Source of the DNA: Candidatus Magasanikiibacteriota bacterium | GTDB taxonomy: Bacteria; Patescibacteriota; Patescibacteriia; Magasanikbacterales; UBA922 | Length of the DNA stretch: 64,000 nt | NCBI GenBank assembly: GCA_041674805.1 | Contig: JBAYVA010000001.1 | Coordinates: 198,612-262,611, forward strand | Reading direction: 5' to 3' | Part shown: one piece after another, positions 1 through 64,000 of the stretch | Numbering within the stretch: position 1 is the first letter of the stretch | Layout: each line of letters starts with the position of its first letter | Program-made: the position numbers and the translations under genes | The notes under the pieces: generated by a model | Told to the model about the DNA's origin: nothing | Databases searched by the model: none | The model's input: the letters and a program-made list of their open reading frames with translations, nothing else

Positions 1-1
1 A

Positions 2-1345
2 AAGACAGTCACTACAGTAAAGAAGACTGTTTCCAAAAAAACAGCTTCCAAAACTAATACAAATTCCCGTCCAAATAAAACTCTTAAACGGGTCCAAAAT
101 GTTGGTAAAAAAATTACTAACACAAAAAATAGTGTCAAAAAAGTACTTAGTAAAAGTGCTTTTAAAAGACAAAAAAGAAAAGAAGAAAAAACAAAAGTAA
201 AACTTGACAAATCACAATTTGACAAGAATTTTGTGGTACCTACAGAAGACAAAGTAGTACAATTGGTAAAAAAAGGACGTGAAAGAGGTTTTTTGACTGA
301 GCATGAAATATTACTGTTGTTTGATAGACTTGAGTATTATTTAGATGTGTTTGATAATTTTTTGGACAAAGTAGACAAAAATAGTGTTTCTATTGTAGAA
401 AGTCAGCCAGGTGGTTTACTCGGTAATAGATATAATACTCATAGAGAAACAGTCATGGTAGATTTACAAGGAGATCAAGCTGGTGAGAAGTCATTTTTGT
501 CTTTTGATTTGGCTAATATTTCTCAAGATTCTATCCAAATGTATTTGCGTGAAATTGGTAAGGTACCACTTTTGTCAGCTGACGACGAAGTATCTTTGGC
601 CAAACGACGTGAAAGAGGTGACAAAAATGCTGAACGAAAAATGATTGAAGCCAATTTGCGTCTAGTAGTTTCTATTGCCAAAAAATTTGTTGGTAAATCA
701 TTATCAATGCTTGATTTGATTCAAGAAGGAAATATTGGTTTGTTCCGTGCTGTCAAAAAGTTTGATTATCGTAAAGGTTACAAATTTTCTACTTATGCCA
801 CTTGGTGGATAAGACAAGCTATCACTCGTGCTTTGGCTGACCATTCTCGTACGATTCGTATTCCTGTTCATATGGTCGAGACAATCAATAGATTGCAACA
901 AGTTTCTCGTCATTTGCTTCAAGATCTAGGTCGTGATGCAACTCCAGAAGAAATTGCAGCTGAAATGGGTGAGGAAGTAGAAAAAGTCAAACATATTATC
1001 AAAATTTCTCAAGACACAGTCTCACTTGAAACTTCTGTGGGTGATAATGATGATGACGATACTTCACTTTCTGACTTTATCAAAGACGTCAAATCTGTTA
1101 GTCCTGCACAAGCCGCTGGCGTGGAATTACTCAAAGATTATATCAAAGAAGCGGTCAAAGATCTTTCTCCTCGTGAGAAAAAAATCTTGGAAATGCGTTT
1201 TGGTCTAGATGATGGTGTCACTCATACTTTGGAAGAAGTTGGTAAAGAATTTGGTGTTACTCGTGAACGTATTCGTCAGATTGAATCAAAAGCGCTTGAT
1301 AAAATTAAAGATTTTGATGTGATTAAGAAGTTGCGTGACTATTAA
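2..1345 (+). CDS. rpoD: RNA polymerase sigma factor RpoD (sigma-70). The frame is open from position 2, so the gene is 5' partial; the ORF track starts at GTG 233.
   Basis: Regions 2.4/3/4 are recognisable ([37 protein letters not shown]; [27 protein letters not shown]). A Lys-rich N-terminal region runs in frame back to the window start. Confidence 0.9.
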
Positions 1346-1390
1346 AATATAAAAACATCTCAACAATTAAACACTATAATATTAAAACGT

Positions 1391-1428
1391 AAAAAACAAT
1401 CCCGATAGTTAGTCGGGATTTTTTTTGT
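1391..1428. terminator. Rho-independent terminator hairpin (aatcccga-loop-tcgggatt followed by a T-run), usable in both directions between rpoD and the convergent gene
   Basis: 8-bp stem followed by a T8 run, read directly from the sequence. Confidence 0.6.
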
Positions 1429-1503
1429 AATTTTAATTTTTTGTTTTTATATTTTCATAATAAAAAAGTAATTCATTCACAAGATATTTTATCATGAAAA
1501 CGT

Positions 1504-2256
1504 TTAATCTGATTCGGCAAGAATTTCTAATAAATCTAAAAATAGGTTAATAATATCTAAATAAATATTTACAGCAATAGTGATTGCAGCTCCCCACGAT
1601 TCATCTCCTTTCATTTTTTCCATCATGTTGAAGTCGAAAAGTAAATATAAAGTAAAGATAATAGCTCCAATATATGCTTTGACTAGGGAAAACATTTTTG
1701 AACGGAAAAAGAAAACATTCAAAAATCCCATTATAATTAGTACAAATAATGACATGAATAAAAAACCTCCAAGGAAACTGAAATCAATACTTGTTAGAAA
1801 TACAATCCCAGCTGTAGAAAAAACAGCAAGGGCTGTAGCAAATAATGCTTGAAAAACAATATTGTGCCATTCTTTGTGATATTTAGTAGCGTCAAAAGAT
1901 TTTTCTAATTCATTTTTTTGTTCATCATTAATTTCTTGTCCTTTTTTTATAATAATTCCACGACTTTTGAAATATCTTTTAATTTTGAATCTTTTGCCTA
2001 AGTGTTCAATTGTTGGACCAATTTCCCAGCCAACTAAAGCTGAAAAAACAGCAACAAGAAAAATATTGAGAGGATAAATGTTTGCAAACAACATTATTGC
2101 AAGCAAAAAAACAAATGTAGCAATAACGGTTATAAACATTTCTTTTGTTGTTTCAAACGTTTTATTTATGCGAGATGTTATTGAGGTAATTAACAACATA
2201 CCCCCGACAATTAAGAATGTACGAGCAAATAAGATATCAAACATATTTTTGGTCAA
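1504..2256 (-). CDS. Bax inhibitor-1/YccA family membrane protein
   Basis: Seven hydrophobic segments and a C-terminal NIYLDIINLFLDLL-type motif typical of the BI-1/UPF0005 family. Confidence 0.55.
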   Translation of the reverse strand: MTKNMFDILFARTFLIVGGMLLITSITSRINKTFETTKEMFITVIATFVFLLAIMLFANIYPLNIFLVAVFSALVGWEIGPTIEHLGKRFKIKRYFKSRGIIIKKGQEINDEQKNELEKSFDATKYHKEWHNIVFQALFATALAVFSTAGIVFLTSIDFSFLGGFLFMSLFVLIIMGFLNVFFFRSKMFSLVKAYIGAIIFTLYLLFDFNMMEKMKGDESWGAAITIAVNIYLDIINLFLDLLEILAESD

Positions 2257-2414
2257 AGTATTAATAGTATAAAAGTAATTTTGAAATAAGTTTCTTAATA
2301 GCGTAACTTTTTAAAAGTAGTATTCACAGATAATTTGTTTGTGAATTGTTTATAAGTATATCATTTTTATGGGGAATGGCAAGATATTTTGTTTATTGTT
2401 TATAATATTCAAGT

Positions 2415-4193
2415 ATGTTACAATTCAAGCATTATATTTTCAAAAAAATTTTATTTATGCATTTTTTTTCTTATTTAAAAGAACATTTTATTGTTTTTAT
2501 TTTTTTATTAACCTTTTCATTTTTACCAAGCATTACCAAAGCTGATTCAGTTCCTTATGTCGGAGTGAGAGACGAGGGTTTGAGTGTGGAATACATTAGT
2601 CAATCAGTTGATGACGATATTCAAATCAAAGCGGGGGACAGTGTAAATATTATTTTCAAATTCAAAAATATTGGTACAAAAACTTGGGACAGTAACAGCA
2701 AAAATTATATTTCTGCTTTCACTATGGAACCTCGTTATCGTAATTCTGAATTTCGAGGTGACAACTGGTTGGGCGCTTATGAGACAGCCAAAATAAATGG
2801 ACAAGTGAAACCTGGAGAAATAGCTGAGTTGTCTTTGAACTTGAAAGCACCAAATAAACCTGGTAAATATATAGAAAAATTCTATTTGGCTTCAAACAAC
2901 TATTCATGGGTAAAAAATGGATACTTTTTTGTTGTTTTGAATGTCGTAGAAAATGTTACAGTTAGTGATATTGTCCCTGTCGTTAATGATGAAATTAGTC
3001 AAGTAGTTAATACTGTTGTAGCTACAACTACCACAAAAAATCTTAGTTTTTCTAGTGGAAAATTGTCAATGATTAGTAGTAAAGATTTTATTGCTAAAGG
3101 TGGGCAACAAATTCCTTTTATTTTGGGTTTTCAAAATTTGAGTCAAGTTGCTTGGAATGGTTATACTATTGCCATAACTGATGACAGCAAAGATTATAAT
3201 TTCATTGATGATGATTGGGCTTCAGCCAATGTAATTCTTTCACAAGATAAAGAAATTGTATCTTATACTAATACTCGTGATACTATTTATCTGCGAGCAC
3301 CAAACAAGCTCGGTGAGTACAAACTTAGATTACAGCTTTTTAGCGATAAAAAAGAAGTAGTAGGTGCTTATGTAGATATTATAGTAAGAGTGTTGGTCGA
3401 AGCAGAAGAAAATTATCTAGTAGCAAGCAAAAGTATTGATACAAATTATGTTTTTGAAATAGTAAAAGATGATAGAGAATATTTAGATAGTTTTGATTTG
3501 GTAAAGCTAAATAAAAAATTAAATACCTATTTGCCAGTGCTCATGTTTCATTATATAGAAGATATTTCTGCCAATACATCTGACAAACTTCGTTATAATT
3601 TGTCTTTTTCGCCAGAAAAGTTGGAGCAATTTTTGCAATATTTCAAAAAAAACAACATTGAAACTCTGACTTTTTGGGATGTAAAAGATATTTTGGAAGG
3701 TAAGAAGGATTTGCCAAAGAAAGCTGTGATTCTTACTTTTGATGATGGTTATGTGAGTCATTATAAAGACGCTTTTCGTCTTTTGCAAAAATATGAGATG
3801 AAAGGTGTGTTTTATATAATTACCAATGCTACTTTCAATACTAAAGAGCATCTCAATTGGGAGCAAATAAAAGAAATGTCTGATGCTGGTCAAGAAATAG
3901 GTTCACACACTGTCAATCATTTGGATTTGTCTTTGGTTAGCTTGGAAAAGCAGAAAAAAGAAATAGTAGATTCTAAAAAAATGATAGAAGAAAAAATTGG
4001 TAAGCCTGTAATTTCTTTTTGTTATCCTTCTGGAAAATATAGTAGTACAGCGCTAAAATTGGTAAAAGACAATTATCTTTTTGCCAGAACTACACAAGCG
4101 GGAAAATATTTTTCTTTTGATAACAGATATGAAAATCCAACAGTGAGAATTTTTCCCACAAGTGGTTTTACTTTGTTAGATATTTTGTTTTAA
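2415..4193 (+). CDS. Secreted polysaccharide deacetylase (NodB-homology domain) with an N-terminal beta-rich domain. An alternative start at M2457 is possible.
   Basis: Signal/anchor peptide. C-terminal NodB motifs (ILTFDDGYVSHY; GSHTVNHLDL; CYPSG). Confidence 0.75.
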   Translation: MLQFKHYIFKKILFMHFFSYLKEHFIVFIFLLTFSFLPSITKADSVPYVGVRDEGLSVEYISQSVDDDIQIKAGDSVNIIFKFKNIGTKTWDSNSKNYISAFTMEPRYRNSEFRGDNWLGAYETAKINGQVKPGEIAELSLNLKAPNKPGKYIEKFYLASNNYSWVKNGYFFVVLNVVENVTVSDIVPVVNDEISQVVNTVVATTTTKNLSFSSGKLSMISSKDFIAKGGQQIPFILGFQNLSQVAWNGYTIAITDDSKDYNFIDDDWASANVILSQDKEIVSYTNTRDTIYLRAPNKLGEYKLRLQLFSDKKEVVGAYVDIIVRVLVEAEENYLVASKSIDTNYVFEIVKDDREYLDSFDLVKLNKKLNTYLPVLMFHYIEDISANTSDKLRYNLSFSPEKLEQFLQYFKKNNIETLTFWDVKDILEGKKDLPKKAVILTFDDGYVSHYKDAFRLLQKYEMKGVFYIITNATFNTKEHLNWEQIKEMSDAGQEIGSHTVNHLDLSLVSLEKQKKEIVDSKKMIEEKIGKPVISFCYPSGKYSSTALKLVKDNYLFARTTQAGKYFSFDNRYENPTVRIFPTSGFTLLDILF

Positions 4194-4210
4194 GTTTCAT
4201 AAAAATAAAA

Positions 4211-4248
4211 AAACAATCTCGATGAATATCGGGATTGTTTTAAATTAT
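4211..4248. terminator. Hairpin terminator (acaatctcgat/atcgggattgt) shared by convergent genes
   Basis: 11-bp stem with one G-U pair, flanked by A/T runs. Confidence 0.5.
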
Positions 4249-4269
4249 GTTAGGTGATGTCGTTGAATT

Positions 4270-4584
4270 TTATAGCATTTTCTTCTTTTCTCCTTTGAAA
4301 GCGTGCCAGGCACCTTTGATTGATAGTGCAAATGATAAAATGACTATTGTTAAACCAGTATATATCAAAAATTTTGAGGCAACACTTTCCCATAGAAGGC
4401 CCAGAAACAAAATAACTATTCCTGGTATAATGACCATTTTTATTATTTTGTTTTCTTGTTCAAAATGGAACTTAGTAAATTCTGAATTAGTTTGGGTTAA
4501 CCATGATATTACATATCCAAGTTCGAAGAGATAAGCTGATGCGGCGACAATTTTTTCTTGTTTTGTAGTGTTAGTCGTTTCCAT
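4270..4584 (-). CDS. Small membrane protein (DUF4870-like)
   Basis: Two to three TM helices and an AASAYL motif; weak family resemblance only. Confidence 0.4.
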   Translation of the reverse strand: METTNTTKQEKIVAASAYLFELGYVISWLTQTNSEFTKFHFEQENKIIKMVIIPGIVILFLGLLWESVASKFLIYTGLTIVILSFALSIKGAWHAFKGEKKKML

Positions 4585-4619
4585 AATTTTTTGTTTAGTA
4601 AATAAAAAAATTGGTTAAA

Positions 4620-5138
4620 TTATTTGCTGAAAACAGATACAAATCTTCCTTCGTAGAGAAGTTTGACTACTTCTGTTGGACTGAATATTTTTCCATTCAT
4701 ACAAACATAAATGCCTGGTTTTAGCTCATGAATTTTTGCAATAGAATAACCTAGATTAAATGGAGCATCAGATGGTGAAAAACCAAGAAGTGGAATCATA
4801 CTGCCTGTAAAAATAATAATTTTATTATGTTTACCAAGATTTGCATCTAAATAGCGTGCTGTGTCTGGCATGGTATATGTTCCGTGGGTCACAATAAATT
4901 TTTTGTGAGGACTTTTTTTAATTTCTTTCAATACATTTGCAAGATCACTTTTTTTCAAGGCTCTACTATCTTTCATACAAATGGTTGTAAACTCTGTTTT
5001 TTCGTGGAGTTTCAGACTTTTTATATAGGCTGGTATTGAGGATTCTTTCAAAGTGTCTACTGTATCTTTTACGCCATTATAAAAAGAATCTATGGTACCA
5101 CCAGTTATGATGAAATGGATTGCATTTTTTTGTGTCAT
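4620..5138 (-). CDS. L-asparaginase N-terminal-domain-like protein (stand-alone, 172 aa)
   Basis: IITGGTIDS and HGTYTMPDTARYL resemble the asparaginase TGGTIAG and hGTDTMeetA motifs. The C-terminal domain is absent. Confidence 0.45.
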   Translation of the reverse strand: MTQKNAIHFIITGGTIDSFYNGVKDTVDTLKESSIPAYIKSLKLHEKTEFTTICMKDSRALKKSDLANVLKEIKKSPHKKFIVTHGTYTMPDTARYLDANLGKHNKIIIFTGSMIPLLGFSPSDAPFNLGYSIAKIHELKPGIYVCMNGKIFSPTEVVKLLYEGRFVSVFSK

Positions 5139-5314
5139 AATATTTAAAACAATTATAAATTCATATTACAATCATATCAAAAAAACAGTGACTTTTCAAT
5201 CCCGACCTAGTCGGGACGAGAAATTTTGATTTTTTATAACTTGCTATGAAGATGTTCTTTTTTATATTTTGTTAGTTTATTGTAAAATAATTAGTTACGC
5301 TGTTTTTGTATTAC

Positions 5315-5611
5315 TTATTTAAAATATTTTTTGGCACTTGGTCGGCGATGAGGACAGCCGGGCCAACAACAAGGTCGGCGTTTACCGGCCAGAAGATCAT
5401 CACACAAGCGGTCTAGATGTTCTTTTCTGGTTTCTTGTTTTTTTACGATGGTAACCCAACATATCCACTCGTTTCGGGCGAGGGGAGTGAGGCTGTTCCA
5501 TTTTTCAAGTACTTCTTTATTGGAAGCCAATGTTTCTTTCAAATCAGCCGGTATTTTGTGGAGTGTAAAAGGGGTGATTTGTTTGGGCATATTTTTATTA
5601 GTTATCGGCAA
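5315..5611 (-). CDS. YdeI/OmpD-associated (DUF1801-like) family protein
   Basis: NEWICWVTIVKKQETRKEHLDRL motif and a GC-rich C-terminal KRRPCCWPGCP tail. Confidence 0.5.
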   Translation of the reverse strand: MPITNKNMPKQITPFTLHKIPADLKETLASNKEVLEKWNSLTPLARNEWICWVTIVKKQETRKEHLDRLCDDLLAGKRRPCCWPGCPHRRPSAKKYFK

Positions 5612-5775
5612 AATAATGTCACCTAATGTTCAATTATATGTGCGAAATTTGGGAGAAGGAATTTTTTTACATTGAATTATAAATGTGAAAAATTCTTGAA
5701 CCGGATATGCCGTGTTAGCTAATGTAAAAAATTCTTTGTACAATGTTTATTTTCAGTACTTTTGAAAAATTTTTC

Positions 5776-6231
5776 TTACGAAAGTGTCAATTTATATGTG
5801 ATTCCATCTTTCCATTCTGGATTATTCCATTCTTCAAAGCCTAATTTTGCACAAAGTTTTTGCATTGGAAGATTTTCAAAAGCTGTTTCAGTAATTACAT
5901 ATTGAGATTTATGTTTTTTGGCATGGTTTATACAATCCTCCATAAGTTTTTTACCAATTTCTTGCTTTTGAAAATCTGGATTTACGAATATTTCACGAAT
6001 AAAGAAACAATTATTTTCCCACCAGTCTGTGTCACAAGAAACAAATCCGACAAACTCATCTTCTTGTTTCGCAACAATATAAAGGCTATTTTCTCTATTA
6101 AAATTATTTTTTAATAGGTCAATTGTTTTTTTGCCATATTTATAGGAAAAACCTTTATAAATTGATTCTTTATTGTGTAAAATTTCAATTTCATCTTTGC
6201 TTATTACTTTGTGATAAACGATATTGATCAT
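5776..6231 (-). CDS. GNAT family N-acetyltransferase
   Basis: Acetyl-CoA binding motif (IREIFVNPDFQKQEIGKKLME). Confidence 0.7.
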   Translation of the reverse strand: MINIVYHKVISKDEIEILHNKESIYKGFSYKYGKKTIDLLKNNFNRENSLYIVAKQEDEFVGFVSCDTDWWENNCFFIREIFVNPDFQKQEIGKKLMEDCINHAKKHKSQYVITETAFENLPMQKLCAKLGFEEWNNPEWKDGITYKLTLS

Positions 6232-6317
6232 AGAAAAATTTTTTCAAAAAAGTAAAGGTACAACGTTTATTAGAATTTTTTATTTCAGCTAACGTTCGCG
6301 TTTATGCGATGTGATAA

Positions 6318-7004
6318 TTAGTTTTCGTCCTTTGCAAAGTAGATCTCACCTGTTTGGGGCAAATTAAATTTATTAATTAGATATTTGACTAGTTGTTTGG
6401 TTGATTCTATCCTATCTTCTGGATTAGAGAGATATACTTTCTCATAAAGTTTAAAAAAATCCCTGTCTATTTCTTTTATTTTACTTTCCAATTGAAGAGA
6501 TTTTGGTAGCCACTCATTGTTCAATTCAAAAAAAAGTTTGACCATTTTATCCATGATTACATCCCACGAGTGATAAGCAAGTGTGCTGTTAGGTTTATTC
6601 AGTGTGTGTAAAAACATTGTACAGAGATATCCGGCCTCTTTTGGATCATTTTTTGGACCGAGTGACCAAACCCTATTTGCTTTTTTTTGAATTGTTTTCA
6701 TTTGTCCTGATTTGTCAAACACAATTTTACCGTGTGCAATAATTGAAAGTTCAGCATTACTTACTTTATCACGCCTAAAATCCTGATTATTGATAACTTC
6801 CGCCGTAGCACAGCAAATATCTACTAACAGACCTTTGTAGTGAAATGTTTTGTAATATGATTTACCCTTGCTTATTAGCACAGTGAAATCGTAGTCACTT
6901 GTGGCTACAAAGTCTCCTTCAATTCTACTTCCAGCATAAATTATACCCTCGCAAAAAGGGATTTTTTTAAGCTTTTCGATAATCAAATTTACGTTTGTAT
7001 CCAT
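6318..7004 (-). CDS. Nucleotidyltransferase-domain protein (Pol-beta superfamily, ANT/Lnu-like)
   Basis: GS-x9-SDYDFTVL nucleotidyltransferase signature at the N-terminus. Confidence 0.5.
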   Translation of the reverse strand: MDTNVNLIIEKLKKIPFCEGIIYAGSRIEGDFVATSDYDFTVLISKGKSYYKTFHYKGLLVDICCATAEVINNQDFRRDKVSNAELSIIAHGKIVFDKSGQMKTIQKKANRVWSLGPKNDPKEAGYLCTMFLHTLNKPNSTLAYHSWDVIMDKMVKLFFELNNEWLPKSLQLESKIKEIDRDFFKLYEKVYLSNPEDRIESTKQLVKYLINKFNLPQTGEIYFAKDEN

Positions 7005-7186
7005 AATAGAAAACTAATTTTTATTTCGCATAACATTTGTTATACGAACTCTTTAAAATAGTCGCTAAATTACGCTATTTATTTTAAATAAATATAAATT
7101 TATAATTAGCTAAAAATCCATACTTTTATCATATCAAAAAAACAATCCCTTCACAAGAGATTGTTAAAATTAAATAGTATAGGAGT

Positions 7187-7237
7187 GGAGAACGTAAGTT
7201 CGCCAATTTTTGTAAACAGGGCGAACTTACGTTCTCC
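7187..7237 (-). terminator. Perfect 18-bp inverted repeat hairpin (ggagaacgtaagttcgcc / ggcgaacttacgttctcc, 15-nt loop), 16 nt downstream of the sod stop
   Basis: Read directly from the sequence; the strongest stem-loop in the window. Confidence 0.6.
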
Positions 7238-7252
7238 AATCCTTGTAGCTTT

Positions 7253-7837
7253 TTATTGTAGTCTTTCCTCAACCATCTTCCAATTCACATGATCCCAAAA
7301 TTTAGCAATGAAGTCTGGACGGGCGTTGCGGAAATCTATGTAGTAAGCATGCTCCCAAACATCTAGAGTAAGTAAAGGTTTTTTGCCTTCTGTCAGGGGA
7401 GTATTGGCATTGCTGGTTTGTAATATTTCCAATTTGCCGTCACTAGTCTCTACTAACCAAGTCCAGCCAGAACCAAATAGGGAAGTGGCAGCGGTAGTAA
7501 ATTTTTCTTTGAAATTTTCTAGTGATTCAAAATTTTCAGCAATTTTTGTCAAAGTTTTTCCACCAATTGCTTGAGATTCTGGAATAAGAGATTCCCAAAA
7601 AAAACTATGATTGAAATGTTGAGCTGAATTATTAAATACAGCCATATTTTTTTCACTATTGGCAGTCTTGATGACTTCTTCCAAGTCTTTGCCGACATAG
7701 TCTGTACCTTCTATGGCTGCATTTAGCTTGTTTACATAAGCAGCATGATGTTTGCCATGATGATAATCAAAACCTTCGGCTGTACAAAAGTCTGGCATAG
7801 AATCTTTGGCAAAAGGTAAATTTGGTAGTTCGAACAT
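7253..7837 (-). CDS. sodA: Superoxide dismutase [Fe/Mn]
   Basis: DVWEHAYYIDFRNARPDF and FNNSAQHFNHSFFW signatures. Confidence 0.9.
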   Translation of the reverse strand: MFELPNLPFAKDSMPDFCTAEGFDYHHGKHHAAYVNKLNAAIEGTDYVGKDLEEVIKTANSEKNMAVFNNSAQHFNHSFFWESLIPESQAIGGKTLTKIAENFESLENFKEKFTTAATSLFGSGWTWLVETSDGKLEILQTSNANTPLTEGKKPLLTLDVWEHAYYIDFRNARPDFIAKFWDHVNWKMVEERLQ

Positions 7838-7895
7838 AGGGTTTTTGTTATTTTTTTAAATCGTGTTTTTTAAAACATTAAATTTTAAAATTTAT

Positions 7896-8882
7896 TTAAT
7901 ATCCTAAGATATTTTTTCTTTTTTCAGTCCAAGCAATAGTATCCTTTATTCCTTGTTCTATACTTAGTTCAGCTTTCCAATTTAGTAGTGTATAAGCTTT
8001 TTGTGAACTTGCATAGCCACCAATTACGTCACCTGGTCTTCTTGGTTTATTTTCTTTAGCAATTTTGTATCCAATTACATTTTCAAAAGCTTGGATGAAT
8101 TCCAATACTGTAGCACCTTTTTCTGAACCTAAATTTATCACACAATATTTTTCAGTAATTTTTTCAAATTTTTCAAGAGCAAGCATATGGGCACGAGCTA
8201 AATCCCAAACATGAACATAATCTCTAATAGCAGTACCATCTCTTGTTTCCCAATCAACACCTGTAATAGGCATATTTTCTTTAGTTGCTTGTGTTTTTAG
8301 TATTACGCCTAGTAAATGGCTAGGATTTGCCAACTGTGAACCACTACGAAACTTTGGGTCGGCTCCGACCGGATTGAAATATCTAAGCGAAATAACTTTG
8401 AAGTCATACGCTTTACTAAAATCTTCTAAAATATTTTCAATTATAATTTTAGTATTAGCATATGGACAATTTGCCTTTAGAGGACTTTTTTCATTTACTT
8501 GTAATCCTTCGTCATTGTCATAAATAGAAGCAGACGAGCTAAAAATTATTTTATTTTGGCCTAATTCTATAAGATTATGAAATAATTCTAATGATTTTAC
8601 AACATTTTCTTTGTAGTATTTGTAAGGTTGTGCGACAGATTCAGGTACTACTATGATGGCTGCACAATGAATTGTACAGTATATATCCTTATTTTCAGTA
8701 AAAATTTGTTTTAGTAATTTTTTATCAGCTATATCACCTTCATAAAATATTTTGTTTTTAGTAAATTCTTTTTTTCCTGTTACCAGAGAGTCCAAAATAA
8801 TTGGTTCAATACCTGTATCTTGCAAATATGATGCAATAGTACTACCAATATAGCCGGCTCCTCCTGTAATTAATACTTTCAT
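7896..8882 (-). CDS. galE: UDP-glucose 4-epimerase (NAD-dependent epimerase). The start is placed at the internal MKVLITGG; the longer ORF to 8942 runs through an intergenic palindrome.
   Basis: Rossmann motif VLITGGAGYIGS, a YxxxK region, NPVGA. Confidence 0.85.
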   Translation of the reverse strand: MKVLITGGAGYIGSTIASYLQDTGIEPIILDSLVTGKKEFTKNKIFYEGDIADKKLLKQIFTENKDIYCTIHCAAIIVVPESVAQPYKYYKENVVKSLELFHNLIELGQNKIIFSSSASIYDNDEGLQVNEKSPLKANCPYANTKIIIENILEDFSKAYDFKVISLRYFNPVGADPKFRSGSQLANPSHLLGVILKTQATKENMPITGVDWETRDGTAIRDYVHVWDLARAHMLALEKFEKITEKYCVINLGSEKGATVLEFIQAFENVIGYKIAKENKPRRPGDVIGGYASSQKAYTLLNWKAELSIEQGIKDTIAWTEKRKNILGY

Positions 8883-8914
8883 AAAGATTTTTTTTAAAAA
8901 CAATATACAAATTG

Positions 8915-8986
8915 CAAATTCCAAACAATTTACAAATTTCAATATAAAATATTGTAATTTGTGTTTTGTGTATTGTTTGGAATTTG
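8915..8986. repeat. Imperfect palindrome (caaattccaaacaat ... attgtttggaatttg) between galE and the peroxiredoxin gene
   Basis: 15-bp inverted repeat arms separated by about 42 nt. Confidence 0.4.
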
Positions 8987-9024
8987 TTTATTTATAATTG
9001 TTTATTTTTGAATAATTAGGAAAA

Positions 9025-9609
9025 TTAAATTTTACCTACTAAATCAAGCCCTGGTTTCAAAGTATCTTTGCCTGGTTTCCATTTGGCAGGACATACTTTG
9101 TCGCCGTGTTCAGATACGAATTGAGCGGCTTGAAGTTTTCTTAGCAATTCTTCTGAATTTCTACCGATACTGTTGTCATTGATTTCGTAAGATTTGATAA
9201 CGCCATCTGGATTGACGATGAATGTAGCACGCAAGTCAACACCTTCTTCTGGCAAGTAAACGCCAAGCAATTTGGAAAATTTTGAAGTAGGATCAGCCAA
9301 CATTGGATAATTTACTTTTTTGATTGCTTCTGAATGATCATGCCAAGCTTTGTGTACAAATACTGTATCTGTACTTACACTCAAAACCTCAGTATTTAGA
9401 GATTTGAATGTTTCATAGGTCTCAGCCATATCTTCTAGTTCAGTAGGACAGACAAAAGTGAAGTCTGCTGGATAAAAGAAAAGAATAGACCATTTTCCTC
9501 CCATTTTACTTGGGTTTATTTTGACAATTTCATTGTTGCTATAAGCTTCCAATTCCATGTCAGGTACTTTTTGTCCAATGAAACTTGGACGATACATTAT
9601 TTCTTCCAT
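9025..9609 (-). CDS. 2-Cys peroxiredoxin (AhpC/Tsa family)
   Basis: FTFVCPTE peroxidatic Cys motif and a C-terminal VCPAKW resolving Cys. Confidence 0.85.
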   Translation of the reverse strand: MEEIMYRPSFIGQKVPDMELEAYSNNEIVKINPSKMGGKWSILFFYPADFTFVCPTELEDMAETYETFKSLNTEVLSVSTDTVFVHKAWHDHSEAIKKVNYPMLADPTSKFSKLLGVYLPEEGVDLRATFIVNPDGVIKSYEINDNSIGRNSEELLRKLQAAQFVSEHGDKVCPAKWKPGKDTLKPGLDLVGKI

Positions 9610-9804
9610 ATGTGGATAAAATTAAGTTTATTAAATAATATAATTTATACTTTTATGGTACTATATAAGAGCTATCTAGTCAATCTGTGGAAAAGTATTG
9701 ATTTTCCTTCACAATTGCATAGTATATAAGCTTTGTGCTATAATTGCCAAAGTCAAAAAACTAATTTATTAATTAATTTATTTATTTCATTTAATTTTGT
9801 AAAT

Positions 9805-10572
9805 ATGGAAGAACAAAACACACAAAAAGGCATCTTTGATGTAATGACTCCACAACAAACATTTGTTTTTGGTTTGGTCGGAGGAGTATTAGTACTTTGT
9901 ACTTTGGGATTTTTTATTTTGCTTGGCATTATGCTAAAAGGCGGGGATAGTTTGCCAAAAAATAACAATGTAAATACAGGTAATAATGTAGTAGAAAATA
10001 ACAATTTACCACAACCTAGTGCAGAAATAGTGATCAAAGATGTAGATACAAAAAAAGATCATATTCGTGGCAATAAAAATGCCAAAATAACTATCGTAGA
10101 ATTTTCTGATACAGAATGTCCATTTTGTAAAAGATTTCATGAAACTATGAAACAAATCATTGACAAATATGGTGATGATGTTAGATGGGTATATCGTCAA
10201 ATGCCTCTTGATGGTTTGCATAAAAAAGCTCGTACAGAAGCACTTGCTACAGAATGTGCGGCTGACCAAGGTAAATTTTGGGAATATATTGATTTGATTT
10301 ATGGAAGAACTACATCAAACGATGGTTTGGATTCAGCTCAATTACCACTTTTTGCCAAAGAAGTTGGTATCAATGTAAACAAATTTCAAACTTGTTTAGA
10401 CAACAAACAATTTGCTAGTGAAGTACAAGCAGATGAAGCTGATGGACAAGCTGCTGGTGGTCAAGGTACTCCATACTCAGTACTTATCGGACCAAATGGT
10501 GAAAAATCTGCTATCAACGGAGCTTATCCTTATGAACAAGTAGAACAAATGATTCAACAATACTTAAAATAA
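9805..10572 (+). CDS. DsbA-family thiol:disulfide oxidoreductase, membrane anchored. The ORF track starts at 9733; M9805 is preferred.
   Basis: CPFC active site (ECPFCKRFHE), an N-terminal TM anchor and a thioredoxin fold. Confidence 0.75.
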   Translation: MEEQNTQKGIFDVMTPQQTFVFGLVGGVLVLCTLGFFILLGIMLKGGDSLPKNNNVNTGNNVVENNNLPQPSAEIVIKDVDTKKDHIRGNKNAKITIVEFSDTECPFCKRFHETMKQIIDKYGDDVRWVYRQMPLDGLHKKARTEALATECAADQGKFWEYIDLIYGRTTSNDGLDSAQLPLFAKEVGINVNKFQTCLDNKQFASEVQADEADGQAAGGQGTPYSVLIGPNGEKSAINGAYPYEQVEQMIQQYLK

Positions 10573-10617
10573 GCAATTTAAGCAAAGTAAGCAGAATAGG
10601 CAGATTAAGTAGATTTT

Positions 10618-10653
10618 AAAAAACGTTCTCAGAGTTGAGAACGTTTTTTTGTT
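10618..10653. terminator. Hairpin terminator (aacgttctca-gagt-tgagaacgtt plus T7) between convergent genes
   Basis: 10-bp stem and a T-run. A sibling of this sequence occurs at 52670. Confidence 0.6.
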
Positions 10654-10665
10654 TTTGAATTATTT

Positions 10666-11310
10666 TTAATCTTTCATGAGAAAATTCATGGCTTGGTAGC
10701 CTTTGCCATACATATCTTTTTCAAAATTTTCTAAAAATTCATCCATAACTTTTTTCGTTTCGATATTTTCTATTCTTTCTGTAAGTTTGTAAATATGATT
10801 AGAGACAAAAGTTTTGCGCCAATCAAAGTTTTCGTGTTCGTATTTAGTATTATAATTTATATGTTCTAAATAAAATTGATGATCAATTTGGTCAATTATT
10901 TTACAAACTATTGCCTCATCATTTGCTTTTGTATTCATCTCCACAAATATTTCTTTTAGATCGTTGTCATCATCCAGGTATGAAGTTATAAGTTCAATCG
11001 CTCTTTCACCTATTTTATCTTTATGTTCTTTTAAATCAGAATATTTTCTATTTAATGGAGCGGACACATCACCTCCGAATAGTTCACCTAGATCGTGAGT
11101 TAGTAGCATTTTTAGAAGTTTATTTGAATCAAAATTTTGATTAACTTTCTTTATTTTTCCTCCTAAAATCATCGCCATCATTCCACAAGTATAGTGGTGT
11201 TCAGCCAAACTTGGTAATTCGTATGATTTTATACCACCAGGCGTAAAACCAGTTAGCAGTTGTTCTTTGGTAAGTTGTAAGATAGAGAATAATTGTAAAA
11301 TTTTTTGCAT
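10666..11310 (-). CDS. HD-domain phosphohydrolase
   Basis: H...HD motif (LLTHDLGELFGGDV). Confidence 0.6.
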   Translation of the reverse strand: MQKILQLFSILQLTKEQLLTGFTPGGIKSYELPSLAEHHYTCGMMAMILGGKIKKVNQNFDSNKLLKMLLTHDLGELFGGDVSAPLNRKYSDLKEHKDKIGERAIELITSYLDDDNDLKEIFVEMNTKANDEAIVCKIIDQIDHQFYLEHINYNTKYEHENFDWRKTFVSNHIYKLTERIENIETKKVMDEFLENFEKDMYGKGYQAMNFLMKD

Positions 11311-11322
11311 AAAATATTTTTT

Positions 11323-11952
11323 TTATTTTTCAAAAGGATTCAAATTTTGTTTTAAAATATTTTCAATTGGTTTGAAAAGTGGAGTTGGTAATTCTTCCCA
11401 AGTCAACCAAGACCATTCTAACCATTTATTTGGCTCTTTTACTTTTTCTTGTCCAGAAAGATAATTAGCTAAAAGAAAAATAGTGATATAATGTTGGTTG
11501 TCTTTTTCCATTATGTCATTTGTTGTTGCAAAAAATCGTATATTATTAATTTCAATATCGGTTTCTTCTTTGGTTTCTCTTTTGGCGCATTCTTCCCAGC
11601 TTTCTCCAAATTCTAAATGTCCACCAGGAAAACTATGGGTATTTGTTCCAAGTTTGCTTATTCGTTTTCCTATTAAAACTTTGTTATCTTTCATTATAAT
11701 TACACCAATACCTACTTTTGGTCTTTCTGTTTTTTCTTTTATAAATTCAAAACGTGGCATTTTCTTACCTTCCCATTCTACTTCTTCCAAAAAGTTTGAA
11801 ATAGGTCTAACCCAATAGTCACAAAAATTTTGTTCATAAAGCGGTTTGTAAAGTACTAGGTCTTCCAGAGTAGATTCATATTTGGCAATGCCCATTACTT
11901 CGTATTCGTGGCCTTTGTAGTGGCGATAAATTCCTTTTTTGATTTCTGGCAT
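11323..11952 (-). CDS. DUF1653-NUDIX hydrolase fusion protein
   Basis: N-terminal YRHYKGHEYEV...LVLYKPLY (DUF1653) and a Nudix box GGHLEFGESWEECAKRETKEETDI. Confidence 0.7.
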   Translation of the reverse strand: MPEIKKGIYRHYKGHEYEVMGIAKYESTLEDLVLYKPLYEQNFCDYWVRPISNFLEEVEWEGKKMPRFEFIKEKTERPKVGIGVIIMKDNKVLIGKRISKLGTNTHSFPGGHLEFGESWEECAKRETKEETDIEINNIRFFATTNDIMEKDNQHYITIFLLANYLSGQEKVKEPNKWLEWSWLTWEELPTPLFKPIENILKQNLNPFEK

Positions 11953-12205
11953 AGTTATATTATTATAGATGATTTAATCATAGCAAAAATAGGCAGAATA
12001 AGCAAAGTAAGCAGAGTAGGCAGAATAAGTAAATTTTATTTGAATATTTGGATAATTTATCTAAACAAAGCTATTTTTAAGATATGAACAATTGAATGTT
12101 TGAAAGAAAATAGCTATAATATACGTATTAATTGATGACTACGTGGATAACTGTTGTTTTTTACTAATGTGATTTGTAATAAATAGCGTAGTAATTCTAT
12201 AAATT

Positions 12206-12778
12206 ATGATGATTTTTGATGATTCTTTTTACGAAAAAACTGATAATGAATTAGTAGCCTTAAGTCTGCAAAATCAAGAATATTTTGTACATTTGGTACG
12301 TAGATACGAAAGAAAATTATTGTCTTATATCATACGTATTTCAGGTATAAAATATGAAGATGCCGAAGATGTTTTGCAAGATGCTTTTGTCAGTATGTTT
12401 TTGAAGTTGAACAGTTTTGATCCCAAAATGAAATTTTCTTCTTGGGCTTATCGTATAGTACACAATCAGACTATTACAGATTTTCGTAAAAGAAAAGTAA
12501 GGCCAGTGCAATATTTTGAAGAGAGTGATCTGATAAAATTGGTAGATAGCATGGAGACGGACAATCATTTTGACAAAAAGTTGTTGAAAGAAGAGATTAC
12601 TACTATTTTGGATAAGATGGATGAAAAATATAGGGAAGTATTGGTCTTAAAATTTTTGGAAGAAAAAGATTATAATGAAATATCAGATATCTTGAAAAAA
12701 CCAGTAGGAACGGTTGGGACTTTGTTAAATAGAGCTAAGAAAAAATTTCGTTCAATATATGAAAAAATAAATAAATAA
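12206..12778 (+). CDS. ECF-type RNA polymerase sigma factor (sigma-70 family, regions 2 and 4)
   Basis: FSSWAYRIVHNQTITDFRKRK (region 2) and YREVLVLKFLEEKDYNEISDILKKPVGTVGTLLNRAKKKF (region 4 HTH). Confidence 0.8.
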   Translation: MMIFDDSFYEKTDNELVALSLQNQEYFVHLVRRYERKLLSYIIRISGIKYEDAEDVLQDAFVSMFLKLNSFDPKMKFSSWAYRIVHNQTITDFRKRKVRPVQYFEESDLIKLVDSMETDNHFDKKLLKEEITTILDKMDEKYREVLVLKFLEEKDYNEISDILKKPVGTVGTLLNRAKKKFRSIYEKINK

Positions 12779-12779
12779 T

Positions 12780-13574
12780 ATGACAGATTTAGCAAAAAAA
12801 ATATTAGAGACAATCAAAGAAAAAAAATTGAAGCCAGATGCTAGAATCAAATTTTTGATAATTAGTTATTTTTGGGCATTTTTGGCTTTTTTGATGGTTG
12901 TTTTTGGTTCTTTGGCTGTTTCAGTAATGATTTTTTATTTGAAAAATGAAGATTGGGAAATGTATAGTAAAGCCGGTTTTTCCAAATTGAATATGATACT
13001 TTTGTCTGTTCCTTATTTTTGGATTATTTTGTCAGCTTTGTTTATTCTTGGAGCTTATTACAATTTTCGTCATACTAAATTTGGTTATCGTTATAGATTT
13101 TCAATTGTTGTAGCTATTTATTTTGTCTTTACTTTGTTAGTTGGTTCTTTGTCTTATTCTTTGGGAGTAGGTGAAAAAATGGAAGGAATGTTTTACAACA
13201 ATAATTTGGTTTTTTATGGCAAAATGTTGGATAAAAGACAAGAAATGTGGCACAAACCAGATATGGGATTTGTCATTGGCGAGGTAATTTCTATGGATTT
13301 GAGAAAAAATCAAATAAAATTAATTGATCCTGAAAATAATGAATGGATTGTAGATATTTCCAAAGCAATTTTACCTCCATTTTTGTCGCTTGATATGCCA
13401 CACAAAATAAGAGTAATAGGAAAAATTATTTCTAATAACGAAATAAAGGCTGAAATAATTAAACCATTTTTTATTGAACCAGATAGGGATTGTCTCAATG
13501 ATCCTCGAGGATGTAATTTGATTCATCGACCAATGATGAAAGAAAACATGATTAGATTGCGTATTATTAATTGA
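12780..13574 (+). CDS. Membrane protein, candidate anti-sigma factor (start is 2 nt after the sigma-factor stop)
   Basis: Four TM helices plus a C-terminal extracytoplasmic domain. The call rests on position only. Confidence 0.4.
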   Translation: MTDLAKKILETIKEKKLKPDARIKFLIISYFWAFLAFLMVVFGSLAVSVMIFYLKNEDWEMYSKAGFSKLNMILLSVPYFWIILSALFILGAYYNFRHTKFGYRYRFSIVVAIYFVFTLLVGSLSYSLGVGEKMEGMFYNNNLVFYGKMLDKRQEMWHKPDMGFVIGEVISMDLRKNQIKLIDPENNEWIVDISKAILPPFLSLDMPHKIRVIGKIISNNEIKAEIIKPFFIEPDRDCLNDPRGCNLIHRPMMKENMIRLRIIN

Positions 13575-13624
13575 TAGTGAGCTCACACAATTTTAATCTA
13601 TTTTAATCGAGATAATAAAAATAT

Positions 13625-14271
13625 ATGAAAAAAACGACTTTAGGTATCTTTGGTATTTCGGCATTAGGATTAGCTTTGGCTAGTACAGGTATTGCTCAAG
13701 CAGCTAATAATAATTCTAGTCAAAACACAAGCATGACTAGAAAAAATTTTGATGGAAATCGTTATAATCAAATGCAACAAATTTTTGAAGCTACTGATTA
13801 TAATTCTTGGAAAAAACTAGTTTCTCAAGATGAAAGAGCTAGCAGAATTTTGGAAGTTATCAATGAAAGTAATTTTCCAAAATTATTGGAAATGCACAAA
13901 TTGATGCAAGCGGGTGACAAAGATAGTGCTAACGCTATTCGTGAAGAATTAGGTCTAAAACAAAATGGCAAAATGGGTAGAGGCCCTTTTGATAAAGAAT
14001 CCTATGAAATTACAAAAACAGCAATAGAAGATTCAGATTATGCTGCTTGGAAAATAGCTGTTGCTCAAATGCCAAATGCAGAAAATATGCTAGCCCCAAA
14101 ATAACTGAAAATAATTTTTCTAAACTTGTAGAGATGCATAATCTTATGCAAGCAGGGGATAGAGAAGCTGCTGAGACTATTCGTGAAGATCTTGGATTAG
14201 AAAAATTTGGTATGGGCAAAGGCGGTATGATGAGAGGTGGTAGAAACTTTGAAAAAAATACTGCTAAATAA
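13625..14271 (+). CDS. Secreted protein with two about 60-aa internal repeats. It is split into ORFs 13625-14104 and 14047-14271 by a -1 frame change at the C_CCA_AAA heptamer (14095-14101), which is immediately followed by a TAA stop.
   Basis: Signal peptide. The repeat ESNFPKLLEMHKLMQAGDKDSANAIREELGL recurs as ENNFSKLVEMHNLMQAGDREAAETIREDLGL in the -1 frame. Confidence 0.5.
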
Positions 14272-14399
14272 CAAAATTAGAAACCTTTTTATTCATTTTT
14301 CACTTTTAGAGTGAAAAAGCAATTAAAAACACGCTGACCAAACATTAGCGTGTTTTGCTTTTTTGTGATAAAATATTTGTATAAATTATTAATTTTTTT

Positions 14400-14846
14400 A
14401 TGGAAAATCAAAATCAAATAGCTAATATAAAAAAAATGTCTTGGATTTTTTGGTTTAGTTTTTTAGCTGCTATTTTTATTTATACTTATATTGTCTATAC
14501 ATTGAGTAATGTTCCAAGTCAAGACTTGTCGCCTGTGAGTTCTACAATGAAAAATGTTTTTTATGTTTTGTCTATTATTTCTGCGATAATTTCTTTATTT
14601 GTGGTAGATCGTGTTTTCAAAAGTAAATTTGATAAACAAAATCAAACAACTCAAATTGACAAATATGAAGCTTTGAAACTTTATTATACTTATTTTATTA
14701 TCAAATTAGCTTTTGCTGAAAGTATAGTCGTTTTTGGATTGGTTTTGTCTTTTATGGGTAGTGAAAAGATGAGTATATTTCTTCCTTTTGCTATTTTTTC
14801 TTCTTTGGTTTTGCTTTTCAACAGACCAAAAGAAACTAATATTTAA
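14400..14846 (+). CDS. Hypothetical membrane protein (4 TM)
   Basis: ORF with hydrophobic segments; no recognisable motif. Confidence 0.4.
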   Translation: MENQNQIANIKKMSWIFWFSFLAAIFIYTYIVYTLSNVPSQDLSPVSSTMKNVFYVLSIISAIISLFVVDRVFKSKFDKQNQTTQIDKYEALKLYYTYFIIKLAFAESIVVFGLVLSFMGSEKMSIFLPFAIFSSLVLLFNRPKETNI

Positions 14847-14855
14847 GTTTTTATT

Positions 14856-15593
14856 ATGAACAAAAAAAATATCTTAATTTTGGTTTCGTCAATTTTATTG
14901 GTAGCAATTGCGTTGTTTGCTTATATGTTTTTGAACAAACAAAAACCTATTGAAGAAGTAGTACAGTTTGAAGAAATTCTCTTGGTAGATGATAAGGGAT
15001 ATTCAAATATAAATACTTTAAATTTAGATAAAAATTTGGAAAAAACTAAGATAGTAGAGTTGTCTAAAGTAGAAATAGATGATTTGTCTTTTATGAGAGA
15101 AGAAGAAAAGATGGCTCATGATATTTACAAAGTTTTGTTTGATAATTTTGGACAAATTGTTTTTGAAAATATTTATAAAAGTGAACAAACACATACTGAA
15201 GCTATCAAAAAACTTTTGGACAAATATGAATTGGGAGATATTGTGAGAGACAACAACGTAGGTTCTTTTGAAAATGCTGAATTAAAAAAGATGTATATAG
15301 AATTGTTGGAAAAAGGCACAAAGACAATAAAAACTTCTTTTGAAGTGGGTGCTATGGTAGAAGAAATAGATATTTTGGATTTGCAAGAAAAAATAAAAAA
15401 TACAGATAAACAAGATATTATTTTTGTTTACGAAAATTTGATGAAAGGATCTCGCAATCATTTGCGTGCTTTTGTTAAAAATTATGAAAATTTAACTGGT
15501 CAAAAATATGTACCGCAATATTTATCACAAGCAGAGTATGATAATATTTTGAGTATGCAAGTAGAAAGAGGCAATAATAAAAACAATAAATAA
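14856..15593 (+). CDS. Ferritin-like domain protein (DUF2202-like), membrane anchored
   Basis: EEEKMAHDIYKVL...NIYKSEQTHTEAIKKLLDKYEL ferritin-like diiron-type helix pair. Confidence 0.5.
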   Translation: MNKKNILILVSSILLVAIALFAYMFLNKQKPIEEVVQFEEILLVDDKGYSNINTLNLDKNLEKTKIVELSKVEIDDLSFMREEEKMAHDIYKVLFDNFGQIVFENIYKSEQTHTEAIKKLLDKYELGDIVRDNNVGSFENAELKKMYIELLEKGTKTIKTSFEVGAMVEEIDILDLQEKIKNTDKQDIIFVYENLMKGSRNHLRAFVKNYENLTGQKYVPQYLSQAEYDNILSMQVERGNNKNNK

Positions 15594-15595
15594 AA

Positions 15596-15630
15596 TAAAA
15601 AAGGCCACCGTGTTAGGTGGTCTTTTTTTG
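15596..15630 (+). terminator. Hairpin terminator (aggccacc...ggtggtct followed by T7)
   Basis: Read directly from the sequence. Confidence 0.55.
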
Positions 15631-15641
15631 TAGTTTTTATT

Positions 15642-16175
15642 TTAAGAAATTTTTTGAGTTTTTCTTATAGCAAAAATTTTTGATTGAAGCAATATTAATT
15701 CAGCTACTCCTACAAACATAGTTACATAAAACATATCAGCAATCAAACTGTTGCGGAAAAAAGGTAATGCCATATAATAACTTTGTATCAAGCCAGCAAA
15801 ATTGTGAGTATACATTGTACCAAAAGCCCAGACACTAAAATTGGTGATTAAGAAGAATAAAGCAGAACCAGCAATAGTAGCAAAAACTGTATTAGTGATA
15901 TTTTTGTGTTGTTTTAACCAAGTACCAAGTAGAGTAGCCAAGATAAAACTAGCATAAACACTAAACATGATTGGTAAAGAATAAAATCCCAAGAAAATAT
16001 CGCTTATAAGCATAGCTACAACGGGAATGATAACATTGAGCCTATGAGGTAAATAAAGCCCGGAAAAGAGAGCTAGAGCCATTATAGGAGCGAAATTAGC
16101 AGGGTGAGGGAGTAATCGTAGTACAAAGCCAACGATTATCATTGTAACTATTAGAATTAGGTGTTTTTTGTTCAT
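15642..16175 (-). CDS. ECF-transporter S-component-like (substrate capture) membrane protein. It is the last gene of the DUF4430/alpha-toroid operon and a candidate cobalamin S component.
   Basis: 177 aa with 5-6 TM helices and an LRLLPHPANFAPIMALALFSG N-terminal signature resembling the S-component/DUF6580 family. Confidence 0.4.
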   Translation of the reverse strand: MNKKHLILIVTMIIVGFVLRLLPHPANFAPIMALALFSGLYLPHRLNVIIPVVAMLISDIFLGFYSLPIMFSVYASFILATLLGTWLKQHKNITNTVFATIAGSALFFLITNFSVWAFGTMYTHNFAGLIQSYYMALPFFRNSLIADMFYVTMFVGVAELILLQSKIFAIRKTQKIS

Positions 16176-16259
16176 AGGTGTTAAAGGCTTGAAATGCCTG
16201 AAAAGCTAGAAAGGCTCAAAAGGCTTTAATGTGTGAATATTATAGCAGTGTTTATTATA

Positions 16260-18470
16260 TTAGACAAATAATTTGAAGACAAGAAAAAGTCCATATAATA
16301 ATGCACCTAAACCTAGCGAAATTGCTATTTTTTTATTTGCTGGTAATTTTTCTTGTTCTGTAGTTTCAGATATATTTTCTGAAGAATTATCAACATCTTC
16401 AAAAATTTCTTCATCTTCAGTTTCTTCTACTGAATCTTGTTCTTCTACTATTTTTTCACCACGTGTTTCTTCTATTTTTGGATTATTATTTGAATTATTT
16501 TTTGGTTTAGAATTTGTTTTTGCTATATCTAATATATTTTCTTCTATAGTATAAAGCACTGGTAAAATTTCCATGTCTTGTTCATTTTCTGCTACTTCTA
16601 CTATTTCTTCGGTACTAGTTGGCATTTCTTCTTCTAAAACAATTTCAATTGTAGTTGTAGGGATTTGTAGAGTGGTGGTTGCTGTATTTGAATTTGAAAT
16701 ATTTTCATTTGAAATGTTTGTTTTAGAAAAATCTTTTAAAATTTCATTCCAATTTTTATTCAAATAAGCTGGGATAGCATAAGATGTAATCCAAACCCTG
16801 GTTTGTTCAGTATTCTCTTCTTTTGAGGATATTCCACCATCTGATTGTTGTGCTGATTTTAGATAATCACTAGGTGTAGTTCCATTTTTATTCCAATCAT
16901 TTTCATTTTCATCAAGTGCATCAATAGCTTGTAGTGCCCAAGTTGTAGAAAATAAATTTGAATTAAAACTAGAATTATTATCTTGTTTTGATTTTAAATA
17001 ATTTTTTGCAGACTCAATTGCTAATATCACATTTTCATTTGTAGTATTCAAAGATTTTAAAGCTTGGATAGCTGCTGCAGTCATATCTATATCACCAAAA
17101 TTACCTATTTTAGTATTTTGTTTAGAAAGTAAAAAATCAGTGCTTATTTTGATTATTTCATCTTCATAGTTATAACCAGCATTAACAAGAGTAATAATAC
17201 CAAATATATCATCATTATAAAGAGTATTTTCGCCTATTTGTTTTCCATCAAAACTCTCTATTATTTTTTGAATATAATTTATAGAAGATGAATTATATGG
17301 ATTTTTATCTAAAGACATTAAAGCCATGGCTCTACGTTCATAATCTGTTATTTCAGAATTATCTGAAAGGGGATTATTTATTAAATAATTTGCAATACTT
17401 TCTTTTTGTTGAGAATTATTTGAATAGCTACCATAAGCAATTGCTGCCCAATCAGTATATAATGTAGAATCAAAAAAATTTCCGTTTTCAATTTTTGAGT
17501 TTAGATATACAAAAGCATTATCTATAAAATTATTTGTTGTATTAGATGAAGAGGATCCATTACTTTCAGATGGAGTATTTGTTGTTATATCATTTTCTTC
17601 TTCAGTGTTGTTAGAATTTTCTACTGGATTTATAGTCATTATTTCACTAGTAATAAATCCATTTTTTTTGGCATAAATTGTATAAGGTGTGGTAGTTGTA
17701 ATAAATAATTCATAAATACCGTCTTCATCAAAAATTTCTTCACCATTTAAAAATAATGTGCTACTAGCTGAATTTGATAATATTTCGTTCCAATTTTCAT
17801 CGTAACCAGAAGATTCTTTGATATTTAAAGTAGTTGTTGAATTTACAAAAGGTGTAGTAGTAGAAGTTTCAATTTTTAATTGAGATAATCCGTAAAATAA
17901 ATAAATATTTTCTTGTTCTTCTAATATTTCTTGATTAAGACCTTTGGTACCTGGTACATAATAATTATTGTACCATAACCAATAATTAAAATCAGAACCA
18001 TCATAATTATTTATTTTATTTAAAAAAACTTGATCACTATACCAATTTCCTAAAATAGCCCAATCTTTTTCTTTAGATAATTGTTGAATTGCACACCAAG
18101 CATTCAAAGTATTCTCTGTTCCGTTTTCAGTATTTGGACAAGCTGTAACAATAAAATCATTACTATATAATTCTTGATCATAAGTTTGTATTTGAAGATG
18201 AATTGTTGTCGTTGGCAATGGTTCAATTACAATATCATTATTTGGAATTTCTTCTGGTGTAGGTTCTTCAGTACTAGCTACTAAATTATTATCAGTGCTT
18301 AAAATAGCATTCTCAACTATAATTTCATCTTTTGTTTCTGTACTTTCTAAAATAAGAGGAACTTCTTCGGGATTTTCTCCCTCAGCATAAGCAAAATTTG
18401 ATATAGTCAAATTGCCAAATAAACTAAAGATTAAAACTAAATTTATTATTTTAAAATTTACTTTTTTCAT
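16260..18470 (-). CDS. Cell-surface protein with a prenyltransferase/squalene-cyclase-like alpha-alpha toroid repeat domain (transcobalamin alpha-domain-like) and a C-terminal TM anchor
   Basis: Signal peptide. Repeated helical-hairpin motifs (TDWAAIAYGSY, ERRAMALMSL, MTAAAIQALKSL, TTWALQAIDAL). Acidic region followed by a TM anchor at the C-terminus. Confidence 0.55.
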   Translation of the reverse strand: MKKVNFKIINLVLIFSLFGNLTISNFAYAEGENPEEVPLILESTETKDEIIVENAILSTDNNLVASTEEPTPEEIPNNDIVIEPLPTTTIHLQIQTYDQELYSNDFIVTACPNTENGTENTLNAWCAIQQLSKEKDWAILGNWYSDQVFLNKINNYDGSDFNYWLWYNNYYVPGTKGLNQEILEEQENIYLFYGLSQLKIETSTTTPFVNSTTTLNIKESSGYDENWNEILSNSASSTLFLNGEEIFDEDGIYELFITTTTPYTIYAKKNGFITSEIMTINPVENSNNTEEENDITTNTPSESNGSSSSNTTNNFIDNAFVYLNSKIENGNFFDSTLYTDWAAIAYGSYSNNSQQKESIANYLINNPLSDNSEITDYERRAMALMSLDKNPYNSSSINYIQKIIESFDGKQIGENTLYNDDIFGIITLVNAGYNYEDEIIKISTDFLLSKQNTKIGNFGDIDMTAAAIQALKSLNTTNENVILAIESAKNYLKSKQDNNSSFNSNLFSTTWALQAIDALDENENDWNKNGTTPSDYLKSAQQSDGGISSKEENTEQTRVWITSYAIPAYLNKNWNEILKDFSKTNISNENISNSNTATTTLQIPTTTIEIVLEEEMPTSTEEIVEVAENEQDMEILPVLYTIEENILDIAKTNSKPKNNSNNNPKIEETRGEKIVEEQDSVEETEDEEIFEDVDNSSENISETTEQEKLPANKKIAISLGLGALLYGLFLVFKLFV

Positions 18471-19050
18471 ATTTCCATTCTATATTATCCCCCGAATTAA
18501 CTTTTTGATAACTAATACCTATATTGGCACTTTTGCCATTTAGGTAGTAAATCCAATATAGTCCTTTTTCATTATCATTTTTTAAATTATTTATTTCTGT
18601 TACAAATTTTCCCATGCTACCGTAATCTTTTGTTTGAAAAATAAATTCAGATTTATTTTCATTTTGCAATTGTTGCATGAGTTTTTCTAGAATAATATTT
18701 TCTTCAGAAAAATTTATACGATAATTTTTATCATTGACTTTGAAATCTGCAAAGTAGGGAAGTTCTAATACTATTTTTTCTGTTTCTTTTGTACTTGTTG
18801 AGGTATTTGTTGCTACTATTTTTTCATTATTTTTTTTAATAGTAGGACTTGTTTTATTGATAGTTACTTTTGATTTTTCAATAATTGTTTTTTTTTCTTC
18901 TGGTTTATTTTCTGTTTGTTCTATTTTTTCAGCTTGCAAAATTTCTTCATTTTTTTTCAAATTTGTTTCTGGACGAAGAAAGAAAATTAACGAAGAAAAA
19001 AGAAGGGCAAAAAATATCAGCAAATGATATTTCCAATTTATTTTTTTCAT
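18451..19050 (-). CDS. DUF4430 (transcobalamin-like C-terminal/beta domain) protein, membrane anchored
   Basis: C-terminal GLYWIYYLNGKSANIGISYQKVNSGDNIEWKY matches the DUF4430 YW.Y.VNG...G...Y.LKdGD.I.W.Y signature. Confidence 0.6.
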   Translation of the reverse strand: MKKINWKYHLLIFFALLFSSLIFFLRPETNLKKNEEILQAEKIEQTENKPEEKKTIIEKSKVTINKTSPTIKKNNEKIVATNTSTSTKETEKIVLELPYFADFKVNDKNYRINFSEENIILEKLMQQLQNENKSEFIFQTKDYGSMGKFVTEINNLKNDNEKGLYWIYYLNGKSANIGISYQKVNSGDNIEWKYEKSKF

Positions 19051-19059
19051 AAAAAAAAT

Positions 19060-19245
19060 CTGCTTAAGTGAGCAGAAAGATGTAAAAATATTTCTTATTG
19101 TGATAAAAAATAAGAATTTTTTTCCTGCTCGGGATAAATTATACTTGAAGACCGGACTTAACTTTTGTAAAAGTTTTACCGTTGCGGCACAGTGGAGGAA
19201 TTTGACCTCACTTCCAACAAATATAAATTAATTTGTAATATTGTT
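19060..19245 (-). ncRNA. Candidate cobalamin riboswitch / structured attenuator leader upstream of the DUF4430 operon
   Basis: On the minus strand the leader reads GGAAGUGAGGUCAAAUUCCUCCACUGUGCCGCAACGGUAAAA...AAGUCCGGUCUUC. This resembles the cobalamin-aptamer GGUG.AA.UCC, CCACUGU, CCGCAACGGUAA and B12-box-like elements. Two hairpin+U-tract terminators follow; the second ends in U8 directly before the AUG. Confidence 0.4.
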
Positions 19246-19295
19246 ATATTAACGTCAAAAAAAAATTGTGTCAAATTAAGAGTGTTGACAATTAT

Positions 19296-19325
19296 TTGAC
19301 AATTCAATTTTTAGCTTGTTATAAT
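19296..19325 (+). promoter_or_regulatory. Sigma-70-type promoter (TTGACA-18nt-TATAAT) for the lipoprotein gene
   Basis: Exact consensus hexamers. Confidence 0.55.
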
Positions 19326-19354
19326 GACTGAAATTATACTTAATCTACATAAAT

Positions 19355-20215
19355 ATGTACAAAAGATATTTATTCACAGTTTTGGCAAGTTTTACTTTGC
19401 TTGGTGCTGGTTGTACTTCATCAATAAATATCAATACTAATTCTTTTTTTGATAAAAAAGTAGAAGTAGAGGATACTAGTCTCAAAGTAGGCTCTGCTGT
19501 GTTTGCTGAATGGAAAGATAAGACTTGGTACAAAGGTACTATCAATGCAACTTGTGAGGGCGGTTTTGATGTTTTGTTTTTGGATAATACAAATAAGTGT
19601 GTAACTGAATTGCAAATTTTGCGAGACAAACTGCCTAATATTGCAGATTTACAAGTAGGTAGCAAAGTAATTGCCAAATGGACAGCTAATGCTTATTATG
19701 ATGCGGAAATTATTAAAGTAAATCCTAATAATTTTACTGTCAGATATTATGACAAATTAGAAAGAGATGTTGTACTAGATGAAATAATTTTGGATAATCG
19801 TGTAGAAGTAAGAGGCACTGTTGAATTACAAAAGACTTCTGAAATAAAGACTTCTGAAATATTGAAAGATAATTTTAAGGCAGGTGACAAAGTAATTGCT
19901 GAATGGATGACTTCTAATTCACTTTATTCAGCAACAATTATTGGCATTTGTGAAAAAGGTTTAAATATAAAATATTATGATAACGCTGAAAAATGTTTAG
20001 CAACTTCACAAATTGTAATAGATTTGCCAGCAGAAAAAGATACTCTGGCAGTTGGTACTAAAGTATTAGTTAGAGATAGTAATACAAACAATTTTTTTGC
20101 TGGTGAAATTAGCAAAATTGTTGGTACTAATTATGAAACAAAGTTTTTGATATATGGTGATGAAGCTGTAAAAGTTTTGCCAATTAGTCAACTTAGATTA
20201 GACACTAGAAAATAA
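19355..20215 (+). CDS. Lipoprotein with four tandem Tudor/Agenet-like about 70-aa repeats
   Basis: Lipobox LLGAGC. Repeats VGSAVFAEWKDKTWYKG / VGSKVIAKWTANAYYDA / AGDKVIAEWMTSNSLYSA / VGTKVLVRDSNTNNFFAG. Confidence 0.55.
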   Translation: MYKRYLFTVLASFTLLGAGCTSSININTNSFFDKKVEVEDTSLKVGSAVFAEWKDKTWYKGTINATCEGGFDVLFLDNTNKCVTELQILRDKLPNIADLQVGSKVIAKWTANAYYDAEIIKVNPNNFTVRYYDKLERDVVLDEIILDNRVEVRGTVELQKTSEIKTSEILKDNFKAGDKVIAEWMTSNSLYSATIIGICEKGLNIKYYDNAEKCLATSQIVIDLPAEKDTLAVGTKVLVRDSNTNNFFAGEISKIVGTNYETKFLIYGDEAVKVLPISQLRLDTRK

Positions 20216-20230
20216 ATATTTAGATAAAAT

Positions 20231-20262
20231 AAAAAATCGCTTAAATATTTAAGCGATTTTTT
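20231..20262. terminator. Bidirectional hairpin terminator (aatcgcttaaata/tatttaagcgatt)
   Basis: 11-bp stem with T-runs on both sides. Confidence 0.6.
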
Positions 20263-20265
20263 TTG

Positions 20266-20649
20266 TTACTTTTTTAGAGAATCTCTTATTTCTCGCAGTA
20301 AGCGAATGTCTTCTGGGGTTTCTTTTGGTTTTGTTTCTTCTTTTTTCTTGAATTTATTGATTTGTTTTATCATAATAAAGATAGCAAAAGAAATAATGAG
20401 AAAATCCAAAACATTATTTATAAAAGCACCATAATTCAAGGTTATTGCTTCTGTTGTTTCTGTAGCTTTTTTTAGAGTTATTGCTAATTTGGAAAAATCC
20501 ACACCACCAGAAATGAAGCCAATTGGTGGCATAATAATATCATTGACCAAAGAAGTCACAATTTTGCCAAAAGCTCCACCGATAACTACACCAACTGCCA
20601 TGTCTAAGACATTTCCTTTCATGGCAAATTTTTTGAATTCTTGAAACAT
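20266..20649 (-). CDS. mscL: Large-conductance mechanosensitive channel
   Basis: [31 protein letters not shown]...DIIMPPIG. Confidence 0.9.
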
Positions 20650-20666
20650 AATTTATAAAAAATATT

Positions 20667-21317
20667 TTAGAATGAGAAAGATTTAAGCATTTCTTGTACA
20701 GTTGGAACAAACTTTTCAAAGTCACCTTGTTTACCAACATAAGTGATGATATAAGCATAATCATCCCAAACAGTGTAAGCTTGTACAACAGCTCCTACAA
20801 AATTTGTACCAGGATAAGTACCTGTATAAATTATTAATTTTCCAGGTTCACCGTCAATTGTCATATCTTCTTCTTTTGTCAATTTGAAATCAGGAATATT
20901 TTTAGTCAATTCTTTGATACTTTCTTTATGTAAAGTGTCTAGATCTATACCAATATCACCAAAATCTTGAAATAAAACATTTACATTTTCTAAAAAATCA
21001 TCTTTGTCTGATTGTTTTTTTGAGAAGAAACTTACTATCAAACTATTGTTTGATTCGCCTTCTTCTACATCCCAATTATTTGGGTAACTCATAGTGATAC
21101 CAGCATTATCATTGGTATAAGTTTTCATTGTGACAGGTTCTTCTTTGTTTGTTTCTGGAGTAGTTGTTTGTTCTACTTTGTTTTGAGCATTCAAATCATT
21201 GACAGTAGTTTCTACTTCATTTTTGAAATCTTTGCCAGCTTTGAATATTAAAAATCCAAAACCTAAAAGAGCTAACAAGATAATGACGACTAGAGCTAAA
21301 AGTATTTTTTTTACCAT
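20667..21317 (-). CDS. Hypothetical exported/membrane-anchored protein
   Basis: N-terminal TM anchor; no recognisable catalytic motif. Confidence 0.4.
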   Translation of the reverse strand: MVKKILLALVVIILLALLGFGFLIFKAGKDFKNEVETTVNDLNAQNKVEQTTTPETNKEEPVTMKTYTNDNAGITMSYPNNWDVEEGESNNSLIVSFFSKKQSDKDDFLENVNVLFQDFGDIGIDLDTLHKESIKELTKNIPDFKLTKEEDMTIDGEPGKLIIYTGTYPGTNFVGAVVQAYTVWDDYAYIITYVGKQGDFEKFVPTVQEMLKSFSF

Positions 21318-21350
21318 ATATTTTAATTATATTAGTTGTAAGATATAATA

Positions 21351-21512
21351 GTGTTGTTTACACTTTTAGGAACGTTTAAAATTCACATAATTTCTAATTT
21401 CTAATTCCTAATAAAATTTCCAATTAGTTAATTTATACATTGGACATTTTATTAGGAATTATAAATTAGGTGAATTAGAAATTATTAACGTGTTTGTAAG
21501 TGTAAACAACAC
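21351..21512. repeat. About 160-bp imperfect long palindrome (MITE-like) with terminal inverted repeats gtgttgtttacactt / aagtgtaaacaacac
   Basis: The arms are near-complementary over most of their length (ttaggaattagaaatt and related segments). Confidence 0.5.
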
Positions 21513-21544
21513 TCGTAATTCTTACATATTAGTTATTTAATTTT

Positions 21545-22597
21545 TTATTGAATGTTCAATGGTTTAGAAAAGAAAACGGGATCAATACTTGTAATATTTT
21601 TTCTAATAATATTTCGTATGTTTACAAGTTCGGGATATTCATAGAAAAATAATATTTTTTGATTTTTAATTGCATTTGCTGTTGGTTTGTCTGTAAGTAC
21701 AAAGTGGGCAAAACTTTCGGCAATATCTTCGTCTGTATCAGTAGCTGCATATTCAGTAATGAAATTTTCAGTATATTCTTCATAAAAATAAGTGACATCT
21801 TCTTCATACGCGTCGTAACCTACGATTGTTTCCCAATCTTCATATAATCCGCCACCCCAGAATTTTTGGAAATAAATAAAGGAATAAGCCTTATCATATA
21901 GACAACCTTCAGATAATAATATTGTTTCACAAGTGTATTCATCGTAGTTGTTATAATCTACTTGGCTACTGTTTAGTGTGATTAGATGACCAAATTCATG
22001 TACAAGAGTATAAGTAAAATCTTGTAAATCGAAAAATTTTCCTTTTTCTAATGTGTCTGCAGGATCAACATACAATCCCCAAACATTATCATCGTTTAAA
22101 TACATTGAAGCTAGAGAACCATCGATACCGTCTGTATTTATAATAAAATTGTTTATATATTTTGTAGTATTTATTTCACCAAAAATAGTGTAGAAGTAAT
22201 CCCATAAGAAATTATGTTCAGCTGTATTGTTTGCTTCCAAAGTAAATTCTGGGTCAGTAGTTTTGGTTGTTAAATTTATTTTTCCATCTGTAATTTTGTA
22301 AGTAGCTAAGTCTAAGCCATCCTCTCCATCTACATATTCTAAATTATCCAAATAAGAAACTATACTAGTATTATTTAAAAAATCTTTTTTTGGTAATACT
22401 TTTGCTTCTATTATTTCTTCTTCAATAACTTTTGCATTATTAGTTTCTTCAATTTGTGGTGTGTTTATTACTTGTTGTTTACTTGTATTAGTAAAAGTAA
22501 TGAGAGCTATTACAAAAAATATTATAATGGCTATTCCTGCAATACTTAGTAATAATATCCATTTGTATTGTTTGATAAAAGCTATGACTTTTTCCAT
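21545..22597 (-). CDS. Membrane-anchored putative zinc metallopeptidase (HExxH...E)
   Basis: LVHEFGHLITL and a downstream DEDIAESFAHF. Confidence 0.45.
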   Translation of the reverse strand: MEKVIAFIKQYKWILLLSIAGIAIIIFFVIALITFTNTSKQQVINTPQIEETNNAKVIEEEIIEAKVLPKKDFLNNTSIVSYLDNLEYVDGEDGLDLATYKITDGKINLTTKTTDPEFTLEANNTAEHNFLWDYFYTIFGEINTTKYINNFIINTDGIDGSLASMYLNDDNVWGLYVDPADTLEKGKFFDLQDFTYTLVHEFGHLITLNSSQVDYNNYDEYTCETILLSEGCLYDKAYSFIYFQKFWGGGLYEDWETIVGYDAYEEDVTYFYEEYTENFITEYAATDTDEDIAESFAHFVLTDKPTANAIKNQKILFFYEYPELVNIRNIIRKNITSIDPVFFSKPLNIQ

Positions 22598-22624
22598 ATT
22601 TTAAATTAAGATTTATTTGTGCTA

Positions 22625-22653
22625 ATTTTATCAGAAATAGGGGATAGGAGCAA
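22625..22653 (-). promoter_or_regulatory. Promoter (-35 TTGCTC, 17 nt, -10 TAAAAT) within the duplicated terminator-promoter module, copy 1
   Basis: Read directly on the minus strand; a duplicate of the module at 27222-27250. Confidence 0.45.
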
Positions 22654-22699
22654 GTTTTTTGAATACAAAAAAGACCTTTTTATAAGGTCTTTTGATTTT

Positions 22700-23071
22700 T
22701 TAGTTAAAAGTAGTGAAAATTATCATGCAAGCACCAAAAAGTAAGAATGGTAATATAAAGAAAGATATTAAACCTATACCAATGTAGCGTCTTTTTTTTC
22801 TAAAAGAGATATATATACTAGCTAACATGATTATAAAAAATATGGTTGAAATTGCTGAAAAATAATATCCTTCTAAAAAAGCGGAACCATAAATGGAGAG
22901 TTTTGTAAATATGGTCATTAAAAATATAGAGATTACAACTGGTCCAAAAAGACCTAATATAAAATCACGTGTTTTGTTACCTTTAGTTGCGTAATAACCT
23001 GGCTCTGTTTGATTCATTTTTTTTATTTCATCTATTTGTTCCAAACCATTTGGATTATTGGGATTATTCAT
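22700..23071 (-). CDS. Small membrane protein, paralog family member A (C-terminal LLFGAC motif)
   Basis: Paralogous to 23132-23554 and 26748-27194 (shared KRRY/KRYY-ligIGLI/LivGM-PfLLFGaC architecture). Confidence 0.5.
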   Translation of the reverse strand: MNNPNNPNGLEQIDEIKKMNQTEPGYYATKGNKTRDFILGLFGPVVISIFLMTIFTKLSIYGSAFLEGYYFSAISTIFFIIMLASIYISFRKKRRYIGIGLISFFILPFLLFGACMIIFTTFN

Positions 23072-23131
23072 ATTGTTTTTTAATGATTTAAATATAAAAA
23101 AATAAAGAACTAATAAAAAAAGCTATCACAA

Positions 23132-23554
23132 CTAGTTAAAAAATACAGCAAAACAAGATCCAAAAACTAATAAGGGTATAATTATTGTACTACTCATACC
23201 TACTATTAAATAATATCTTTTTGTTTTTAAGGTGTAATAAATAAAAGTTATTATAAAGAAAATAGGAATAATAGTATAAAACCATATTCCAAAAATCATA
23301 TCTGTATAAGCATATAAATATGGTATAATTGCTGCAAATAAGGCAATAAAAATGAATATATAGATAGCTCCTTTTGAAAAGTCGTCTATTTTTTCAGTTT
23401 TATTTTTGTAATAAGATGTAGTTTCTGTATTATTTTCAGAACTAGAATTAGAATCAGAAATAGAGGTAAAACCTGAAGAGTTTTTTTCAGCTTTTTCTAA
23501 AAATTTTAGAAGTTCACTTTCTTTATTTTCGGGATTATGATTTGGATTGTCCAT
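23132..23554 (-). CDS. Small membrane protein, paralog family member B (C-terminal LVFGSC motif)
   Basis: ESELLKFLEKAEK..SYYKNKTEK..KRYYLIVG..PLLVFGSC shared with paralog C. Confidence 0.5.
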   Translation of the reverse strand: MDNPNHNPENKESELLKFLEKAEKNSSGFTSISDSNSSSENNTETTSYYKNKTEKIDDFSKGAIYIFIFIALFAAIIPYLYAYTDMIFGIWFYTIIPIFFIITFIYYTLKTKRYYLIVGMSSTIIIPLLVFGSCFAVFFN

Positions 23555-24299
23555 ATTTTTTTTCTTTTAGATGCTTTAAATTTATAAACACTAAAGCAAT
23601 AAGTGAAATATATTGAAATAAAGTTAGCCCAAAATAGTGAGGATTGTCTCTGATAAATTCTTCAAAAAATCTAAATATAAAATAAGAATTCATGAGTAAA
23701 TAAAATAAATAGCCTGGTTGTGCTGTTTTCTTTTTGTATAATAAAACAAAAAATAACAGTGTCATGAAAATTATTTCGTATATTTGCGTAGGATGTCTGT
23801 TGATACCATCACCAAAATTTACTCCCCAAGGCAAGTTTGTAGCGATACCATAACAACAACCTTCCAAAAAACAACCAATTCTGCCAATAGCAACACCAAG
23901 AGCAATACCAGGTGCAAACAAATTTCCTTTTTTTTCTTTTATACCCAACTTCTTTTTTACGTACCAAATTGTCAAAGTACCACCGAGTAAGCCACCTGTA
24001 ATAGTACGACCAGATAAAATAAGTGCTAAATTGAAATTGTTTTCTAAAATTAATGGAAAATTTATTATCAAAATTGGTAATTTGGCACCAATTACACCAC
24101 CAAGTAAACCAGCCACTAAAATATAGATAGAATTATCATTTAAATTGTTTTCTTTTTTGGCAGCAAAGTAATAATAAATAAGTCCAACAATTAGCCCTAA
24201 CAAAACAAAAAAAGAATAAGATGGTATTTCTAAATTATTGATATGAAATAAAACAGGTTTTACACCCCAATTTTCTGGGTGAATATGTAGATCTATCAT
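23535..24299 (-). CDS. lgt: Prolipoprotein diacylglyceryl transferase
   Basis: Lgt signature (GRIGCFLEGCCYG; HPTQIYE). Confidence 0.85.
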   Translation of the reverse strand: MIDLHIHPENWGVKPVLFHINNLEIPSYSFFVLLGLIVGLIYYYFAAKKENNLNDNSIYILVAGLLGGVIGAKLPILIINFPLILENNFNLALILSGRTITGGLLGGTLTIWYVKKKLGIKEKKGNLFAPGIALGVAIGRIGCFLEGCCYGIATNLPWGVNFGDGINRHPTQIYEIIFMTLLFFVLLYKKKTAQPGYLFYLLMNSYFIFRFFEEFIRDNPHYFGLTLFQYISLIALVFINLKHLKEKKYGQSKS

Positions 24300-24301
24300 A
24301 T

Positions 24302-24784
24302 TTATTTTACTATTTTTTTGCTAAGAGAACAACATCCTCCAGCTTTCATACAATTGTAAAGCTTATAAGCAGGACATAAACCAAGAGCTGATACTGTCTT
24401 CATTATTGCTAAAAATAGTACAATTATCCAACCAATTTTAGTATTTATAAAATATAAGAATATGATAGCTAAGAGAGCAAAAAAACTACCAAGAGCGTGA
24501 GCAAAACGCATACCAGCTACTCCTGCATTTATTTTTTTACTTTTTACAAAAAGTCCAATAGTGTGGTTGTATAAGACAATCATTGGGGCGTGTTTGATTG
24601 TCAAAAGAGCTGAGAAAAATAATATAGCAAAAGTTAGTAAAACTAGTAATTTTAAGTGTAAAAAAAAGGCCAACCAAAGTATTAGCATGACACCATATCG
24701 ACAAAAAGCAAAAGCATCGCTTCTTATTTCTACAAAATCAGTTGAACAATTTTGGCAACTATTATTTTCTTCGGCTGTTAGCAT
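24302..24784 (-). CDS. Cys-rich integral membrane protein (DUF4395-like)
   Basis: Four TM helices with an N-terminal CQNC and C-terminal C..C..GGCC cysteine clusters. Confidence 0.35.
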   Translation of the reverse strand: MLTAEENNSCQNCSTDFVEIRSDAFAFCRYGVMLILWLAFFLHLKLLVLLTFAILFFSALLTIKHAPMIVLYNHTIGLFVKSKKINAGVAGMRFAHALGSFFALLAIIFLYFINTKIGWIIVLFLAIMKTVSALGLCPAYKLYNCMKAGGCCSLSKKIVK

Positions 24785-24790
24785 AAAATT

Positions 24791-25372
24791 TTATTTGTTT
24801 AGTTTAAATTTTGGGAAAAACATACCAACTTCTTTTTGATATTTTTTGTATTCTATAAAAGTTTGTGATAATAATTTTTCTTCTTGTTTGGCTCGGTAAT
24901 ACATGAAAGGTATGAAAATAAAGGCGTGAGCCAGAAAAGCTAAATAGTTACTGTACACCAAACATGAACCAATAAACATCATCATTAGAGAAGCATAGAG
25001 TGGATGTCTGACTAGATTATACATACCTGTTTTGGTAAGAGTATGGTTTTGATAAATTTTTATTTGGTTTGCCCAATTTTTACCTAAGTTTAGCCTTCCT
25101 ACAATGTTGATTGTACATCCAGCTACGATCATCGTCAATCCTGATAAAATCAGTATATATTGTAAATTTTGGGGTATTTGGATAGTACCTATTTGAAATC
25201 TAATTAATAGATAAAAGCCAACAAAAAATAAAGTCATAGTACCTGTTTCTACAATACTTCTTTTTTCTTTTGTGGCTTTTTTGTCTATTCCTTCTACAAA
25301 ATTGATAAGTATAGATGTGAACAGAGCAAACAGACAAATGCCAATAATTATGTTGGAAATTAGGTTTATCAT
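24791..25372 (-). CDS. Isoprenylcysteine carboxyl methyltransferase (ICMT)/phospholipid methyltransferase family membrane protein
   Basis: YNLVRHPLYASLMM motif; about five TM helices. Confidence 0.6.
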   Translation of the reverse strand: MINLISNIIIGICLFALFTSILINFVEGIDKKATKEKRSIVETGTMTLFFVGFYLLIRFQIGTIQIPQNLQYILILSGLTMIVAGCTINIVGRLNLGKNWANQIKIYQNHTLTKTGMYNLVRHPLYASLMMMFIGSCLVYSNYLAFLAHAFIFIPFMYYRAKQEEKLLSQTFIEYKKYQKEVGMFFPKFKLNK

Positions 25373-26733
25373 TTTCGGTGGAACATGTTATAAGCTGAAA
25401 AAGGAATCTTTTTTAGCTCAGGAGTTATAATGTGGACACATTCTTTTTGCATAGATTTCATATCGAAGTTATAAACATCAATAAAAGAAGTGACACTAAT
25501 ACGAAAAGTATTTTCATCAATATATTTCAATTTTTCTTCTTGTGATTTTAACAAGAAACTTGCTGGGATAATATTTTTGACGTCTTTGATAAAGTTAGTA
25601 CAATTACAACCACCAATTCCAGAAAAAACTTCGTTGGATTTTTCTTTCAAAATTCTATCAGCATCAAAAGCAAAAGTATTATCTATCAAAGGCAAATAAC
25701 TTTTTACTTTTATTTTTCTCGTGATTGGCACAAATTTCTTTTTGTCTGATTTGACCATATATGTCACAGCCACTCTTTCTACATTGCAAGGTAGGGGAAT
25801 GATGTCACCTTTTTGAAATAAGTCTGGAGCTTGTTCTTCTATTTTTTTGATAACGCCTGACAAAGTCAATCTGTTTTTGGTATTTATTTCTCTCAATCTA
25901 CCAAAGTAGGTGACTGGTTGAAAATTGATACCTCTAATACCTTTGGTTTCCGTGCCAAATTCTATTATTTTGCCAATTTGATCATCGTTGTAACCTTTTT
26001 CTAAAGTAGTTACTAGAGTAATAGGTATTTCGTATTTGCGTAAATTTTCAATAGCTTTTAATTTTGTTTCAAGTAAATCTCTACCTCGTAAATGAGTATA
26101 AGTATTTTTGTCAAAACCATCAAATTGTAAATATACTTCAAATTTACCTTTGAATTGACTAAGTTCTTTGACAAATTCTTCATCTTCAGCAATTCTAATA
26201 CCATTGGTATTGAGCATGATATATTTGATCTTTTTTTCTCGAGCTGTTTTGATAATCTCTATTATTTCCGGATGAACAGTTGGTTCACCGCCACTAATTT
26301 GTAAAATTTCTGATTCACCACCTTCACTGTCTACCAAAAAATCCAACATTTCAGATATTTTTGCTACTGACAAAGGTTCGCCTTTGCCACTGTTAGCATA
26401 ACAAGTTGGGCAACCAAGATTACATTTGTTGGTGACTTCTATAAGAGCTATACAGGTGTGTTGATCATGTTGAGGACATAAACCGCAATCAAAAGGGCAA
26501 CCTTTGTCTGTTTTGGTTTGGGTTTTGCAAGGTGTACCGGGTTTGTCAAATTCTCTTTTGCTTAGATGATATTCAAGATTTTCTTCAAACAATTCTTCTT
26601 GTAAGCCGTGTTCTTTGCAAAATTTGTGTAAAAATACTTTTTCATCTTTTATGACAATTTTTGTAGGTATTACTTTTAGACATTTTGGGCAAATACTTGT
26701 GGTCGATTCGTGATAAATATAATTTCTATCCAT
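25369..26733 (-). CDS. Radical SAM protein with an N-terminal zinc-ribbon-like Cys cluster
   Basis: CNLGCPTC (Cx3Cx2C) radical SAM core and upstream CPKC...C.EHG and CPFDCGLCPQH clusters. Confidence 0.75.
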   Translation of the reverse strand: MDRNYIYHESTTSICPKCLKVIPTKIVIKDEKVFLHKFCKEHGLQEELFEENLEYHLSKREFDKPGTPCKTQTKTDKGCPFDCGLCPQHDQHTCIALIEVTNKCNLGCPTCYANSGKGEPLSVAKISEMLDFLVDSEGGESEILQISGGEPTVHPEIIEIIKTAREKKIKYIMLNTNGIRIAEDEEFVKELSQFKGKFEVYLQFDGFDKNTYTHLRGRDLLETKLKAIENLRKYEIPITLVTTLEKGYNDDQIGKIIEFGTETKGIRGINFQPVTYFGRLREINTKNRLTLSGVIKKIEEQAPDLFQKGDIIPLPCNVERVAVTYMVKSDKKKFVPITRKIKVKSYLPLIDNTFAFDADRILKEKSNEVFSGIGGCNCTNFIKDVKNIIPASFLLKSQEEKLKYIDENTFRISVTSFIDVYNFDMKSMQKECVHIITPELKKIPFSAYNMFHRK

Positions 26734-26747
26734 ATTTTATGATAATT

Positions 26748-27194
26748 TTATAAATAAGTTTGTCCTGTAAATAAAAAAATTATTGCTTGGATTATTAATC
26801 CAGCAAGAAAAAATAATAAAGGTGGTAAAATTAGTATACAAATCATCAAACCTGCTACAAGATAATACCTTTTAGTTATTCTTAAAAATATAAAAATAAT
26901 TAAAATAATAACTAAACTAATCATTAAAAATAGAATTAAATATACTCTATCATCAAAAATATTTAAAATAAAATCTAGTATATATTTTCCAAATAATATC
27001 AAAAAACCTATTGAATAGACTAAACCTTTTATAAAATCTTGTTTTTTTTCAGCTTTATTTTTGTAATAAGATGCAGTTGATGTATTGTCAGAGTTAGAAA
27101 TAGAAGTAGAAGGTGAAGACTTTTTTTCTGATTTTTCTAATAATTTCAAAAGTTCACTTTCTTGCTCTTTTAAATTATCATCTTTATTTTCCAT
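26748..27194 (-). CDS. Small membrane protein, paralog family member C
   Basis: QESELLKLLEKSEKKSS..SYYKNKAEK..KRYYLVAG paralogy with 23132-23554. Confidence 0.5.
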   Translation of the reverse strand: MENKDDNLKEQESELLKLLEKSEKKSSPSTSISNSDNTSTASYYKNKAEKKQDFIKGLVYSIGFLILFGKYILDFILNIFDDRVYLILFLMISLVIILIIFIFLRITKRYYLVAGLMICILILPPLLFFLAGLIIQAIIFLFTGQTYL

Positions 27195-27221
27195 ATTTGA
27201 AATTAAGGTTTATTTGTGCTA

Positions 27222-27250
27222 ATTTTATCAGAAATAGGGGATAAAATCAA
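27222..27250 (-). promoter_or_regulatory. Promoter (-35 TTGATT, 17 nt, -10 TAAAAT) within the duplicated terminator-promoter module, copy 2
   Basis: Read directly on the minus strand. Confidence 0.5.
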
Positions 27251-27300
27251 GTTTGTTGAAAACAAAAAAGACCTTTTATTAAGGTCTTTTTTAGATTAGT

Positions 27301-29244
27301 TTAGGCTTGTTGATATTTGAAAGATTTTTTCATAGCTTTCCAGAAAACTTCTTTATTGACACAATGTGGATTGCTACCATCACAATCTTTATTTTCTAAG
27401 ATATTGCCATATTTAGCAAAAGTATTTTTGTCTTCGTACATATATGGATCTTTTTGCAAGTTTGCTGTGACTGCTGCGTGAGCTTTGTCTACGTCACCAC
27501 CAGCTTTGCCTAATTCTTCTTCCATACCAAGATTGTAGGCACGGACAAGACCACGAAACTCAGCTGATTTGGCTTCTTTTTGGACTGTTTCAAGTGCTTC
27601 GCCAAGTATAGCTGCAGTTGGTGCTGAGGCAGGGGAATCGACAAGGTCTATTAGTTCTCCGAAAGCGGCTTTTTTGGCCTCGTCTGTTATTTTGTCAATG
27701 ATATCATCTTTTATTTGATCTTTTATGCGACCTGTTTCTCTATCGAAGTCTTGTTGCTCTTGGCTTAATCCTTTGTCTATAGCCGCTTGCCTTTCAAGCA
27801 TTCTTTCATAAAATAGCAATGATTCATCGTATTTCTTTTCTTTTTCTGTTGGATTAGAATTCCAGAATTTCAAATAATCTTTGGCATTGCCCAGTTTTTC
27901 ATTCCAACGAAGTTTTGCCATTTCTGTTGGATCCATATTTTCTATATCATTTTTTGGATCATTTTTGTAAGCGAGCATTTCACTAATAGCTTTATATTCT
28001 TTGTCACTAAGCTTTTCACCTTTATCACGCAAACTATCGTTTAGAGCTGTCAGTGAATTTTTGGTTTTCTCGTCTATTTTTCCGGTAGCGTAGTCTATAG
28101 CTGTTTGTTTGTTCATTGGGTCGGTGAGAGATTCGTATTCTTTTTTGTTTTTATCGTTGATTACTTCCATGTAATCTGCCTTGGTCTTTTCTAAACCGTC
28201 TAATTGTTTTTGTAAATCAGCGTCTGGATTGTCAGCCAATTCTTTTTTCAAAAATTCTATTTGTTCGTCTATTTCAATGACTTTTCCAGGATAGATAGAT
28301 GGTCCAACTTGTGAAATACAAGATGCTTTGTCAGCACCTGTTAAGGCGACACAACCAGAAGGGTTTTGAAATTTGACAGAGGTATTCAAAATACATTCTT
28401 CTTTGGTATAAGAGTAAAGTCCACCTTTTATTTTGTCACAAGCACCAAGGTCGCCAGTATTTTCAGCAATACGTAGATAACATTTGTCTTTTGGTGGGTT
28501 GGAACCAGAATCACTGAAATCTTCGCCTTTTATTTTTTCACAGGTATCGCCAGAGCCTCCTTGAATAGCAGCATTTTGCAAACAATGATCAGGATTGTCA
28601 AAGAAACTACAAGCCCATTCATTTATATTACTGACACAACCTGTAAGAAATAGGGGGGCTATCATGATAGTCGCAACTAAAGCAGATTTTTTGGCCATAG
28701 TTTTGCTTAGTACAGTTTTGACAATGATTATCAAAGTCCAAATAGCGAGTAACCAAAACAAAAATTTGGTGGTAGACAATAGTGGCACGCCGATATAATA
28801 AATCACGCCTCTACCAATGTCAGTATATTTATTTTCAAAATATACCAGTTGTCTAGCAAAAAAGTACCAAGGTAAAGTCATTAGTAAGGCAATAACTGGG
28901 AAAATTAGTTTGCAAGTTTTTAGTTTGGTTTTTTTCAAAATAAAATAAACAATGTAACCACCAAGCATAGAGATAAATCCTAGTGCCAGTCCAGCAAAAA
29001 TACTATACTTACTAAAAATTTTAGTTATACGAGCGTCGGTAATATCAGCGTATTTGATACTTGCCAAATCATAAGCAAAAAAATAAAAAAGACCGCCAAA
29101 CAGAATCAAAAATAAAAAAGGCATAAGAGCAGAATGTAGAAAACATTTCTTTGGCTTTTTTTCTTTCTTTATTTCGGGAATTTCTTCCACTTTTGAATCC
29201 TCTTTTGTTTCCTCTTGAATTGCTTCATTATTTTCTTCTTCCAT
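27301..29244 (-). CDS. Large hypothetical membrane protein (N-terminal multi-TM domain, Cys-rich extracytoplasmic region, acidic coiled C-terminal half)
   Basis: Long ORF with TM segments; no recognisable catalytic motif. Confidence 0.45.
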   Translation of the reverse strand: MEEENNEAIQEETKEDSKVEEIPEIKKEKKPKKCFLHSALMPFLFLILFGGLFYFFAYDLASIKYADITDARITKIFSKYSIFAGLALGFISMLGGYIVYFILKKTKLKTCKLIFPVIALLMTLPWYFFARQLVYFENKYTDIGRGVIYYIGVPLLSTTKFLFWLLAIWTLIIIVKTVLSKTMAKKSALVATIMIAPLFLTGCVSNINEWACSFFDNPDHCLQNAAIQGGSGDTCEKIKGEDFSDSGSNPPKDKCYLRIAENTGDLGACDKIKGGLYSYTKEECILNTSVKFQNPSGCVALTGADKASCISQVGPSIYPGKVIEIDEQIEFLKKELADNPDADLQKQLDGLEKTKADYMEVINDKNKKEYESLTDPMNKQTAIDYATGKIDEKTKNSLTALNDSLRDKGEKLSDKEYKAISEMLAYKNDPKNDIENMDPTEMAKLRWNEKLGNAKDYLKFWNSNPTEKEKKYDESLLFYERMLERQAAIDKGLSQEQQDFDRETGRIKDQIKDDIIDKITDEAKKAAFGELIDLVDSPASAPTAAILGEALETVQKEAKSAEFRGLVRAYNLGMEEELGKAGGDVDKAHAAVTANLQKDPYMYEDKNTFAKYGNILENKDCDGSNPHCVNKEVFWKAMKKSFKYQQA

Positions 29245-29428
29245 ATGATTTGGTTTAACTACCTTAGTGTAAAATAGGGTAGGGGTGAGTAAGTGATATA
29301 TATATTGCCTTTTGTTTTCTGAAAGAAAATCATTTTTCTATAAAATAAATTCATTTTTTCTCAATATTAGAGGGGGGCAAGAGGGGAAATTAAAGGGGGG
29401 TGAATTACAATTTTTCAACCCTTTTTAA

Positions 29429-30418
29429 CTAAACATTTAAAGCAAAAAGTTCGTCGAGAGTTTTTGACTGAGCGATTGCTCTTTGTGTTTTGATATGGTC
29501 TCCGTATTTTCTTTGAATTTTTTTCACTGTTTCAACAATACGGCCAGTTAATTGTCCATATTCATCGAAGGTCATTTTTTTAGCAGCTTTTTCAGAATAA
29601 TGTGCATAATAGTCATCTTCGCCTTTGCCACTCCAAATACTTGCTCGCATATCATCCCATAGCTTATCTGATCCTTCCTTATATCTTCCTTCAACAATAG
29701 TTTCCCAATAGTAAGCAAACACTTCTTCCAAAATGCCATCGTAGCCTTCTCGTCGGCCAAGATGCGGGTCTATTGTGTGTCTTATTTCGTGCCCGATATA
29801 CTTATTACCTGGTGCTGCAACTATTAGTTTTATTCTGGCTTTTTTACCGCTTTCAACTTCAATATCTAGGTCGGTAACAAAACCTCGTGTTGTAATTTCT
29901 CCATGGACATCAAAATCCGTTGAGCCAGTAAGTGCAATATAAAAATTTTTGAATGCTTCGTTGGTTCTAAATATAAAAACTGGCCTGTTGATTTCTCGAC
30001 CTGCTATTGTTGAGGCTGATTCGGATTTTGCAATTTTTAAATCAAGCTCATCAAGAAGTTCAATGTTTAAAGAACCTCGACCTGTATCGCTTAAACCGCT
30101 ATTCACAAGATTGATTAGTAACTCTTTGGTTTTATGCGAGCCTTGTTCTATTTCAATCTTGGAAAGAGTTGTCCATAATTTTTTGTAGGCTGCTTCTCTT
30201 TCTTCATCTATTAAAATTTCTGGATTTTTCAGCCCAAGTTTTTCTCGTATAGTGTCTATTTTTTTAGCATTTGTTGCTCTTATTACTTCTTCATGGCTTA
30301 TATTTTTGGCTCGAGCTTCTGACGATACTGTTTCTCTTGGTGGACTTTTAACTGTAGTTGGTTCATTTTTTCGAGGTTCTTCCGCCATTTTGTCCCAGTC
30401 TTCTTTTGTTTCTGCCAT
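29429..30418 (-). CDS. Hypothetical protein with an HExxH motif (IGHEIRH)
   Basis: ORF; a possible metallopeptidase-like motif only. Confidence 0.4.
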   Translation of the reverse strand: MAETKEDWDKMAEEPRKNEPTTVKSPPRETVSSEARAKNISHEEVIRATNAKKIDTIREKLGLKNPEILIDEEREAAYKKLWTTLSKIEIEQGSHKTKELLINLVNSGLSDTGRGSLNIELLDELDLKIAKSESASTIAGREINRPVFIFRTNEAFKNFYIALTGSTDFDVHGEITTRGFVTDLDIEVESGKKARIKLIVAAPGNKYIGHEIRHTIDPHLGRREGYDGILEEVFAYYWETIVEGRYKEGSDKLWDDMRASIWSGKGEDDYYAHYSEKAAKKMTFDEYGQLTGRIVETVKKIQRKYGDHIKTQRAIAQSKTLDELFALNV

Positions 30419-30701
30419 ATTATTGTTGTTTAATTTGTTAATTATATCTTAATTTAGGCTTAAATTCAATCAAAAAGCGTTTTTGGAGCAACTAAAGGGA
30501 GAGGAGAAAACACCATACAGAAAAGTGTAAGGGCGATAGCCTTAAAAGGAAAACATGCATTTTACATAACTGATATATAATCAGAATAACTCTTGATTTT
30601 ATCAATAAAATATAGTGTAATCAGACTATTTTTTATTCTAAATATATACCAAGATTTATAAAAATTATAACAAAAGAAATGAAATTAGGCAATTATAGTT
30701 T

Positions 30702-31082
30702 TCAATTTATTTCTTTTTTAAACCAATACTTTTCAATGATAATCACGATAGTAATTCCTATTGTATAAGTAAGTAAATCAATATAGGAAAATGAAGTTCC
30801 TAAAACAGTTTGGGCGATTTTTGATTTTTCTAGGTTTAATACTTTGATAATATTTATATATTGAAAAAATTCTATAGTGAAAGAAAAAGACAATACAAAT
30901 ATTGCAATATTCAAAACTGAAAATTTTAGAAAAGATTTCAGGAAACAATATATCAAAACAACAACTAACATATCGCCAAGATATGGTCTGATAAAATTGT
31001 CATGTACAAAAAGTGCAATCAAAATTTCGATTAAAAAAATAAAAATTGTAAGACTAAAGTATCTTTTATTGAATGTTAGCAT
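30702..31082 (-). CDS. Small hypothetical membrane protein
   Basis: ORF with 3-4 TM helices. Confidence 0.35.
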   Translation of the reverse strand: MLTFNKRYFSLTIFIFLIEILIALFVHDNFIRPYLGDMLVVVLIYCFLKSFLKFSVLNIAIFVLSFSFTIEFFQYINIIKVLNLEKSKIAQTVLGTSFSYIDLLTYTIGITIVIIIEKYWFKKEIN

Positions 31083-31120
31083 GGTGTTGGTTTGTGTAGT
31101 CGATATTTTAATATAGTTTT

Positions 31121-31516
31121 TTATTCTAGAATTTTAAATTCTTTTGTTTTTAGATTGTAAGAATAAGGTGTAGCGATTGTGTTTAAATCTCCAGCTGATT
31201 CTGGTGTGGCAAACTGCAGTTCATTACGAGTGTCATCGGTACCACGGTAGTAGACCTTGCCAATAAGGTTTTCCTTTGATATTTTTTCTTGATATAAATT
31301 ATATACTTTTGCACCTTCTGGATGCCGACCTCCACTAAGCCCCCATGATCCTTCTGTTAGCAAGAAGACCAAACCTTCATCAGTTTTTACTTCTTTAATT
31401 TGTTGTTCATCTCCAAAATCTTGTGAAAATATCGAGACAAAAAACAACATAATCCCAATTAGGATAAACACTCCTGAAAGCAGAAGGATGATTTTAGAAG
31501 TTTTATTTATTTTCAT
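31121..31516 (-). CDS. Small membrane-anchored hypothetical protein
   Basis: ORF with an N-terminal TM anchor. Confidence 0.35.
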   Translation of the reverse strand: MKINKTSKIILLLSGVFILIGIMLFFVSIFSQDFGDEQQIKEVKTDEGLVFLLTEGSWGLSGGRHPEGAKVYNLYQEKISKENLIGKVYYRGTDDTRNELQFATPESAGDLNTIATPYSYNLKTKEFKILE

Positions 31517-31672
31517 AAAAAATAATATTATTTTAACACTAAAATTATAGCAAAACTCCCTGATTTAAGCAATTATGATTAGTAGATAGAAAATATTGTA
31601 TCTTAGCTTATACACCCTGTACAAAAAGCATTTTTTCTGTTAATATAAATTTTCTCAATTGTAAATATTAGT

Positions 31673-32611
31673 ATGATATTTGATGATAGAACAAAACCAA
31701 TTCTAGCACTTGCCCCAATGGCTGACATGACGGACTGGGCTTTTGGGCAGATTTGTCGCCAGGTGGCTGGAGACGATTTTGTGATATTTCGAGAAATGGT
31801 CAGTTCAGAAGCGATTGTGAGAACAAATGAAAAAACTTTGAGAATGTGTAAATTTGATAGCAATGAACATCCTATAATTCAGCAAGTTTTTGGGGCTTAT
31901 CCTGAAGTCGTGGTCAATGCTGTCAAACTAATTGTCACAAATTACAAACCAGATGGCATTGACGTCAACATGGGTTGTCCTGTGCCGAAAATTGCTGGGA
32001 AAGCCGATTGTGGCGCTGCTCTGCTAAAAGACCCACAAAGGGCTTATGAGATTGTAAAAGCTCTAAAAAACGCAAATTTGGGCGTCACAATAAGTATCAA
32101 AACTAGATTGGGTTGGACTGAAAATGATGATATTTTGACTTTTGCGCCATTGATGGAAAGTGCTGGGGCTGATTTCATTTCTATACATGGTCGTACCAAA
32201 CAAGAAGGTTATACTGGCACAGCTGATTGGGAAAAAATTGCGCAAGTAAAAAAACTTGTTTCTATACCAGTCTTTGCTAATGGTGACGTCAAGAATCAAG
32301 CAGATATCAAACGTTGTCTGGAAATCACTGGAGCCGATGGAATTATGATTGGTAGGGGAGCGCTCGGTAATCCTTGGATTTTCAAAGGTCTGGATAGAGA
32401 AGATGTACCAAGAGATGAATTGAAACGTGTCGTGATAGCACATGCCAGACTTCATATAGAACATTATGGTGAGAGGTCTATTACCACTTTTAGAAAACAT
32501 TTAGCTTATTATTTCAAAGGTGTGGCTGGAACAAAGGATCTTAGAAGTGAACTGGTCAGAGTAACTACTTTGGAAGAATTGGAAAATATTATAAAAAAAA
32601 TCCCTGGTTAA
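31673..32611 (+). CDS. dus: tRNA-dihydrouridine synthase
   Basis: LAPMADMTDWAFGQI...NMGCPVPKI...KTRLGW Dus motifs. Confidence 0.85.
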   Translation: MIFDDRTKPILALAPMADMTDWAFGQICRQVAGDDFVIFREMVSSEAIVRTNEKTLRMCKFDSNEHPIIQQVFGAYPEVVVNAVKLIVTNYKPDGIDVNMGCPVPKIAGKADCGAALLKDPQRAYEIVKALKNANLGVTISIKTRLGWTENDDILTFAPLMESAGADFISIHGRTKQEGYTGTADWEKIAQVKKLVSIPVFANGDVKNQADIKRCLEITGADGIMIGRGALGNPWIFKGLDREDVPRDELKRVVIAHARLHIEHYGERSITTFRKHLAYYFKGVAGTKDLRSELVRVTTLEELENIIKKIPG

Positions 32612-32627
32612 GGGATTTTTTTAGTAT

Positions 32628-33158
32628 TTATTTTTCTTCTGGAAAAATTTCTCCAGGAAATTCTTGTTCTATTTTGTTTAGTAATTCCTCAGCATTTATT
32701 CCTTGTATTTTTTGATATAAATATCTTCTTCCCAGATATGTCTGTAAAAAAATTTCATCTGCAATTTGTACGATTGTGTATTTATCTATTGTTTTAGATA
32801 TTATTCTTGGATTTTCGCTTATTTGTGAATATTTTAGTAATAAATAAGGTTTTAAAAGTGTAAGAATTCTTTGCATTTTGTCTTGTGTTTCTGGAGAAAT
32901 TTTATAAGCTTTTGCTTGTTCTTCACTTTCATGTGCTGCTGTTCTGTCGTGAAGGTCTTTTACTGAGTTTCTTGTGTTTTCTAAAGTTTCTAGTTCTCTT
33001 GGAGTTAATTCTGAAGCAGCTTTTATTTCTGTTTCTGTTCTGTCGTGAAGGTCTTTTATTGTGTGTCTTGTTCTTTCTAGAGTGTCTTGTTCTCTTGGTG
33101 TTAATTTTAAAGCAGCTTTTATTGCATCTGAATCTGTTTCTCCTGGTCTATATATCAT
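32628..33158 (-). CDS. Hypothetical protein with a tandem 33-aa repeat (LTPRE.(D/E)TLE.TR...KDLHDRT)
   Basis: Nucleotide-level tandem duplication at about 32930-33130. Confidence 0.4.
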   Translation of the reverse strand: MIYRPGETDSDAIKAALKLTPREQDTLERTRHTIKDLHDRTETEIKAASELTPRELETLENTRNSVKDLHDRTAAHESEEQAKAYKISPETQDKMQRILTLLKPYLLLKYSQISENPRIISKTIDKYTIVQIADEIFLQTYLGRRYLYQKIQGINAEELLNKIEQEFPGEIFPEEK

Positions 33159-33192
33159 ATTATTAAAAATTTAAAATTTATTGTTTTTGATA

Positions 33193-33648
33193 TTATTGAT
33201 TTTTAAGTGCTTTTAATTTTGATGAGTTTTCTATTTGTCTAAATCTAGTTGCAATCGATTCTTTTAAGCTGTTTAAATCAATATTCTCGACATTTAAAAT
33301 ACCTTCACCAGTAGTATCACATAAAAATGACATTTCTCTTGGTTTTATTTTCCAAACAGAATTTGTTGAATCTATAAATAAAATACAAATTTGATTATTT
33401 ATGGTAGTTCTTATTAAGTGGCCTTCTATACCATATTTTTTAAAAGTTTCATTTTCACTAACTGAAACTTTATTTTTGATATCTATGTTCTTAAAAGTTT
33501 CTTTGATTTTATCAAAATCAATTTCTGTTGGTGATCCTTTAGAAAACAACTCTGAAAGAAAAAAATCACGTATTTTTCTTTGTACCTCTTCTTTTTGTTG
33601 ATTATCTGGACTATTTTCTAGTCTAGAAGCTGGATCTGTTTCCGGCAT
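33193..33648 (-). CDS. Hypothetical protein
   Basis: ORF only. Confidence 0.35.
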   Translation of the reverse strand: MPETDPASRLENSPDNQQKEEVQRKIRDFFLSELFSKGSPTEIDFDKIKETFKNIDIKNKVSVSENETFKKYGIEGHLIRTTINNQICILFIDSTNSVWKIKPREMSFLCDTTGEGILNVENIDLNSLKESIATRFRQIENSSKLKALKNQ

Positions 33649-33780
33649 AGTATTTATATTATTTAAATCTTAATTTAAAAATAATTAAAAAGAATTATAT
33701 GATATCTTTTTTACTAAGTTTTGATTTTTCCTCTCTTTTGTCAATAAATGTAACAGGAATTTTGGTGATTGTAAAGTTGA

Positions 33781-34608
33781 CTATTTTTTCTTCGCACAAG
33801 TTAGCAAATTTCTCATTAGTAGTGAAACAGTAATAGGTCCTACACCACCTGGAGTCGGTGTAATATAGCTAGATTTTTTGACAGCTTCTTCGAAATTAAC
33901 ATCACCATACATTTTGTTGTTTGCAAAAGCAATACCAGTATCTATAATAATTACATTTTTCTTTAGCATGTTTTTGCGTATCAAATCTTTTTTGCCAACA
34001 GCGGATATTATGACGTCAGATTTTTTGAGGATTTTTTTCAAATCTTTAGTATGTTCGTTGCAAGTTGTGACTGTCGCTTGTTTATTCAAAAGCATTATGG
34101 AAAGTGGTTTGCCGACGAGTGCTCCTGCACCAACTATAGTAATATTTTTTCCTTTGACATCAAGATTTATTGATTTGAAAATTTCAAGTACTGCTTGAGG
34201 AGTTGGGGGACTGAAGTCAGCTGTTTTCATGACTAGTTTACCAATATTGGTGTTAGTCAGACAATCGACGTCAATATCTGGGTTCACCGCATCTAGAACT
34301 TCTGGTGTAAACAAAGGTTCTGGTAGTGGAAGCTGGACTATCATACCTCGGATGTTCTTTTCTTTTTTCTGAATATCTTTGATATTTTTTACCAATTTTT
34401 CTTTTTCAATATCAGCAGGAAAACTGTAGATTTCAAAATCAATGCCAGCATATTTGGCAGCTTCTTGTTTTCTTCGTACATAAGTTTGAGATGGTTTGTC
34501 ATCCCCAACAAAAATAACAGCCAGTTTTGGTTTGAAGTCTAATTTATTTATTTCTAGTTTTACTTCGTCTAAAATAGTTTGTGCTATTTTTTTGCCATCA
34601 ATTATCAT
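33781..34608 (-). CDS. folD: Bifunctional methylenetetrahydrofolate dehydrogenase/cyclohydrolase
   Basis: MIIDGKKIAQ..., GAGALVGKPL, GGVGPITVSLLMRNLL. Confidence 0.9.
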   Translation of the reverse strand: MIIDGKKIAQTILDEVKLEINKLDFKPKLAVIFVGDDKPSQTYVRRKQEAAKYAGIDFEIYSFPADIEKEKLVKNIKDIQKKEKNIRGMIVQLPLPEPLFTPEVLDAVNPDIDVDCLTNTNIGKLVMKTADFSPPTPQAVLEIFKSINLDVKGKNITIVGAGALVGKPLSIMLLNKQATVTTCNEHTKDLKKILKKSDVIISAVGKKDLIRKNMLKKNVIIIDTGIAFANNKMYGDVNFEEAVKKSSYITPTPGGVGPITVSLLMRNLLTCAKKK

Positions 34609-34667
34609 ATAAACGCTGATTTATTAGGATTTATACGCGGATTTTTTCTGTGTCTATACGCGTTTCT

Positions 34668-35981
34668 TTAACCGAGAGTAAATTTTTCAAAATATATTTT
34701 ACTTTTTTGGATTCCAAGTTTTTTCAGTGCTTTGGTAACAATTTTCAGCATAGGTTTTGGTCCGCAAATGTAGAAATCTCTTTCTAAATAGTCTGGTACA
34801 TATTTTTTTATTTTTTCTTCGTCCATATAGCCATGTTCATCTACGCCGTTGTCTTCTTTACTCAAGACGTGAACCATTTTTACATTTTTTTCAGAAAATT
34901 GTTTTTGTTCTTTTTGAAAGATAGCATCTTGTGTAGTGTGGTGACAATTGAAAACAATAGATTCATAATTTTCATCTAGTGATTTCAAGATAGACTGTAT
35001 TGGTGTAATACCAACACCTCCAGCGATGAAGGCTAGCTTTTTGTTGTTTGTTCTTTTGGTTGTAAATATGCCGTGAGGACCATCGATGACAACTTTTGTT
35101 CCTACTTTTATATTTGCAATATCAGAAGTGAAGTCTCCTAAATTTTTTATAGTAACACGTAAAAGTTTGTCTTGAGGACTTGAAGAAAAAGAAAAAGGAT
35201 GTGCTTGTAAAAAACGTTTTTTGTCCAAGAAACGCCAAATAGCAAATTGTCCTGCTGTGTATTTGAAATTTTCTAAGTTTTTTCCAGAGATATATATAGA
35301 AATTGTTCCATTTAGTTCTGTTTCTATTTTATTTATTTCAAATTGATGTTTGTAAAAAGAATAAGCTGGCAAGAAAAAACGATAAAAAAATAAATTTACA
35401 AAAGTAAAAGTATAAAGCAAAAACCAATAAGCTTGAAAGACTATATTTTTATAAAAATCGCCGCCTATTTCCATTTGGTGTTCAAAAGCCAATAATATTG
35501 CTAAATAAGAAAACAAGTGTACTAGATACCAGGTTTCGTATTTTAATTTTTTGAAAACAATGACTAGGGAAGATACAAAAACAAAAGTAAATATGAAGAC
35601 AGAAACAATTGCAGGAAGAAGTTCCCAATATTTGATGAAATTTAGTGTTTGTTCTAGAAAAGATATTTGACCACCAATAGCATAGCCAAAAATTACAAAA
35701 AAACCGTGAGCAAAAACAAAAAATATAGTCAAAAATGCAGAAAGGCGATGTGCATAAGACAATTTGTCGAAACCATAACTTTTTTCAATCCATTTTGTAC
35801 GACCAATAAGTAAAAGTTGGATCAAAACAAAAAAGACAGATAATAAGCCAGTAATTCTAGCGACAGAAATAAAAGCTTCTGACTGGTTATCAAAAAGCAT
35901 CGTACCAGAATTAGCCCACCAAAAATAGCAAATAATTCCAAGATTTAGTAACAAAAATAGATTTAATAATGTTTTTTTCAT
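34668..35981 (-). CDS. Ferric-reductase-like transmembrane domain fused to an FAD/NAD(P)-binding (FNR-type) domain (NOX-like oxidoreductase)
   Basis: Six TM helices with His residues, HPFSFSSSP (FAD), FIAGGVGITP (NAD). Confidence 0.65.
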   Translation of the reverse strand: MKKTLLNLFLLLNLGIICYFWWANSGTMLFDNQSEAFISVARITGLLSVFFVLIQLLLIGRTKWIEKSYGFDKLSYAHRLSAFLTIFFVFAHGFFVIFGYAIGGQISFLEQTLNFIKYWELLPAIVSVFIFTFVFVSSLVIVFKKLKYETWYLVHLFSYLAILLAFEHQMEIGGDFYKNIVFQAYWFLLYTFTFVNLFFYRFFLPAYSFYKHQFEINKIETELNGTISIYISGKNLENFKYTAGQFAIWRFLDKKRFLQAHPFSFSSSPQDKLLRVTIKNLGDFTSDIANIKVGTKVVIDGPHGIFTTKRTNNKKLAFIAGGVGITPIQSILKSLDENYESIVFNCHHTTQDAIFQKEQKQFSEKNVKMVHVLSKEDNGVDEHGYMDEEKIKKYVPDYLERDFYICGPKPMLKIVTKALKKLGIQKSKIYFEKFTLG

Positions 35982-36082
35982 AGTTTAATTGCAATAAAGT
36001 GTTTAATTACGGACCTATTATATACTTTCTAGGCTAAAATATCAAGTATAATTTTAAATAAACTTATTTTTTTAACTATAAT

Positions 36083-37294
36083 TTAGAGTCTATTATTCTT
36101 ACAAATATCTTGATAATAGATAGCCGAAGGTCGGGGACTGCGTTTGAAATTTTGGAAATCTACCTCGTAGAGTCCAAAATGAGGATGAAAGCCTTCTGCC
36201 CATTCAAAATTGTCGATGAGAGACCAATGAAAATAGCCTTTTAAATCTACACCATCTGCAATAGCTTGATGCATATTTTTGATTATTTCTCCTATATACC
36301 AAGAACGATGTTGATCACCTCTGTCAGCTAAGCCATTTTCGGTGATGTAAATTGGTTTATTGTATTTTTTCAAATCTTTTAGCAAATGATAAATGCCTTC
36401 GGGATGAAGACCCCAGCCTAAGTCAGAAAATTTTTCATATTTGTGATCAGAGACAAAACCATAATTTATTTTGCTGTGAAAATAATAATTGAGGCCGATG
36501 AAATCTTGTTTGTCTTTTATTTTATTTAAGAAACGAAAATTCCACCACCAATCAGCTGTTAGTTTCAATAATTTGTTTACAAATTTGTTTTGATAAGCTT
36601 CAAAGTAAATATTTTGTTTGGCTATACCTATTTGGCAATTGGGATCAAGTTTTTTGATAGTATCATAAATTGTCTTGTGTGCTTTTATTAAATTATTTAC
36701 TACTAAATAATATTTTAAAGGACTTTTTTCTTGTGGAGGCCAGACACCAGTTAGATAACTATTAGCAGCATAAACCATTGGTTCATTGAGCGTAATCCAA
36801 AAGTTTACTTCAGGATTTAAATATTTTACAACGTGTTCTACAAATTCGTTGAAATGTTTGATTATTTTTTTCGAAGTCCAACCACCTTCAGCTTTTGCCC
36901 AAAGGGGGATTGGCCAGTGCCAGAGTGTGACAAAAGGTTCAATATTGTGAGCACGAAGTTTTTTTAGTAAATTCAAATAATATTCTAAAGCTTTTTCATC
37001 AAATTTACCTTTTTCTGGTTCGATTCTTGACCAATCAATTGAAAAACGATAAGAATTGGCATTTAGTTCTTTTAAACAATTGATATCTGCATTGTTGTCT
37101 TCAAAAGAATTAGCTGCTTGTCCAGAAATAAAATCAAAAGGATTAAGATTTTTGTTTTTGAGTTCTTTTATTCTATTTTCAGATTTTTCCCATTCTGTCC
37201 AATCATTATTTAATCCACCTTCTATTTGGTGAGCAGAAGTAGAACAACCCCAAAAAAAATCTTTGGGAAATTTTAGTTCATTTTTATTAGGCAT
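36083..37294 (-). CDS. Glycoside hydrolase family 1 beta-glucosidase
   Basis: TLNEPMVY (acid/base NEP) and YITENGLAD (nucleophile ENG). Confidence 0.8.
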   Translation of the reverse strand: MPNKNELKFPKDFFWGCSTSAHQIEGGLNNDWTEWEKSENRIKELKNKNLNPFDFISGQAANSFEDNNADINCLKELNANSYRFSIDWSRIEPEKGKFDEKALEYYLNLLKKLRAHNIEPFVTLWHWPIPLWAKAEGGWTSKKIIKHFNEFVEHVVKYLNPEVNFWITLNEPMVYAANSYLTGVWPPQEKSPLKYYLVVNNLIKAHKTIYDTIKKLDPNCQIGIAKQNIYFEAYQNKFVNKLLKLTADWWWNFRFLNKIKDKQDFIGLNYYFHSKINYGFVSDHKYEKFSDLGWGLHPEGIYHLLKDLKKYNKPIYITENGLADRGDQHRSWYIGEIIKNMHQAIADGVDLKGYFHWSLIDNFEWAEGFHPHFGLYEVDFQNFKRSPRPSAIYYQDICKNNRL

Positions 37295-37406
37295 AGTATT
37301 TTGTTTATAGATTATATTTTACTGCAAAAGACGCAATTAGTAAATAATTTATTTTTTAAACAAAAACATCGTCTGTTAGGACGATGTTTTTGATTATACA
37401 AAATAT

Positions 37407-38360
37407 TTATCTAATCAATTCAGTCTTTATCTCATTATTATTTTTTAATAAATCTGGGTCGATAGTTCTTTCAAAGCAAACATTTCCAATACCATGATAC
37501 CAATTTTGTGAAGTTGAAAAAACAGGTGAACTATAATAGTAATCTGTTTTGCTGTTGATTTCATTTGGTTTCAATTCAGTTTTGAAATCAGCACAAAGTT
37601 CAAAAGTAAGATCAGATTTTACTGTGTATATATAGTCAGCTTGTGTTTCTGGATCTTTTGGAATGGTAAAACCTGTTATATCATTTTGTAAATCAGTTAA
37701 TTTTTCTGGTAGTACTTCTTTTTGTTGCCATTGATAAATTATTTGACTTTGAATACTACTCAAACCTTGAATTCTCGTATCATCAAATCTTCTATTTCTT
37801 TGTTCTTTTGGTGTTCCAACAATAAAGAAACCGGCAATAATACTTCCCAAAACTATTACAGATAAAACACTAGCTAAAATTTTTAGTATATTTGTTTTTT
37901 CAGTTGTTCTTTTCAAATCCCACATATAGTAGGCAAAGACTGCTCCTGCAACTAGTAAGACCACAAGTACTTTCATGAAGAATCTAATCGTAAGTTCTCC
38001 TTGTAAGAAGTTGTAAACAAAAGTCATAAGATCAATCACAATAGTAATAGCCGATAAAAATAATGTGAAATAGAGAAGCCATTTACGAAGTTTGAAATCT
38101 TTTTTTTCTGGCATTGCTTTGATATCTTTTTCTAGTAGCCAAGAAGTAAGTATAAAAGCAGGTATAGAGATAAACAAAACAGAAGAAGCCCAAGTGACAC
38201 TACTTGAAACATCAAGGTAATAATTCAAAGCATCTGGAAAAAGCTTGTTGACGTATTGAATTAGTAGTGTAATAAAAGCGATGATACTAAGATAAAAAGT
38301 AAAGATATTGAAAAGATGCAAGAAAACATCTTTTGGTGTGTTGTGGTTAGTTTGATTCAT
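37407..38360 (-). CDS. Hypothetical polytopic membrane protein
   Basis: ORF with about six TM helices. Confidence 0.4.
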   Translation of the reverse strand: MNQTNHNTPKDVFLHLFNIFTFYLSIIAFITLLIQYVNKLFPDALNYYLDVSSSVTWASSVLFISIPAFILTSWLLEKDIKAMPEKKDFKLRKWLLYFTLFLSAITIVIDLMTFVYNFLQGELTIRFFMKVLVVLLVAGAVFAYYMWDLKRTTEKTNILKILASVLSVIVLGSIIAGFFIVGTPKEQRNRRFDDTRIQGLSSIQSQIIYQWQQKEVLPEKLTDLQNDITGFTIPKDPETQADYIYTVKSDLTFELCADFKTELKPNEINSKTDYYYSSPVFSTSQNWYHGIGNVCFERTIDPDLLKNNNEIKTELIR

Positions 38361-38576
38361 ATGATTATAATTAGATGAATTAAAGTTTGTCTATTTTTAG
38401 TATATCATTGAAATCCTTATAAGTATAGATTGTAATAAAATTTTTTTTTGATTTTATTATTTTTAGAGAATAAAATAAATATAAAGAGTTGAAGAACAAT
38501 CATTAATATTAAGACTTTACAATAATTTTTATTTTATGTTAATATATCAATATTAACATAAAATATTTTTTATAGT

Positions 38577-39335
38577 ATGAGAGAAAGTATACCAAGTCCT
38601 GAAAGTACAGGCTCTATGCCAAAAAGACATAATTTAGGTTCAACTCTTATGAGAGAAGTAAGTGTTGGTCCTGTAGAAACTTCGCTTTTTCAAAGAGCGG
38701 AGTGGATGGTGGAGTCTTCACAAATTCAAAAATATTTGGCTGATAGAATAGTGTATAGTGATAAATTGGCTGGAAAAGTGTCTGAAGGTTTAGCTATTGC
38801 TTGTATTGGTGCTGGCAAAGGTCATGAAATGGATGAAATAGATTCTTTGTTACCAGGTTCAAAAATTATAGGTATTGATCCTCATGATCATCATACACGG
38901 CCTGTTAAAAACAGATTGGATACTTTGGCAAATGATGCTACTTATTTATCAAAAAATGTTACTGCAGAAAATTTGGAGGGTGTAGAAGACAGCTCTCTTG
39001 ATGCTGTAACACTTTTTTTTGTTTTGCATCATATAGAGGAAGACAGACAAAAAAAAGTTTTTGATGAAATAAATAGAGTTTTGAAAGATGAGGGTATGTT
39101 GTTTATAGCAGAAGATTTAGTAGACAATGAAGCTGAAAGAAAAACTACTAAAACAAAAGATAGATTATTAAATATGGAAATAAAAAAAACAAGTCCTCAT
39201 AATTACAAGAGTAAAGAGGAATGGACAGAACTTTTTGCCAAACATGGTTTTGTTATGGTTGAAATTCAAGAACAAACACCAAAGAAAGTAAGACATGTTT
39301 TTTTTGTATTGAAAAAAAGGAAATTAGTAGTCTAG
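38577..39335 (+). CDS. Class I SAM-dependent methyltransferase-like protein
   Basis: IACIGAGKGHE (motif I-like) and VTLFFVLHHIEED..LKDEGMLFIAED. Confidence 0.5.
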   Translation: MRESIPSPESTGSMPKRHNLGSTLMREVSVGPVETSLFQRAEWMVESSQIQKYLADRIVYSDKLAGKVSEGLAIACIGAGKGHEMDEIDSLLPGSKIIGIDPHDHHTRPVKNRLDTLANDATYLSKNVTAENLEGVEDSSLDAVTLFFVLHHIEEDRQKKVFDEINRVLKDEGMLFIAEDLVDNEAERKTTKTKDRLLNMEIKKTSPHNYKSKEEWTELFAKHGFVMVEIQEQTPKKVRHVFFVLKKRKLVV

Positions 39336-39396
39336 TCTTGCATAGAAATAAAAAAAGTGTATAATATGTTTGATTTAGATAAATAATAAAAATAAT

Positions 39397-39927
39397 ATGT
39401 CAAGAAAAAACAAAGAACAATTAAACAAAATTGCATATGGTTTTGGTATAGCTTTGGTAGTGATTTTATTAGCTTTTTTGGCTTATCCAAAAGTATTTGC
39501 TAAGCAAATCTTAAAAAAAGAAGTAAGTGAAGTTCAGACTTTGGTACAAACTTTTGGTCAAAGATTACAAAATGTAGCACTTACCAATGTAGAAGAAGAT
39601 GAATTATCTTTAAACATTGAAAAAAATTATGGTGATCTAGTAACTTCTCCAATTTTATTGGTAAAGTGGTTGGCCAATCCAGAAAATGCTCCAGGTAAAT
39701 ATGTACCAAATGTTATTCCAGAAAGTATAGAAATAATAAGTACTGAAAAATTGAATGAAACAACTTATGAAGTAAAAGGGGAGATAATAGAAATTTATCC
39801 AGCCGATGATGTCAATGAAAAAGAAATAGCTGACAAAAAACCAATAACAATATTACTTGAAAAAGTAGACAAAAATTGGTTAATTGCTGATTTTATTTTG
39901 GAAAAAAATGAAAATGAAGTTGAATAA
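39397..39927 (+). CDS. Hypothetical membrane-anchored protein
   Basis: ORF with an N-terminal TM segment. Confidence 0.4.
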   Translation: MSRKNKEQLNKIAYGFGIALVVILLAFLAYPKVFAKQILKKEVSEVQTLVQTFGQRLQNVALTNVEEDELSLNIEKNYGDLVTSPILLVKWLANPENAPGKYVPNVIPESIEIISTEKLNETTYEVKGEIIEIYPADDVNEKEIADKKPITILLEKVDKNWLIADFILEKNENEVE

Positions 39928-39960
39928 ATAATTTTACAAAAATAAAAAACAGACTTAAAT

Positions 39961-40464
39961 TTAAGCCTGTTTTTTTTGAAGTTGATTATTTTTTACAATT
40001 ATTTCTATATGATGGAAAAGATGAAAATCATTTTTATATACTTTTGTTACAGCATTTTTTAATTCATCATAGTTAATGAAATTATCCCAAATAGGGTATT
40101 CCATTTCTAATTCACGATTACGGTGTGTCACTAAAAATTTTTTTAAGTTTGTACTAGAGTCTTTTATCTCTGTTTCTTTGCCATATTTAAATTTTCTTTC
40201 GACATCGTTGAGCAATAGCATGATGACTTCATGGTCTTTTATTAAGACGGGGGTAGGTCCATTGTTTTTAGTAAAACCCATGTAGTTGTCAAATTTTGGG
40301 AAAAGAAAATCATTTTCTAATTGTATGTGAAATTTTAAGTGTTTAGAAAATTCTTGGAATATTTTTTCTGTTTTTGTACCATCATTTTTTTTTGATAAAA
40401 AATTACTCCAGAGTTTGTCAAGGCATTTATGATCAGCATACATAAATTTGGAAACAGCTGTCAT
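39961..40464 (-). CDS. Hemerythrin-like domain protein
   Basis: HIQLENDFLFPKF (H-x3-E-x2-LFP) and HHIE motifs. Confidence 0.45.
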   Translation of the reverse strand: MTAVSKFMYADHKCLDKLWSNFLSKKNDGTKTEKIFQEFSKHLKFHIQLENDFLFPKFDNYMGFTKNNGPTPVLIKDHEVIMLLLNDVERKFKYGKETEIKDSSTNLKKFLVTHRNRELEMEYPIWDNFINYDELKNAVTKVYKNDFHLFHHIEIIVKNNQLQKKQA

Positions 40465-40589
40465 ATTTTTAATTTCTTAATATTAATTTTATATTAAATT
40501 AAATATTTTGACAGGGTAGTGTATAGATGTATATTATTTTAGTATAGTATATTGTAAAATATTTTGCAAATGTAAAGTGGATAAAATTA

Positions 40590-40619
40590 TTGACGTTATT
40601 AATTCGCGGGTGCTATAAT
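40590..40619 (+). promoter_or_regulatory. Promoter (TTGACG-18nt-TATAAT) for the Big_2 surface-protein gene
   Basis: Consensus-like hexamers. Confidence 0.5.
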
Positions 40620-40647
40620 AGAATTATACAAATTTAGTATGATATGT

Positions 40648-40684
40648 TCCCGACTAATTTATCCGCCTTGGGCGGAGTCGGGAC
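40648..40684. repeat. Nested GC-rich palindromic element (tcccgac ... tccgccttgggcgga ... gtcggga) in the 5' leader
   Basis: Read directly; related copies at 42448, 59891 and 62615. Confidence 0.6.
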
Positions 40685-40830
40685 AAGAGAACTTGATTTA
40701 CAATAATTTATCACTAAAACATATTTTCTTATATTTTATAAGTTTATTGCAAGATAGTTGATTATATATAATATAACTTTTGGCTTGGACAATTCAGAAT
40801 TGCTTAGACCAAAGGTCGAATATTTAATTT

Positions 40831-42435
40831 ATGTATAATTATAATTATATGAAAAATACAATAAAAAAAGTTAAGGTACTTTCCTTAACAGCGGTGTTTG
40901 CTCTGTCGGCAAGTTTTGTGTTTTTGCCATTTTCGGTAAAAGCCGTAACTGTTGATAGTACTAACCCGACCGTAGCTATTACTTCACCAGCTCAAAATGC
41001 TGTAGTATCTGGTATGTCTTCGATAGTTGTCGACACAACTGATGCTTATTCATCGTGTGTGGTTACTTTGTTTGGTTCAAAATATGATGTTTCTCCCTTA
41101 CAAACTGATCATTCTGGAGGAAATCTATTTATTTGTGGTACAGACATGACTGCTATCTACCAATCTCAACATGGTACTAATCTGTCTCGTGTCGCTTCTT
41201 ATCTAATTCCTGCAAGTTATATTGGTGTTAACAAAGTAGAGTTTTATTTTGATGGTATGTTGTTTGGTACAGACATGACTGCTCCTTATTCATTCGATTG
41301 GAATACTGCTATTTTCGCTGATGGTATACATGCTTTAGCAGCTCGAGCCTATGATCAAGCTGGGAATGCTAGTACTTTTTCAATGGTAAATGTTACTATT
41401 GATAATACACCAGTAGATGAAGATCCTGTTATAACAAGCATAGCTTTGACACCAACAACATCTAGTATTTATGTAGGTAATACCGTACAATTGACAGCTG
41501 TAGCTCTAGATCAATATGGTAATGCTTTAGCAACACAACCAACCTTCGATTGGATGTCAAATATTACAAGTATTGCTATTGTGAATGCAACAGGTCTAGT
41601 TACTGGTGTTAGCTCAGGTTCTGCAACTATTACTGTTACTGATGATGTAAGTAATGTTAGTAAAACAGCTGTGGTCAATGTTGCAAATGTGGCACCAGTC
41701 ATAACAAGCATAGCTTTGACACCGACAACATCTAGTATTTATGTGGGTAATACTGTACAATTGACAGCTGTCGCTCTAGATCAATATGGTAATCCTCTAG
41801 CAACACAACCAACCTTCGATTGGATGTCAAATCTTACAGGTATTGCTACTGTGAATACTATGGGTTTAGTTACTGGTGTTAATATGGGTTCTGCAACCAT
41901 TACTGTTGTTGATGATGTAAGTAATGTTAGCAAGACAGCTGTGGTCAATGTTATGAGTACTCCACCTCCAGCAGTTATAGGTAAGATAAAAGTAGAAATG
42001 GAACATGGCAAAGCCGAAATTCATATCAAAGTAAATGGTATGGAAGATGAATTCAAAATGTATAATTCAACTAAAGCAGAAGTAGTAGCTGCTATTACTG
42101 CTAGAACAGGCTTGACTATTGAACAAGTTTTGCAAATAGCAGAATTTGATATGCACAATGAAAACGAACATGGTGATGATCAAAACAATGGACATGGCGA
42201 TGAAAATGGAAACGAACATGGTGATGATCAAAACAATGGACATGGCGATGAAAATGGAAACGAACATGGTGATGATCAAAACAATGGACATGGCGATGAA
42301 AATGGAAATGAACATGGTGATGATCAAAACAATGGACATGATGAAGACGAAGATGAAGATCGTGGTGAACGTCGTGAAAATCATGAACGTCGAAATAATG
42401 AAGACAATAATCACCATGAAAACAGTGATGATTAA
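40831..42435 (+). CDS. Secreted protein with two Big_2 (bacterial Ig-like) domains and a C-terminal His/Asp/Asn-rich 15-aa tandem repeat (NEHGDDQNNGHGDENG x4)
   Basis: Signal peptide. Duplicated ITSIALTPTTSSIYVGNTVQLTAVALDQYGN...ATITV. A 45-bp nucleotide tandem repeat at 42160-42340. Confidence 0.7.
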   Translation: MYNYNYMKNTIKKVKVLSLTAVFALSASFVFLPFSVKAVTVDSTNPTVAITSPAQNAVVSGMSSIVVDTTDAYSSCVVTLFGSKYDVSPLQTDHSGGNLFICGTDMTAIYQSQHGTNLSRVASYLIPASYIGVNKVEFYFDGMLFGTDMTAPYSFDWNTAIFADGIHALAARAYDQAGNASTFSMVNVTIDNTPVDEDPVITSIALTPTTSSIYVGNTVQLTAVALDQYGNALATQPTFDWMSNITSIAIVNATGLVTGVSSGSATITVTDDVSNVSKTAVVNVANVAPVITSIALTPTTSSIYVGNTVQLTAVALDQYGNPLATQPTFDWMSNLTGIATVNTMGLVTGVNMGSATITVVDDVSNVSKTAVVNVMSTPPPAVIGKIKVEMEHGKAEIHIKVNGMEDEFKMYNSTKAEVVAAITARTGLTIEQVLQIAEFDMHNENEHGDDQNNGHGDENGNEHGDDQNNGHGDENGNEHGDDQNNGHGDENGNEHGDDQNNGHDEDEDEDRGERRENHERRNNEDNNHHENSDD

Positions 42436-42447
42436 TTCAGAATTTAA

Positions 42448-42462
42448 TCCGCCCAAGGCGGA
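42448..42462. repeat. GC-rich palindromic element tccgcccaaggcgga (inverted relative to the copy at 40662), 13 nt after the stop
   Basis: Read directly. Confidence 0.6.
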
Positions 42463-42503
42463 CAAGGTTTAATTTTAACTTATGTATTGTAAAAGGTCGA
42501 ACT

Positions 42504-42538
42504 AAAAACCTCTCCGAATTGCGGAGAGGTTTTTTTAT
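42504..42538. terminator. Bidirectional terminator (cctctccg-aatt-cggagagg followed by T7)
   Basis: 8-bp GC-rich stem. Confidence 0.65.
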
Positions 42539-42547
42539 TTTTTGTAA

Positions 42548-43036
42548 TTATATTTTTTTCATCAAATCTATTGATTCATTTTTGAATCCCTGACTCAAAT
42601 AAAAATTATGAGCATTACTGTTTGGTGCGTAAACTTCGAGACGAAGTTGTTCACATTTTTTAGTTTTGAAATGTTTGGTAATTTCTGTCATTAGTTTGAC
42701 AGCTATATGTTTGCCACGATATTCTGACTCGACATATAATTCTAATATTCTCGCTGTTTTTAGTTTTTTCTTATTGCCTAAAACCTCACCTTTGTCCAAA
42801 GTTTCGATGATACCAGCCACGCAACCAATAATTTTGTTATCAAATTCGGCCAGTAAAATTATTCCTTTGTCTTCTTTTATTATTTTAAGTAAATACTTTA
42901 CATATTTTTTGCCATAATTTTTGTCACGTTTTAGTTTTTCAAAAGTATCGATAGAAACTAAATAATCTTGCAGACCTGCCATTAGTTTGATCAAATCTTT
43001 TTTGTTTTTGTCTTGAAATTTTAGAATTTTGAGCAT
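42548..43036 (-). CDS. GNAT family N-acetyltransferase
   Basis: IIGCVAGII...RGKHIAVKLM motif. Confidence 0.65.
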   Translation of the reverse strand: MLKILKFQDKNKKDLIKLMAGLQDYLVSIDTFEKLKRDKNYGKKYVKYLLKIIKEDKGIILLAEFDNKIIGCVAGIIETLDKGEVLGNKKKLKTARILELYVESEYRGKHIAVKLMTEITKHFKTKKCEQLRLEVYAPNSNAHNFYLSQGFKNESIDLMKKI

Positions 43037-43045
43037 AATGTTTTT

Positions 43046-43207
43046 TAACTAAATAATTTAAAAACTAACCAGATTCCAAAAATTCCACCAATAAAAGTAC
43101 CAAGTACAGAAGAAAAGGAAAACATACTCGCACCAAACCAGACTGGCACATAAGCACCAATAGTACTACCAATTATCATACCGAGCATGACTAATTTTTT
43201 GTCCATA
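43046..43207 (-). CDS. Small (53-aa) hydrophobic Gly-rich membrane peptide (MDKKLVMLGMIIGSTIGAYVPVWFGASMFSFSSVLGTFIGGIFGIWLVFKLFS). It is not in the ORF track because it is shorter than 60 aa.
   Basis: Translated manually; it fills the gap immediately downstream of the NUDIX gene. Confidence 0.3.
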
Positions 43208-43210
43208 TTA

Positions 43211-43654
43211 TTACAATTTATTTTCTTCTACAAAATCTTCTGTTTTGACAGATTGGCTTATGTCACGTAAAAAACATTGTTCTTGCATCGCTAGAACATC
43301 TTTGATTCTTTCCAATTTTGAAGGTGCTGTGTTTGGAGGAATGTTTTCTAGAGAAAAATATTGGATGTCATCTGCTTCACGTGTGTGTTTGATTTCGCCA
43401 CCAATTATTTTACAAAGAAACGTGAAAACCAAATCTTGTCTTTCTGGTCGGCTTCCCAGACTTACTATTTTTTCTACCTCTACTTGCAAACCTGTTTCTT
43501 CTTCTACTTCACGAATAGCTGCTTGCCAAGGTGTTTCATCTTCTTCCCATTTGCCACCAGGTATTTCCCAAAGATCATGATCTGTGCGATGAATCATAAG
43601 AACTTCTTTATTTTCGTTTAGTATTACAGCGTAAACGCCACTATTTATATTCAT
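43211..43654 (-). CDS. NUDIX hydrolase
   Basis: Nudix box GGKWEEDETPWQAAIREVEEETGL. Confidence 0.8.
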   Translation of the reverse strand: MNINSGVYAVILNENKEVLMIHRTDHDLWEIPGGKWEEDETPWQAAIREVEEETGLQVEVEKIVSLGSRPERQDLVFTFLCKIIGGEIKHTREADDIQYFSLENIPPNTAPSKLERIKDVLAMQEQCFLRDISQSVKTEDFVEENKL

Positions 43655-43736
43655 ATTAGTTGTTTAGTTTTTTATTCTTTTTATTATAACAAAAAACCCA
43701 GCTTATTCAAGCTGAGTTTTTGTAATTTAAAGTATG

Positions 43737-44771
43737 TTACTTTTTCCAAATAATTTTTGCAAATTTCCAAACATACTTAGCAACAAATAATACGATAAAG
43801 AAGTAGAGAAGATATTGTAAAATAGTCAAAACCCAAAGTACTAAGTTGATACTAATATCTTGCACAAGTTTGTTGGTGTCTGTGACAAAAGATTTTACAG
43901 CAATTTTCCAAGAATCTTTTAGATTTTGTCCATCGACAAATTTGTTTTCATAAACATAGACTGTGAAATAAGTATATTCCAATCTGTCTAACTGTTCAGC
44001 TTTGGAACGAGCTAGTCTATCAAGATTGGTTGTAATGTTTATTTTTTCTTGAGTCAATTTTTCGATGATTTGAATTTTACTATCAATGATTTTGGCTAGA
44101 GCATTGGCGTCTTGTGTCTTTGTTGCTACGTCAGTGATGCCGTCATACGCTTTGACAGCATTGTTCAGTGTAGATTCTATAGAAGCCAATTTTTTCTCCA
44201 AGATTTCTACTTCGCTCGTATAATCATTGATAACATTTTTGATAGTATAAACATTTTCGTTCAATTCTTTTGGATCAAGTTTTTTTATAATATCCAAGAT
44301 TTCATTGACGCTCGCAGTCTTTACTTTGAAAGTGTAGTTACAACTTTTTTCATATTTACTAACATTTTCAAAGATAACATCAGTACGAGATTTAAAATTA
44401 TTTATTTGATTGCAAGTATCTTCTAGGTTGCGTGTTTCAATATTGGCGTTGTAATTTTTTACTTCATAATTTTCTGCGTCGTCACCAGGAGTATTGTTGT
44501 TAGGTGATGGCATGATTTCTGGAGCTACATTTCTAGCAGACAAACTAGCATCTTCGGCGTAATATGAATTTGAGGATGCTTTACCAAGTGATATACCGTC
44601 TGAACTAGGGTAGGACAGACCCATATTATTAGATAATCCTGACTTGAGAGGACTGATAGAATAAGTGATAAGGCGGATTGCCAAAGCTATTACAGCGATG
44701 ACGACGATTGCCAGTCCGGCTAACTTGAGCACATTGGTTGGCTTGAAATTGAAATTCTCGGGGAATTGCAT
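43737..44771 (-). CDS. Membrane protein with a coiled-coil ectodomain (DUF4349-like topology: N- and C-terminal TM helices)
   Basis: ORF; assignment by topology only. Confidence 0.35.
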   Translation of the reverse strand: MQFPENFNFKPTNVLKLAGLAIVVIAVIALAIRLITYSISPLKSGLSNNMGLSYPSSDGISLGKASSNSYYAEDASLSARNVAPEIMPSPNNNTPGDDAENYEVKNYNANIETRNLEDTCNQINNFKSRTDVIFENVSKYEKSCNYTFKVKTASVNEILDIIKKLDPKELNENVYTIKNVINDYTSEVEILEKKLASIESTLNNAVKAYDGITDVATKTQDANALAKIIDSKIQIIEKLTQEKINITTNLDRLARSKAEQLDRLEYTYFTVYVYENKFVDGQNLKDSWKIAVKSFVTDTNKLVQDISINLVLWVLTILQYLLYFFIVLFVAKYVWKFAKIIWKK

Positions 44772-44808
44772 ATGAGATTTATTTTAAATTAATTAAAATT
44801 ATTATTTT

Positions 44809-45738
44809 TTATGATACTAAGTAATTTAAAAGTGACATGGCTGAGTAAACACGAAATTCAGCTTGATCCAAAATTATTGATTGAGGACTATATATTACTT
44901 CTTTTGTTATTTCTCTGTCATAGTGTGCAGGTAAACAATGCATTATTACTAAATCTTTTTTATTACCTAACAAAGCATTGATGTCTATTTTATATTTACC
45001 AATATTTTTTTTCAAATAATTTTTGTTATCTTCCCACCATTCATCGACATAGAGAACGTCAGCTTGCTTGATAGTTTCTGTTAAGTTTTTTGTAATAGTT
45101 ATATTTCCATTATATTTTTTTATTAATTTATTTGCTTGTTCCCAGAAATCTTTATTTTTACCAATAAATTTTCCTGTTTCTGTTATCACTGATATTTTTT
45201 GACCTAATAACAGAACTGCGTAAATAAAAGATTCCATAACACCACTACCTTTGCTCGGACAAACACAAACATAATTCAAATCATTGTATTTTTTCTTTTT
45301 CCATTTTATGACTGACAAATCAGCCAAAGCTTGTGAAGGGTGTCCAATTTGACAAAAGCCATTTATAAATGGGGGATTGTTTTTTCTTTTGAAAACTTCT
45401 AGCATTTTTTGTGAATAATCACGCAAAACATAGGCATCGAGCATTCTATCAGCTGTTTCGATTATATCTTCATATGATTCTCTGGGTGTGCCATCTTTTT
45501 CATGTGTTAAATTGTGTATATCGACAAAATAGCTATCACCACCCAAAAGATAAATAGCCGTTTCAAAAGAAAGTCTTGTTCTTAGTGAATTGTTGTCAAA
45601 TAATAAACCTATCCTTTTTTTGTTTAGTTTCTTTGGAGTTAAGTTTTTATTTTTCTTGTATTTCAAACTCAAGTTAATTAGTTTTTTCCATTCATCTTGA
45701 TTGAAATCAATTACTTCTACTATGTTTTTGTGCTTCAT
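44809..45738 (-). CDS. Carbamoyltransferase of the ornithine/aspartate transcarbamylase family
   Basis: STRTR carbamoyl-phosphate motif (SLRTRLSFE) and an HCLP motif (IMHCLPAH). Confidence 0.65.
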   Translation of the reverse strand: MKHKNIVEVIDFNQDEWKKLINLSLKYKKNKNLTPKKLNKKRIGLLFDNNSLRTRLSFETAIYLLGGDSYFVDIHNLTHEKDGTPRESYEDIIETADRMLDAYVLRDYSQKMLEVFKRKNNPPFINGFCQIGHPSQALADLSVIKWKKKKYNDLNYVCVCPSKGSGVMESFIYAVLLLGQKISVITETGKFIGKNKDFWEQANKLIKKYNGNITITKNLTETIKQADVLYVDEWWEDNKNYLKKNIGKYKIDINALLGNKKDLVIMHCLPAHYDREITKEVIYSPQSIILDQAEFRVYSAMSLLNYLVS

Positions 45739-45792
45739 ATTTTTTTATAACCTTTTTAATATTTTACACCATTTTGATAGATTTTGGCAAAT

Positions 45793-45820
45793 AAAAAACC
45801 AGCTAAAAAGCTGGTTTTAA
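45793..45820 (-). terminator. Hairpin terminator (aaccagct-aaaa-agctggtt) downstream of the arsR-trx-permease operon
   Basis: Read directly. Confidence 0.5.
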
Positions 45821-45822
45821 AA

Positions 45823-46791
45823 CTACCCAAGCAACACATTAAATAAATATCCCGTAAAAATAATACCTAGACCAACGACTGAAGCAAAAATAATGATTAG
45901 CTTTGTTTTCATTATTTTTTTCAAAATCATAAATTCTGGCAAAGATAGAGCAGTGACTGCCATCATAAAAGCCAGAGTTGTCCCAATAGCTACACCTTTT
46001 TCAGTCAAAGCGCTAATGAGAGGAATCACACCTGCTGCATTCGAATAGAGTGGTATGCCGACCAAAACTGCCAGCGGTACAGCATACCATTTGTCTGCGC
46101 CTGCATACTCTGCAAGGAAGTCTGCTGGCACATAGCCATGTATCCAAGCTCCAAGTCCAATGCCGATGATGATATAAATCCAAATTTTTTTTATAATATC
46201 CCAGGTATAATCTAGTGCATAGTTGTGTCTTTGTTTGTAAGTCATTTTTGGAAGTTGTAGATTGTTTTTTTGTTGATTTTTTTGAGTTATGTCAGTCAAC
46301 AAATTTTCTATAGGCAATTTGCCAATCAACATTCCTGAAAATATAGCGATAAGCAAACCGCTGACAATATAAATAGTAGCTACTTTCCAACCAAACATGC
46401 CAAACAAGAGGACAATAGCAACTTCATTTATCATGGGAGACGCCACCAAAAAAGAAAATGTGGCACTAAGTGGTACTCCAGCTTCGACGAAGCCTAAAAA
46501 AAGGGGAACAGCAGAACAAGAACAAAAGGGAGTGACTATGCCGAGTAGAGAAGCGAGAACATTGCTCACAAATTTATTTTTGTTGGACAAGAAATGTCGT
46601 ACTTTTTCGGGTGGTAAATAAGATCTAATAATAGAAACTATATAAATAATTACTATCAGCAATAAAAATATTTTTATAGTATCAAAAATAAAAAAATTTA
46701 GGCTACTAGCCAACAGTGTATTTGGTGAGATAGAGAAGACTTGATAGGTCAACCAATCAGCCAATAATTGTATAGGATAAAAGATGTTCAT
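45823..46791 (-). CDS. Predicted permease (COG0701/DUF318, ArsP-like)
   Basis: About eight TM helices. The genomic context with ArsR and a thioredoxin-like CxxC protein is typical of this family. Confidence 0.55.
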   Translation of the reverse strand: MNIFYPIQLLADWLTYQVFSISPNTLLASSLNFFIFDTIKIFLLLIVIIYIVSIIRSYLPPEKVRHFLSNKNKFVSNVLASLLGIVTPFCSCSAVPLFLGFVEAGVPLSATFSFLVASPMINEVAIVLLFGMFGWKVATIYIVSGLLIAIFSGMLIGKLPIENLLTDITQKNQQKNNLQLPKMTYKQRHNYALDYTWDIIKKIWIYIIIGIGLGAWIHGYVPADFLAEYAGADKWYAVPLAVLVGIPLYSNAAGVIPLISALTEKGVAIGTTLAFMMAVTALSLPEFMILKKIMKTKLIIIFASVVGLGIIFTGYLFNVLLG

Positions 46792-46794
46792 AAA

Positions 46795-47070
46795 TTAGCA
46801 TTTACTACCACAACCACATCTACTACTTTTTGCTGTGTTATTCAAGATATCTTTTATTTCACTAACATCGGGAACACAACCATAGCTCAATATTTGTTCA
46901 TCAATAACAAGCGCTGGAGTACTCATAATTCCGTAATCCATAATCAGACCCATATCAGTAATTTTTTCTATGATAGCTTCTTGTAAATTTAAATCTGCTA
47001 TTGCTTTTTTGGTGTTTTCTTCCAATCTTTTACAATTGGCACAACCTGAACCAAGAATTTTTATGAGCAT
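46795..47070 (-). CDS. Thioredoxin-family small redox protein (redox-active disulfide protein 2-like)
   Basis: GSGCANC CxxC motif near the N-terminus; 91 aa. Confidence 0.6.
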   Translation of the reverse strand: MLIKILGSGCANCKRLEENTKKAIADLNLQEAIIEKITDMGLIMDYGIMSTPALVIDEQILSYGCVPDVSEIKDILNNTAKSSRCGCGSKC

Positions 47071-47071
47071 A

Positions 47072-47383
47072 TTATTTTTTTAGTATTAAATTAAAATTAG
47101 TTAAATATTTATCCAAAACTTTGTGATTTAATTCGTAATAAACTTTTAAGCCTTGTTTTTCTGATTTTATTAACTCAAATTTCTTCAACACGCTTAGATG
47201 GTGCGAAACAAGATTTTGTGACAAGTCTAGATTGGGCCAGATTTCGCAGACGCATTTTGGTCCACTTTTCAAAATACACAAAATACGCATTCTGTTTTCT
47301 TCAGAAATTATTTTCAAAAAATCTACGGTCTTTTTTAAATCGTTACTTATTTTTTTGTTACTACAACATTTTACTTTTGGCAT
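47072..47383 (-). CDS. ArsR/SmtB family transcriptional regulator
   Basis: HTH region ILCILKSGPKCVCEI...NLVSHHLSVLKKFELI. Confidence 0.75.
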   Translation of the reverse strand: MPKVKCCSNKKISNDLKKTVDFLKIISEENRMRILCILKSGPKCVCEIWPNLDLSQNLVSHHLSVLKKFELIKSEKQGLKVYYELNHKVLDKYLTNFNLILKK

Positions 47384-47459
47384 AATATTTTGTTAGACTA
47401 TATCAATATACATTGATATAATAATACAACATAATGTTTTTTGTTGCAAGTTTTGGACA

Positions 47460-47528
47460 TAAAAAAGAACGTGATAAAATCACGTTCTTTTTGGCTCTCT
47501 GTATGGGACGATGTCGGAATTTTTTTAA
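47460..47528. repeat. 67-bp element (hairpin gaacgtga-taaaa-tcacgttc followed by ggctctctgtatggga...), copy 1. It forms a direct repeat with 48568-48634, flanking the lipoprotein gene.
   Basis: About 90% identity between the copies. Confidence 0.6.
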
Positions 47529-47602
47529 ATTAATTATACTTGACAAAATTATAAATTTATTGTATATTTAGCCAAATTAACTAATAATTTAAATATAATT
47601 GT

Positions 47603-48550
47603 ATGGGATCAATACTAGCAAAAGGGGCTATCCTTTTCAGCATTACCTTACTTATTACGGGATGTAATGTGGACGTCGGCTCAAAACTAAATACTGAAAC
47701 AAAAGAAAACCTGGATTCAACTGTAGTTGAAAATCAAGATTCAATTAAAGAAGACACTAAAAAAGAATCTAACATCGTAGAGACTGGTGAAGACAAAGTA
47801 TCTTCTGATGTAGAGGAGGAATCTAAAATCGAAGAAGCTAATAAAGAAGAAAAAACTTCGGCTACTCCAACAAAGACATCTCAAACAGTCCAAGTTGTTA
47901 TCAAAGATAAACAAGGAAATGAATTATATAATGATTTTTCTGTTGCTTTTGAAGAAAAAGAAACGGGTAAACAGATTCGTAAATTTCCTACAGGTAAAAT
48001 GCTAGTTTTTTCCAATGTTCCTGTTGGGGAATATAATTTAATTGTACATCCTGTGGTAAGAGATAGTTACACAGAAACAATATATAAATATCAAAAGATG
48101 GATATTTCAATTCTTGGAGATAGTAATGAAGATGTAAGAACAATTGTAATTACAGCTGAAGATAAACCAGAGGAACAAACAGAATCTTCTAGTACTTCTC
48201 AAGAATCTCAAGCTAGTGATAATACTAATGATGTAGCTCCTAGTGTAGCAACAAAAACGTCTCAAACATTTCAAATTATAATTAAAGATTCACAAGGAAA
48301 TGAAATATACGATAGATTTACTGTTGCCTTTGAAGAAAAAAGTACAGGTAAACAAATACGTAAATTCCCTACAGGAAGTATGCTTATTTTTTCTAAGGTC
48401 CCTGCTGGAGAATATAACTTACTTATAAGTCCTGTATTAAAAGTAGGTGAAACAGAAACAATATACAAATCACAAAAGATGGATGTTTCAGTTCCTGGAG
48501 ATAGTAATGAAGATGTAAGGACACTTGTAGCAATGGCTGAAGTCAAATAA
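47603..48550 (+). CDS. Lipoprotein with two about 110-aa tandem repeats (Ig/carboxypeptidase-regulatory-like beta domains)
   Basis: Lipobox LITGC. The repeat TSQT.Q..IKD.QGNE.Y..F.VAFEEK.TGKQIRKFPTG.ML.FS.VP.GEYNL occurs twice. Confidence 0.6.
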   Translation: MGSILAKGAILFSITLLITGCNVDVGSKLNTETKENLDSTVVENQDSIKEDTKKESNIVETGEDKVSSDVEEESKIEEANKEEKTSATPTKTSQTVQVVIKDKQGNELYNDFSVAFEEKETGKQIRKFPTGKMLVFSNVPVGEYNLIVHPVVRDSYTETIYKYQKMDISILGDSNEDVRTIVITAEDKPEEQTESSSTSQESQASDNTNDVAPSVATKTSQTFQIIIKDSQGNEIYDRFTVAFEEKSTGKQIRKFPTGSMLIFSKVPAGEYNLLISPVLKVGETETIYKSQKMDVSVPGDSNEDVRTLVAMAEVK

Positions 48551-48567
48551 ATATAAAAAGATATATA

Positions 48568-48634
48568 AAAAAGAACGTGACAAAATCACGTTCTTTTTTG
48601 GCTCTCTGTATGGGATGAGGTTGGAACTTTTTTT
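48568..48634. repeat. 67-bp element, copy 2 (it also acts as the terminator of the lipoprotein gene)
   Basis: See 47460-47528. Confidence 0.6.
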
Positions 48635-48710
48635 ACAAACAAAAAACTAGTTATAAATAGCTGATTTTGTTAGTGGGGGAGAGACTATTTTAAAGCTGAT
48701 ATTAAGAATT

Positions 48711-49703
48711 TTATTCAATTCTAGCGACTAAATCTTGTATTTTGAATGTTGTAAAGTATAAATCAGCACACTCTATAGCAAAAACTTCAATATCATCACG
48801 ACCGTGTTCATCCAGCAAATCACGAATATTATTTATTTCTTTTAGAGGTACACCAATAGCCTTAATTATTTCTGGTAAAATTGATCTCATAGTACGGACT
48901 TCATGTGCTGATCCTAGAGGGGGTTTTTGAAAAGGAATTTTATTTTTATCAAGACATAAAATAATTCCTATATTGTTTGGTATATCAGATTCACCATTTA
49001 GAAGGTTGTTTGCTGTTGTTTGAAAAGTAGTATCATTACGATAGCTTCTTGTCCAATTTCTAAGTTTATTTTCATATTTTGTAGCCCTTTCTTTTTTAAT
49101 ACCTACTCTTTGTTTGTGCTTTTTAATATATTCTAATCCTGCCTTTGAGATTTTTTCGGCACGAACTGAATCTGCCATAAAAAATCTAAAAAAATCATTT
49201 GGATCACCAAGTTGCCATTCTGGCTTATTGTCTTTTGTCATGTATTTTGCTGCAAACCATTTTGCATAAAAATAGCTACCAGCTAAAGATACACTTTCCA
49301 TATCACCATCAGGCATCCAAGGGTCTTCATGAATTTTCAAACCTTCATCTAGAATTTTTTCAAAAAGTTGAACTGTATTAGGGGTATCTTGTTGATCAGT
49401 ACTATATTTGTCCCTATCATATTTATAAAAACCTGTACCATGATATAATAAATCTTTTTTTAATCCTTCTTCTGGTGTGCCAAAAAGTTTTTCTAGTTGT
49501 TTTTTTTGTTCTTTATAAGCTGTATTGACTTCTGGACTTGGAAGTCCTTCTACATCTAAATATTCTATGATTTTTTTATCAAGTAATTCGGGTGTTCGTA
49601 TTCTTATCATTTCTAAAAGAAATTGTTTATTTTGTTCGTGTGTAGATTCTAGGAGTTCTTCTCCTGTTGCGAGCATATGCTCATATCTAGCTCTTTCACC
49701 CAT
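48711..49703 (-). CDS. Hypothetical protein (330 aa), adjacent to the intron-containing tRNA
   Basis: ORF only; no recognisable motif. Confidence 0.4.
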   Translation of the reverse strand: MGERARYEHMLATGEELLESTHEQNKQFLLEMIRIRTPELLDKKIIEYLDVEGLPSPEVNTAYKEQKKQLEKLFGTPEEGLKKDLLYHGTGFYKYDRDKYSTDQQDTPNTVQLFEKILDEGLKIHEDPWMPDGDMESVSLAGSYFYAKWFAAKYMTKDNKPEWQLGDPNDFFRFFMADSVRAEKISKAGLEYIKKHKQRVGIKKERATKYENKLRNWTRSYRNDTTFQTTANNLLNGESDIPNNIGIILCLDKNKIPFQKPPLGSAHEVRTMRSILPEIIKAIGVPLKEINNIRDLLDEHGRDDIEVFAIECADLYFTTFKIQDLVARIE

Positions 49704-49819
49704 AAAATTATTGTTATTTTTTATACTTTAATATATTCTACCATTTTTTAAAAAATAAATCTAAGTATTTTATATTTATATAACAAAAAAACGCTAATTA
49801 AAGCGTTTAAATGTGTTTG

Positions 49820-50321
49820 CTCGGCGAGTGGGGCTCGAACCCACGACCCACTGGTTACAGTTTCCTCTCTCTTTCGAAAAAGACTGGACTATTTCATCAC
49901 CCATGCCATAAGCCCCGATAAATCGGGGAGCATTAAGGGTGCGGAGCGCTTCGAATCCGTTTCTGCGAATCCTACTCCCACAAGGGGATAGTCTCTGAAC
50001 CTTCTTATTTTTTCAGAAGTATTTGTTTATAGACAAACCTTGAAAACAAGGATCTACAATTTATTACTTCAATTTTACCGAGGTAAAAATTTGAAAAGAT
50101 AAGCTTGGCTGCAGGTTGCCATCTTGACCTAAATCAAGAACAGGTTTCCTGTCTAACAAATCTATTTAGATCTGCAGTTTCTGCTATTACAATTAAGTAA
50201 GACAGAACAGTTCACTCCGTTGGCACTGTGGTGTTTCCACCGCAGGCTGCTATATTTAATTCCAATAAATCAGAATTACTTCTTTTAACAGCCAGTTGCT
50301 CTACCGCTGAGCTACCGCCGA
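49820..50321 (-). tRNA. tRNA-Asn(GUU) interrupted by a ~430-nt group I intron in the anticodon loop. Exons are 50288-50321 and 49820-49857; the intron is 49858-50287. CCA is not encoded.
   Basis: The joined exons give a 72-nt cloverleaf: UCGGCGG-UA-GCUC-AGCGGUA-GAGC-A-ACUGG-CUGUUAA-CCAGU-GGGUC-GUGGG-UUCGAGC-CCCAC-UCGCCGA-G. The intron carries group I R (GUUCAGAGACUA) and S (AAAUAGUCC) elements forming P7. The 5' exon ends in U and the intron ends in G. Confidence 0.65.
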
Positions 50322-50385
50322 ATTTGAATTGTAAATATTTTTTGTATAACTCTGTACGTTTTAACTCCCGACAAGTCGGGACTAT

Positions 50386-50415
50386 CGCTGAGCTACCGCC
50401 GAATATTTGAATTGT
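50386..50415. repeat. Direct repeat of the tRNA 5' end plus 11 nt of upstream flank (28 of 30 nt identical to 50305-50332), with a CCCGAC hairpin in between
   Basis: Read directly. Confidence 0.6.
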
Positions 50416-50620
50416 GCTTATTTTATTACAAATAAACCGCTAAAAGTATAACATAGTGTTTTTTCTTTGTCAATAAAAAAGTTGTCCACTGCTTTTTTGT
50501 CTAAAACAAGATTATTTAGCTATTTTTTGTGTATAAATGGAAATAGACAAAATGACAAAAAAGTTATAAAATAGATAAGCTCATATAAAATAAAAAAGTT
50601 TTGCAAAATTTTCACAATTT

Positions 50621-51844
50621 ATGCGTAAACAATATATTATTCTTCCTGTTTTTCTTATTCTAGTTTTGTCTGGAAGTTTTTTTATTTTTGTAGAGAAGGA
50701 TGAAGTAAAAAAAGAAGCTACAACTACTTATGCCGAAGAAACCAAAGGTATTCAAGTAGAACAAAATTATGATATCAAAACTCATATTGTTAGTGAAAAT
50801 GAAACTTTTGCCGATATTATGCAAAATGAATTTGCTATCAATTACAATCAAATGTTAGATATTTTGGAAGTCGCATCTTCTACTTATGATTTAACAAAAA
50901 TAAAAGTAGGACAGCCATTGCGTCTAGCCAAAGATGAAAGTAACAAAAATATTTATTTAGAATACGAACTTGGTAAAGAAAGTTATATTCATATTGATTT
51001 TTTACTTGACAATAATTTTAAAATAGAAAAAAAGTCTATTAGTTATGATACAAAAGTTATCAAACAAAGTGCCAGTATCAATAACTCTATGTATTTGGAT
51101 GGTTTAGCTCAAAATATTCCTGAAGGAGTGATTATTGAATTTGCTGATATTTTTGCTTGGACTATAGATTTTTCCGTACAAGTTCAAAAAGATGATAAAT
51201 TTGAAATACTCTATGAACAAAGATTTCGAGATGGCAAAGAAGCTGGCTATGGTCGTATTTTGGCAGGAAAATTTGTAAATAGTGGCAAAATTTTTACTGC
51301 CTATTTATTTGAAGATGCTGAAGGCAAAGCAACATATTATAGTGCCGAAGGAGAAAATTTACAAAAACAATTTTTGAAAGCACCACTAGAATTCAAAAGA
51401 ATAACTTCTGGTTATACTTACGCTCGTTTTGATCCTATCAATTATACTAAACAAAAACATCTAGCTATTGATTATGCTGCACCAATAGGCACACCGGTTA
51501 TGTCAGTAGGGGATGGTACTGTGGAATTTGTAGGTTGGAACAATCAAGGCTTTGGTAATTTTATCAGTATTCATCACAATGATACTTATACTACTCAATA
51601 TGCTCATTTGTCAGGTTTTGCCAAAGGTCTAAAAAAAGGTGATCAAGTTGTACAAGGTGAAGTTATTGGTTATGTTGGTAGCACCGGACATTCTACTGGC
51701 CCACATTTACATTATCAGATAAAAGAAAATGGAGCATTGGTGAATCCGATGAATCTTGATTTGCCAGCTGGTGATCCTGTGCCTGAAGAAAAACGCAGTG
51801 AGTTTAAAAAAATTGTTGCAGAGTATAATGATTTGATGAAATAA
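50621..51844 (+). CDS. M23 family (LytM-type) peptidoglycan endopeptidase, membrane anchored
   Basis: HLAIDYAAPIGTPV, HHNDTYTTQYAHL, GSTGHSTGPHLHYQI. Confidence 0.85.
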   Translation: MRKQYIILPVFLILVLSGSFFIFVEKDEVKKEATTTYAEETKGIQVEQNYDIKTHIVSENETFADIMQNEFAINYNQMLDILEVASSTYDLTKIKVGQPLRLAKDESNKNIYLEYELGKESYIHIDFLLDNNFKIEKKSISYDTKVIKQSASINNSMYLDGLAQNIPEGVIIEFADIFAWTIDFSVQVQKDDKFEILYEQRFRDGKEAGYGRILAGKFVNSGKIFTAYLFEDAEGKATYYSAEGENLQKQFLKAPLEFKRITSGYTYARFDPINYTKQKHLAIDYAAPIGTPVMSVGDGTVEFVGWNNQGFGNFISIHHNDTYTTQYAHLSGFAKGLKKGDQVVQGEVIGYVGSTGHSTGPHLHYQIKENGALVNPMNLDLPAGDPVPEEKRSEFKKIVAEYNDLMK

Positions 51845-51976
51845 ATAAGCAAATTAAGCAAGGTAAGCAGAATAGGCAGAATAAGTTGTAAGCCTCGTAA
51901 GCATATGTTTAATTAGAGAACCTTTCAAAAATATATTTAATAAAAAATAATTAATAACATTTAAATTTAAAACGCT

Positions 51977-52330
51977 ATGCAAGACATACAAGAAATTTTT
52001 AATAAAATAGAAGAATCAAAAAAAGAAATGAAAGATATCAAAGCTACTTACAAAGGTGCTTTGGAAAATGTACAAGAATACATGGAAATACAAGAACAAA
52101 TGAAAGCTTTACGTGAAAAGAAAAAACGTGTGGAAGAAACTGTCAAAGCTCAATTTGCTAGTGAAATTACCAAATTAGAAGATTTGAAAATTGATATAGA
52201 ATCAGATATGGAACTTTTGGCAGATATTGCTATTTCCAAAATCGCCAAAGGTGAAAGTATTGGTATCACAGACAAATATAGCAATGAATATGAACCTACT
52301 TTCAAAGTAAAATTCAAAAAAGTAACTTAA
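51977..52330 (+). CDS. Small hypothetical coiled-coil protein
   Basis: ORF only. Confidence 0.4.
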   Translation: MQDIQEIFNKIEESKKEMKDIKATYKGALENVQEYMEIQEQMKALREKKKRVEETVKAQFASEITKLEDLKIDIESDMELLADIAISKIAKGESIGITDKYSNEYEPTFKVKFKKVT

Positions 52331-52384
52331 ATTAGCTAAAAAATTATCCACATTTGACCATTTTTTTGAAAGTGAGATACTAGG

Positions 52385-52642
52385 TTGCAGTTAATTTTTA
52401 ATATAAAAAATATGACAGCAGTTGTCTATTCTACACCTAGTTGCCCATACTGCAACATGGCCAAAGATTATTTCAAAGCAAATAACGTAGATTTTGTTGA
52501 CTACAATGTAGTACAAGATTATGACAAGGCTGAAGAAATGGTCAAAAAATCAGGACAAATGGGCGTACCAGTTATTGATTTGAATGGTACTATCATTGTT
52601 GGTTTTGATAAAGCAAAAATCAATGCAATACTTGGATTATAA
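52385..52642 (+). CDS. Glutaredoxin-like protein (NrdH/Grx family)
   Basis: VVYSTPSCPYCNMAKDYF CPYC active site; 85 aa. Confidence 0.75.
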   Translation: MQLIFNIKNMTAVVYSTPSCPYCNMAKDYFKANNVDFVDYNVVQDYDKAEEMVKKSGQMGVPVIDLNGTIIVGFDKAKINAILGL

Positions 52643-52669
52643 AACTAATTCAACAGATACAGCAAGAAA

Positions 52670-52702
52670 TAAAAACGTTCTCAAAATTGAGAATGTTTTT
52701 GT
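52670..52702 (+). terminator. Hairpin terminator (aacgttctca-aaat-tgagaatgtt followed by T5), a sibling of the terminator at 10618
   Basis: Read directly. Confidence 0.55.
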
Positions 52703-52889
52703 TTATAAAGTCACAATGTAGATACTTTGCTAAATTAAAATTTTGTGTTAAAATATAGCAATCATTAAATCATTAAAATTTTCTAGATAATTTTTTAGAA
52801 TCAATTAAAAGTATTATTATCTAGAAATATTTATTTTAAAAAATGATCCCTCTCCGTCCTTCGGCGGTTCGGGATGACGGAAAAATATT

Positions 52890-53477
52890 ATGTCAAAAGA
52901 AATAGTATTAGATATTGAAACAATAGGGGATATACGTGAATTTGATAAACTTGAAGTCACTGTAGTTTCTATTTATGAATATGAAAACGATAAATATACT
53001 TCTTTTGAAAAACATGAATTAGGGAATTTGTGGCCAATACTAGAAAAAGCTGAAAGAATAATTGGTTTCAATAGTGAACATTTTGATTTGCCAATTTTAG
53101 ACAAATATTACGCTGGAAATTTGTTGGCTTTTCCTCAGCTGGATATGTTGAAAGTTGTCAAAGATATGAGTGGCAAAAGATATAAATTAAATGATCTTGC
53201 CAAAGCTACTTTGCAAATTGAAAAAAGTGCAGATGGTCTACAAGCTATAGAATGGTTCAAAGAAGGTAAGCTAGATGAAATCAAAAAATATTGTGAACAA
53301 GATGTCAAAGTTACTAAAGAACTTTATGAATATGGTAAGAAAAACAAGATGATTTATTTCCCAACTTTGACTGGAGAAATACAACCGATTGGAGTCAATT
53401 TTGATATGCCAGTACAAGCTACAAATTCATTTGGACAAGCTATTGGTGGAGGAATCAATTTGACATTGCCACTATAA
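52890..53477 (+). CDS. DEDD-type 3'-5' exonuclease-like (RNase H-like fold) protein
   Basis: N-terminal VLDIETIGD (Exo I-like) and HFDLPIL (Exo II-like); the assignment is weak. Confidence 0.4.
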   Translation: MSKEIVLDIETIGDIREFDKLEVTVVSIYEYENDKYTSFEKHELGNLWPILEKAERIIGFNSEHFDLPILDKYYAGNLLAFPQLDMLKVVKDMSGKRYKLNDLAKATLQIEKSADGLQAIEWFKEGKLDEIKKYCEQDVKVTKELYEYGKKNKMIYFPTLTGEIQPIGVNFDMPVQATNSFGQAIGGGINLTLPL

Positions 53478-53557
53478 AAGCAGAATAAGCAGATTAAGAT
53501 TTTATAATAAAAAAATAGACTAAATAACTTAGTCTATTTTATTTTGAAAAGATGTGC

Positions 53558-53595
53558 CTCCGCCCGCGTTGTCTTGTCGACTCCGCGGGCGGTAC
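53558..53595 (-). terminator. GC-clamp hairpin terminator (ccgcccgcg ... cgcgggcgg) for the small hydrophobic-peptide gene
   Basis: 9-bp perfect GC stem, followed on the minus strand by a U-rich tract. Confidence 0.55.
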
Positions 53596-53598
53596 TCC

Positions 53599-53736
53599 TT
53601 ACTTCTTCTGCGTGGCCTTTCCGGCCTTGGGGTTGTGTCCCCCAAAGGCGGTGACGACGAGGAAGAGGATCGGATAGGCGATAATGCCAATAATGATCAA
53701 GATGATCATCGCCAGCATCTTAAAAAAATCTACCAT
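53599..53736 (-). CDS. 45-aa hydrophobic peptide (MVDFFKMLAMIILIIIGIIAYPILFLVVTAFGGHNPKAGKATQKK) inside a GC-rich island; type I toxin-like or small membrane protein
   Basis: Manually translated. Preceded by AGGAGAGGG and followed by the GC-clamp terminator. Local GC is about 55-60% against a background of about 30%. Confidence 0.4.
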   Translation of the reverse strand: MVDFFKMLAMIILIIIGIIAYPILFLVVTAFGGHNPKAGKATQKK

Positions 53737-53850
53737 ACCCTCTCCTTGCTCCTCGCACCGCGCGAAGAACCTTCATATTTAACTACTTTTTTAATCGAAT
53801 GTCAATAAAAAAAGCAACTATGCTTGTGTAGTTGCTTTTATGTTTTCATG

Positions 53851-54495
53851 TCAACGTCCTTTCCTCACATTTCTATTTTCATATTCTATCATAATTTTTT
53901 CCATATCTTTTTCATTCAAATCTGGTAAAAATTTATCATAAAAAATAAATTCACTGTAAGCTGCTTGCCATAGACAAAAATTTGATAATCTTTGTTCGCC
54001 ACTAGTTCTGACAATCAAATCAAGAGGAGGAACTTCTAAATATTTTTCAAAATTATTTCCACCTTTTTTGACAGCGCGTCTGATTTCATCGTGACTACCA
54101 TAGTCTATACAAAGTATTAAATTGAATTTTTTAAAGTTTTTTGTTTTTTCTTCTAAGTTGGCTATTTTTTTGGCAAGAGAATTTGGTATTCTATCTTTTC
54201 TACCAGCGTGTATAAATTTTATTTTTTTTTCAATAATTTTTGATTCCCAATTATCACAAACTTCTTCAAACAGATTCATTAAATCTTTTATTTCCATCGG
54301 AGTTCTTTTCCAATTTTCAGTTGAAAAAGTGTATATTACTAATGTATCAAAATTTTTATGATTATAAAGATATTCTAAAATGACATCTTTTATAATGTCT
54401 TTAACTCTATGATAAGCTGCTAGAGCTGGTAGATTTTTATTTTTGGCCCAACGTCTATTGCCGTCAGCAATTAAACCAAATTTTAGTTTTGGCAT
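53851..54495 (-). CDS. uppS: Isoprenyl transferase (undecaprenyl-diphosphate synthase family)
   Basis: GLIADGNRRWAK signature. Confidence 0.85.
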   Translation of the reverse strand: MPKLKFGLIADGNRRWAKNKNLPALAAYHRVKDIIKDVILEYLYNHKNFDTLVIYTFSTENWKRTPMEIKDLMNLFEEVCDNWESKIIEKKIKFIHAGRKDRIPNSLAKKIANLEEKTKNFKKFNLILCIDYGSHDEIRRAVKKGGNNFEKYLEVPPLDLIVRTSGEQRLSNFCLWQAAYSEFIFYDKFLPDLNEKDMEKIMIEYENRNVRKGR

Positions 54496-54573
54496 AGGTA
54501 AGAGTACTGATTAGACAAATATTAAACGAAAAAACACAAATATAATCTGTATAAATCTGTTTGACTCAATGTT

Positions 54574-55278
54574 TTAAAATATCTCAAACTTAATATTCTT
54601 CATATCAACATTGCTATCAATCAATAATTTACGAATATCTTTGACCATGTCTGGACTACCACAAAGGTAAAATTGATTATTTTTTTTGTCAATTATTTTT
54701 TCTGGTAGATGAGCACTGACACGTCCACTGTTTCCTTTCCAATTTTCACTAGGTCTGGATAATGTAAAATCAAAAGAAAAATTTGTATATGTATTTGATA
54801 ATTCTTCTAATTCTTTTATATAAAAAATATCTTCTTCATATCTAATACCAAATAGTAAATAGATTTTACTTTTGTGGCCGTAGTCTTCCAAAGAAGTTCT
54901 TAGCATTGAGACTATTGGAGCGACGCCACTACCTGTGGCGACGTAAGTTCTTTCAATATCATTTTCGTTTATTATGAAATGTCCCATTGGATTAGAAATA
55001 TTTATTTTTTCTCCTACAATAACATTTTTGATAATTTCAGATGCTTGTCCACCTTCCAAACATTTGATACATAAGTCAATAGTTATATCACTTGGTTTGG
55101 AAAAAATAGAATAAGATCTTTTGATATCTGTAAAAAAGATTTGTAAAAATTGTCCAGGTAAAAAAGAATAATTTTCTGGTTTTTGTAATTTTAGGCAAAC
55201 AGTGTCTTTGTTTAAGTATTTTTTTTCTAATATTTGGCTTTGATAACTTGTTATATTCATATTATACACATTTGACAA
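54574..55278 (-). CDS. FAD/NAD(P)-binding oxidoreductase (ferredoxin-NADP reductase-like)
   Basis: RSYSI (RxYS FAD motif) and GSGVAPIVSML (NAD-binding). Confidence 0.6.
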   Translation of the reverse strand: MSNVYNMNITSYQSQILEKKYLNKDTVCLKLQKPENYSFLPGQFLQIFFTDIKRSYSIFSKPSDITIDLCIKCLEGGQASEIIKNVIVGEKINISNPMGHFIINENDIERTYVATGSGVAPIVSMLRTSLEDYGHKSKIYLLFGIRYEEDIFYIKELEELSNTYTNFSFDFTLSRPSENWKGNSGRVSAHLPEKIIDKKNNQFYLCGSPDMVKDIRKLLIDSNVDMKNIKFEIF

Positions 55279-55364
55279 AGGATTTAAAATATTATATCAT
55301 ACCACCCAAGTATAATATATCTTTTACTTATTAACCCATTTTTGGGATATAAAATTTATTTAAT

Positions 55365-55772
55365 ATGATTAGCATCAATCGACAAAGTGATTATGCAATA
55401 CAATTGGTCGTAGCTTTATCCAAAGTTAACGAAAAGGAACCATTAAGTCTTAGGAAATTCTCTACAGATAGTAACATATCTTTTCTCTTTTTGCAACGTA
55501 TTGCTAGATCACTAAAAAATGCAAAATTGATTGATTCTAATAGAGGTATGTATGGGGGTTATTTTTTAGTAAAAGATATCAAAAAAATTACTGTTAAAGA
55601 AATTATGGAAGGTGTGGAAGGAACTTTTGGAGTAACAGCTTGTTTCCGAGGTCATACTTGCCCTCGTTCTAAGACCTGTACTGCCAAACAAGTTTTGAAT
55701 AGTCTTAATCTACAATTAGATAAAATTTTATCTAATATGGTTGTTGCTGATTATATTGTTAAATCCAAATAA
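55365..55772 (+). CDS. Rrf2 family transcriptional regulator (IscR-like)
   Basis: N-terminal wHTH SDYAIQLVVALS... and three C-terminal Cys (CFRGHTCPRSKTC). Confidence 0.75.
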   Translation: MISINRQSDYAIQLVVALSKVNEKEPLSLRKFSTDSNISFLFLQRIARSLKNAKLIDSNRGMYGGYFLVKDIKKITVKEIMEGVEGTFGVTACFRGHTCPRSKTCTAKQVLNSLNLQLDKILSNMVVADYIVKSK

Positions 55773-55777
55773 AAGAT

Positions 55778-57040
55778 ATGTCTTTTCCTCAAAAACCTGA
55801 AAACAAAAGAACGGTTTATTTTGACCACGCTGCTACTACTTATGTGGCTCCAGAAGTTGTCAAAGAAATGATGCCTTATTTTTCAGATATTTATGCCAAT
55901 CCTTCTGGTTTGTATGCAATTGGACGTGAAGTAAACGGCGCTCTTGAAGATGCTCGTCGTCGTGTTGCTCAAATTTTGCATGCTTTGCCAGATACCATAT
56001 TTTTTACTGGTGGCGGTACTGAGTCAGACAATATGGCTATTTTTGGTGTAGTTCGTAAACACGAAAAAAATGGTAAACATATTATTACTACCAAAATTGA
56101 ACATCATGCAGTTCTATATCCTTTTGAATATTTAGAAAAACAAGGATTTGAAGTGACTTATTTGGAAACCGATGAATTTGGTTTTGTTAGTGCCAAACAA
56201 GTCAAAGAAGCTCTTCGTGCTGATACAATTCTTATTTCCATAATGTATGCAAATAATGAAATAGGAACTGTAGAACCTATTGCCGAAATTGGTCGTGAAC
56301 TTTTGAAATGGAGAAAAGAAAATAATACTAAATATCCATATTTTCATACTGATGCTTGTCAAGCTGCTGGTGCTTTTGATCTTGATGTTGAAAAGTTGCA
56401 TGTAGATTTCATGACAATCAATGCCAGCAAAATTTATGGTCCAAAAGGTGTTGGTATTCTTTATAAACATAGAAACGTAAGTATAGAAGCTATTGTTTTT
56501 GGTGGAGGACAAGAAAGAGGTTTACGTTCTGGTACAGAAAATGTTCCTGGCATTGTCGGCTTTGCCAAAGCTCTAGAACTAGCACAAGAAAATAGGGAAG
56601 TGGAAAATAATAGACTAACTGAACTTCGTAATTATTTTTGGGATAGACTTGAAAAAGAAATTCCTAAAGTAAGATTAAATGGACCCTTATTAAATAAGCC
56701 AGAATTACGTTTACCAAATAATTTGAATGTTTCAATTTTAGATATTGAAGGTGAAGCTCTTTTGCTTTATTTAGACGAGTATGGAATTGTTTGTTCTACT
56801 GGTTCTGCTTGTACTTCTGAGTCACTTGATCCATCTCATGTTTTGCTTGCTTGTGGCTTGCCTTATGAATATGCTCACGGTAGTCTACGTTTTACACTTG
56901 GCAAAAGAACAACAAAAGAAGATGTGGATTATGCTATGACATATTTACCTGGAATTGTGGAGATTTTAAGAAAAATTTCACCGGTAAATTTGAAAATGGA
57001 TGTTAAGGAAAATACTCATCCTCAATATCACCAACGGTAA
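55778..57040 (+). CDS. iscS: Cysteine desulfurase (NifS/IscS family)
   Basis: PLP-lysine region, SGSACTS active-site loop. Confidence 0.9.
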   Translation: MSFPQKPENKRTVYFDHAATTYVAPEVVKEMMPYFSDIYANPSGLYAIGREVNGALEDARRRVAQILHALPDTIFFTGGGTESDNMAIFGVVRKHEKNGKHIITTKIEHHAVLYPFEYLEKQGFEVTYLETDEFGFVSAKQVKEALRADTILISIMYANNEIGTVEPIAEIGRELLKWRKENNTKYPYFHTDACQAAGAFDLDVEKLHVDFMTINASKIYGPKGVGILYKHRNVSIEAIVFGGGQERGLRSGTENVPGIVGFAKALELAQENREVENNRLTELRNYFWDRLEKEIPKVRLNGPLLNKPELRLPNNLNVSILDIEGEALLLYLDEYGIVCSTGSACTSESLDPSHVLLACGLPYEYAHGSLRFTLGKRTTKEDVDYAMTYLPGIVEILRKISPVNLKMDVKENTHPQYHQR

Positions 57041-57115
57041 ACAATTCGGATATACGGATAATACGGATGTAAACTACGGAATAAAATATTTGTGTTATTT
57101 TTTAATTAAAAAAAT

Positions 57116-57784
57116 ATGACAGACAACACTCAAAACTCAGGCGCAAAAATTCAAGATAAACAAGGTAATACTTGGCTCTATTCAGATACAGTAAAAGATC
57201 ATTTCTTCAATCCACGCAATATTCTTTTTTCTGGCGAAGAAGATAAATATGATGCTGATGCTACAGGACGTGTTGGTTCTCCAGCTTGTGGCGACGAGAT
57301 GGTCATTTGGTTGAAAATTGATCCAAAAACTGAAAAAATAATAGAATGCAAATGGCAAACTTTTGGTTGTGGTAGTGCAATTGCTTCTACCTCTATGCTT
57401 TCGGTTATGCTTTCTGAAAATGGGGGAATGACTCTTGAACAAGCTTTGAAAATAAAGCCTCAGCATATTATGGAACGTCTTGGTGGTTTGCCAAATAGAA
57501 AAATTCATTGTTCAGTCTTAGGTGACAAAGCTTTGCAAGCTGCTATCAATGATTGGTACCGAAAAACTGGTCAACATAACAAGATTATTACTACAGGTGC
57601 CAAAATTATTGATAAAGAATTAAATATTACTGATCATGATATTGAAGAAGCCGTTCTTGAAGGTGCTAAAACTCTTGAAGATGTACAGAAAAAATTAAAA
57701 GTAGGTGTAGCAACTCCGGAAGCAATTCCAGAAATTGAACAGTTGATTAGGTTTTATTCGGAGAAATATTATGGAGCAGAGTAA
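57116..57784 (+). CDS. NifU/IscU-type Fe-S cluster scaffold with a C-terminal extension
   Basis: GSPACGDEMVIWL, WQTFGCGSAIAS, HCSVLGDKAL. Confidence 0.8.
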   Translation: MTDNTQNSGAKIQDKQGNTWLYSDTVKDHFFNPRNILFSGEEDKYDADATGRVGSPACGDEMVIWLKIDPKTEKIIECKWQTFGCGSAIASTSMLSVMLSENGGMTLEQALKIKPQHIMERLGGLPNRKIHCSVLGDKALQAAINDWYRKTGQHNKIITTGAKIIDKELNITDHDIEEAVLEGAKTLEDVQKKLKVGVATPEAIPEIEQLIRFYSEKYYGAE

Positions 57785-57886
57785 TAATTTAGAAATTTTA
57801 AATTTCGAATTTTAATTTATCGGCCTTAAGTGAAAACAATTTAAAATTTATCCAGATTTATCGGGACTAAATTTAAAATTATAAAC

Positions 57887-58183
57887 TTGTTTATGAAATT
57901 AACCAAAGATTTAATTATAAAACAATTAGAAACCGTCATCGACCCTCACATTGGCCTAGATATTTGGACGCTTGGTTTTATTTACGAAATAAATATCAAG
58001 GATGATAAAAGTGTTCATATTTTGATGACTTTGACTACTCCAATGTGTCCACTTGATGGTGATATCAAAGATATGATAAAAGATGCTTTGGCTGAAATTG
58101 GTGTAGAAAATGTAGAAGTAGAGAAAACTTTTGATCCACCTTGGACTCCTCCGGAGGCTTTGCGTCGAATGATGAGTATTTAG
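57887..58183 (+). CDS. DUF59/MIP18-family Fe-S assembly protein (SufT-like)
   Basis: VIDPHIGLDIWTLGFIYEI...TLTTPMCP. Confidence 0.7.
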   Translation: MFMKLTKDLIIKQLETVIDPHIGLDIWTLGFIYEINIKDDKSVHILMTLTTPMCPLDGDIKDMIKDALAEIGVENVEVEKTFDPPWTPPEALRRMMSI

Positions 58184-58316
58184 CACAAATACCACAAATA
58201 CTAGACGAATAACACAAATGTGATTTTAGTTATTTGTGTGGATTCGTTAATATTTGTGTTATCCCCAGCTATTTAAATGTTACAAACAAAAAATAAGTAA
58301 AATCTTTTAAACAAGT

Positions 58317-58616
58317 ATGGAAGTAAAAAAAATAGAAGTTTGTTGTGGAGGAACTTGTCTTGGTAGAAAGTCTGATCAAATATTTGACTATTTACAAAAT
58401 GAATACAAAGATACAGATACTGCCGTTCATATGTGTAGTTGTTTAGGTCGTTGCAAAAAAGGACCAAACATTTTAGTTGATGATGAAAAAGTTTATCATT
58501 ACAGCAAAATCCGAACTATCAAAGAACGTATTGAAAATAATGAAGGAGAACAGTATAATAGATATGATAATGAAGATAAACTTGACTTAGCAAGTGATTT
58601 TTTGGGGGATCTATAA
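58317..58616 (+). CDS. Thioredoxin-like [2Fe-2S] ferredoxin
   Basis: CCGGTC...CSCLGRC four-Cys pattern. Confidence 0.6.
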   Translation: MEVKKIEVCCGGTCLGRKSDQIFDYLQNEYKDTDTAVHMCSCLGRCKKGPNILVDDEKVYHYSKIRTIKERIENNEGEQYNRYDNEDKLDLASDFLGDL

Positions 58617-58666
58617 ATAAAATAACAAATTTCAAAATTCAAATTACAAATAATTTTTAATAAAAT

Positions 58667-58969
58667 ATGGAAGAAAAAGAACCAAAAATGCCAATAAACT
58701 TTGATACTTTACCAGAAGATATTTCTATGAAAATTAGAGCTGGTGGTAAGATTCGACGCATTGTCGTGGATAGAGAAGCCTGTATTGGCGCTCAATCTTG
58801 CGTTGTTGTTGCCCCAGGAGTATTTCAAATGGATGATGACAACTTAGCTTATGTAACAGATCCAAATGGTGAAGATGAAGATACTGTCATGCTTGGTGCT
58901 CAATCTTGTCCTGTATTAGCTGTTCATCTTTATGATGAAGATGGAAATCAGATTTTTCCTGAAGAATAA
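58667..58969 (+). CDS. Small ferredoxin (single-cluster Fer4-like)
   Basis: CIGAQSC...AQSCP Cys pattern. Confidence 0.55.
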   Translation: MEEKEPKMPINFDTLPEDISMKIRAGGKIRRIVVDREACIGAQSCVVVAPGVFQMDDDNLAYVTDPNGEDEDTVMLGAQSCPVLAVHLYDEDGNQIFPEE

Positions 58970-59000
58970 TTTTCATTAAAACAAAAAACATTGCAACATA

Positions 59001-59028
59001 AAAACACCTGTGAAAGGTGTTTTTTTAT
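59001..59028. terminator. Bidirectional hairpin terminator (acacctgtgaaaggtgt followed by T7)
   Basis: Read directly. Confidence 0.6.
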
Positions 59029-59033
59029 TGAGT

Positions 59034-59765
59034 TTATCTTTTAATACCTATTAATATCAAGATTAATATAAGAACCAAAATACTAAACAGAAAAAGACCT
59101 AGGCCCCAGCGATCCCATTTTTTTTGTTTTTCCAAAAAGTACTCTACACTTGGCCACTTGTCATTTTTCCAGGCCCATTCTCTTCCTCGTACTCCCATCA
59201 CAATCCACCAAATATAATTTACTAGTGGTATAAAGGATAAAAAAGAAATCCAGACATTATGATAAGAACCCCATATCCAACTAAAAAACATTGCACCCCA
59301 ACTCCAACCTCTTATTTCTGGTGGAATTTCAGAATCATGTTTTTTACCAGATCTCTCATCATATTGCATATTTGGGTTCAATTCTTTTTTTGCTAAATAA
59401 ACAATACCAAGAGGTATCCCAACAAGAATACAAACAGTAGCTACTAAACCTAGTAAGCTTAATATGAAAGTAATTATGCGAAAGACTATTACATACACAG
59501 AGGAAGTATCACTTGAATTAAGAAAAAACTTTATTATTGCCCATAAAAATGGTATTAAAAATAATGAAATTATGGGTACTATGATCCACAATAAACCAAT
59601 CACTTTGTTTCTTTTACTTTTTATATACCAATCACTATCAGTATTTATTGTAGCAGGTGGGGTAGGGATGTTATCAGTTTTTTCATGTTGTTTTAGTGTA
59701 TTATTACATCTTGGACAAATTGAAATATCACTTTTTATTTCTTCATCACAATGATTACATTGCAT
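59034..59765 (-). CDS. Membrane protein with an N-terminal zinc-ribbon (CNHC...CPRC)
   Basis: ORF with 4-5 TM helices and a Cys4 motif. Confidence 0.45.
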   Translation of the reverse strand: MQCNHCDEEIKSDISICPRCNNTLKQHEKTDNIPTPPATINTDSDWYIKSKRNKVIGLLWIIVPIISLFLIPFLWAIIKFFLNSSDTSSVYVIVFRIITFILSLLGLVATVCILVGIPLGIVYLAKKELNPNMQYDERSGKKHDSEIPPEIRGWSWGAMFFSWIWGSYHNVWISFLSFIPLVNYIWWIVMGVRGREWAWKNDKWPSVEYFLEKQKKWDRWGLGLFLFSILVLILILILIGIKR

Positions 59766-59890
59766 ATGATTGATTTTAAAATAAATAAAATATGATTATA
59801 TAATATCTTAGAATTAATTTTTTTGCAAATTTAAAACAAAAAACCAACTTGTAATAAAGTTGGTTTTTTACCCTTTTCCAAAATTGGTTT

Positions 59891-59927
59891 TAGCCTTTCC
59901 AGCGTAGACGGGTCCGCCTTGGGTGGA
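59891..59927. repeat. 37-bp GC-rich element (agcctttccagcgtagacgggtccgccttgggtggac). It is the inverted partner of 62615-62651; together they bracket clpB.
   Basis: Reverse complement matches 62615-62651 at 33 of 37 positions. Confidence 0.7.
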
Positions 59928-59962
59928 CAGGCCTTTTTGGCCTTTCTAGCATTTCAAGCCTT

Positions 59963-62602
59963 TTAGGCCTTTATATCAATCTCACCCTTCACCACTTCAA
60001 TCTTCACCTCACTACCTTCATGAATCTTTTTTTCTACTATTTGCATAGCTAATTTATTGAGAAGCTCTGTCTGAAGTACACGTTTTAGAGGACGTGCTCC
60101 AAGATTTTCATCAAAACCTTTTTTGGCCAGCCAATCTTTGGCTTTGTTAGAAATCTTGATAGAAATTTTTTGTTTTTTGAGACGTTTTTCAATTGCCAAA
60201 ATTTGTAAATCTACTATTTGACGAATTTGTTTTTCGTTTAGAGAATGGAAAACAATGATGTCATCGATACGATTCAAAAATTCTGGTTTGAATTGTTCTT
60301 TTAGAGCTGACATGACAGCCTTATTTACTTTATTATTATTTTTATCTTTGTCTTTTTTATTGTCACTAGTTTCAAAACCAAATTCTCCTTTTTTACCCAT
60401 AGACATAATAATATCACTGGCAATATTACTTGTCATAATTATTACAGTATTTTTGAAATTTACTTTGCGACCTTTGGCATCTGTCAGATGTCCATCTTCT
60501 AGAATTTGGAGCATGATATTGAAAGTATCTGGGTGTGCTTTTTCTATTTCGTCAAATAGAATTACTGAATATGGTTTTCTTCGCACTATTTCTGTCAATT
60601 GTCCACCTTCATCAAAGCCAACATAGCCAGGAGGGGAGCCAATCATCTTGCTTACCGCGTGTTTTTCCATATATTCTGTCATATCTACGCGTATCAAGGC
60701 TTCTTCATCATTGAACAAGAATTCTGCCAAAGCTTTGGCTAATTCAGTTTTTCCTACACCAGTTGGACCCATGAAAATAAAAGAACCAATAGGACGTTTT
60801 TCTTCAGCAATACCAGCCCGACTACGACGAATAGCATTGGAGACGGATTGTATAGCTTCTTCTTGTCCGATGACACGTTTGGTGATTTCTTTTTCCATTT
60901 TGGCAAGTTTTATTACTTCATCTTCCAACATTTTGTTTAGTGGAATGCCTGTCCAACGAGAAACTACGCGGGCGATGTCTTCTTCTGTTACTTCTTCTTT
61001 GAGAATACTGTTTGTCTTTTGTAAATCAGCCAACTTCATTTCATATTTTTTGATAGCTTTTTCTATCATAGGAATCTTGCCATAACGAAGCTCAGCCACT
61101 TTTTGCAAGTCACCTTTACGTTCTTCTATTTCCGAGTTTTGTTTTAATTTGTCTATTTCTTTTTTATGTTCACGAATTTTGGTAATAATATCTTTTTCAT
61201 TAGTCCATTGCATTTCTATTTCTTTACTTTGATCTTTCAAATTTGCAAGTTCTTCTTTCAATTTTTGTTCACGTTCTTTACTTTCATTGTCAGTTTCTTT
61301 TTTGAGTGCTTTTAGTTCAATTTCTATTTTCATTATTTGACGTTTCATTTTGTCTAGATTGTCTGGCATTGAGTCTATTTGCATTTTTAGAGCACTAGCC
61401 GCTTCATCAATAAGATCAATCGCTTTGTCTGGCAATTGTCTGTCGCTGATATATCGATTGGAAAGTTGGACAGAAGAAACAATAGCAGGATCAGTGATTC
61501 TTACACCATGATGAATTTCATATTTTTCTTTGATACCACGCAAAATTGCGATAGCATCTTCTGTTTTTGGTTCTAGAACTAAGACTGGTTGGAAACGACG
61601 TTCAAACGCAGCATCTTTTTCAATATGTTTTTGGTATTCTTTTATAGTAGTAGCACCAACTACATGCATTTCACCACGAGCTAGGCCTGGTTTTAGCATG
61701 TTTGAAGCGTCTACAGCACCTTCAGAGCTACCAGCACCCACAATAGTGTGTAATTCATCAATAAACAAAATTATTTTGCCTTGGGCTTCTGTCACTTCTT
61801 TGATTACAGCTTTGAAACGTTCTTCAAATTCACCTCTAAATTTGGTACCAGCGAGTAGGGAACCGATGTCCAAAGAAATGATTTCTTTGTTTTTCAAATT
61901 TTCTGGTACATCTCCATTGACGATTCTTTGAGCCAAGCCTTCGACAACTGCTGTTTTACCAACGCCAGGTTCACCAATAAGCACTGGATTATTTTTTGTT
62001 CTGCGAGTAAGTACTTGCATGACACGACGAATTTCATCGTCACGACCAATCACTGGATCAAGTTTTTCTTTGCGAGCACGCTCGGTCAAATTGATGCCGT
62101 ATTTTTCCAGAGCTTGATATTTACTTTCTGGTTCAGGACTGTCGACACGTTGATTGCCACGTATGTCTTTTAGTACATTCAAAATGTCTTGGTATTGTAC
62201 TTTTTGACGAGAGAGAGCGTCGCTAATTGGGTTTTTGTTAGTCAAAAAAGCAAGAAGCAAATGTTCAACACTAATAAATTCATCGTGCATTTTTTTGGCT
62301 TCATTGTCAGCATTTTGTAAAATAAAAATCATGGCTTGGCCAAGCGTTACTTGTCCAATATTACGATTTTCCGGCATTGCTTGTTTTGGAATGGCGTTTA
62401 TCATTTCTTGAACCTCGGTTTTTAGCTGTTCAATATTGACATTTAGTTTTTTGAAAATAGAAACAACAACACCTTCACTTTGATTGAGTAAACTCAAAAA
62501 TAGGTGAGGTGGTTCTATCTGTGTTTGGCTATTTTGGGTAGCAATATTTTGCGAATTTTGAATAGCTTCTTGTGATTTGTTTGTAAAATTTTGGGGAAAC
62601 AT
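59963..62602 (-). CDS. clpB: ATP-dependent chaperone ClpB (AAA+ disaggregase)
   Basis: Clp_N domain, two Walker A motifs (GEPGVGKTA; GPTGVGKTE), a coiled-coil middle domain; 879 aa. Confidence 0.95.
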
Positions 62603-62614
62603 ATATAAAGGCTT

Positions 62615-62651
62615 ATCCGCCCAAGGCGGACCCGTCTACGCGGGAAAGGCT
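62615..62651. repeat. 37-bp GC-rich element (atccgcccaaggcggacccgtctacgcgggaaaggct), 13 nt upstream of the clpB start
   Basis: See 59891-59927. Confidence 0.7.
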
Positions 62652-62663
62652 ATTAATTTATAA

Positions 62664-62690
62664 TTATCACTCTAATAGAGTGAGTGATAA
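62664..62690. promoter_or_regulatory. CIRCE-like inverted repeat TTATCACTC-N9-GAGTGATAA upstream of clpB (candidate HrcA-type operator)
   Basis: Perfect 9-bp IR with a 9-nt spacer, the same architecture as CIRCE TTAGCACTC-N9-GAGTGCTAA. Confidence 0.45.
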
Positions 62691-62855
62691 TACTATAACA
62701 TGCTGGAAAAATTTGTCAATATGTGCTAAGATAAGACAAGTTAAGAGTTTGTAAAGTTATAAAGTTGAAAGTATTATAATCTTATTATATATTATTTTTT
62801 ACTTTATTTAAATATATTTTCTGTATAATCTTTATAAATTAATGAAAGCAGTGCT

Positions 62856-63821
62856 ATGAACAAAAAAATATTAGAACATTATTTGAAATTTGGTACATTT
62901 ACTAATCCTGGCTTTTATAAAGAGTTTTTTCAAAATCTTCCAGATAATGTCAAAGAAATAGGGAACCTGATTAGTCATCAAATAATCCATCGTGTTACTC
63001 TAAAAAATGGCAATACAAAAGTTAACAGAGATTTGCGTTATGGGGATATGGAAAAATATCCTTGGCATAGACTCAGATGTGAAGATGAAATTTTACCAAA
63101 CACTATCTCTATGGTTGCAGAATTATTAAGACTGGATGATAGAGGTTTTTTGGCAGATAGAAAAGTAGAAGATAAAATTATTGTCACATGTCGTAATGTT
63201 GCAATATTAATGGCATCAATATTAAAATCAAAAGGAATTCCATGTAGAGTTCGTTCTGGATTTTCTCCGTATTTTTTTTCTTGGAGTGGTGACCATTGGA
63301 TAAATCAGTATTGGAATAAAGATAAAAAAACGTGGATTAATTTTGATGCTGATGGATTCTTTGCTGATATGTGGGATGAAAAAAACAAAAAATGGGTAGT
63401 ATCAACAGCAGAAGGATATTTTGATAGTATAATTAGTTTTGATCAATATAATATTCCTTTTGATAAATTTGACTGGGCAGCAAATACTTGGCTTGGAATT
63501 AGAAAAAATACATTAGATGCTAATCATTTTATAAATGCTGATGGTTCTGTTGGACTTATGCCAGTTCTTTGGTCAATATTTTATGATTTTCATAGTTTGA
63601 TGAATAACGAAATTTTTTATAATCAATTGCCAAGTTATATTTATTTCAAATTTGATAAACTAACAGAAAAAGATTTCAAAGAAATTGACGAACTAGCTGA
63701 ATTAATGATAGATCCTGATAAAAATTTTGATGAATTAGTCAAAATTTGGAATACAAAAAAGAAGTTTAGAATATTGAATAGTCCTTTGATAGGAGATAGT
63801 GATCATATTATTTGGAAATAA
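62856..63821 (+). CDS. Transglutaminase-like superfamily protein
   Basis: Cys (TCRNVAILM), His (GDHWINQYW), Asp (NFDADG) catalytic-triad spacing. Confidence 0.55.
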   Translation: MNKKILEHYLKFGTFTNPGFYKEFFQNLPDNVKEIGNLISHQIIHRVTLKNGNTKVNRDLRYGDMEKYPWHRLRCEDEILPNTISMVAELLRLDDRGFLADRKVEDKIIVTCRNVAILMASILKSKGIPCRVRSGFSPYFFSWSGDHWINQYWNKDKKTWINFDADGFFADMWDEKNKKWVVSTAEGYFDSIISFDQYNIPFDKFDWAANTWLGIRKNTLDANHFINADGSVGLMPVLWSIFYDFHSLMNNEIFYNQLPSYIYFKFDKLTEKDFKEIDELAELMIDPDKNFDELVKIWNTKKKFRILNSPLIGDSDHIIWK

Positions 63822-63832
63822 ATTTTAATTTA

Positions 63833-64000
63833 TGTTTGAAACTGTCAAAATATTAGGAGTCAAAATAAGTAAACTAGATTTAGGTTCTAGTCGTCTTTTG
63901 ATTTCCAATTTTTTGAGTACCAAAGGTCAATACAAAGTTTTTACTCCAAATCCAGAAATGCTGGTAGATGCACAAAAAGATAGCTATTTTCGTCGAGTTT
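63833..64000 (+). CDS. WecB/TagA/CpsF-family glycosyltransferase (3' partial, runs off the window)
   Basis: ILGVKI...KVFTPNPEM N-terminal signature. Confidence 0.55.

Follow-up and report, generated by a model that had tools for sequence, protein, structure and literature searches.

The −1 frameshift sites of Escherichia coli dnaX and of the IS3/IS911 orfAB genes are conserved across homologs. Each combines an in-phase slippery heptamer, X_XXA_AAG or A_AAA_AAA/G, with a hairpin or pseudoknot 5–9 nt downstream and/or an upstream SD-like element (PMC4066793). The heptamer CCCAAAA has been measured in E. coli, where the bare motif gave 0.192% −1 shifting in the absence of a stimulator (PMC4066793, Table S3), about 3.5 times background; the IS911 stimulators raised this to 0.442% and the IS3 pseudoknot to 16.9%, and X_XXA_AAG motifs performed far better (PMC4066793). 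Slippage may also act on real mutations. In “savior” or compensated indels (“pseudo-pseudogenes”), documented for a G-run of herpes TK and for interrupted Bifidobacterium pili genes, a short-run indel lies inside a functional gene and slippage could restore some full-length product (PMC5009743).

Here we analyzed a 64,000-nt stretch of DNA (the window) from a metagenome-assembled genome of Candidatus Magasanikbacteria (CPR/Patescibacteria), in which a gene for a secreted repeat protein changes frame at a C_CCA_AAA heptamer. We read the break as a real, recent frameshift mutation, private to this genome, which leaves the protein with one and a half modules; any slippage would be incidental and at trace level. 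We put the probability of this reading at roughly 0.72. The window is AT-rich (30.7% G+C) and belongs to a contig of 743,922 bp. Translation table 11 ORFs of normal lengths fill 84% of the window, which rules out an alternative genetic code for it. ARAGORN in its default mode reported no tRNA in the whole window; when introns were allowed, it detected a 73-nt tRNA, corresponding to a tRNA-Thr(UGU) gene on the minus strand (49819–50321), in which a group I intron of 430 nt (Rfam RF00028 at 49865–50281, 65.7 bits, E = 2e-14) splits the anticodon loop. A 330-aa ORF adjoins this gene on the same strand (48711–49703) and had no Pfam match at E ≤ 0.001.

The features of the locus are listed in the table. 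In Magasanikbacteria the repeat-protein gene occupies the third position of a cluster with the order ECF sigma factor, membrane anti-sigma-like protein, repeat protein, membrane protein and DUF2202 protein. The terminator-like hairpin falls 3′ of the −1-frame stop, so that the transcription unit fits the full-length gene. Beyond the cluster, an AdoCbl riboswitch (19106–19242, minus strand, 62.3 bits) lies upstream of a minus-strand operon (region 15642–19242), which looks like a unit for B12 capture and uptake in a CPR genome.

Features of the repeat-protein locus and of the neighboring riboswitch-preceded operon (window coordinates)
Feature	Coordinates	Strand	Remarks
ECF-type sigma-70 factor	12206–12778	+	opens the conserved cluster; 78–83% identical in the closest syntenic orthologous loci
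Multi-pass membrane protein occupying the anti-sigma position	12780–13574	+	no family match; putative role from position alone
Repeat-protein gene, 0-frame ORF WC070_00985 (MFA7244737.1), 159 aa	13625–14104	+	signal peptide, whole helical module 1 and first half of module 2
C_CCA_AAA heptamer (C4A4) in X_XXY_YYZ phase, site of the frame break	14095–14101	+	read from the sequence; same in the independent Logan assembly (possibly the same reads)
0-frame TAA stop abutting the heptamer	14102–14104	+	read from the sequence
−1-frame continuation, 56 codons plus stop	14101–14271	+	last two helices of module 2 and Gly/Met-rich tail; no decay
WC070_00990 (MFA7244738.1), annotated 41-aa gene	14146–14271	+	3′ part of the −1-frame continuation
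Weak AU-rich hairpin, core GCAUA (14136–14140) / UAUGC (14145–14149)	14125–14151	+	within the VEMHNLMQ codons; not credible as a stimulator
Intrinsic-terminator-like hairpin and T-run	14326–14365	+	sole such site on the plus strand in 13400–14500
148-aa membrane protein	14400–14846	+	conserved downstream neighbor
DUF2202 ferritin-like protein	14856–15593	+	conserved downstream neighbor
DUF6580 membrane protein	15642–16175	−	riboswitch-preceded operon
736-aa secreted protein	16260–18470	−	riboswitch-preceded operon; weak transcobalamin-like Cobalamin_bind match (E = 4e-4)
DUF4430 protein	18451–19050	−	riboswitch-preceded operon

The 0-frame ORF ends CTA GCC CCA AAA TAA (L A P K stop), with CCCAAAA in canonical X_XXY_YYZ phase, as the initial annotation had it. 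Its claim that the product is secreted agrees with a Sec-type signal peptide, MKKTTLGIFGISALGLALASTGIAQA (13625–13702), after which the protein continues with ANN. The −1 frame read from position 14101 is ITENNFSKLVEMHNLMQAGDREAAETIREDLGLEKFGMGKGGMMRGGRNFEKNTAK, with a stop at 14269–14271, and the joined protein has 215 aa. This frame had been taken for a second copy of a repeat present upstream, and the alignment scores bear this out: module 1 against module 2 scored 163 (shuffles, 25.8 ± 4.8), and the post-shift part by itself scored 123 (shuffles, 24.2 ± 4.8). Peptides encoded in the −1 frame include ITENNFSK, LVEMHNLMQAGDR and EAAETIR. An open −1 frame of 57 codons is uncommon, since just 1.4% of such −1-frame windows in the long ORFs of this window were free of stops. 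In the NCBI annotation, the locus appears as WC070_00985 (159 aa) and WC070_00990 (41 aa), each a hypothetical protein of its own; these are two fragments of a single gene, and WC070_00990 corresponds to the tail of the repeat-protein gene beyond the frameshift. Independent translation of the downstream part was considered and rejected, because a start at either in-frame ATG (14134 or 14146) would yield a peptide of 41–45 aa that lacks a signal peptide.

The heptamer alone is unremarkable. In the window ORFs, 277 of 17,692 codon positions carry an in-phase X_XXY_YYZ site, CCCAAAA occurs in phase 4 times, and 3 of the 67 ORFs end in a heptamer plus stop. What exceeds chance is the frame break within a homologous gene, not the “signal”. 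Two minus-strand ORFs elsewhere in the window have similar ends: one at 20266–20649 ends in an in-phase A_AAA_AAG TAA, and an ArsR-type regulator ORF at 47072–47383 ends in an in-phase A_AAA_AAA TAA, where its stop and the start of a complete thioredoxin-fold gene overlap, as in normal operon coupling.

Neither Pfam nor NCBIfam assigned a family to the fused protein, and Pfam assigned none to any of the 14 aligned homologs. A profile search against PDB sequences returned only noise (E ≥ 0.03). An AlphaFold2 model based on the 14 homologs predicted two confident helical modules (residues 44–109 and 124–190, pLDDT about 85–95), for which Foldseek found no structural neighbor in the PDB (best E, 0.24). 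An exhaustive profile search yielded 2,635 cluster representatives at E ≤ 1e-3, of which 205 reached E ≤ 1e-30. The helical module (DYxxW ... NFxKLxEMHxLMxxG ... IRxELGL) is present in one to three copies, natural one-module and three-module members exist, and a Gly/Met-rich C-terminal tail is often present. Most of the best 150 of the 2,635 representatives are 180–300 aa long, with both modules matched in one stretch; two modules in one frame are, by these sequence matches, the usual form of the family. The break at residue 159 takes away the last two helices of module 2, which hold the most conserved motif of the family (NFxKLxEMHxLMQxGDxxxAxxIRxELGL).

In the loci examined (window 13625–14271 and L002–L084), the repeat-protein genes adjoin an ECF sigma factor. 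In being small, secreted and all-helical, and in having its gene next to an envelope-stress-type (ECF) regulator, the repeat protein resembles the extracytoplasmic stress proteins of the Spy/CpxP/ZraP type, and one homolog (P0015) carries a Spy/CpxP label from JGI. However, the window protein matched neither LTXXQ (PF07813) nor Metal_resist (PF13801) at E ≤ 1, a sub-threshold Metal_resist match (E = 0.0018) was seen in only 1 of the 14 members, and the PDB comparison gave no structural match. The Spy/CpxP identity was thus not supported by these profiles or by structure comparison.

Comparison with orthologs showed that the frame break is not shared. The closest homologs (P0002–P0006; 221–228 aa, 53–57% identity) read in one frame over 97–99% of the fused protein. 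At the DNA level, no frame change was found at the equivalent site in 83 loci (80 metagenome loci and 3 GTDB genomes), a comparison that spans only distances beyond genus or species, since the nearest relative in the collections searched is about 57% identical. Two-frame motif matches in L015, L043, L054/L056 and L077/L079 proved on inspection by eye to be one-module genes, neighboring genes or spurious matches, not frameshifts. In L002, L003, L083 and other loci, an intact repeat gene is flanked in the same order by the sigma factor gene (78–83% identical), the anti-sigma-like gene, the membrane protein gene and the DUF2202 gene; because of this conserved order, these intact genes are true orthologs. 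At the site of the break, orthologs have ATG CTC GAA AAA GTA AAT or ATG CTT GAA ACA ATA AAT, with neither a C/A tract nor an in-phase heptamer.

The spacing between the repeat motifs indicates the type of indel. In repeat 1 of the window gene, and in both repeats of all close orthologs, 72 nt separate the DYxxW motif from the NF motif, whereas in the window gene's repeat 2 the two motifs are 74 nt apart. Internal alignment of the module 1 and module 2 proteins placed a one-residue gap exactly at LA(P)K. The initial annotation had offered a 1-nt homopolymer indel as one account; an indel is supported, but 74 nt against the conserved 72 nt points to an insertion of two nucleotides rather than a change of one. 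The event was probably a +2 insertion, such as CC into GCC|AAA, as far as the sequence comparison can indicate. This is favored because a 1-nt deletion or miscall needs a prior, private insertion of a codon at the same spot. Since a +2 insertion would itself build C_CCA_AAA, the heptamer would then not be independent evidence for recoding.

We then considered programmed −1 frameshifting, in which a set fraction of ribosomes would slip at C_CCA_AAA, helped by the adjacent stop, and the 159-aa and 215-aa proteins would both be intended. The arrangement invites this reading: as in dnaX and IS3/IS911, the heptamer is in phase with a lysine codon in the A site, and it is followed by a 0-frame stop and by a meaningful, intact 56-codon extension in the −1 frame, homologous to module 1 and to the orthologs. 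The motif is measurably shift-prone in E. coli, up to 16.9% with a strong pseudoknot, and the terminator sits 3′ of the −1 ORF. The stimulators typical of bacterial sites, located about 5–9 nt downstream or, for an SD-like element, about 10–14 nt upstream, were not found. Downstream structure was not significant relative to shuffled sequences (z = −0.26 for 99 nt, −1.78 for 59 nt and −1.54 for 171 nt, with pseudoknots outside the prediction). The 59-nt downstream fold had −11.4 kcal/mol, versus −10.5, −8.9 and −5.2 in unshifted orthologs and −9.4 in repeat 1 of the window gene. The hairpin that had been placed about 25 nt downstream does pair as GCAUA/UAUGC; its distance was misjudged, the core being 34 nt and the extended minimum-free-energy stem 23 nt from the heptamer, both beyond the usual 5–9 nt. 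It stems from the EMHNLMQ codons and is not specific to the shifted gene. No GGAGG-like sequence occurs within 20 nt upstream of the heptamer, and a permissive Rfam scan of 13950–14400 returned no frameshift element. Given that no stimulator was found and that the bare motif yields 0.192% in E. coli, a trace of full-length product at most is expected.

The window site differs further from dnaX and IS3/IS911 in that its Z base is A (about 0.19% unaided) and its arrangement occurs in one genome only, being seen in 0 of the 83 related loci and in none of the full-length protein hits. The shifted product would be one residue longer than the conserved spacing allows, and in-phase heptamers are common in this AT-rich genome. 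We regard programmed frameshifting as very improbable. Of the two readings that the initial annotation had set side by side, the uninterrupted, single-frame syntenic orthologs and the missing stimulatory element speak against programmed frameshifting and support the indel, or fresh pseudogene.

We also considered whether the break is a sequencing or consensus error, in which case the gene would be intact and the true genome would have one base more (C5A4 or C4A5) or two bases less. The Logan assembly of run SRR6484325, produced by a different pipeline, contains a 7,606-bp contig that is identical over 4,450 nt, including C4A4, although the two assemblies may share reads. The agreement of two different assemblers over 4.45 kb argues against an error, as does the short length of the runs: short-read consensus is not prone to errors at runs of 4 nt. 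Every ORF end in the 64 kb was screened for open out-of-frame continuations, and no other split gene was found, contrary to what noisy long-read data would give; the assembly is therefore not indel-ridden. The adjacent or overlapping ORF candidates from this screen turned out to be genes in their own right, with their Pfam domains complete (DUF4430, LGT, ArsR, thioredoxin, radical SAM and ICMT). A miscall of ±1 nt would also imply a true spacing of 75 nt, i.e., a unique codon insertion where the close orthologs and repeat 1 have 72 nt. On the other side, the junction sits in two adjoining 4-nt homopolymers, the remnant is undecayed and highly conserved, and no near-identical intact allele or second population was seen among the sequences searched. 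Because of the identical Logan assembly, the lack of other split genes and the spacing argument, an assembly or sequencing error appears unlikely as the source of the break.

The remnant shows no visible decay over 57 open codons, and it is 56–71% identical to the orthologs versus about 50% for the part before the break. The lack of decay suggests that the mutation was recent. An undecayed remnant would also suit a sequencing error or continued translation, and it keeps these rival readings alive. One of them is a compensated indel, in which the mutation is real and low incidental slippage supplies enough full-length protein to hold the remnant under selection. The intact, well-conserved remnant, the documented cases cited above and the activity of the heptamer over background in E. 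coli are in line with such compensation, and the locus shares with those cases a short-run indel in a functional gene. It differs in that nothing here indicates that slippage occurs or matters, and the truncation has no evident benefit. For a structural or chaperone-like secreted protein, about 0.2% is a very low yield to expect, nothing indicates long persistence of the remnant, and recency accounts for the same data more simply; we consider compensation quite unlikely. Just as unlikely, in our estimate, is a recent, lineage-specific gain of recoding in a CPR bacterium: ribosomes would slip −1 at C_CCA_AAA_UAA often enough to be useful, and selection, not recency, would explain why the remnant is intact. 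A literature search found no papers on programmed frameshifting in the Candidate Phyla Radiation, nor on SRR6484325.

The position of the break in homopolymers of a secreted-protein gene raised the further question of a phase-variable (contingency) switch, in which slipped-strand mispairing at the C/A tract would turn a surface or secreted protein on and off. Known phase-variable switches depend on runs of at least about 7 nt, whereas the tracts here are merely 4 nt each (C4 and A4). The Logan contig passes the site unbroken, and the orthologs lack a tract there (GAA AAA GTA or GAA ACA ATA). Phase variation is accordingly the least probable of the explanations weighed, and we give it hardly any credence. 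Transcriptional slippage needs runs longer than A4 or C4 and was rejected.

A recent, private mutation thus remains our preferred reading, and it can be set out as follows. The gene for a secreted two-module helical protein would have undergone a lineage-specific net change of +2/−1 nt at GCC CCA AAA. Insertion or duplication of CC into an ancestral GCC AAA ATA ACT (A K I T) would be the most economical account; it would set CCCC beside a pre-existing AAAA, creating the “slippery” C_CCA_AAA and bringing TAA at once into frame. What counts against this reading is that, under a mutation model, a stop abutting the heptamer is a coincidence of about 7% per codon (from the −1-frame stop-free statistics). 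Standard translation would then give the 159-aa secreted product, comprising the whole of module 1 and half of module 2, and the remaining 56 codons would be the undecayed remnant of a recent event. Incidental −1 slippage at C_CCA_AAA might add a trace of full-length protein at most (about 0.2%, from the E. coli measurement), and the truncated product may still function in the manner of the natural one-module members of the family.

So interpreted, the locus resembles an ordinary frameshift-disrupted gene of a reduced bacterial genome: a single frame break stands against intact, uninterrupted syntenic orthologs, the indel is not a multiple of three (74 versus 72 nt), the premature stop falls within a codon of the break, and a recognizable downstream remnant has been mis-annotated as a small gene (WC070_00990). 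It differs from the ordinary case in three respects. The remnant is wholly undecayed, which is compatible only with a recent event; the break happens to make a textbook X_XXY_YYZ plus stop; and the truncated product retains one complete module.

The feature is an ordinary one, one more broken gene in a metagenome-assembled genome and of a kind already known. It illustrates that an indel in adjoining short runs can mimic a frameshift signal, and that a slippery heptamer followed by a stop is, on its own, no independent proof of recoding. If slippage were functional, the site would be a rare, young −1 frameshift outside mobile elements in a CPR bacterium; were recoding true, one ECF-sigma-controlled gene would give both a one-and-a-half-module and a two-module secreted protein. 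The repeat-protein family has no Pfam or NCBIfam model and is currently undescribed there. With about 2,600 cluster representatives and a secreted helical module encoded, in the loci examined, beside an ECF sigma/anti-sigma pair, it may merit a description of its own.

Follow-up and report, generated by a model that had tools for sequence, protein, structure and literature searches.

Bacterial surface proteins that combine an SLBB domain with a toroid were independently predicted to be B12 scavengers by Burroughs, Balaji, Iyer and Aravind in 2007 (PMC1796856), the part of that paper dealing with them also predicting that such surface B12 binders are paired with ECF transporters, and that the scavenging takes place in organisms without B12 biosynthesis. 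For the membrane step, there are the experimentally validated ECF-CbrT (Santos et al. 2018, PMC5997447; PDB 6FNP), which had been predicted from the nrdJ-cbrS-cbrT-pduO cluster of Lactobacillus delbrueckii (PMC5997447), and BtuM of Thiobacillus denitrificans, for which B12 import without an ECF module has been proposed (Rempel et al. 2018, PMC6072759; PDB 8OVV/6FFV). As a DUF4430 gene adjoins rtpR/nrdJ in L. rhamnosus (PMC9963975), CbrS is probably a DUF4430 protein.

The three-gene operon described here comes from a member of the Patescibacteria with a tiny genome and is, quite probably, a corrinoid (vitamin B12) scavenging system that is off when adenosylcobalamin (AdoCbl) suffices. A system of this type is already known; the DUF6580 membrane component found here and its spread in Patescibacteria were previously undescribed, and what is new is that DUF6580 emerges as a candidate for corrinoid transport.

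The operon and its leader RNA

All three co-directional minus-strand genes (199, 736 and 177 aa) were confirmed where the original prediction had placed them within the window, i.e., the whole 64-kb stretch of DNA that was analysed, and the locus is laid out as follows:

19246-19274, minus strand: sigma-70-like promoter (consensus scan, 10/12 matches, pattern match only)
19106-19242, minus strand: AdoCbl (cobalamin) riboswitch aptamer (full-length match to Rfam model RF01482)
19070-19130, minus strand: predicted antiterminator (minimum-free-energy folds)
19051-19076, minus strand: intrinsic-terminator-like hairpin and U8 (terminator scan)
18451-19050, minus strand: ORF1 (gene S), 199 aa
18964-19035, minus strand: ORF1 N-terminal membrane anchor, residues 6-29 (hydrophobic segment)
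ORF1 between anchor and DUF4430/SLBB domain, minus strand: Lys/Glu/Thr-rich linker
18454-18756, minus strand: ORF1 C-terminal DUF4430/SLBB domain, residues ~99-199 (Pfam, phmmer and profile matches)
16260-18470, minus strand: ORF2 (gene T), 736 aa
ORF2 residues 1-29, minus strand: signal peptide
17886-18233, minus strand: ORF2 DUF4430-like alpha/beta domain, residues ~80-195 (hhalign)
17616-17879, minus strand: ORF2 beta-sandwich, residues 198-285
16707-17537, minus strand: ORF2 alpha/alpha toroid, residues 312-588 (AlphaFold model, pLDDT there mostly >90)
ORF2 residues 589-710, minus strand: disordered acidic stalk
16266-16337, minus strand: ORF2 C-terminal TM anchor, residues 712-735
15642-16175, minus strand: ORF3 (gene M), 177 aa
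15597-15628, bidirectional: GC-rich hairpin followed by a U-tract on either strand (terminator scan, 13-bp stem)

The last of these hairpins is the end of both the operon and a convergent DUF2202 gene. The start of ORF2 overlaps the stop of ORF1 by 20 nt, and an overlap of the S and T genes, seen at 28/38 junctions in related loci, suggests that the two are translationally coupled.

The leader does contain every motif that had been quoted as resembling a cobalamin aptamer and B12 box, and the aptamer scores above the gathering threshold of RF01482 (62.3 bits against 50, E=4.6e-9), its helices showing compensatory changes across 49 homologues (92% paired, 106 double-change cells, a level that 0/500 shuffles reach). 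The promoter-like element consists of a -35 TTGACA (19274-19269), a 17-nt spacer and a -10 TAATAT (19251-19246), sites of this kind not being enriched relative to shuffles in the AT-rich leader region; it would put the transcript start, at about 19240, near the 5' end of the riboswitch.

Minimum-free-energy z-scores are -3.6 for the leader and -4.2 for 19051-19135. In the predicted fold, GAGCAGGAA (19130-19122) pairs with UUUCUGCUC (19078-19070) as an antiterminator enclosing an all-A/U hairpin (19112-19089) followed by U5. The terminator hairpin UCUGCUCACUUAAGCAGA (19076-19059) runs into a U8 (19058-19051) located immediately 5' of the ORF1 ATG. As the antiterminator's 3' strand shares nucleotides with the 5' arm of this hairpin, the two predicted structures would be mutually exclusive. 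Of the two terminators proposed originally, the second is recovered by the terminator scan (which gave 5 terminator-like sites where 1.3 were expected for the region), whereas the first, the A/U hairpin, is present in the minimum-free-energy fold and fails the scan criteria. A hairpin and U-tract between the aptamer and the first gene recur in 39/47 related riboswitch-bearing loci with differing stem sequences, and the riboswitch anticipated in the leader has proved genuine, an AdoCbl riboswitch whose expression platform is of the termination type. Without the ligand, the antiterminator would form and the three genes would be transcribed, whereas AdoCbl on the aptamer would allow the terminator to form just 5' of the first start codon.

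The three proteins

ORF1 was expected to end in DUF4430, the beta domain of transcobalamin, and residues 123-196 indeed match Pfam DUF4430 (PF14478) with E=1.9e-16 (60.7 bits, cut-off 23.8). A phmmer search matched haptocorrin 4kki (E=0.0044), and the family profile matched haptocorrin (2.4e-7), intrinsic factor (5e-5) and 3u7z (2.3e-4), as well as transcobalamin. Each of these profile matches falls on the beta domain, of which the ORF1 domain is, by these sequence matches, a homologue. The N-terminal anchor is shared by 75/80 ORF1-type proteins.

ORF2 is the anchored surface protein that had been foreseen, having an N-terminal signal sequence (found in 49/50 ORF2-type proteins) and a C-terminal TM helix, and its model shows the expected helical toroid. 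The idea of a split transcobalamin encoded as two halves, on the other hand, was rejected: ORF2 is more than a missing alpha half because it carries its own N-terminal DUF4430-like domain (hhalign 97.2%, E=3.4e-11; a Pfam DUF4430 match is seen in 20/58 ORF2 homologues), and the toroid gene is absent from ~20 two-gene loci. ORF2 by itself combines beta and alpha parts, in permuted order, and ORF1 is a further, paralogous protein with a beta domain.

ORF3 belongs to Pfam DUF6580 (E=1e-47), and the small 6-TM S-component-like protein of the original prediction models as a six-helix ECF S-component fold, for which BtuM, a solitary transporter, is the best match in structure. The public annotation starts it at Met12 (166 aa, P0001); homologous sequences support the 177-aa form. 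Among PDB sequences, CbrT was the sole, marginal match to the DUF6580 profile (E=0.0055), and BtuM did not match it at E<=10. The marginality of the former was counted against the B12 reading, as was the lack of any cysteine in ORF3, the Cys ligand used by BtuM being absent from DUF6580. ORF3 is the candidate corrinoid translocator.

In the proposed mechanism, the N-terminal helix of ORF1 would tether its transcobalamin-beta-like DUF4430 domain to the membrane, facing outside, and the exported ORF2 would hold its DUF4430-like domain, beta-sandwich and toroid outside the cell by means of the C-terminal helix and long acidic stalk. If transcobalamin is a guide, the corrinoid may be bound by the beta-type domains and in the cavity of the toroid, and would then be handed to ORF3 and moved across the membrane; in relatives, BtuR- or PduO-type adenosyltransferases encoded next to the cassette would turn it into AdoCbl, to be used by the class II ribonucleotide reductase (RNR) whose gene is also a neighbour.

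The cassette across genomes and the competing readings

The cassette was found in 80 species-level (species-representative) genomes, nearly all labelled Patescibacteria. At least 73 loci have the DUF4430 gene co-directional with DUF6580, and ~45 have the toroid gene; the conserved core is DUF4430 plus DUF6580. Of the 69 loci having upstream sequence, 47-50 have a riboswitch 5' of their first cassette gene. Many of these riboswitches score below the Rfam threshold (35-44 bits), and it took a lineage-specific model to recover them; the sub-threshold Rfam AdoCbl matches coincide in coordinates with the hits of that model. No riboswitch was detected in ~14 loci of the two-gene S-M type or in 4 with M alone, which was counted against the B12 reading. 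BtuR/CobA adjoins the cassette in 10 loci and the B12-dependent class II RNR in 7-13; a PduO-type adenosyltransferase lies directly 3' of DUF6580 in loci L077 and L060, the former reading nrdJ - riboswitch - DUF4430 - DUF6580 - pduO, and one protein (P0279) is a Rosetta-stone fusion of DUF6580, a seventh TM and DUF4430. The B12-repressed scavenging system originally suggested is strongly backed by this context of riboswitch linkage, adjoining B12-use genes and fusion; the finding of no B12-dependent enzyme or adenosyltransferase within the 64-kb window was counted against it for this particular organism.

It is improbable that the cargo is something other than complete cobalamin, be it a different tetrapyrrole or a precursor (heme, cobinamide or some further incomplete corrinoid) or else cobalt, with the riboswitch only reporting B12 status. 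Cobalt and precursor transporters can be under B12 riboswitch control, which speaks for such a cargo. ECF-CbrT also carries cobinamide (PMC5997447), and heme uptake was reported for the homologous L. sakei lsa1836-1840 locus, where an ECF system is accompanied by one transcobalamin alpha-like and one beta-like protein, encoded separately (bioRxiv 10.1101/864751), the assignment of Lsa1839/Lsa1840 to heme, unlike the reading here, being counted against B12. AdoCbl control of heme uptake would, however, have no evident logic, the capture domains are homologous to binders of whole cobalamin, and relatives place genes for adenosyltransferases and for AdoCbl-dependent RNR next to the cassette, not ones for lower-ligand attachment or corrin-ring biosynthesis. 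Still harder to credit is ORF2 as a B12-unrelated, merely co-transcribed enzyme (terpene cyclase/prenyltransferase-like) or glycan-binding surface protein, even though NCBI names its homologues “terpene cyclase/mutase family protein”, its best matches in both sequence and structure are squalene-hopene cyclase (SHC) and drimenyl-diphosphate synthase, and an invariant Asp (D462) aligns with Asp376, the catalytic residue of SHC. By sequence, the toroid resembles the repeats of squalene-hopene cyclase (E=3.4e-14) more closely than it does transcobalamin; that transcobalamin is no nearer to it than terpene cyclases are, and that the Pfam Cobalamin_bind score lies below threshold (19.8 vs. 25 bits), were both counted against B12. 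Yet ORF2 is exported and tethered outside the cell, away from isoprenoid diphosphates, has a single toroid instead of the two-domain cyclase architecture, reads D-I-D-M in place of DxDD (family consensus s-v-D-l), occurs in many homologues as a fusion with DUF4430 domains, and is preceded by a B12 riboswitch in ~44 genomes.

A tentative but serious contender, contesting the energy-coupling step only, is that DUF6580 belongs with the ordinary group II ECF S-components and works on a shared EcfA/A'/T module encoded elsewhere in the genome, ATP-driven like ECF-CbrT. Genes of group II S-components are usually unlinked to their ECF module, which favours this possibility, and the fold is common to many ECF S-components; some homologues touch Pfam S-component models (P0066, PF12822; P0289, PF07155, E=0.003), and CbrT, the sole PDB sequence relative, requires an ECF module (PMC5997447). 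As had been predicted, though, no ORF with Walker A and ABC signature was found anywhere in the 64-kb window, and the +/-6 kb around the cassette in the 80 genomes (~0.9 Mb total) contained just one ABC-motif ORF; the best structural match is a solitary transporter, and S-components normally go without an extracellular binding protein, whereas here a tethered binder is nearly always co-encoded, and once fused. We lean slightly towards the solitary, BtuM-like mode; if an ECF module is required, the operon alone is an incomplete transporter.

Comparison with described systems

From RF01482 (cobalamin clan CL00101), the riboswitch differs in nothing essential: it matches the full-length model, lies in the leader 5' of a set of transport genes, and has an expression platform of the terminator type. 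With mammalian transcobalamin, intrinsic factor and haptocorrin, the surface proteins share two modules, the alpha/alpha6 toroid and the beta-grasp domain (DUF4430), and presumably tight extracellular cobalamin capture for delivery to an uptake system. They differ in the permuted order of ORF2 (the beta-like domain N-terminal to the toroid, a beta-sandwich between), its sub-threshold Cobalamin_bind score, the stand-alone extra beta-domain protein and the membrane tethering of both, and the proposed delivery is to a membrane transporter instead of an endocytic receptor.

BtuM resembles ORF3 as a small protein with an S-component fold, but is without detectable sequence similarity to DUF6580 (E<=10), binds cobalt via an essential Cys80 where ORF3 has no cysteine, occurs in Gram-negative proteobacteria together with BtuB and lacks co-encoded tethered binding proteins. 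CbrT, which takes cobalamin or cobinamide and is likewise a small membrane protein of the S-component type with six helices, is of another Pfam family with marginal similarity, and its host belongs to Firmicutes; no ECF module was found near the operon in the 64-kb window, and the operon is riboswitch-controlled and includes a large toroid surface protein. Class II RNR and PduO are co-encoded with CbrT and, in relatives, with the cassette, the order nrdJ - DUF4430 - DUF6580 - pduO in L077 and L060 mirroring the L. delbrueckii cluster.

The part of the 2007 paper (PMC1796856) that treats SLBB and toroid proteins makes no mention of riboswitch control, and the operons described there have CbiO/CbiQ-type (ECF) genes where this one has DUF6580 and no ATPase. 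In being secreted or anchored, in joining a transcobalamin-beta-like SLBB domain to a toroid in either order, and in often having a second paralogous SLBB protein in the operon, the proteins described there are exactly what ORF2 and ORF1 are.

Operon layout and the AdoCbl riboswitch

The three genes are co-directional on the minus strand, as originally predicted and as ORF calling confirmed, with ORF1 (encoding an anchored DUF4430 protein) and ORF2 (a toroid surface protein) overlapping by 20 nt and a gap of 84 nt preceding ORF3 (a DUF6580 membrane protein).

Features of the operon and its leader, in order of transcription
19274-19246, minus strand: promoter-like TTGACA-17-TAATAT (pattern match), from which a transcript would begin at the aptamer
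19076-19051, minus strand: terminator UCUGCUCACUUAAGCAGA + U8 (terminator scan), abutting the ATG
18451-19050, minus strand: ORF1, 199 aa
16260-18470, minus strand: ORF2, 736 aa
15642-16175, minus strand: ORF3, 177 aa
15597-15628, both strands: strong bidirectional hairpin (terminator scan), closing the operon against a convergent DUF2202 gene

The leader motifs on which a cobalamin riboswitch had been proposed are all present 5' of ORF1, and a covariance-model search of the whole window with all Rfam families bore the proposal out: two matches exceeded the curated thresholds, one of them being the AdoCbl riboswitch RF01482 at 19106-19242 on the minus strand (62.3 bits against a gathering threshold of 50, E = 4.6e-9, model positions 1-149 of 149). 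Covariation over 49 homologous leaders, checked for just the 17 pairs of an RNAalifold-derived sub-structure, gave 92% of cells paired and double changes in 12 of the 17 pairs, a result equalled by none of 500 shuffles (0/500), while slid controls reached 38-63% paired.

The unconstrained minimum-energy fold (z = -3.6 and -4.2) pairs GAGCAGGAA (19130-19122) with UUUCUGCUC (19078-19070), which consumes the 5' arm of the terminator, so that antiterminator and terminator compete in the predicted folds. As the Rfam alignment places the same GAGCAGGAA segment in the 3' hairpin of the aptamer, the simplest reading of these models is that the leader would act as an OFF switch under AdoCbl, the binding of which would keep GAGCAGGAA within the aptamer and let the terminator hairpin form. 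Two terminators had been suggested for this leader; the scan recovered the second, with its U8 at the ATG, but not the first, an all-A/U hairpin (19112-19089) followed by U5, which appears in the fold and fails the scan criteria.

Both flanks of the operon deserve a brief description. The convergent DUF2202 gene (ferritin/rubrerythrin-like, 14856-15593, plus strand, Pfam 7e-52) shares the bidirectional terminator with it, and a divergent 286-aa predicted lipoprotein (19355-20215, plus strand) is made up of Tudor/Agenet/SGF29-like repeats (Pfam DUF4537 2e-10, Tudor-knot 4e-8), which is odd for a bacterial surface protein, and has a perfect-consensus promoter (TTGACA-18-TATAAT, 19296-19325) back-to-back with that of the riboswitch. 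Elsewhere in the window, a tRNA gene at 49819-50321 (minus strand) carries a group I intron of ~430 nt in its anticodon loop (Rfam RF00028, 65.7 bits at 49865-50281); ARAGORN calls it tRNA-Thr(tgt) with introns allowed and finds no tRNA anywhere in the 64-kb window by default. Just downstream lies a 330-aa ORF (48711-49703, minus strand) with no Pfam match.

Putative capture proteins and the candidate transporter

ORF1 consists of an N-terminal hydrophobic anchor (residues 6-29), a charged linker and a C-terminal DUF4430 domain (Pfam PF14478, 60.7 bits against a cut-off of 23.8, E = 1.9e-16). Its predicted kinship with the beta domain of transcobalamin holds, as a profile built from 28 DUF4430 domains of related loci matched, among PDB sequences, haptocorrin (2.4e-7), intrinsic factor (5e-5) and transcobalamin-2 (0.05) in their C-terminal beta domains only, as well as 3u7z, a bacterial DUF4430 structure.

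The structure model of ORF2, computed with 58 homologues, opens with a signal peptide; next come an alpha/beta domain at residues 80-195, a beta-sandwich at 198-285 and a helical toroid at 312-588, and the chain ends in a disordered acidic stalk of 120 residues and a TM helix. The pTM of 0.52 makes the relative placing of these domains unreliable. The toroid itself (pLDDT mostly >90) is the alpha/alpha fold that had been foreseen, with QW-like repeats of the class II terpene cyclase/prenyltransferase type. By family profile, squalene-hopene cyclase (3.4e-14) is nearer than any cobalamin carrier, and no match to the transcobalamin alpha domain was obtained in the PDB; Pfam PF01122 (Cobalamin_bind) stays below threshold on ORF2 itself (19.8 bits, cut-off 25, E = 4e-4) and matches 37 of the 58 homologues at E <= 0.01. 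The cyclase DxDD motif, however, is not intact (ORF2 reads D460-I-D462-M and the family consensus s-v-D-l, against D374-V-D-D in squalene-hopene cyclase), ORF2 has a single toroid instead of the two-toroid (beta-gamma) architecture, and its signal peptide and C-terminal anchor point to an extracellular protein, unlike cyclases, which use a cytoplasmic or membrane isoprenoid substrate.

ORF1 and ORF2 had been taken for the two halves of a split transcobalamin, a reading that had to be dropped, since hhalign aligns residues 80-195 of ORF2 with the DUF4430 domain of the small protein (97.2%, E = 3.4e-11). The Pfam DUF4430 model has no match on ORF2 itself and is found in 20 of its 58 homologues, and the ORF2 profile gives a weak match to the beta domain of intrinsic factor; by sequence comparison, residues 80-195 are thus a relative of DUF4430, and ORF2 is a permuted beta-plus-alpha protein instead of the missing alpha half. 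Both transcobalamin folds are present in it, but in the order beta-like domain, beta-sandwich, toroid, as opposed to toroid then beta, and whereas transcobalamins are one chain, a further beta domain is encoded here by a separate gene, ORF1.

ORF3 has DUF6580 as its sole Pfam assignment (E = 1e-47), and its model (pLDDT 86.6) shows a six-helix S-component fold, in line with the S-component likeness noticed in its sequence. The only PDB sequence match of the DUF6580 family profile is CbrT, the S-component of the B12 transporter ECF-CbrT (E = 0.0055), and occasional homologues weakly touch PF12822 and PF07155. No chain of BtuM, the S-component-fold B12 transporter proposed to work without an ECF module, was matched in the PDB at E <= 10 by either ORF3 or a 30-sequence DUF6580 profile. 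In BtuM, Cys80 in loop 3 is an essential cobalt ligand (PMC6072759); the translation of ORF3, by contrast, holds no cysteine at all, which excludes a BtuM-type Cys80 ligation. Invariant in the family are, among others, R20, P23, H24, N27, F28, P30, S58, D59, G63, Y65 and W116, which would lie in outward-facing loops if the positively charged termini are cytoplasmic; R20, H24, N27, S58, D59, Y65 and W116 would line an extracellular pocket, with H24 as a candidate cobalt ligand.

The family comprises ~6,000 clusters at 50% identity, and in one homologue, P0279, a single chain runs from DUF6580 through a seventh TM helix to DUF4430. P0257 (a C-terminal toroid end followed by DUF6580) was considered as a second fusion and set aside, as its start falls within a domain and it could be an artefact of gene calling. 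In an uncultured Berkelbacteria chromosome (locus L038, OY969116.1, 5959-6804), the DUF6580 protein ends in a fused thioredoxin domain (Pfam 9.9e-24), a cytoplasmic redox domain that could relate to corrinoid reduction or decyanation.

The cassette in related loci and its B12-related neighbours

In 80 species-representative loci encoding DUF6580, annotated with local HMMs, the cassette is strongly conserved and co-directional throughout: a gene for a small anchored DUF4430 protein, a toroid gene, sometimes a second DUF4430 gene, and then DUF6580. At least 73 of the 80 pair DUF6580 with a DUF4430 gene, the toroid gene is present in ~45, and ~20 have the DUF4430 and DUF6580 genes only; the toroid proteins often hold one or two internal DUF4430 domains. 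Of 38 junctions between a DUF4430 gene and a toroid gene, 28 show the stop codon of the former overlapping the start of the latter, and in 12 the overlap is exactly the 20 nt of the window.

At the Rfam gathering threshold, just 3 of the first 13 loci gave a riboswitch match, and lineage-specific covariance models were therefore built in two rounds. In 50 loci, these place a riboswitch on the coding strand directly 5' of the first gene of the cassette, the rate being 47-50 of the 69 loci with upstream sequence, including essentially all toroid-bearing ones, and 39 of 47 have a hairpin and U-tract between aptamer and start codon. Of five sub-threshold cases searched at a relaxed Rfam E-value, three gave AdoCbl at matching coordinates, and the elements of L003 and L009 gave no AdoCbl-type match. 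In L038, the riboswitch sits between two DUF4430 genes. The loci include one from outside Patescibacteria, L073 of the Ignavibacteriota. Many (L008, L010, L012, L015, L017 and others) come from TPA "binchicken" assemblies titled "uncultured Gammaproteobacteria" or "Saccharibacteria" with a Patescibacteria-type cassette, and these titles are probably unreliable as taxonomic labels.

The original prediction that no ECF A/T genes lie nearby is borne out for the 64-kb window, where a search for Walker A and ABC-signature motifs found none, the sole Walker A protein being ClpB. Likewise, NrdJ, BtuR and PduO of related loci gave nothing in the window as tblastn queries, nor did Pfam reveal anything relevant to ECF or B12 enzymes in its ten largest ORFs. 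Within +/-6 kb of the cassette in the 80 related loci, ABC ATPase motifs occur in only one ORF, a distant one (L013). A PduO-type adenosyltransferase directly follows DUF6580 in L077 and L060, and weaker PduO matches lie 5' of the DUF4430 gene in L069 and, as a fragment at a contig end, 5' of DUF6580 in L065; a BtuR/CobA adenosyltransferase is found near the cassette in 10 of the 80 loci and a class II ribonucleotide reductase in 7-13, the order in L077 being nrdJ - riboswitch - DUF4430 - DUF6580 - pduO.

Other observations in these neighbourhoods include a second AdoCbl-type riboswitch downstream of the L077 cassette (7136-7322, 64 bits with the lineage-specific model R2), followed by a 474-aa ORF (7320-8744) with no Pfam match and a Cys-rich C-terminal tail, which may be a further B12-regulated gene, and an intein with a LAGLIDADG endonuclease in the class II ribonucleotide reductase beside the L074 cassette (468-3830). 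The commonest non-cassette neighbour is a VirD4/TraG-like type IV coupling ATPase (e.g., L077 9641-12034; 25 of 80 loci), and SecDF-PPIase fusions lie near the cassette in 20 of 80; this neighbourhood may only reflect conserved synteny in small genomes.

Interpretation and relation to known systems

Taken together, the operon quite probably serves corrinoid uptake under repression by AdoCbl. The original interpretation is largely right, save for the split-transcobalamin idea; its proposals of a group II ECF style and of corrinoid auxotrophy are conjectures. As to how the importer would be energized, a solitary mode and reliance on an ECF module appear about even, with a slight lean to the solitary one. 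A bolder reading, which we hold only tentatively and think rather doubtful, would make DUF6580 the third independent S-component-fold family of cobalamin transporters (after CbrT and BtuM), working without an ECF ATPase module and depending, unlike every characterised S-component, on a membrane-tethered extracellular DUF4430 domain, with or without a toroid partner, to hand over the corrinoid; on the same reading, Patescibacteria would take up most of their B12 in this way, being made dependent on the B12 of others by a class II ribonucleotide reductase. DUF6580 would then be a "binding-protein-dependent solitary S-component".

With the corrinoid-uptake reading of the operon, a domain of unknown function gains a concrete and testable one. 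Rempel et al. (PMC6072759) note that the membrane proteins that take up B12 have yet to be identified in most prokaryotes. The cassette is a likely route to B12 for many ultra-small, probably symbiotic Patescibacteria, and adjacent class II ribonucleotide reductase genes link it to DNA-precursor synthesis and, hence, to a dependence on B12-producing neighbours. An S-component-type transporter nearly always paired with, and once fused to, a tethered binding domain also challenges the notion of unaided substrate binding by S-components, while the permuted SLBB-plus-toroid proteins inform the origin of animal transcobalamins. The functional prediction bears on B12 dependence in an important uncultured lineage and is conceptually unsurprising.

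In the literature searched, no mention of DUF6580 was found, nor a description of it as such an importer, of the lack of adjacent ECF genes, of its near-universal pairing with a tethered DUF4430 protein, or of how widely Patescibacteria carry the cassette under riboswitch control; nothing relevant turned up there on Patescibacteria/CPR with a cobalamin riboswitch or Patescibacteria with an ECF transporter either. Rodionov et al. 2009 reportedly defines cbrS and cbrT, and we infer CbrS to be a DUF4430 protein.

The kind of system, on the other hand, has clear precedents. Burroughs et al. 2007 (PMC1796856) describe transcobalamin-like SLBB domains of bacteria, joined to a toroid in either order and often sharing an operon with CbiO/CbiQ genes and a second SLBB protein, for which they predict B12 scavenging. 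ECF-CbrT, predicted from an nrdJ-cbrS-cbrT-pduO cluster, is an experimentally validated B12 ECF transporter (PMC5997447); in L. rhamnosus a DUF4430 gene adjoins rtpR (PMC9963975); the L. sakei ECF system, whose alpha- and beta-like genes are separate, was assigned to heme (bioRxiv 10.1101/864751); and BtuM is a solitary S-component-fold B12 transporter (PMC6072759). Given these precedents, a system that combines transcobalamin-like surface capture with an importer of the S-component type, and that has ties to NrdJ and an adenosyltransferase, belongs to a known kind.

Follow-up and report, generated by a model that had tools for sequence, protein, structure and literature searches.

What is a gene of the family of Lgt, the enzyme that lipidates bacterial lipoproteins, doing among genes for a radical SAM (rSAM) enzyme, an ICMT-family methyltransferase and small membrane proteins? 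A sequence-only reading had called this linkage unusual and suggested that the small proteins are substrates. The explanation that we favor, with a probability of about one half, is a self-contained, horizontally spread cassette for protein lipidation, in which an Lgt-like enzyme would most likely lipidate a cysteine and a Tes-like enzyme would remodel the lipid. Within the 64,000-nucleotide stretch that was analyzed (the window), seven ORFs were found on the minus strand where that reading had placed them. They are listed below with the flanking repeats and one adjacent gene:

27301-29244, minus strand: 647-aa protein, possible additional client, membership uncertain
27186-27290, minus strand: upstream copy of a ~105-bp direct repeat, with hairpin, promoter-like site, leader and smA ATG
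26748-27194, minus strand: smA, 148 aa, small membrane protein, paralogue of smB, conserved Cys absent
25369-26733, minus strand: rSAM, 454 aa, Tes/GDGT-MAS-family radical SAM enzyme
24791-25372, minus strand: ICMT-family gene, 193 aa, ICMT/PEMT-family membrane methyltransferase with RHPLY motif
24302-24784, minus strand: DUF4395 gene, 160 aa, Cys-rich four-helix (4-TM) membrane protein
23535-24299, minus strand: Lgt-family gene, 254 aa, transferase of the "N146C" subfamily
23132-23554, minus strand: smB, 140 aa, small membrane protein
22700-23071, minus strand: smC, 123 aa, small membrane protein
22590-22693, minus strand: downstream copy of the ~105-bp direct repeat

The genes had been described as overlapping by 4-20 nt, which holds for rSAM/ICMT (4 nt) and Lgt/smB (20 nt); all other junctions are gaps of 2-60 nt. 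Besides the leader and the smA ATG, the upstream repeat copy contains a terminator-like hairpin (27264-27292) and a promoter-like site (TTGATT-17-TAAAAT with a TG extension, 27250-27222). In the downstream copy, the operon is closed by a terminator-like hairpin (22693-22669), past which lie the promoter-like site, leader and ATG of the gene that follows (21545-22597). The seven genes form one unit, preceded by a promoter-like site and followed by a terminator-like hairpin. The protein encoded at 27301-29244 combines a polytopic membrane N-terminus, KKSALVATIMIAPLFLTG-C203 and a 444-aa hydrophilic domain; it had no Pfam match, and its adjacency to the cassette was not seen in other phyla.

Conservation of the linkage was the main check that the sequence-only reading had proposed, and the linkage turned out to be conserved: among 75 genome loci, which represent about 15 phyla, the Lgt-like gene adjoins the rSAM gene in 67. 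By record titles, these loci belong to Bacteroidota, Firmicutes, Actinobacteria, Chloroflexi, Cyanobacteria-related Melainabacteria, Verrucomicrobia, Planctomycetes, Elusimicrobia, CPR bacteria and DPANN-labelled MAGs, and the full order rSAM-ICMT-DUF4395-Lgt occurs in 16-17 loci, bacterial ones as well as some of DPANN-labelled MAGs. Gene order is repeated in dozens of unrelated genomes, an arrangement far beyond chance, and independent gene calls support the cassette layout. Across 64 loci, the closer an rSAM protein is in sequence identity to the window copy, the closer is its Lgt-like neighbour to the window Lgt-like protein (Pearson coefficient of 0.93), which indicates joint inheritance of the two genes. 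The cassette is widespread and apparently undescribed; neither a paper nor a curated family that describes it was found.

Compared over its whole length, the rSAM protein is a Tes-like homologue of GDGT-MAS/Tes, the archaeal tetraether-lipid synthase (phmmer E = 5.7e-75; Foldseek TM 0.81; 33% identity; next-best matches TM 0.40). Family searches returned Radical_SAM (5.8e-25) and Zn_ribbon_HMPTM (8e-16); against the Tes and TrsS families, the protein scores below the cut-offs. The protein carries a rubredoxin-type motif (C15x2C18x20C39x2H42), N-terminal auxiliary cluster ligands (C79/C83/C86 and a His) and the radical SAM motif (C104x3C108x2C111); its C-terminal site is rewired, the only invariant residues there being C316, C432 and H434. 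A Tes-like enzyme was among the options proposed at the outset and, since Tes acts on lipid tails, this classification is in keeping with modification of a lipid or lipoprotein and gives no hint of an unrelated substrate.

Family matches likewise confirmed the Lgt and ICMT assignments. The Lgt-like protein (LGT PF01790, 1.3e-38) scores under every NCBIfam lgt equivalog cut-off (84.5 bits vs 118.9 for TIGR00544). The window copy, with the signature GRIGCFLEGCCYG, retains R143, Y235, R239, E243 and R246 and has Thr in place of H103 and Cys in place of N146, while G142, R143, G145, G154, P197, E202, Y235, R239, E/D243 and R/K246 are invariant across 66 Lgt-like sequences. The active site is Y26/C146/C151 in clade 1 and H26/E30/C146 with a hydrophobic residue at 151 in clade 2, and the two Ktedonobacteria-type loci compared (L020 and L022) keep N146/D151. 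One cassette copy sits on a 162-kb plasmid of an isolate, which argues that the Lgt-like protein is not a housekeeping enzyme. The earlier identification was thus right as to family but not as to a standard Lgt: lacking H103, E151 and N146, the cassette protein is, judged by its residues, a distinct Lgt subfamily that retains the R143/R239 catalytic network.

The description of the three small proteins as paralogues holds: smA and smB are 43% identical (E = 5e-17), and smC matches smB over the last 29 residues only (E = 8e-7). Two of them do carry the lipobox-like Cys: smB ends in IIIPLLVFGSCFAVFFN (KTKRYY-LIVGMSSTIIIPLLVFGS-C-FAVFFN) and smC in FILPFLLFGACMIIFTTFN (RKKRRY-IGIGLISFFILPFLLFGA-C-MIIFTTFN), with the Cys 6 and 8 residues before the C-terminus, and not about 12 as had been stated; smA lacks a Cys at the motif position (PPLLFFLAGLII; C-terminus ...PPLLFFLAGLIIQAIIFLFTGQTYL). 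The same module, a K/R loop, a TM helix and then G-x-C, is found in 1-4 genes per locus in 61 of 76 loci, a locus being counted when one or more small ORFs with the motif lay within 1.5 kb on the same strand. Motif ORFs make up 98 of 538 nearby small ORFs and 105 of 3344 distant ones, a background of 3% (odds ratio 6.9, Fisher p = 3e-34). No motif ORF was found in the other 15 loci, some of which are contig ends or have motif variants missed by the rule. Clade 1 motifs have G at −2 (81%), S/G/A/P at −1 and commonly P at −7, and the Cys is followed by a tail of 2-12 residues (median 7); the clade 2 motif is G-[FL]-[SGA]-[TIAV]-C, with mostly T/I/V at −1, atypical of a lipobox. The most canonical lipobox, A-I-[AG]-C, occurs in L020 and L022, and across the family the flavor of the motif covaries with that of the Lgt-like active site.

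By the positive-inside rule, the motif Cys is predicted at the outer membrane face. In L006, L014 and L034 the motif forms part of an N-terminal signal-peptide-like helix, a position that fits outer-face recognition by an Lgt-type enzyme and not C-terminal processing. One 64-aa motif gene, on the isolate's plasmid, is annotated by PGAP. Loci contain 1 to 6 copies of the small genes, with a difference even between near-identical strains (1 vs 3), and bracketing by three paralogues is not the rule: the 98%-identical relative (L086) has a single small gene, without smA and smB. The conserved copy is smC, whose orthologue there has a nearly identical C-terminal module and a diverged middle (61% identical overall vs 98.5% for rSAM). 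The suggestion that the small membrane proteins are substrates of the cassette is well supported by the conserved linkage and the motif counts and very plausibly correct.

The ICMT-family protein (ICMT PF04140, 4.6e-13; VRHPLYAS motif) has protein-S-isoprenylcysteine O-methyltransferase as its best NCBIfam match, full-length, at 83.6 bits vs a cut-off of 160, and the substrates methylated by this fold also include lipid phosphate, phosphatidylethanolamine and thiols (LmtA, PEMT and MddA matches). In the DUF4395 protein (PF14340, 1.6e-8), FCR opening helix 1, FAH and the C-terminal C137-x7-C145-x5-C151C152, followed by a basic tail, are invariant. Both genes are accessory, being confined to clade 1 cassettes (the window included) and absent from clade 2, which makes up most of the family.

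The lipidation cassette would have a core of one to several small integral membrane proteins, a specialised Lgt paralogue and a Tes/GDGT-MAS-type radical SAM enzyme. The small proteins would offer a TM helix, usually their last, resembling a lipoprotein signal peptide, with a K/R-rich cytoplasmic loop, about 20 hydrophobic residues, small residues and an invariant Cys at the outer face. The Lgt-like enzyme, its Arg143/Arg239 glyceryl-transfer centre retained and its donor-selection and arm-2 region changed, would put a (di)acylglyceryl-type lipid on this Cys as a thioether. The Tes-like enzyme would direct 5′-deoxyadenosyl radical chemistry at inert lipid-tail carbons, either pre-modifying the donor lipid on the cytoplasmic side or coupling or cyclising the tails of the protein-bound lipid. 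The resulting small proteolipid would have an unusual anchor, such as a macrocyclic or membrane-spanning one, and in clade 1 the ICMT-family and DUF4395 proteins may supply a further tailoring or support step. We infer each chemical step, and the order of the steps, from the observed gene content, family relationships, conserved residues, synteny and motif.

It is possible, though rather unlikely, that the Tes-like and Lgt-like enzymes instead remodel bulk membrane lipids, for example into membrane-spanning or macrocyclic diacylglycerol lipids, or by passing diacylglyceryl units to a thiol that is not part of a protein. The small proteins would then serve as accessory membrane subunits or in assembly, and their Cys would have a structural or catalytic role and accept no lipid. 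The architecture of GDGT-MAS is present in full in the rSAM protein, the C-terminal domain lining the lipid pockets included; isolated GDGT-MAS carried E. coli phospholipids bound in its active site (PMC9433317); bacterial Tes homologues have been treated as candidate makers of membrane-spanning lipids (PMC8941075, PMC11868695); and the altered PG-selection residues E151 and N146 of the Lgt-like protein suggest an unusual lipid ligand. However, one would not expect an accessory subunit to be encoded by 1-6 fast-diverging tandem genes in which nothing but the K/R-TM-GxC module is conserved, and the covariation of motif and active site points to direct recognition. To our knowledge, moreover, transfer by Lgt-family enzymes has been shown only to protein Cys, and we know of no production of membrane-spanning lipids by clade 2 carriers such as Flavobacterium, Chitinophaga, Hymenobacter and Paenibacillus. 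Slightly less probable again is a RiPP-like peptide chemistry, in which the hydrophobic C-terminal helix of the small protein would enter the Tes-like lipid channel and a C-S or C-C bond would form at or near the Cys, for example a thioether of its sulfur with a lipid or peptide carbon radical replacing the Tes cluster-sulfur trap, with the Lgt-like enzyme acting earlier or later, either on the same residue or on its partner lipid. Being variable and arranged in tandem, the "precursor-like" genes recall RiPP loci, and a C-terminal site with most GDGT-MAS ligands replaced and C316, C432 and H434 invariant would suit a coordination position left open for a substrate thiolate, like that of sactipeptide and SPASM enzymes. 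The peptide-modifying enzymes SkfB and SuiB are the next-best structural neighbours of rSAM, but the likeness is limited to the radical SAM core (TM 0.40), and profile searches found no SPASM, twitch or RRE domain. Radical SAM enzymes act in the cytoplasm, so direct contact with a Cys predicted at the outer face would be topologically awkward, and the strictly conserved Lgt paralogue would be left without a clear role.

The sequence-only reading had itself suggested a CaaX-like route, which we consider improbable: the Cys would be S-diacylglycerylated, the short tail cut and the exposed Cys carboxylate methyl-esterified by the ICMT-family enzyme. The best NCBIfam match of that enzyme and the short clade 1 tails agree with it, as does MYXO-CTERM, a case of bacterial cleavage beside a Cys whose lipidation is so far a prediction (PMC11980579). 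But the motif Cys is never C-terminal, no CPBP/Rce1-type or other protease is conserved in cassette loci, and ICMT, whose score lies below the family cut-off and whose fold also serves non-protein substrates, is missing from about three quarters of loci, where tails are just as short; in L006 and L014, archaeal-MAG loci that do contain ICMT, the motif lies in TM helix 1, and tens of residues or more separate it from the C-terminus. A coincidental neighbourhood, with a housekeeping lipoprotein transferase and ordinary or spurious small ORFs, is very improbable. Although the window encodes canonical lipoproteins (e.g., 19355-20215, which starts MYKRYLFTVLASFTLLGAGC) and no second lgt was seen within its 64 kb, this explanation is effectively refuted by synteny across phyla and, by record titles, across domains, by the motif enrichment and by the subfamily's own active-site signature; the scores below the lgt equivalog cut-offs and the plasmid copy also speak against it.

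Several observations weigh against the favored lipidation cassette as well: smA has no Cys, 15 loci gave no motif ORF, the −1 position in clade 2 is atypical, and the predicted outer-face Cys would be awkward to reach for a cytoplasmic rSAM enzyme. In E. coli Lgt, for which the role of the catalytic network has been described, Mao et al. found H103 and E151 to be essential (PMC4728403); both are replaced throughout the cassette subfamily, as is N146 of the signature-motif H-bond network, and because of these replacements the Lgt-like enzyme may use another donor or do different chemistry. Compared with GDGT-MAS, the cassette rSAM keeps all N-terminal metal sites but differs in the C-terminal cluster region (C438 to V, M439 to T, C455 to E, Y459 to I and C470 to S). 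In GDGT-MAS, a sulfur of the C-terminal cluster traps the lipid radical, whereas the corresponding residues are not kept in the cassette enzyme, for which Tes-type C-C coupling is therefore not to be simply assumed. In many cases, the bacterial proteins that go by the name of Tes homologues probably work together with lipid-tagged proteins, and not as makers of bulk membrane lipids.

Seven closely packed minus-strand ORFs are present between positions 22700 and 27194, as a sequence-only reading of the window had described, and each of its family calls for the operon genes was upheld by Pfam. Two details of that description stand in part. Overlap between genes is confined to the radical SAM/ICMT (4 nt) and Lgt/smB (20 nt) pairs, the remaining junctions being gaps of 2-60 nt. 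Of the three small membrane-protein genes taken to be paralogues, smA and smB are indeed related (43% identity, E = 5e-17), whereas smC resembles smB in its C-terminal helix alone. An extended -10 promoter-like site is found upstream of smA and a terminator-like hairpin downstream of smC.

Genes of the operon and the direct repeat that brackets them (window coordinates unless stated otherwise).
26748-27194, minus: smA, small membrane protein with no Cys at the conserved position
25369-26733, minus: radical SAM gene
24791-25372, minus: ICMT-family gene
24302-24784, minus: DUF4395 gene
23535-24299, minus: Lgt-family gene
23132-23554, minus: smB, small membrane protein with the C-terminal end ...PLLVFGS-C-FAVFFN
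22700-23071, minus: smC, small membrane protein with the C-terminal end ...PFLLFGA-C-MIIFTTFN
27186-27290 and 22590-22693, minus: the two copies of a ~105-bp direct repeat
5868-6010 and 9537-9660 of L086, the ACD_18 relative: the module of the same repeat

The host is a low-GC bacterium (~30% GC) whose nearest database relative is the uncultured-bacterium contig 'ACD_18', and the window also encodes sigma-70 RpoD, ClpB, an M23 peptidase and an AdoCbl riboswitch. The riboswitch (Rfam RF01482, 62 bits; 19106-19242, minus) lies upstream of a 199-aa and a 736-aa ORF, the latter (16260-18470) having no Pfam match. At 49865-50281 on the minus strand, Rfam identifies a group I catalytic intron (RF00028, 65.7 bits over the full-length model), with no tRNA or rRNA gene detected nearby. 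The two copies of the ~105-bp repeat, which are 90% identical, bracket the whole cassette, and a search of the entire 64 kb returned these two flanking copies only. Each is composed of a terminator-like hairpin AAAAGACCTT...AAGGTCTTTT, a promoter-like site and a leader TAGCACAAATAAA, followed by ATGGAAAA. Such a pair fits a cassette acquired or rearranged as a block; the repeat itself may represent the scar left by an insertion or recombination event, or else duplication of a promoter.

A pattern scan using one genome per species yielded at least 593 relatives, of which the best 80 loci were kept and their neighbour content determined by tblastn and ORF clustering. Among these loci the Lgt-like gene adjoins the gene of the radical SAM enzyme (rSAM) in 67 of 75, and the linkage that the sequence-only reading had singled out is therefore conserved. 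Two clades were distinguished. In clade 1, to which the window belongs, the rSAM is 50-80% identical to that of the window and the gene order is rSAM-ICMT-DUF4395-Lgt; its contigs carry the labels Woesearchaeota, Nanoarchaeota, Pacearchaeota, Clostridia, Bacteroidales, Actinobacteria, Coriobacteriia, Elusimicrobia and Verrucomicrobia. In clade 2 (rSAM ~41-47% identical to the window) the order is Lgt-rSAM only, in many Bacteroidota, Paenibacillus, Melainabacteria, Planctomycetota and Gammaproteobacteria. Identities to the window of rSAM and Lgt-like proteins co-vary (Pearson coefficient of 0.93, n = 64), which indicates that the two genes move as a unit. The same arrangement appears in independent gene calls, namely CPR contigs and the PGAP-annotated plasmid of the isolate Chondrinema litorale, and cultured isolates bearing the cassette include Chondrinema, Chitinophaga, Hymenobacter, Flavobacterium, Aquimarina and Paenibacillus. 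A separate scan of viral contigs returned no relatives.

No further conserved or functionally suggestive neighbour was found at the loci from the best 80 of at least 593 relatives. Genes for an ABC ATPase, a phosphoribosyltransferase, Fpg, an M23 peptidase, an ArsP permease and an FAD oxidase do recur, but they are unrelated housekeeping genes that lie outside the cassette. An ArsP_1-family permease is encoded in the window (45823-46791, minus), ~19 kb from the cassette, and another directly 3' of the rSAM gene in Ktedonosporobacter (locus L020, 11568-12488), probably by coincidence. Four contigs labelled Woesearchaeota, Nanoarchaeota or Pacearchaeota (L001, L003, L006 and L014) carry Lgt-family genes among ordinary housekeeping neighbours (ValRS, GatB, PRPP synthase), their assignment to DPANN being taken from MAG record titles. 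These DPANN-labelled copies contrast with the statement in a 2025 paper that archaeal Lgt homologues are unknown (PMC12462473).

The sequence-only reading had proposed an HMM classification of the rSAM, with SPASM/twitch and Tes-like as the options, and profile and structure comparison both return a Tes-like enzyme. A phmmer search aligned residues 8-453 with chain positions 22-497 of GDGT-MAS (7TOL; E = 5.7e-75), and an AF2 model of the protein (pLDDT 83) matched 7TOL and 7TOM by Foldseek with TM 0.80-0.81 and 33% identity; other structures matched the core only (TM at most 0.40). The four-domain architecture of Tes, consisting of rubredoxin-type domain, N-terminal cluster, radical SAM core and C-terminal domain, is found in full. 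The metal motifs described for GDGT-MAS are Cx2Cx20Cx2H, N-terminal [4Fe-4S] ligands Cx3Cx2C plus His, and the radical SAM Cx3Cx2C (PMC9433317). Across 75 sequences the metal-site residues C15/C18/C39/H42, C79/C83/C86/H89/H92 and C104/C108/C111 are invariant or nearly so, H42 being present in 74 of them. The enzyme is homologous to the tetraether synthase GDGT-MAS/Tes over its whole length.

The same enzyme scores 327.6 bits against the Tes model NF045702, below its cut-off of 450 (clade 2 members: 286-351 bits). TrsS is the sister family of Tes, and sulfur of the C-terminal cluster captures the lipid radical in Tes. In one HMMER pairwise alignment, Met439 and Tyr459 of GDGT-MAS, reported as fully conserved in 1000 archaeal homologues, correspond to T415 and I435 of the window rSAM, and three Cys of the C-terminal region are replaced (C438 by V, C455 by E, C470 by S). 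Invariant residues in the C-terminal half are limited to C316, C432 and H434 across the 75 sequences; the position of Met439 is Thr or Ser in clade 1 and Met in most of clade 2, as in Tes. The missed cut-off, the Met439/Tyr459 substitutions and the C-terminal Cys argue that the rSAM is not a bona fide Tes. TrsS (NF045646) is its best-scoring curated family, with a full-length alignment at 370.6 bits, a score that lies below the cut-off of 490 and does not establish the enzyme as TrsS. The window ORF contains no in-frame TGA and hence no selenocysteine.

Several relatives deserve separate mention. The rSAM homologue of locus L021 (10001-11400) contains many in-frame TGA codons; these fall at conserved Gly positions, so that the genome uses code 25 (Gracilibacteria/Absconditabacteria type) and selenocysteine was rejected there. 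The cassette is present in recoded CPR lineages too. Three loci of the Ktedonobacteria/Chloroflexia group (L020, L022 and L023) look intermediate, and the rSAM of L023 keeps the Tes-like CC and FC cysteines in its C-terminal region. A more distant rSAM of the Tes/TrsS superfamily (38% identity) is encoded on Mycolicibacterium vanbaalenii plasmid NZ_CP126902.1 (L085, 129074-130657) beside genes for an ArsM-like DVU_1556-family methyltransferase, for CcdA and for a protein disulfide oxidoreductase, and no Lgt gene accompanies it; this context may represent a TrsS-like branch, though the gene is below the TrsS cut-off.

The Lgt-family protein of the window contains a full-length LGT domain (PF01790, E = 1.3e-38, residues 15-237 against profile positions 1-232 of 240), matches E. 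coli Lgt (5AZB) by phmmer and is 25% identical to it. It nevertheless misses every lgt equivalog cut-off, with 84.5 bits against TIGR00544 (118.9) and 126.6 bits against NF000778 (334). Clade 2 members score 39-76 bits against the lgt equivalogs, and PGAP names one copy 'family protein' only. We aligned 66 cassette-linked copies to E. coli Lgt and set them against the mutational map of Mao et al. (PMC4728403), from which the roles of the catalytic-network residues are known. Invariant in all 66 are G142, R143, G145, G154, P197, E202, Y235, R239, E/D243 and R/K246. H103 of the HGGL motif is replaced by V, M, L, I or T in 66/66, N146 of the signature G142RLGNFINGELWG154 is Cys in 64/66, and E151 gives way to Cys in clade 1 and to a hydrophobic residue in clade 2. 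In E. coli Lgt, mutants of H103 and E151 are inactive, and E151 acts as the PG 'selection filter' (PMC4728403). With the network kept and H103, N146 and E151 changed, the glyceryl-transfer centre is retained while donor-selection and arm-2 elements differ. The sequence-only reading had called this gene product prolipoprotein diacylglyceryl transferase; its equivalog scores and the three substituted positions are not those of a standard Lgt. A mere housekeeping enzyme was likewise rejected on the basis of the conserved synteny, the signature residues and the plasmid-borne copy, and the protein represents a distinct subfamily. In L020 and L022 the Lgt-like protein keeps N146 (GRLGN...D), and a small gene lies between the Lgt and rSAM genes.

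At most inspected loci, one to four and occasionally six tandem small membrane-protein genes lie beside the Lgt-like or rSAM gene. These proteins diverge fast around a constant module consisting of a K/R-rich loop, ~20 hydrophobic residues, small residues, an invariant Cys and 2-16 further residues. By a fixed rule, a motif-bearing ORF is found within 1.5 kb on the same strand in 61 of 76 loci (from the best 80 of at least 593 relatives), several of the motif-negative loci being contig ends or variants that fall outside the rule. The motif occurs in 98 of 538 nearby small ORFs against 105 of 3344 distant ones (odds ratio 6.9, p = 3e-34). The consensus is P(-7)-L-L-x-x-G(-2, 81%)-[SGAP]-C in clade 1 and G(-4, 80%)-[FL]-[SGA]-[TIAV]-C in clade 2. 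This layout resembles that of a lipoprotein signal peptide (n-region, h-region, lipobox), but it usually stands at the C-terminal end of the protein. Compared with the lipobox [LVI][ASTVI][GAS]C, the layout and position -1 of clade 1 (S/G/A) agree; departures are G at -2 (81%), frequent F at -3, T/I/V at -1 in clade 2 and the usual C-terminal placement. At L006, L014 and L034 the motif occupies helix 1, as in a conventional signal peptide, and L014 encodes six tandem lipobox-type mini-proteins. From the positive-inside rule we infer that the motif Cys lies at the outer membrane face, where the active site of Lgt is located (PMC4728403). The motif flavour tracks the active-site flavour of the Lgt-like protein across loci, the most canonical lipobox (A-I-[AG]-C) being that of L020 and L022, in which N146 is kept.

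The small proteins match no real Pfam or NCBIfam family, and their homology is untraceable by word-indexed search: smC retrieved two near relatives only, including P0159 of the ACD_18 cassette. The 98.5%-identical relatives L086, L087 and L088 encode an smC orthologue only and lack smA and smB; this orthologue is 61% identical to smC overall, with an almost identical C-terminal module. Between the window and these relatives, identity is 98.5% for rSAM, 94% for ICMT, 91% for DUF4395, 78% for the Lgt-like protein and 61% for smC, and the 350-aa product of the gene downstream of the cassette is 79% identical. Divergence rising along the operon suggests either a tract of recombination or accelerated co-evolution between the Lgt-like protein and its client. 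Just upstream of the cassette (27301-29244, minus), a 647-aa protein with no Pfam match consists of an acidic N-terminal tail, several TM helices, KKSALVATIMIAPLFLTG-C203 and a 444-aa hydrophilic domain; its internal lipobox-like module resembles that of the small proteins, and the protein could be a further client, or else a lipoprotein whose start was mis-called.

The ICMT and DUF4395 genes are found in clade 1 only. The ICMT-family protein (PF04140, E = 4.6e-13) keeps the RHPLY motif (RHPxY...E region) across 18 cassette members and aligns over its entire length with NF040696, the model for prenylcysteine methyltransferases, at 83.6 bits, below its cut-off of 160. It also matches PEMT, LmtA and MddA, and its nucleophile is for this reason not deducible. 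The DUF4395 protein is a bundle of four membrane helices that contains an internal repeat and conserved FCR, FAH and C-terminal C-x7-C-x5-CC features, beyond which a basic tail presumably lies in the cytoplasm; a fold search returned nothing informative. These two genes and the Thr or Ser at the Met439 position of the rSAM coincide in clade 1, but as one evolutionary event this gives no more than a hint of DUF4395 compensating for the changed C-terminal site.

The best-fitting model is a dedicated lipidation system, in which the Lgt-like enzyme would link a glycerolipid through a thioether to the invariant Cys of a small protein, and the Tes-like enzyme would modify lipid tails by radical chemistry. 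Its substrate would be the donor lipid ahead of transfer, an order that would avoid a topology problem, or else the lipid already attached to the protein. In clade 1 a methylation step and a Cys-rich helper would be added. The rival at the level of the linkage itself is coincidental neighbourhood; given the adjacency and the motif enrichment, we place high confidence in a three-way functional association of the Lgt-like enzyme, the rSAM and the small proteins. Cys lipidation by the Lgt-like enzyme is judged somewhat more likely than not, and the proposed nature of the rSAM step is put forward tentatively. To the complete reading we assign a probability of about 0.3: a new post-translational modification, in which an Lgt paralogue lipidates a TM-end Cys and a Tes-type rSAM forms C-C or C-S bonds on inert tails, giving macrocyclic or membrane-spanning protein-anchored lipids in many bacterial phyla and in DPANN-labelled MAGs.

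Three further rivals concern the chemistry. The small proteins could be subunits of a lipid-only pathway, but their copy-number variation and the selective conservation of their module are as expected of clients, not of enzyme subunits. RiPP-like peptide chemistry is another rival, but the enzyme lacks the features of rSAM-RiPP maturases: Pfam detects no SPASM, twitch or RRE domain in the rSAM, SPASM-family NCBIfam models match its core only (36-68 bits), and SkfB and SuiB structures align with the core only (TM 0.40). The CaaX-like scheme of the sequence-only reading, in which a C-terminal Cys is lipidated and its carboxyl group methylated, is weakened by the absence of a conserved protease in the cassette, by the optional ICMT, by the N-terminal motif of two ICMT-bearing loci (L006 and L014), and by candidate clients that keep 2-16 residues, or tens or more, after a Cys that is never terminal.

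If the dedicated lipidation reading holds, its consequences extend to the lipid-biomarker literature. Surveys of which microbes can make GDGT/brGDGT palaeoclimate biomarkers count Tes homologues by BLAST, for example at E < 1e-50 and identity > 20-30% (PMC8941075, PMC11868695). The phmmer E-value of 5.7e-75 and the Foldseek identity of 33% to GDGT-MAS indicate that the cassette subfamily would probably pass such filters, and its invariant partners point to protein-linked chemistry. A large share of surveyed bacterial, CPR and DPANN Tes homologues would then not be tetraether or brGDGT synthases, and what has been deduced from genomes of Bacteroidota, CPR, DPANN and others may have to be revised. 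The Lgt fold would comprise a second lineage, widespread and dedicated to clients, whose signature motif contains a Cys. With three genes, and with cultured isolates that carry them, the cassette makes a possible new lipid modification of proteins accessible to experiment.

Searches of the literature for the cassette returned no paper that connects Tes homologues with Lgt or with small proteins of this kind, and yielded only the generic suggestion of brGDGT synthesis by bacterial Tes homologues; no cassette component of either clade reaches an NCBIfam cut-off, and the cassette is probably undescribed as such. A known defence system was rejected, the PADLOC match being generic radical SAM core similarity to pVip only. 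Like the CaaX/Rce1/ICMT pathway, the cassette has an ICMT-family gene, and neighbouring genes encode proteins with a Cys near their C-terminal end; unlike it, there is no prenyltransferase, CaaX box or protease, the Cys is in a TM helix at the predicted outer face, and the ICMT gene is optional. For the MYXO-CTERM (myxosortase) system, lipidation has been proposed at a Cys beside a C-terminal TM helix, with an Lgt-like enzyme as the possible catalyst; the order is Cys, TM, Arg-rich end, a CPBP protease is needed, and large secreted proteins are tagged (PMC11980579). The cassette shares the proposed lipidation site at a Cys next to a C-terminal TM helix, but its order is reversed (K/R loop, TM, Cys, short tail) and its clients are tiny membrane proteins; no CPBP-like or other protease is conserved near it at the loci from the best 80 of at least 593 relatives.

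With Tes/GDGT-MAS (MJ0619, PDB 7TOL/7TOM), the rSAM shares fold and domain order over its full length and identical rubredoxin-type, N-terminal [4Fe-4S] and radical SAM sites; it differs in belonging to a bacterium with no sign of archaeal-type ether lipids and in having an Lgt paralogue and small Cys proteins as its partners. TrsS, often containing selenocysteine, differs from the cassette enzyme, which lacks this residue and scores below the family cut-off. By analogy, the cassette would work most like Lgt-dependent lipoprotein modification (Lgt, LspA, Lnt), with which it has in common an Lgt-family enzyme carrying the Arg143/Arg239/Glu243/Arg246/Tyr235 network and a candidate acceptor of similar layout, with a positively charged n-region, an h-region, small residues and an invariant Cys at the predicted outer face. 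Unlike that pathway, it comprises neither LspA nor Lnt, its candidate acceptor helix mostly comes last in a small polytopic protein, where only 2-16 residues follow the Cys, its putative clients are encoded beside the enzyme, and its Lgt-like protein has a radical SAM partner (adjacent in 67 of 75 loci from the best 80 of at least 593 relatives).

Follow-up and report, generated by a model that had tools for sequence, protein, structure and literature searches.

Bacterial tRNA genes carry several described kinds of group I intron. The classical ones are found in cyanobacterial tRNA-Leu(UAA) between positions 34 and 35, in tRNA-fMet at 33/34, in tRNA-Arg(CCU) at 36/37 and in tRNA-Ile(CAU) of Azoarcus at 36/37. 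These self-splicing introns resemble the group I intron described here in that they lie in the anticodon loop, mostly have no ORF, form P1 from the 5′ side of the anticodon loop and have exons held by the body of the tRNA, but they differ from it in insertion site, in their compact length of 200–250 nt and, according to PMC13011429 and Williams (2020, 10.1101/2020.01.27.920355), in belonging to subgroup IC3, which is without P7.1/P7.2. A survey of 81,441 genomes with tFind recorded 21 tRNA/site settings for group I introns, including one named 'Asn.4Ug' that is occasionally confused with Thr.2Ug; this source gives counts by phylum only, without structures or experiments (Williams 2020, 10.1101/2020.01.27.920355). 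The closest described systems are those of Nakagawa et al. (2026, mSystems, PMC13011429), who reported that 15 of the 22 intron-bearing tRNA genes in 95 complete Patescibacteria genomes are tRNA-Asn(GUU) genes interrupted at 35/36, and that standard tools miss or mislabel such genes in this phylum. The 15 Asn introns come from WWE3, Saccharimonadia, UBA1384, Paceibacteria, Microgenomatia and Dojkabacteria. [quoted passage not shown] Moreover, in vitro self-splicing was demonstrated for the tRNA-Asn intron of GCA_016700035.1, with excision exactly at 35/36, and ligation of its exons is blocked when omegaG is changed to C (PMC13011429).

The 64-kb stretch of DNA analysed here (the window) very probably contains, on its minus strand, a tRNA-Asn(GUU) gene of a Magasanikbacteria-like member of the Patescibacteria, split between U35 and U36 by a 430-nt IA-like group I intron of the 'Asn.4Ug' type without an endonuclease (Table 1). 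It shares with Asn.4Ug (Williams 2020) the tRNA-Asn host, position 4 of the anticodon loop, U-1 and omegaG. With the Patescibacteria introns at 35/36 (PMC13011429) it shares the host gene, the site, the phylum and a mis-call as Thr(UGU) by ARAGORN, and like most of them it has no endonuclease. [quoted passage not shown] That rarity was overstated, since the tRNA-Asn 35/36 intron is the characteristic type in Patescibacteria (15/22, PMC13011429) and since our own scan found at least 120 loci in many phyla. The intron is thus a further example of a described and experimentally validated class, in the phylum where this class is commonest. However, Magasanikbacteria are not among the six classes with Asn introns in the complete-genome set of PMC13011429, so that the intron is a new member rather than a re-description of one of the 15 published examples.

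Without its intron mode, ARAGORN reports no tRNA in the whole window, while the joined exons give a regular cloverleaf of tRNA-Asn(GTT) in the same program. The original prediction had named these same exon and intron coordinates, and the sequence reads exactly as it quoted; it had also derived a spliced tRNA-Asn(GUU) with the loop CUGUUAA and discriminator G, which the joined-exon cloverleaf reproduces, and a 5′ exon ending in U and an intron ending in G (49858), both of which are present and invariant in the orthologs. CCA is not encoded in exon 2. The G+C content is 39% in the intron, 64% in the exons and 31% in the window. Run on the unspliced gene, ARAGORN -i does call a tRNA with a 430-nt intron, but as tRNA-Thr(tgt) with the junction at 33/34, two bases upstream. 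On this reading the gene would be a tRNA-Thr(UGU), exon 1 would end in ...GGCU, exon 2 would start with UGUAACC and the product would carry CUUGUAA (Thr, 33/34) in place of CUGUUAA (Asn, 35/36). Its cloverleaf is as regular as the Asn version, because the two junctions differ by a shift of two bases only. However, the intron would then end in C instead of G, and U33 would form a Watson-Crick pair with the guide base A40, with no U·G wobble, whereas the junction at 35/36 alone combines U-1, omegaG and an anticodon loop of 7 nt. Read from the sequence, the spliced tRNA has U1-A72 and the discriminator G73, and this combination is typical of bacterial tRNA-Asn. The identity of the two alternative products to intron-less tRNAs of the retrieved loci favours Asn at most weakly, in an underpowered comparison with only two Asn and three Thr(UGU) genes. 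Furthermore, the same mis-call has been documented for ARAGORN and tFind (PMC13011429; Williams 2020, 10.1101/2020.01.27.920355), and a spliced homolog has been sequenced, with excision at 35/36 (PMC13011429). We therefore consider a tRNA-Thr(UGU) gene very improbable; the 430-nt intron in the ARAGORN -i call stands, while the identity is a two-base artefact. The gene is treated below as tRNA-Asn(GUU).

Table 1. Features of the split tRNA-Asn locus; all lie on the minus strand, and intron position 1 corresponds to window position 50287
Feature	Window position	Intron position	Strand	Basis or remark
Sigma-70-like promoter, TTGACA-17 nt-TATACT (putative)	50445..50473		(-)	Consensus match, 11/12
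Leader 'ghost': copy of tRNA 5′ end plus hairpin	50366..50402		(-)	Between promoter and gene
tRNA-Asn exon 1, 34 nt (acceptor 5′ strand, D arm, anticodon stem 5′ strand, C32 U33 G34 U35)	50288..50321		(-)	tRNA positions 1-35; joined-exon ARAGORN
Group I intron, IA-like, no ORF, 430 nt	49858..50287		(-)	RF00028, structure, homology, ORF scan
P1-loop hairpin insert, 28 nt	50255..50282		(-)	Alignment A1
Internal guide sequence GCAGCC	50245..50250	38-43	(-)	Pairs with exon GGCUGU (50293-50288) = P1
P2 hairpin, GAAA loop, GCGGUGGAAACACCACAGUGCC	50227..50244	44-50/55-61	(-)	Right after internal guide sequence
P3 5′ strand CGGAGUG	50213..50219	69-75	(-)	Pairs with 49948-49942
J3/4 AAC		76-78	(-)	Hand-built structure
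P4 5′ strand, in two parts		79-80 and 137-140, partner 173-178	(-)	Insert between the parts
P4 insert, two hairpins, 56 nt	50152..50207	81-136	(-)	Compensatory changes
P4 distal CAGG, J4/5 AAA, P5 hairpin, J5/4 CAA, P4 3′ strand CCUGCA	50110..50151		(-)	
P5		144-169	(-)	4 compensatory pairs
P6 with ~76-nt lineage-specific extension	49999..50109	179-289	(-)	6 compensatory pairs
P7 5′ strand GACUAU, end of R element GGUUCAGAGACUAU	49988..49993	295-300	(-)	Invariant
P7.1	49987-49975	301-313	(-)	100% paired, one-sided changes
P7.2	49972-49953	316-335	(-)	100% paired, one-sided changes
P3 3′ strand CGCUCCG	49942..49948	340-346	(-)	Structure and family-wide covariation
P8, extended, tip hairpin CCCCGAUUUAUCGGGG	49898..49941	347-390	(-)	4 compensatory pairs in tip
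P7 3′ strand AUAGUC, S element GAUGAAAUAGUCC	49887..49892	396-401	(-)	
P9 hairpin, GAAA loop	49864..49883	405-424	(-)	Hand-built structure
omegaG, last intron nucleotide	49858..49858	430	(-)	Invariant in orthologs
tRNA-Asn exon 2, 38 nt (U36 A37 A38, anticodon stem 3′ strand, variable loop, T arm, acceptor 3′ strand, discriminator G73)	49820..49857		(-)	Joined-exon ARAGORN, ortholog comparison
Terminator-like hairpin and T run	49782..49808		(-)	Consensus match, 11 nt after tRNA

The Rfam model RF00028 (Intron_gpI) matches the intron at 50281-49865 on the minus strand over its full length (1-253), with 65.7 bits against a gathering score of 50 and E = 2e-14, and the orthologs score 52.7–63.3 bits, apart from two (L132 and L136) that are not matched at E ≤ 0.01. 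In the structure, which we drew by hand, P1 consists of exon positions -6 to -1 paired with intron 38-43 and of intron 1-2 paired with 36-37 (8 pairs, 100% paired); the wobble U35·G38 at the 5′ splice site is invariant in seven distinct orthologous sequences, and the pair beside it covaries between A-U and U-A. P10 has at most 2 bp, formed by U+1 and A+2 of exon 2 with A37 and U36, and the orthologs do not conserve it; it is probably the anticodon stem of the tRNA that keeps the exons together. P2 is 98% paired and has two pairs with compensatory changes. P4/P5 is found as CAGG-AAA-CC...GG-CAA-CCUGCA at 50151-50110. P7.1 and P7.2 sit between the 5′ strand of P7 and the 3′ strand of P3 and are paired in seven orthologs. 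Hairpins in this position are the hallmark of subgroup IA, and by them the intron is IA-like. The IA introns of phages, such as T4 td and Twort orf142, likewise have P7.1/P7.2 between P7 and P3′, but they interrupt protein-coding genes and often come with homing endonucleases. No ORF of more than 36 aa occurs in the intron on either strand, and the longest one overlapping it on the intron strand has 36 aa. The original prediction fared well on most of these points: the covariance-model match lies above the gathering score, P7 does form from the R and S blocks (GACUAU at 49993-49988 with AUAGUC at 49892-49887), the guide pairing of P1 with its U·G at the splice site is there, and the homing-endonuclease ORF is absent as it had said. 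One point needs correction, since the block it took for a P4/P5-like region (GCGGUGGAAACACCACAGUGCC) is in fact the GAAA-capped P2. The P10 that it suggested verifying alongside P1 is limited to the pairs given above.

Relatives of the intron were collected by scanning for the S element, a gap, UG|UAACC and the T arm, which gave 7 viral loci and at least 120 genome loci from many phyla; among the matches listed, at least 107 split tRNA-Asn genes could be extracted, making 108 sequences with that of the window. BLAST matches to many of these family members cover the region from the R element to P7.1. Archaeal-looking relatives were also seen in passing, on DPANN contigs (L017 and L112). The sequence GCAGCY occurs within the first 150 nt in 73 of the 108 family members, and those without it mostly have an ORF in the P1 loop (both among the matches listed). 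The core was aligned with GCA_016700035.1, GCA_026016225.1 and GCA_004102645.1. The experimentally studied intron of GCA_016700035.1 has an R element/P7 block identical to that of the window intron (GAAGGUUCAGAGACUA) and an S element/J8/7 block that is one base off (GAUGAAAUAGUCC in the window, GAUGAGAUAGUCC in GCA_016700035.1), and it shares the guide GCAGCC, the P3-J3/4-P4 motif ACnGnGUGAAyUG, the motif GGyAAyCyGCAGCCAAGC and the terminal UG before UAACC. In addition, the intron of GCA_026016225.1 (Paceibacteria) has the same P7.1/P7.2 layout. The two introns differ in size, 430 nt in the window against 234 nt in GCA_016700035.1, and the window intron adds the P1-loop hairpin, the 56-nt P4 insert, the P6 extension of about 76 nt and a longer P8. 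The structure and the splice-site signals are seen in the window intron itself, and catalysis would be expected from its membership of this family and from the in vitro splicing of so close a homolog.

Two MAGs of Candidatus Magasanikbacteria (loci L059 and L066), placed in the Patescibacteria group by NCBI, have exons identical to those of the window, and their introns of 407 and 400 nt are 81–85% identical to the window intron. A metagenome scan bracketing the P4 insert added 8 further orthologous loci, so that ten are now available, with six distinct sequences besides that of the window; the split gene is present in all, and CG1_02_32_51 is among the genomes. In the alignment of these seven distinct sequences (A1, 85% mean column identity), the hand-built structure is 95.8% paired, against 37–47% when the 3′ partners are slid by 1–3 columns. 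Double-sided changes occur in 20 pairs, a number that none of 500 shuffles reaches, and the compensatory changes are located in P2, both hairpins of the P4 insert, P5, P6 and the tip of P8. No change occurs in P3, P4 or P7 among the close orthologs; what supports these helices is therefore either distant relatives or conservation by itself, and for P4 and P7 the invariance gives no covariation evidence either way. For P3 such relatives are informative: among 97 usable members listed, drawn from many phyla, 93% have perfect complements between the R and S elements, as against 24% with permuted partners, with 23 different 5′ heptamers and a complement nearly always preceded by AG (among the matches listed). 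The P3 in Rfam's own alignment of the window has non-canonical pairs and was rejected in favour of the manual one, which is backed by structure and covariation; the 56-nt P4 insert, which the covariance model failed to span, accounts for the misplacement.

Selection is visible in both parts of the locus. The cloverleaf is 100% paired in all orthologs, and in the acceptor stem, whose pairing spans both exons, the double changes G4-C69 to A-U and C5-G68 to U-A leave it always paired. This argues for one gene under selection and not for unrelated fragments, which disposes of the scenario, raised in the original prediction, that the two halves belong to unrelated pseudogenes. Both exons, the guide sequence, omegaG and all core strands are invariant across seven distinct orthologs, and this invariance, together with the compensatory changes in the variable helices and the covariation of the acceptor stem, points to purifying selection on the tRNA as well as on the ribozyme. 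The same data bear on whether the locus could be a decaying pseudogene, in which insertions in P1, P4, P6 and P8 stop splicing while another tRNA-Asn serves the cell. The intron is indeed longer than typical family members (430 nt versus a median of 274 nt among the matches listed) and long for a member without an ORF, an insert breaks up its core helix P4, part of exon 1 recurs upstream in degenerate form, and the Rfam scores of the orthologs are borderline. Decay of this kind is nevertheless hard to reconcile with seven distinct orthologs that keep the exons, the guide, omegaG and the core strands, with compensatory substitutions that extend into the P4 insert itself, or with an acceptor stem covarying across the exons. 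Moreover, most Patescibacteria genomes have one tRNA-Asn copy (Table S2, PMC13011429), and no second copy accompanies the split gene in the cases that were validated (PMC13011429). A pseudogene is thus improbable, and a functional split tRNA-Asn gene is the reading that we keep.

The surroundings of the gene speak to its history. On the upstream side, the flanking genes occur in the same order in L059 and L066 with 70–88% amino-acid identity and comprise an M23 peptidase (L059 only), a 117-aa ORF, an RNase-H-like exonuclease (Pfam), undecaprenyl-diphosphate synthase, an FAD/NAD oxidoreductase (Pfam) and the next two ORFs. The flanking DNA is 75–84% identical in these two loci and is thus about as diverged as the intron. 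This synteny places the window in a Magasanikbacteria-like Patescibacteria (CPR) genome. A match to a Csd3 domain had at first pointed to Campylobacterota as the host, a guess that proved wrong in view of the synteny with the Magasanikbacteria MAGs. It could be supposed that the intron is an active homing element acquired recently by horizontal transfer, since its family spans many phyla and includes viral contigs, since an HNH-type ORF occupies the P1 loop of many relatives of 500–630 nt (PMC13011429), and since the 28-nt P1-loop hairpin of the window could be a scar at that ORF site. But the window intron has no ORF above 36 aa, it sits at the same syntenic locus in all orthologs, and it has diverged together with its host (intron 81–85%, flanks 75–84%, in L059 and L066). 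The shared locus and the joint divergence fit vertical inheritance within the clade, and we regard recent mobility as extremely improbable.

The four lineage-specific additions of the intron are peripheral, and one of them interrupts a core helix. Among the matches listed, family members longer than about 500 nt carry ORFs. The P1-loop site holds an HNH-type endonuclease ORF in many of the 500–630-nt relatives, as also found in PMC13011429, while the hairpin present there in the window is common to the window and the ortholog L129 only; the ortholog L130 has another hairpin at the same site. The addition that stands out is the P4 insert, which splits the 5′ strand of P4 between U79-G80 and C137. 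Its length was measured across the family by fuzzy motif matching: the site holds 0–1 nt in 69 of the 93 resolvable sequences listed (family set plus orthologs, duplicate loci included), and 54–57 nt in all orthologs of the clade, where it forms two hairpins with compensatory changes. Unrelated inserts of 31–68 nt, each with two adjacent hairpins, occur at the same P4 site in at least five other lineages, namely L035 (Saccharibacteria), L104 (Uhrbacteria), L118, L072 and L023 (Omnitrophota). A named peripheral element at this site is not known to us. The insert could impair folding of the intron; its conservation and its compensatory changes argue that it is tolerated. It is conceivable, although doubtful, that the two-hairpin P4 module is an undescribed peripheral domain of IA-type introns and that it serves, together with the ghost and the CCCGA...UCGGG hairpins, as one of several RNA- or protein-binding modules tuning the maturation of tRNA-Asn in CPR bacteria.

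Compared with the published picture, the new increment is small: a member from Magasanikbacteria with an unusually rich periphery and an insert inside the core helix P4. Only the two-hairpin P4 module and the archaeal-looking relatives are leads beyond that picture. The new member could interest RNA structural biologists, and the general picture is unchanged. For genome annotation, the gene is missed by default ARAGORN and mislabelled as tRNA-Thr in intron mode, a problem already published, with the consequence that genomes seem to be without tRNA-Asn and that completeness scores suffer. If the cell has no other tRNA-Asn gene, which is the usual state in Patescibacteria, it can read no asparagine codon unless the ribozyme works.

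The signals around the gene suggest how it might be expressed. As judged from its consensus match, transcription of the unit probably begins at the sigma-70-like promoter, whose -10 hexamer is preceded by TG, and TTGACA...TATGCT is found at the equivalent place in the orthologs L129 and L130. Downstream, a hairpin and a T run occur at the same place in every ortholog. One transcript would probably run from the promoter (~50473-50445) to the terminator (49808-49782), and in it the intron would fold into the P3-P8 and P4-P6 domains with the P3/P7 pseudoknot, a fold supported by the covariation. The end of exon 1, GGCUGU, would then pair with the guide GCAGCC, U35·G38 would mark the 5′ splice site and free guanosine would attack it, after which the terminal G430 would occupy the G-binding site of P7 and ligation of the exons would recreate the anticodon loop CUGUUAA. 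The tRNA would be completed by RNase P, by trimming of its 3′ end and by the addition of CCA. In this scheme the P1-loop hairpin, the P4 insert and the long P6 and P8 would be peripheral decorations of the lineage.

The leader of the window differs from those of the introns in PMC13011429 by its tRNA-like ghost, in which 17 nt from the 5′ end of the tRNA are repeated without a mismatch (UCGGCGGUAGCUCAGCG, 50402-50386) and joined to a hairpin (UCCCGACUUGUCGGGA, 50381-50366). The orthologs L059, L066, L129 and L130 have no ghost, and there the promoter directly adjoins the tRNA. Similar ghosts are present in L132 and L134/L136, where they run on into a repeat of intron bases 1-12, and this extension into the intron suggests that they arose by partial tandem duplication.

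Introns of the bulge-helix-bulge type are the rule in archaeal tRNA genes. Two of the relatives carrying a split tRNA-Asn gene, L017 in a Ca. Pacearchaeota MAG and L112 in a Nanoarchaeota MAG, have archaeal-looking tRNA-Asn exons (G1...C72), interrupted at 35/36 by a group I intron. Against the Rfam group I intron model RF00028, the intron of L112 reached 82.4 bits, while that of L017 did not score above the threshold. The genes neighbouring these two loci include those for two archaeal or eukaryal markers, the wyosine methyltransferase TYW3 and a KRR1/Pno1-type KH protein, and therefore both contigs look genuinely archaeal. An archaeal tRNA gene that carries a group I intron may exceed the split tRNA-Asn gene of the window itself in novelty. 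Mis-binning was the explanation given for such an archaeal hit in the tFind survey (Williams 2020, bioRxiv 10.1101/2020.01.27.920355), and archaea are not discussed by Nakagawa et al. 2026 (PMC13011429). The same split tRNA-Asn was also found in two Woesearchaeota MAGs (L071 and L087) and a Methanosarcinales MAG (L094), with strong RF00028 scores of 77–97 bits; since the exons of these three are of the bacterial type (U1...A72), their contigs may be mis-binned bacterial DNA.

In addition, the pattern running from the S element to exon 2 was matched in seven IMG/VR contigs filed as viral (L002–L008); six of these yielded the split tRNA-Asn in full, with a group I intron of 197–239 nt, L004 being left out as its stored DNA does not contain exon 1. 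The source contigs of L002 and L005 are 436 and 470 kb long, respectively. These seven may represent jumbo phages, or CPR genome fragments that were filed as viral.

The introns of five related tRNA-Asn genes (L035, L104, L118, L072 and L023) carry independent inserts of 31–68 nt at exactly the point of the P4 5' strand that is occupied in the window, and each insert folds into two adjacent hairpins. In the introns of 500–630 nt (L016, L021, L029, L032, L041, L048, L050, L062, L065, L072, L104 and others), an ORF whose conserved start reads, for example, ...KRKYADRAEYLK lies immediately after the 5' splice site, within the P1 loop; this ORF presumably encodes the HNH endonuclease that PMC13011429 reports. 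The same site holds short hairpin inserts in the window and in its orthologs L129 and L130. Furthermore, near-identical hairpins of the form YCCCGA-(3–4 nt)-UCGGGR occur at differing peripheral sites of the orthologous introns; they could be copies of a small, mobile hairpin module, or they could provide a shared binding site.

Hairpins of this type are likewise contained in partial tRNA copies, here called ghosts. The ghost of the window is located in the pre-tRNA leader, between the promoter and the real tRNA-Asn gene, and ghosts are also present upstream of tRNA-Asn in the orthologs L132 and L134/L136; the leaders of four other orthologs (L059, L066, L129 and L130) have none. In L132 and L134 the ghost runs on into the initial 12 nt of the intron, and at least two ghost units stand in tandem in L134; together, these features suggest a partial tandem duplication with a hairpin in place of the anticodon arm. 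In L130, a ghost of the 3' end of the tRNA (CACCACUCGCCG) comes after one such hairpin.

Features located in the window and in related loci
Feature	Location	Strand	Details
736-aa protein	window 16260-18470		weak cobalamin-binding-domain match
DUF4430 protein	window 18451-19050
AdoCbl (B12) riboswitch	window 19106-19242	-	RF01482, 62.3 bits (threshold 50)
YCCCGA...UCGGGR hairpin	window 49913-49928		P8 tip
YCCCGA...UCGGGR hairpin	L132/L134		P5
YCCCGA...UCGGGR hairpin	L130		P1 loop, and ~70 nt downstream of its tRNA
Ghost in pre-tRNA leader	window 50366-50402	-	exact 17-nt copy of tRNA-Asn 5' end plus hairpin UCCCGACUUGUCGGGA
Split tRNA-Asn, L017	JAFCDH010000004.1 893-1390		Ca. Pacearchaeota MAG
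Split tRNA-Asn, L112	JBFYLU010000046.1 2419-2995		Nanoarchaeota MAG
Intron-split and intact tRNA-Asn	L058 ~3596-6650		~3 kb or less apart
LOOT RNA	L129 5860-5984	+	RF03000, 86.6 bits (threshold 46.4)

Elsewhere in the window, the AdoCbl riboswitch lies upstream of the genes for the DUF4430 protein and the 736-aa protein, an arrangement suggestive of an operon for the uptake or binding of B12 in a CPR genome. In the Ca. Saccharicenans subterraneus MAG (L058), intron-plus and intron-minus tRNA-Asn paralogs stand side by side, and on the orthologous metagenome contig L129 the split tRNA-Asn and a LOOT RNA lie about 4 kb apart.
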